DNA from: Octopus bimaculoides
Taxonomy: Eukaryota
Assembly: GCF_001194135.2 (NCBI RefSeq)
Contig: NC_069006.1
Span: 18,746,189 to 18,810,188 of the forward strand
Length of the DNA: 64,000 nt
Direction of reading: 5' to 3'
The notes under the pieces are model-generated. The model saw only the letters and a list, made by a program, of their open reading frames with translations, was not told the origin of the DNA and searched no databases. Shown in pieces: positions 1 through 64,000 of the stretch. Position 1 is the stretch's first letter. Each line of letters begins with the position of its first letter. The translations under genes and the position numbers were made by a program.

Positions 1-762
1 AAAAAAAAGACATGCAATGCAGAGTAAATATAATGAAATATCAAAATTAACAAAAAAGAAAATCGAAACTAAATTACTAAAAAAGAAGAAACATAACTAA
101 AAATAGGAAAAACAAAATAAGATCTTTCTAGAAGGATCTCTCAAACATTACTATTAAAGAAAGAATACACTTTTTAAAAGATATATGAAATGGTACCACT
201 AAACAAAAAATTAAATTTTAAAAATATTAAAAAATATATGTGGGAGGAGTGATAATATGCTTAATGCAACAAGCCACAAAAGTTTTTGCTTAATTAAAAA
301 TCAAAAAAAAAAAATAGTAGTGAAGAGAAATAAATTAAATTGTTAGCTTTAATGATTAATCCTTTCTAAGGGAGGTAACTTCAAAATTTGAATTGATTAA
401 AATTTTTTATGTAGACATAAAGTGGAGGGAGTGAGTCAGATCTTTGGTAAGTAGTATAACTCTGAATATGTTCTGATCTTTTTAGACTTCATCAGCAACA
501 AATAGTCTCACCACTATTTGCCAGATCCTGGATCAATGACAATTATCCACAAGTGTAATTTTAATAAACCAAGCATTTTATGGCTCACTGCATTAAGTAT
601 ATTAGCCTTCTACTTAACTATGTTTTTCAAGCATAATGTTGCCTAGGTAATTTGCTACCTATCTCCACCTCCAATACCACCATTCATTCCTATAAAACAA
701 AAAGTAGTTTTCTAAAATTATCTACCAAACTTGATATCACAGCACCCAATTGAAAGTATTAC

Positions 763-816
763 CTGTCTTCTCTTCTTGATTCTCTTTTGATTCTGTCTTA
801 GACTCATTGCATTCAT
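763..816 (-). CDS. Exon (54 nt, phase 1-1): DECNESKTESKENQEEKT
   Basis: acaaaaattccag| ... aagacag|gtaata. Shares the aattccag acceptor and E/K/S-rich composition of the repeat exons. In frame with copy A. Confidence 0.6.
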
Positions 817-2055
817 CTGGAATTTTTGTAACATCAAATATCAAAATGAGATAAGTGGTGGAATTTTGGTGAAGAGCATCTGAGAACATATCATTTGCCA
901 TAATGAAATTCTTGCTCCCCACCCTCCACCAATTTTCCACCACAAAATCATCAAAAACCAAGTATTCTTTCACAGAACATTGCAAATATTTTTCTCTGTG
1001 AATCAAAGAATTTTCTGCTCAATCATAGAATTTTTTAACAAAAGACACCTTTTAGGAACTGATGTCATAATTCAGCTTTTAAATATTTAAGGAATGAAGG
1101 AAAGAGCTACCTTTGGACAAGGTGTCAATCTGTCTTCGAAAGTATTCACCGAAGAATTTGTTTCTCCTTACACACTGATATATAAAGTGAAGAATCTAGA
1201 ATTATGGGGTTTGCTCAAAATACAAGGAACTATGTTGCAGTGAACTTGACCTCAAAACTCGAGTGGGTGGCCCAATAGTGTATCCACCTTGACATTTTTG
1301 CATCTACTTAAAAGCAAGTACAAGGAGTAATGAAAATGCTGCAATTAATAAGGTGAATGTGAAAAATATAAGCACATATAGAGATTCTAACATATAATAG
1401 TAAAGTGGGATAAAGGAGGAATATATAGAGAGAAAAATATGATGAAGATATCACTGTAAAGACACTAGAGGATAATAAATATAGTAATTAGTTAAAAGAC
1501 TGATGTTAATGAGTGGTAAGGGGATGTTACAGTAAGTATTATAGTGTTATATTTTGAGCTACTCAACAGGTAAACTTGAATCTATCAACCTACTGTAGCA
1601 GTGTTAAGTTTACTTATTGCTGCATGTGTGTGTGTGCATGCATGTGCATATGTGTTTGCACACACACATATATATATATATCAGTTTATATGGATTATAT
1701 AGATTGTGTCAATAGCTTGTCAGCATACAGTAGGCTAGTCTAGAACACTCAAAGGAAAAAGTAATTGACCAATAAAATTTATTAATCAATGTATGACGAT
1801 TCAGGTTGTCCTATTTTCAAATATTGGCACAATTGATTTTGATAATTGACAGTTATGTACCAGATGCAGGGATAGATTATCTTTTTATTATGATGTAATG
1901 CCAATATAGTTTGATGGATATTTCCTTCCAAACCATAAATTGAACTGAACTGTGTTTATCCATCCTTATTATACATACATACATGCATACATATATATAT
2001 ATATGAAAAGCTACTAATTATATGTATACATACACATACACACACAGATACATGT

Positions 2056-2104
<49 letters not shown>

Positions 2105-2204
2105 CTTTTGTGAGTGGAGGGGGCTTTGGAGGAGGTGACAAGGTGATGAAAATTTAGAGTGTGACAGAGAGGTAGAAATAGGTGTCTTATATAAAGTAAA
2201 GCTG

Positions 2205-2440
2205 GCTGGCCTAGTGGTTAGGGTATTGCACTCATGATTGCAAATTCATAGTTTCAATTCCCAGACCAGCCATACATTTTGTTTTTGAGCAAAACACTTC
2301 ATTTCACATTACTCCAGTCCACTCAGCAGTAAATGGGTGACCTTGGCAACAGATCTGGCATTCTATCCAGGGGAAATTCAATAGCTGCAACAATGTGAGG
2401 AGGTACAATGTGGCCAGGGGTGTGTAACAATGTCTGATAG
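2205..2440 (+). mobile_element. tRNA-derived SINE family 3
   Basis: ggctggcctagtggttagggtattgcactcatg... ttgagcaaaacacttcatttcacattactccagtccactcagc. An inverted copy lies at about 61140-61320. Confidence 0.65.
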
Positions 2441-3915
2441 TCTGGTCAAGATAGATAGACAGAGAGAGATAGAAAGGTATATATTCATATATTTATTAAT
2501 GCTTACTGTTAGAATTATTGGTATCCTGAAAACTCAGGCTAAGGATTCAATAAATCCCAAATTCTGATTAAATGTAATTTCTTTGAGCACTTTTTCTTTC
2601 TTCTTCACTTTTAAACACAAGAATTCACCAATTCATATGTTTGTGCATGTGTGTGTATGTGTATATTAGTATATATAGTCAACAGATGAGATACAGAGAT
2701 TCTCAGTATAGAAAACACTTAGTAGCACTCAAATGATTCAAACTTAGACTCCAATGTCTTTACGAGGGACCAATTCTATGAGGTAAAGAGTGGCTATAAG
2801 TGGCATCCAGGTAAGCAGATACATTTGTATATATGTATATATTAGTATATATGTGTACCACATATCTTAAGTAACCACACTATACACAGTATGTATGTAA
2901 GTATGTGTTTGTGCGTGCACGTATGTGTGTATTGAATTTCTTGCTGATACTAAATTCAAGATGGGTGTATGTTGATAATTCCAGTAAGCCATATAATGCC
3001 AACTCTAATTTACTGTTTGTAGTCACAGACAAATGTAATCAGAAGCTTCAGCTAAAACCTTCTTCACTGTTTTGCAATGCAACAGTAACTAGAATAAGTT
3101 CTAAAGAAACATATTTCCTTTATCATGGTATAGTTCTATATTCTGTTTGCAGACCAACTCTGAGGAATCAAGTTTCAGCAACTGGTGGCAGTGGTTTTAG
3201 CGTGTGAATTCTTTGCTTTTGTATATATTGGCTTTTTAATGCTGAATGTCAGTGAGGGAAGAAGTGAGCCAATGCAAGGTGCTTCATATATGTGGTTGGT
3301 CGACATTGCTAGAAATAGCCCCCCCCCATTTCTCTAGGCCTACATCCTCTGTCATCATCAACACCATTATTGTTTAATGTCCATGTTCTATGCTGGCATG
3401 AGTTGGACAGTTTGACAAGGAACTGCAGGGTCCATGGATTACATCATGCTCTTGTGTCAGCTTTGGCATAGTTTGTGTGGCTGGATGCCTTTCTTAATGC
3501 CAACCACTTTGCATAGACTTCTGAGGACTTTTCTCATGCCACCAGCACTAGTGAGGTCACCATACAGCTTGCAAGCCTATAAAACCTAATGGGAGGGGCT
3601 TTATGTTAGCAGATGAGGGTTAAAATATAAAAGTGGTGTGACAGAGAAGATTCCTGTAGGGGAACCACATGTCTACTCACATTTAAATAAGAAATTTTAA
3701 AAAATGGTTGGGTACCATTGGATAATGTAATAGTCTTTGGTCTATAAAAGATGAGATGATCATGGCTAGAATAACTTTGAATTTTGTAGGCTTTTTGGTT
3801 AGGGCTGATGTTGGGCAATACAACAACAATGTCAGTTAATGGTGGTAGGGAGCCAACAAAAGGGTCTTGTTAGGTTCTTTGGCTTGTTATTTCTAGCAGG
3901 TGAAGCAACTACACA

Positions 3916-3951
<36 letters not shown>

Positions 3952-3968
3952 TATAAATATCTATATGA

Positions 3969-4000
<32 letters not shown>

Positions 4001-4129
4001 GAATGTATATATAACACACACACACATATATATACATATGTATATATATAAATGTACATACATAATATACATGTATATATGTGTCTGTATATATGTTTAT
4101 GTATATAGATGCATGTGTATATATATGTT

Positions 4130-4176
<47 letters not shown>

Positions 4177-4812
4177 GTATGGCTGCTCCACATCAAAAGA
4201 GGTTAGCTAGGCAATAATCTTCACTGAAGTATAAATGAAAACGTCCATTAAGTTACGAAAGAATCCTCCACAAATAAACACTAAAAGAGAAAAAGTGTTT
4301 CAACAGTGTAATAAAGTTGTCATTGTAAAAACAAAGAAAAAAAACTAGAGACACAGGCTACAAAAAAAGTTACTATTTAGAGTCACAGGAATGTTAGAAT
4401 TATTCTGTAGACATCAGTTGAAACGGTAGAGAGTAAATGAGGAGAGAATATGTTATAGTAAATAAACACTGTCGAATGTTAGTTAAAAGAGACTTATTAC
4501 TATGAAATGATAAAGAGGCCACAGTCAAGTTACCAGAATGATAAGAAATAGTGACAATATGTTAGATTAACACAAGAGTAAGAGATTATAAAGATGCTAT
4601 AGAAAATATACTATAATAAGAGAAATATAGAAACTGATGTTAAAATATAGACACTAATGAGAAGGGGCAAAAGAGGTTTCTACAAATATAATTGTGTTAG
4701 TTATCATTGAAATATTACATAGGATGATCTAGTATAGATAGAGAACTAAGATAGGAAACTGGTCATCTGACATAACATCTACCAAACTACTTGGGACAGG
4801 AACTAATCTTAC

Positions 4813-4920
4813 CAATATTCTCTTTATCACCTTCACCAGATTTACTGGTTTCTGAATCCTTGTTCTTATTGACATCGTCTGTAAAATCCCCTGATTTTTC
4901 AGTTCCCTCTTTTGGTGAGT
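4813..4920 (-). CDS. Repeat exon copy A (108 nt): DSPKEGTEKSGDFTDDVNKNKDSETSKSGEGDKENI
   Basis: atcttaattccag| ... aatattg|gtaaga; phase 1-1; 6 nt (two codons) shorter than the 114-nt copies. Confidence 0.8.
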
Positions 4921-5175
4921 CTGGAATTAAGATGTTGCTATGGTTACAGAAGCACAGTCTAACTAAACAAAATGGTGTACCTAGCAAGACTGAATATTGT
5001 GTAGAAATTTTTATGGCAACAGTTTGTGGTTTAACTAGATTAGACCTGTTAACTACAATGACTACTGTGTAGATATTTCCATGGTAACAGGTTGTAGTAT
5101 AACCAGTCTTTGGATACTGATGACATACACACATGTACATATATATATGTACATACATATACATATATGTGTGCG

Positions 5176-5228
<53 letters not shown>

Positions 5229-5427
5229 GTGTGTATGTACAACGGTGAGGTATATAAGCGAAGATACTTATGTTAGAAAAATATCATGTACAAACAAATG
5301 GTAACAAAGATCTCAGTTAATATTATGTCATTGTCAAAACACAATAAAGAGAGAAATATTGACAATTATAAGGAATGCATCATTTAGAGTAATGAGAATG
5401 TTGGTGTTTTTCATTAAACATCTGTTA

Positions 5428-5660
5428 CTAACCTTTTGTTACCATATTTCTATTGAAATAAAACTGTCTTCATTTCAATTAATTTTGAAAACAATGAAGA
5501 ATTTAATAAAATAACCTGGTTATTATTAATTAAGCTGCTGTTTGGAACATAAATTAATATGAAATTTTGATGGAAAGTTTGTTTCAGATCACTTTAAAAT
5601 ATGAAGTTTGTATCAAAGAAACAGAGCTGCTTTCAGGTGGGTTGGAATGAAAGGGATTAA
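5428..5660. mobile_element. piggyBac-like MITE (degenerate)
   Basis: taaccttttgttacc ... gaaagggattaa ends. Inserted in the intron between repeat exons A and B. Confidence 0.4.
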
Positions 5661-6028
5661 AGACCAGAGGGTTAGAGTTGATGGAATATATGAATCTACC
5701 TTGGCAGCTGTCTATTTTATTAAAAGACAGCTTCTTAATGACGAAGATGCCACAATTAAATTGTTTAACTGATCAAAGATATCAACACTATGTTGTATTC
5801 ATGCAGATTCTAAAATGTTACTATGGTTCTCTAGAAAATACACTACTATCAAAGAAATGTAGAGGTTGTTAAAATGTAGACACTATTGAGTGTTTATGTT
5901 TCAATAAAGATTATTGTTATATATAATTGAAATATTAGATAGGAAGATTTCTTAAAGATAGACAGCTAAGACAGAAAGTGGGCTAACATAAGCTCTACCA
6001 AACTACTTGGGACAGGAACTAATTTTAC

Positions 6029-6139
6029 CAATATTCTCTTTATTACCTTCAGTTTTACTATTTTCTGAACAATTTTTGTTCTTATTGCCACCATCTTCTG
6101 TAAAATTCCCTGATTTATCCATTCCTTCTTTTGGTGAGT
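6029..6139 (-). CDS. Repeat exon copy B (111 nt): DSPKEGMDKSGNFTEDGGNKNKNCSENSKTEGNKENI
   Basis: gtcttaattccag| ... aatattg|gtaaaa; phase 1-1; 3 nt shorter than the 114-nt copies. Confidence 0.78.
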
Positions 6140-6890
6140 CTGGAATTAAGACAGTTTTCATGATTACAGTTAATAAGTCTAAGAAAATAATGTACCTAGT
6201 AGCAGTTGATATTGAGCAGATGCCTCAATGAAAACAGTTGATGGTCTAATCAAGTTAAACCGGTTTATTATGCTATCTACTGCATAGATTTTCCTAGAGC
6301 AAAAGCTAATCCTTCAACCTGTCTATGGAAGGTGAAAAAAATGATAACAAGGAAGAATATGCTGAGATGAAGATATCCTATGATGTATGCAAATGAAGAT
6401 GGCTCTTTGCAATTTACTGTATGCGTCAAAAAGAGCTATCCCCAAAACAGACAAAAGAAGAATTAAATTGATTAATATAAATGCCATTATAACAACACAA
6501 GCAGAATAGAAATATTGTTGGTAGCTACAAGGAAGGTACAATTGGTACTATTTAAAGTAGCAAAGAATTTTGTGGAATTCATTCAAAGGATCAAATTATA
6601 GACATCAATTCAAAAGGAAGGGACTAATGGATACTAGTAAAAGTTATAGTAAATATAAACTATAAACTGTTTACATTTATTCTATAACCAAAGGATGATA
6701 AAGATGCCATAAACAAGAAACTAACATTATAAAAAATACAAACACTAGAGAGACACTAGAATACCTAAAGAGGTTATTAGAATGAAAGAAAGAGTGAAGA
6801 TCTATAATAGATAAACATCTAAGATAGGGGAACTAGTGATCTGATACATCTACAAAACTAAAAGGGGCAGATTCTAGGTTCCAAGCTTAC

Positions 6891-7004
6891 CAATATTCTC
6901 TTTATCACCTTCACCAGTTTTATTGTTTTCTGAACAATTTTTGTCCTTATTTACGTCGTCTTCAGTAGGATTCCCTGATTTTTCAGTTACTTCTAGTGGT
7001 GAGT
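6891..7004 (-). CDS. Repeat exon copy C (114 nt): DSPLEVTEKSGNPTEDDVNKDKNCSENNKTGEGDKENI
   Basis: atcttaattccag| ... aatattg|gtaagc; phase 1-1; no stop. Confidence 0.8.
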
Positions 7005-7304
7005 CTGGAATTAAGATGTTGCTACAGTTACATTAGTAAAATCTAACTAAACATTATGATGTGCCTATTAAATGTGAATGTTGTGTAGATATATCTGTTG
7101 CAATCTAACAAGATCAGAACAGTTTACTATACTGTTGCCACCGATGTTGCTCTCATTCTTATTGCCATCAGTTTATATTTTGGTCTTCAAGCTTGTTCAG
7201 GTTGGACTACTGTATATGTACTTCTTTGGCAAGTTGATCATATAGCTAATCATTTGAGGTGAATGATATTCATACAGGTATAAATAAATATGTATGCGTG
7301 TGTG

Positions 7305-7336
<32 letters not shown>

Positions 7337-8154
7337 TATATAGATAAGGTCTCGTATAAGTAAAAAAAATACATAAGGTTACAATGAATTGTACATATAA
7401 ATCATAAAAGAGAGAGATTCAATACAATGTTAATGATACCACAGCAAAAACACAAAGAGAGGAGTATAGGCACTCAGCTATAAGGAATATACTATATATG
7501 GTAACAAGGATGGGGAAGAACTGCACTATAAAGATAAAAAGATAGACATAAGTAAAAAAAAAAGGCTAGAGTCACTAAAAGATGGTAGAAAATCATCCAG
7601 GAAAAATACACTGCAGAACATTTTTTAAAAGGTTTTGTTTTTTTTTACTAAGGAATGATGTAGATGTCAGAGTGAAAACACAAGGAGAGAAATATAAACA
7701 ATAATTACGAGGAAGGTACTATTTGGGGTGGACAAGAGTTTACTGAAATTCATTTCAATAATAAAAATATAGATATCAATTCAAAAGAGTAGAGACTAAA
7801 TTTAAATGATTGCCGAAAATGCTTTAGTATAGTCAGGGTTGTCAAGTAAAAAGACAGCTACAGAGAAGTGATAAAGATGTCACAGTCAAGTAAATAGAAT
7901 AAGAAAAAATATGAAAACATACAAGGAAATACCAAGATGCAATAGAAAATATGCTATAATCAAAGAAATGTGGAAATTGTTGAAATATAGATACTGTTGG
8001 GTGAAAAAGAAATGTTTCAGAAGTATTATTGTGTAACATATTAAAACATTATAAAGGGAAATCTAGTATAAACAGGCAACTATGATAGGGAACTGACAAT
8101 CTGACAACAACACCTACAAAACTAATGCGAGCAGGTTCTAGGTTCCAATCTTAC

Positions 8155-8268
8155 CAATTTTCTCTTTATCACTTTCACCAGATTTACTGGTTTCTGAACA
8201 ATCCTTGTTCTTATTGACATCGTCTTCTATAGAATCCCCTGATTTCTCAGTTCCCTCTTTTGGTGAGT
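8155..8268 (-). CDS. Repeat exon copy D (114 nt): DSPKEGTEKSGDSIEDDVNKNKDCSETSKSGESDKEKI
   Basis: atctaaattccag| ... aaaattg|gtaaga; phase 1-1; no stop. Confidence 0.8.
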
Positions 8269-9229
8269 CTGGAATTTAGATGTTGGCTATGGTTACAGAA
8301 TCAAAGTCTAACTGAACAAAATGGTGTACCTAGCAAGATTGAATATTGTGTAGATATTTCTATGGCAACAGCTGGTGGTCTAACTAGATCAGACCTGTTA
8401 ACTACACTGACTACTGTGTAGATATTTCTAAACAGCTTGTTGTCTAACCATTTTAGACTAGATAAATCTACTGACAAGTGTGTAGATGATAGCATTTTCT
8501 TTGTGTGCAAAGATCATGAAGAGCAACATACCCTCAAGAGCTTATGTAAACTGATTACTGACACTGCAGGGCTTTTCTTCTTGTAGTTTTAAAATCTGAA
8601 TCAAGCCATGCAATCTGATCTTACTCTTTAGATTTTGAGGTCTGATCACAGTCGCTCAGTGGGCTAAGACAACTGCAATAACCAGCAAGCTGTAGGTCTT
8701 AAATTTGAGTGGCTTTCTCCAAGGTGAACTGCCTTATAGGGCTGGAGAACTATTCAGGTGTTCCTGGAGGTGTGTCAAAGAGGGCACTGAACTACCTGAG
8801 AGATTCTACTTCTCAATTTGTTATTGGGGTTGACTCCCCAAGCTTTTGCCTTTCCTTACATGTGTAGATAATTCCATAAAAACAGTAGAGCTTCTAACCA
8901 GTCTTGAGAGACTGTTTATGATGATATTGCTGTCAGGGCGCATATACAGCAAAGTGGTCTATAAATGAAGACATACATTAAGTTACAATGAGTCATGTAC
9001 AAACAAAAAAATGAGACAGATTCAATAGAATGTTAGAGATGCCACTGCAAAAACACAAGAAGGAGAGAAGTATAGGCACTTAGCTATAGGAAGGTACTAT
9101 TTAGGGTAATAAGGATGGTGAAAAACTGCATTATAATGATAAAAATATAAATACCATTTAAGAAGGGCAGAGAAACTAAAAGATGATAGAAAGTGTAAAC
9201 GTGGTACAAGCTGTCGTTTTTTTTTCTTT

Positions 9230-9575
9230 GGTGCAGGTGTCAATGTGTAGAAAGAAGCTTGTTTCCTAACCATGTGGTGTTGGGTCCAATCCCACTGCAT
9301 GGCACCTTGAGCAAATTTTTTCTATTACAGCCCCGGGTCAGCCAAAGCCTTGTGAGTGGATTTGATAGATGTAAACTGAGAGAATCCCCCCCACCACCAC
9401 CACCACTACTGCTTGACAACAAGTGTTGGTTTCTTTATGTCCTTCTGACTTAGCAATTCAGTAAAACAGAGACTGATCGAATAAGTATCAGGCTTAAAAA
9501 TAAGCACTTGGGTCAATTCACTTGACTAAAACATTCAAGGTGGTGCCCCAGCATGACCAAAGACTGAAACAAATA
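9230..9575 (+). mobile_element. SINE family 1 copy within the exon array
   Basis: Aligns by eye to 17621-18004. Confidence 0.8.
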
Positions 9576-11108
9576 ATAATAAAAGCCAGAAGATGGTGAT
9601 AATGTAAAAGTTTTACTGTAAAATATACAGTAAAAATATACTGTAGAATGTTTAATGAAAGATTAGTTACTAAAGGATTATGTAAATGCTATTGTGAAAA
9701 CTCAAGAAGGAAAGAAATATAGACACTAGTTACTAGGAAGGTACTACTTGGGGCTTACAAAGGTTTATTGAAATTTATCAAAATTACAAGGGTAAAAATA
9801 TAGACACCACTTCAAGAGAGTAGAGTCTAAATGATGGTAGAAAGTATCAGAGTAAAAACAGGCATACTTCATCATGTCTTTTTCAACTTTATATCATTTC
9901 TTTTTAAGAAATAAACCTTAACTTCTCTAGATTTATCTGACTTTACATTAGTCTCAGTAAACATATTTAAAAGTAGAACTTGAAGCACAAATAAAGTTAT
10001 AAATTACAGCATAAAAATTCTTTAGGACAGAAAAAGTTAAAGGCTACATGTGGGACTTAAAGCCACAGTAGATCTACAGGAGATGTAGGTTCAAATCTCA
10101 CAGGCAGCCTTTGACTTTTTCTATCCAAGAAGGATTTTCAACTCAATATTTACATGCTATTATTTATAACTTTCTGTGTGCTTTGAGATGCACTATTTCC
10201 AAAAAAACAATTATTTCACATTCTCTCAAAAGTTTATAAATTCTTAAAGATTTCAACAACATACAGCTTTTGCTGGTAAGACTAAACTTTCTAAAATGTA
10301 TAGAAAACCCCAAAGAACTGCTTTGGCCCAATGTTTGAAAAACCTGTCATGTTTACAGGAAATGACGGTTTGAGTCACATGAGCAGCCTTTAATGTCAAC
10401 AATATTTAAAAGCATAAAAATAAAAGAAAGCATCTAAAAACCAATACTGAAGTGGAATAGCAAGGAAAGTACATGTTAAAATATGTACAAACCCTTTATT
10501 AGAATAGTTTGTCATCATCATGAACATTTAACATGTGTTTTCTAGGCTGGCATGGGTTGGATGGTTTGACGGGAGCTGGCAAGCCGGAGAGCAGCACCAG
10601 GCTCCAGTTGTCTGTTTTTGCATGGTTTCTATGCCCTTCCTAATGCCAACCACTTTTCAGAGTGTACTGGATGCTTTGTACGTGGCACCAGCACAGAAGC
10701 TTTGTATGTGGCACCAACACAGGTGCTTTTTATGTGGCACTGGCAATAGATTTTTTTTTAATGATTGTTCATGTTATGTCATTTTTCCAAGTTGAGTTGC
10801 ATATCTTGGAATCAATTATTGAAATAAGATGATGTATACCTGTACTTCAAAAGAAAGTTTATTGATGGTTTTGTTAAAAGATAGCAACCCAGTGACGATA
10901 AAGATGCCAAAGTCAAATCATCATAATAATAAAAAATATCAACACTATACTAAACACACAAAGATACTAAATTATTATAAAGTGGAGAGTGTAATTACAT
11001 AACAATGAAATAGAGGGTGAAGATCTATACTGGACAGAAAACTAAAATAGGAACTGACAATCTGACAAAACATCTAGCAAACTAATAGAGGGCAAAATCT
11101 AACCTTAC

Positions 11109-11222
11109 CACTATTCTCTTTATCATTTTCACCAGTTTTACTGGTTTCTGAACAATTCTTGTTTTTATTAATGTCGTCTTCTGTAGAATCCCCTGATTTC
11201 TCAGTTACCTCTTGTTGTGGGT
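11109..11222 (-). CDS. Repeat exon copy E (114 nt): DPQQEVTEKSGDSTEDDINKNKNCSETSKTGENDKENS
   Basis: catcataatttcag| ... aatagtg|gtaagg; phase 1-1; no stop. Confidence 0.8.
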
Positions 11223-11319
11223 CTGAAATTATGATGGTTCCATAAATACAGTATCAAAATCTAACTAAACAAAATCATGTTTCTAGTTTGATATTGATTA
11301 TTATGTATATAAGTGCAGA

Positions 11320-11770
11320 TATGGCTGCAAGATTAAGAAGATTGCCTTGCTATCATGTGGTTTTGGGTTCAGTTCCATGGCGTGGCATCTTGAGTAAATG
11401 ACTTCTATTATAGCCCCAGGTTAACTAATGCCTTGTGAGTGAATTTGTTAGACAGAAACTATGTGGAAGCCCAGCATGTGTATGTAACTTTGTGTTGTGT
11501 TTGTCCCCACTCCACAAGTACTGGTATTGATTTGTTTGACTAAACTCTTCAAGGCAGTGCTCAAGCATGGCCACAGTCCAAAGACTGAAACTAGTAAGAG
11601 ATAAAAGATACATATTATACATGCTTATAAAGTTTTGTATATTTATAGTTAATATACTGAAGGCTTTGGTTCGCCTGGGGCTGTAGTAAAAGACACTTGC
11701 CCAAAATGACATGCAGTGGGACTGAAACCACAGCCTTGTGGTTAGGAAGTAAACTTCTTCTTACACAGTT
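11320..11770. mobile_element. SINE family 1: plus-strand copy followed by an inverted head fragment
   Basis: 11320-11610 is on the plus strand; 11655-11770 is the reverse complement of the head (gacacttgcccaa...gtgggactgaaacc). Confidence 0.75.
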
Positions 11771-12589
11771 TCACTGTGTATATGTATATTAGATTACAAA
11801 GGACAAATGATAAACTGGCTTTCTCATTTGTCTTTTAAAGACCTGGCCAAGTCAGCAGGAAATGATGTAAGCTTTCTGATCCAGTTGTCATAGCCAGAGA
11901 TTCAGGATATGAGGTTTGAAACCTTGATGGAGTAAGGCAGGACCTTGGTATGGTAATGTAGGATCTTGTTTGCTGGGAGAGGTTAGAGAGGTTTGTCCCA
12001 ACTGGAGTTGTCAAATGATGATGTCAATGAGTTATACACAAACCAAAAGTATAAAGAGAATTTCATCAGAATGATAAAGATATCATTGTGAAAACACAAT
12101 AAAAGAGAGAAATATAGTCATTGGTACTAGGAAGGTATTATTTATGATAACAAAATTTGGTTGTGATTTATTACAAGGATAAAAGATAGAGATGTCATTT
12201 AAAAAGTGATTAAAAGATGGAAGAAAACAGAATGGTAAATAGTCTACAAGAGGGTTATAAACATTAGATGTAATAAGACTAGTACAGGATTTTAAATATG
12301 CCACAGACAAACGACTAGAACAATAAAAATAAACTATCAAAACTAGGTAAATATAGTCACTAAAATATTACTAAGATGCTATAGAAATTACACTATGAAA
12401 AAAGGATAGAAGGATTGTTAACATATAGACACACATGAGAGGAGAAAAAGAAGTTATATTAAATATTATTGGGTTAGATATCATTGAAATATTATAGAGG
12501 AAAATCTAGTACAGATAGAGAACTAAGACAGGGAACTGGTCATCTGACATAACATCTACCAAACTACTTGGGACAGGAACTAATCTTAC

Positions 12590-12703
12590 CAATATTCTCT
12601 TTATCACCTTCACCAGATTTACTGGTTTCTGAACAATCCTTGTTCTTATTGGCCTCATCTTCTGTAGAATCCCCTGATTTCTCAGTTCCCTCTTTTGGTG
12701 AGC
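12590..12703 (-). CDS. Repeat exon copy F (114 nt): GSPKEGTEKSGDSTEDEANKNKDCSETSKSGEGDKENI
   Basis: atcttaattccag| ... aatattg|gtaaga; phase 1-1; no stop. Confidence 0.8.

Positions 12704-64000: not shown

What the first reader, a model, noticed from the sequence alone, without database searches (positions are those of the whole stretch)
4813..12703. Array of six tandemly duplicated, symmetric phase-1 cassette exons in a smoothelin-like gene
Seen: six paralogous exons of 114, 114, 114, 114, 111 and 108 nt. Each has an intact AG acceptor (mostly aattccag) and GTAA donor, is phase 1-1, has no stop, and differs in length only by whole codons, while the flanking introns have diverged and collected TEs. 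They encode 36-38-aa D/E/K/S/G/N-rich repeats, with a Cys kept in five of six. Any subset can splice in frame after the coiled-coil exon. Inference: a modular, length-tunable disordered spacer between the smoothelin/coiled-coil region and the downstream part of the protein, comparable in logic to titin PEVK exon modules. Inclusion could be combinatorial, tissue-specific or mutually exclusive. I do not know of this arrangement in smoothelins.
Basis: partly seen in the sequence, partly recalled or inferred. Interest (0 to 1): 0.82.

Follow-up and report, generated by a model that had tools for sequence, protein, structure and literature searches.

The report
Six duplicated cassette exons, octopus smoothelin-like gene
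An octopus gene for a smoothelin-like (muscle/actin-associated) protein carries six tandem copies of a small exon coding for an acidic, probably floppy 36-38-residue module; this is a real but fairly ordinary case of exon duplication, and a sister species' public gene models already include such exons.

Summary
Six paralogous exons (114, 114, 114, 114, 111, 108 nt) lie on the minus strand at 4813-12703. Each has an AG acceptor and a GTAA donor, is phase 1-1, and is open in one shared frame.

They are under constraint. Exon identity is 86.5%, against 62-74% in the co-duplicated intron flanks. All 3 exon indels are 3 nt; only 1 of 14 flank indels is a multiple of 3.

The gene is smoothelin-like (Pfam Smoothelin domain in the window; CH domain in orthologues). 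A RefSeq model, Octopus sinensis LOC115224761 isoform X23, has four such modules in tandem right after the Smoothelin domain and skips the coiled-coil exon. Two of them match window copies R1 and R6 with one residue changed. An Argonauta model has the coiled-coil exon and no modules.

RNA-seq contigs from a related, unidentified animal (probably a decapodiform cephalopod) differ only by swapping one homologous 99-nt exon for the coiled-coil exon.

Best reading: a lineage-specific amplification, by unequal crossing-over of a ~0.85-kb unit, of an older alternative exon. It gives a frame-neutral acidic spacer of variable length. Mutual exclusivity among copies is contradicted. Combinatorial or tissue-specific use was not tested. 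The titin PEVK comparison holds only as an analogy.

The parts
29041..29229 (-). Exon A (189 nt, phase 0-0). It is an internal exon of the long Ig-containing isoforms and also carries the ATG (29088) of the short isoforms (MTSYSNIDDEDQLEK...). It holds the first part of the Smoothelin domain.
   Evidence: Sequence read. tblastn of P0002 residues 890-959 (84%) and of P0001 residues 1-20. Pfam hit.
21309..21384 (-). Exon B (76 nt, phase 0 to 1), the core of the Smoothelin domain (LEKVDNFEERKKIRARLREIREKQM). Donor TGA|GTAAGT.
17067..17351 (-). Coiled-coil exon (285 nt, phase 1-1). It is conserved across molluscs and other invertebrates, present in Argonauta isoform X34 and skipped in O. sinensis isoform X23.
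12590..12703 (-). Repeat exon R1 (114 nt, 38 aa, (G/S)SPKEGTEKSGDSTEDEANKNKDCSETSKSGEGDKENI). It is the orthologue of module 1 of O. sinensis X23 (1 residue different).
11109..11222 (-). Repeat exon R2 (114 nt), one of the more diverged copies (DPQQEVTEKSGD...). Acceptor aatttcAG, donor GTAAGG. An inverted pair of SINE-like repeats brackets it.
8155..8268 (-). Repeat exon R3 (114 nt). It belongs to the young R1/R3/R6 subgroup (94-95% identical to each other).
6891..7004 (-). Repeat exon R4 (114 nt), a more diverged copy. Donor GTAAGC.
6029..6139 (-). Repeat exon R5 (111 nt, one 3-nt deletion), a more diverged copy. Its donor GTAAAA departs furthest from the GTAAG seen in the other five copies.
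4813..4920 (-). Repeat exon R6 (108 nt, two 3-nt deletions, one of which removes the Cys). It is the orthologue of module 2 of O. sinensis X23 (same two deletions, 1 residue different). Its flanks are mosaic: the 5' flank is R3-like and the 3' flank is R1-like.
763..816 (-). 54-nt acidic exon (DECNESKTESKENQEEKT, phase 1-1, acceptor aaattccAG). It follows the repeat modules in O. sinensis X23. It is not detectably homologous to the repeats.

Best explanation
The array is a lineage-specific tandem amplification of one small alternative coding exon of the octopus smoothelin-like gene (orthologue of O. sinensis LOC115224761).

The ancestral duplication unit was the exon plus essentially its whole intron, about 0.85 kb. 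It multiplied by unequal crossing-over. The introns later swelled with SINE-like insertions and microsatellites.

Every copy has a length that is a multiple of 3 and is phase 1-1, as are the neighbouring coiled-coil exon and the 54-nt exon. Each copy can therefore be included or skipped without changing the frame. Each inclusion adds a 36-38-residue acidic D/E/K/S/N/G-rich segment. From its composition it is probably disordered, with one Cys, an SP site and CK2-type S/T-x-x-D/E sites.

The result is a spacer of variable length and charge. It sits between the N-terminal part of the protein (Ig domains in long isoforms, then the Smoothelin domain) and the C-terminal actin-binding CH domain.

Shown here:
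- the anatomy of the six exons;
- selective constraint on them;
- coding use of orthologous copies, in tandem, in a public gene model;
- real transcripts in a related cephalopod that swap a homologous single exon for the coiled-coil exon.

Inferred, not shown:
- that all six copies are used in this species;
- that their number per transcript varies;
- disorder of the module;
- regulation through the purine-rich exon bodies (67-70% purine) and the rather poor pyrimidine tracts (55-60% Y).
For: (1) Constraint. Pooled pairwise identity is 86.5% in the exon, against 71-74% in the adjacent 100 nt and 62-67% in the 200-250 nt of co-duplicated intron. All 15 copy pairs show the exon less diverged than its flanks, 14 of them with Fisher p<0.05. 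Exon indels are 3 events, all of 3 nt. Flank indels are 14 events, only one a multiple of 3. Pooled pN/pS is about 0.56.

(2) Coding use. An exhaustive HMMER scan of 1.84 billion representative proteins finds one protein with the module. It is XP_036369634.1, O. sinensis LOC115224761 isoform X23. It has four tandem modules at residues 982-1128, between the Smoothelin domain (944-978) and the 54-nt-exon peptide, with the CH domain at 1263-1367.

(3) Orthology. R1 versus module 1, and R6 versus module 2, each differ by 1 residue, and R6 shares both of its deletions with module 2. That is at least as conserved as the neighbouring exons: exon A 84%, exon B 24 of 25 residues by eye, and the 54-nt exon 16 of 18 residues.

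(4) Alternative use. The Argonauta model X34 has the coiled-coil exon and no modules. X23 has modules and no coiled-coil exon.

(5) Ancestry. Logan RNA-seq contigs L002 and L003 have coding sequences that are 100% identical, except that a 99-nt D/K/S-rich exon ending ...NKENI is replaced by a 273-nt coiled-coil exon, at the same position and phase. That 99-nt exon aligns to the octopus consensus with z about 5 at both DNA and protein level, and 0 of 2000 and 0 of 5000 shuffles reach the score.

(6) Unit and turnover. Similarity extends about 180 nt 5' and 300-520 nt 3' of each exon. The shortest spacing between copies is 865 nt. R6 is a mosaic: 5' flank 91% to R3, first 100 nt of the 3' flank 93% to R1. 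O. sinensis modules 3 and 4 are identical to each other and have no 1:1 partner in the window.
Against: - No transcript evidence from the window's own species could be reached. X23 and X34 are computational gene models, and repeated exons are error-prone in such models.
- R2, R4 and R5 have no counterpart in X23 and could be rarely used or decaying.
- Amino-acid constraint is weak (pN/pS about 0.56; variable sites are spread evenly over codon positions).
- Open-frame retention is not significant on its own.
- The species of the 'squid-like' transcripts is not known.
Confidence: 0.75

Rival explanations
1. Only the young, nearly identical copies (R1, R3, R6) are functional exons. R2, R4 and R5 are relic pseudo-exons that are no longer spliced in and merely have not yet picked up a stop codon.
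For: - R2, R4 and R5 are the most diverged copies (13-16 differences from the consensus, against 2-4).
- None has a counterpart among the four modules of O. sinensis X23.
- R5's donor GTAAAA departs furthest from the GTAAG of the other copies.
- Keeping the frame open at this divergence is expected by chance in about 65-70% of cases per copy.
Against: - Among these three copies the exon is still clearly less diverged than its flanks (R2-R4 p=0.017, R2-R5 p=0.0014, R4-R5 p=2.8e-5).
- R5's only indel is 3 nt.
- All AG and GT dinucleotides are kept.
- dN/dS among the three is 0.37-0.45.
Confidence: 0.15
2. The six exons are constitutive within the isoforms that use them: all six are always included together as one block. 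The only regulated choice would be block versus coiled-coil exon, so there is no graded or combinatorial length tuning.
For: - X23 includes four modules consecutively with none skipped between them in the protein.
- The related cephalopod transcripts show a simple either/or choice between the single D/K/S exon and the coiled-coil exon.
Against: - If O. sinensis retains orthologues of R2-R5 between its R1-like and R6-like copies, X23 skips them. This is not known.
- At least 34 isoform models exist for this gene (isoform numbering), which suggests many splice patterns.
- The pyrimidine tracts are poorer than those of exons A, B and the coiled-coil exon (0.55-0.60 against 0.65-0.80).
Confidence: 0.25
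3. The copies form a mutually exclusive exon cluster, with one copy chosen per transcript, as in Dscam-type clusters.
For: Tandem exon duplicates are the usual source of mutually exclusive exons (established knowledge; PMC5740500 surveys the human cases).
Against: - X23 contains four copies in series.
- All lengths are multiples of 3, so including two copies is not penalised by a frameshift.
- Introns are 0.75-2.8 kb, so there is no steric block.
- No conserved inverted 'docking/selector' pairs were found. The only long inverted repeats are a SINE pair and TA/TG microsatellites.
Confidence: 0.03
4. It is not a gene feature at all: a satellite or transposable-element array, or an assembly artefact, whose open frame is an accident.
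For: The region is repeat-rich, the window has 10 assembly gaps, and frame retention alone is not significant.
Against: - The unit occurs nowhere else in the 64 kb.
- No gap lies inside the array, and the copies differ by 5-22%, so they are not collapsed or duplicated reads.
- The peptide is in a RefSeq protein of another species, with 1-residue differences.
- The exon-versus-flank contrast and the 3n-only indels point to coding constraint.
Confidence: 0.02

Closest known systems
Alternative cassette exons created by tandem exon duplication (the general class described by Kondrashov & Koonin and by Letunic et al.; cited from my own knowledge)
   Same: Adjacent homologous exons in one gene, with lengths that are multiples of 3, symmetric phase, intact splice sites, and co-duplicated flanking intron. 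Some gene models include them and others do not.
   Different: Most described cases are pairs, often mutually exclusive, and encode parts of folded domains. Here six copies encode a low-complexity linker and are used in series in the one model that has them.
Titin PEVK exon modules (PMC6469411)
   Same: Many small tandemly duplicated exons in a muscle cytoskeletal protein. They encode a charged, unstructured spacer and are frame-neutral. Exon number changes between species through duplication and loss. In titin they are differentially spliced.
   Different: It is a different gene. The composition differs (PEVK(A) fraction 0.32-0.39 against at least 0.54; no PPAK motif). There are six copies rather than about 100. 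An elastic role has not been tested.
Vertebrate smoothelin family (SMTN-A/B, SMTNL1/CHASM, SMTNL2; from my own knowledge) and mollusc smoothelin-like proteins (e.g. Gigantopelta P0022, scallop catch-muscle smoothelin-like protein, PMC5963113)
   Same: A Smoothelin domain plus a C-terminal CH domain. Long and short isoforms. An Ig + Smoothelin + CH architecture is also seen in a gastropod. Association with muscle.
   Different: None of the other 120 smoothelin-family proteins retrieved from across animals contains the 38-residue module; only O. sinensis X23 does. In other molluscs it is the coiled-coil module that is repeated.
Single 99-nt D/K/S-rich cassette exon in transcripts from a related, unidentified cephalopod (Logan contigs L001/L002, protein P0003)
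   Same: Same position (directly after the Smoothelin-domain exon), same phase, same C-terminal ...SG(D/E)xxKENI ending. It alternates with the coiled-coil exon.
   Different: It is single-copy and 33 residues long, with no Cys. Only the 3' third is clearly alignable. The species is unknown.

Membership tests
Smoothelin-family gene | Smoothelin domain (Pfam PF12510) | tested here: met
   The window's exons A+B score 43.8 bits (cut-off 23, E 2.5e-11).
Smoothelin-family gene | C-terminal calponin-homology (CH) domain (PF00307) | tested here: inconclusive
   The CH exons lie beyond the window's start. The orthologues P0001 and P0002, which share the window's exons, do carry PF00307.
Tandemly duplicated alternative (cassette) exons | Two or more adjacent homologous exons within one gene, with co-duplicated intron | tested here: met
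   Six copies at 78-95% identity. Flank homology extends about 180 nt 5' and 300-520 nt 3'.
Tandemly duplicated alternative (cassette) exons | Frame-neutral: length a multiple of 3, the same phase at both ends, and compatible with the neighbouring exons | tested here: met
   Lengths 114/114/114/114/111/108, phase 1-1. Exon B ends in phase 1; the coiled-coil exon and the 54-nt exon are phase 1-1.
Tandemly duplicated alternative (cassette) exons | Purifying selection on the exon relative to its intron | tested here: met
   86.5% against 62-74% identity. Exon indels are all multiples of 3, against 1 of 14 in the flanks. R1 and R6 differ by 1 residue from their O. sinensis counterparts.
Tandemly duplicated alternative (cassette) exons | Transcripts with and without the exon(s) | tested here: inconclusive
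   For octopods there are only gene models (X23 with four modules, X34 with none). Real transcripts show the choice only for the single homologous exon in a related cephalopod.
Mutually exclusive exon cluster | Exactly one member of the cluster per mature transcript | tested here: not met
   O. sinensis X23 carries four members in series.
Mutually exclusive exon cluster | An enforcing mechanism (frameshift on double inclusion, an intron too short to splice, or docking/selector RNA pairing) | tested here: not met
   Lengths are multiples of 3, introns are 0.75-2.8 kb, and there are no conserved inverted pairs apart from a SINE pair and microsatellites.
Titin PEVK modules | P+E+V+K(+A) fraction of at least about 0.54 per exon (criterion of PMC6469411) | tested here: not met
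   0.32-0.39 per module.
Titin PEVK modules | Acts as an entropic spring in series with the load-bearing filament | not testable with these tools
   This needs single-molecule or muscle mechanics.

The most novel reading that the evidence does not exclude
An ancestral single alternative exon of the cephalopod smoothelin-like gene was amplified in the Octopus lineage. The resulting array still turns over by unequal crossing-over: six copies here, a differently composed set in O. sinensis. It is spliced combinatorially, giving up to 2^6 spacer lengths and charges (with or without the coiled-coil exon) between the Ig/Smoothelin part and the actin-binding CH domain. The spacer length would be tuned by tissue or muscle type in the muscular hydrostat.
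Probability: 0.25. Interest if true: 0.5.

Novelty: new member of a known kind. Interest (0 to 1): 0.3.

Why it matters
If the copies are used in variable numbers, this would be a compact, tractable invertebrate example of how tandem exon amplification builds a length-adjustable disordered linker in a muscle cytoskeletal protein. The ancestral single-exon state is still visible in another cephalopod, and copy turnover is visible between two Octopus species.

It also gives annotators a concrete check. Repeated small exons like these are easily dropped or mis-joined in short-read-based gene models.

It does not reveal a new mechanism. Tandem exon duplication, symmetric-phase modules and repeat-encoded disordered spacers are all well known.

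Tried and rejected
- The 54-nt exon (763-816) as a truncated seventh repeat: rejected. Its acceptor looks similar (aaattccag), but protein and DNA alignments are no better than shuffles, and nhmmer does not find it.
- Open-frame retention as proof of coding: rejected as insufficient (joint P about 0.24).
- Argonauta genomic locus, to look for the array in a distant octopod: no DNA was returned because the gene spans more than 100 kb.
I did not try another route.
- Third word-indexed protein search, with the squid-type linker: no hits, not even the source protein. This index also failed to return P0002 for its own substring. So the absence of octopus hits says nothing.
- Pfam on the concatenated repeats: no family.
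- Literature: no paper holds smoothelin together with cephalopod, and the only paper holding smoothelin and octopus is on an unrelated topic. The SRA run numbers of the squid-like contigs appear in no paper.
- Docking/selector RNA structures: none found.
- TE or satellite origin: no other copies in the window.

Full report
**Observation.**
- Six paralogous segments lie at 12590-12703, 11109-11222, 8155-8268, 6891-7004, 6029-6139 and 4813-4920. Their lengths are 114, 114, 114, 114, 111 and 108 nt.
- Each follows an AG (aattccAG in five copies, aatttcAG in R2) and precedes GTAA.
- One frame, offset 2 (phase 1-1), is open in all six. It encodes (G/D)SPKEGTEKSGDSTEDDVNKNKDCSETSKSGEGDKENI-type modules of 38, 38, 38, 38, 37 and 36 residues. 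The Cys is present in five copies.
- A 21-nt core motif occurs 6 times, against 0.07 expected.
- An nhmmer profile finds exactly six copies in the 64 kb.
- No assembly gap lies inside the array.

**Gene context.** On the same strand, going upstream, lie three further exons.
- A 285-nt coiled-coil exon (17067-17351, phase 1-1).
- A 76-nt exon B (21309-21384, phase 0 to 1).
- A 189-nt exon A (29041-29229), which also carries the ATG of the short isoforms.

Exons A+B hit Pfam Smoothelin at 43.8 bits, against a cut-off of 23. Downstream lies a 54-nt acidic exon (763-816, phase 1-1). Because exon B ends in phase 1 and everything after it is phase 1-1, any subset of these exons can be joined in frame. 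Splicing B to R1 gives ...KQM-S-SPKEG. Splicing B to the coiled-coil exon gives ...KQM-K-EWEE.

**Are they exons under selection?** The duplication carried the intron along with the exon. Similarity between units extends about 180 nt 5' and 300-520 nt 3' of the exon.
- Within this co-duplicated DNA the exon stands out. Pooled pairwise identity is 86.5%, against 71% and 74% in the nearest 100 nt on either side, and 62% and 67% further out.
- The exon is less diverged than its flanks in all 15 copy pairs, 14 of them with Fisher p<0.05. This includes the three pairs among the old copies R2, R4 and R5.
- The exon has three indel events, all of 3 nt. The 215 flanking columns have 14 events, of which one is a multiple of 3.
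- Protein-level constraint is mild. Pooled pN/pS is about 0.56, and variable sites are spread evenly over codon positions. That fits a low-complexity linker.
- Keeping the frame open is not significant by itself.

**Are they used as coding sequence?** An exhaustive HMMER scan of 1.84 billion representative proteins with the six concatenated modules returned a single protein. It is XP_036369634.1, 'uncharacterized protein LOC115224761 isoform X23 [Octopus sinensis]'.
- Its order of parts is: two I-set Ig domains, the Smoothelin domain (944-978), four tandem modules (982-1128), the 54-nt-exon peptide, a Thr-rich stretch, and the CH domain (1263-1367).
- It lacks the coiled-coil exon.
- Module 1 differs from R1 by one residue. 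Module 2 differs from R6 by one residue and shares both of R6's codon deletions. Modules 3 and 4 are identical to each other and have no 1:1 partner in the window.
- So the R1/R6 duplication predates the split of the two species. These exons have been conserved at least as well as neighbouring exons (exon A 84% identity).
- An Argonauta hians model of the same gene (isoform X34, 303 aa) has the coiled-coil exon and no modules.
- These are computational models. No octopus transcript reads were reachable.

**Origin.** The closest non-octopod relatives in the database are complete ORFs on Logan RNA-seq contigs, P0003-P0005.
- Contigs L002 and L003 come from runs with neighbouring accession numbers, so perhaps from one study. 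Their coding sequences are 100% identical over the first 128 nt and the last 690 nt.
- They differ only in an internal module. One has a 99-nt exon encoding DAKTEAKPAASASTPDSKSTSQKKSGDANKENI. The other has a 273-nt coiled-coil exon.
- The position and the split codons (G|AT and G|AA, each module followed by G|AT) match the octopus phase-1 layout.
- The 99-nt exon aligns to the octopus repeat consensus much better than shuffled versions. The z-score is about 5 at DNA and protein level, and 0 of 2000 and 0 of 5000 shuffles reach the score. hhalign sees only the last 12 residues (P 0.003).
- I read this as follows: the module was already a single alternative exon, chosen against the coiled-coil exon, in an older cephalopod ancestor, and was later amplified in the Octopus lineage.
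- The species of these runs is unknown. 'Decapodiform' is my guess.
- None of the other 120 smoothelin-family proteins retrieved from across animals has the module.

**How the array evolved.** Acceptor-to-acceptor spacings are 1481, 2954, 1264, 865 and 1219 nt.
- The 865-nt spacing is about the size of the shared unit.
- The longer introns contain SINE-like elements that have dozens of other copies in the window, plus microsatellites.
- R6 is a mosaic. Its 5' flank is 91% identical to R3's, and the first 100 nt of its 3' flank are 93% identical to R1's.
- This mosaic, together with the different module set in O. sinensis, is what unequal crossing-over or gene conversion in a tandem array produces.

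**Likely function.** The modules contain 44% charged residues, carry a net charge of -0.13 per residue, and have a mean hydropathy of 0.28, against a 0.46 order/disorder boundary.
- They carry an SP site and CK2-type S/T-x-x-D/E sites.
- They have no Pfam family.
- I infer a disordered acidic spacer whose length and charge depend on how many modules are included. It sits between the Smoothelin/Ig part and the actin-binding CH domain.
- The exon bodies are 67-70% purine, and their pyrimidine tracts (55-60% Y) are poorer than those of exons A, B and the coiled-coil exon (65-80%). This is compatible with enhancer-dependent, regulated inclusion, but it is inference only.
- In scallop, a smoothelin-like protein is enriched in catch muscle (PMC5963113). 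A muscle role for the octopus protein is plausible but was not tested here.

**Comparison with what is known.**
- The array meets the structural criteria for tandemly duplicated cassette exons.
- It fails the mutually-exclusive test, because four copies occur in series in X23, lengths are multiples of 3, and there is no docking/selector pairing.
- It fails the PEVK composition test: 0.32-0.39 against 0.54 (PMC6469411). The titin comparison is therefore an analogy of logic, not family membership.

**Novelty.** The kind of feature is well known. This instance is undescribed in the papers searched but is already present in RefSeq isoform models of a sister species.

**What did not work.**
- The Argonauta locus was not retrievable.
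- The last word-indexed protein search found nothing.
- The 54-nt exon is not a seventh repeat.

Noticed in passing
window 9230-9388, 11313-11471, 11660-11768, 13413-13763, 17621-17779, 21889-22038 and many more: A SINE-like interspersed repeat of about 110-370 nt, at 66-80% identity. It has dozens of copies in both orientations across the window, and several sit inside the array's introns.
   Followed up: partly
window 9237-9351 and 11660-11774: An inverted pair of the SINE-like element (115 nt, 74% complementary) brackets repeat exon R2 (11109-11222). Such pairs can loop out an exon in the pre-mRNA. No evidence on whether this happens here.
   Followed up: no
window 4079-4181 and 5124-5226: Self-complementary (TA)n/(TG)n microsatellites lie on both sides of repeat exon R6.
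   Followed up: no
window 38948-39307 (+): An ORF with a mariner-type transposase DDE fragment (Pfam PF01359, 38.5 bits). It is a transposon remnant in the large upstream intron.
   Followed up: partly
window 29041-29229 (-) and upstream to 64000: Exon A is internal in the long Ig-containing isoform of O. sinensis but also holds the ATG of the short isoforms. None of the 889 N-terminal residues of the long isoform map to 29-64 kb. The preceding intron is therefore longer than 35 kb, or the long form is absent in this species.
   Followed up: partly
window 18967-19135, 23630-23702, 28619-28855, 30556-30671, 33607-33616, 36216-36283, 37703-37750, 49656-49701, 50529-50668, 52595-52755: Ten runs of N (assembly gaps), mostly next to TA/TG microsatellites. 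None falls inside the exon array.
   Followed up: yes
L002 (CDS 261-1175) versus L003 (CDS 417-1505): Transcript contigs from a related, unidentified cephalopod are identical except for one swapped internal exon (99-nt acidic exon versus 273-nt coiled-coil exon). A third form, P0004, probably from another species, has a 20-residue Cys-containing module at the same place.
   Followed up: partly
proteins P0006, P0007, P0008, P0009 (other molluscs) versus window 17098-17349: In bivalve and other mollusc smoothelin-like proteins the coiled-coil module matches the window's coiled-coil exon two or three times in tandem. In those lineages it is the coiled-coil unit that is repeated, not the acidic unit.
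   Followed up: no
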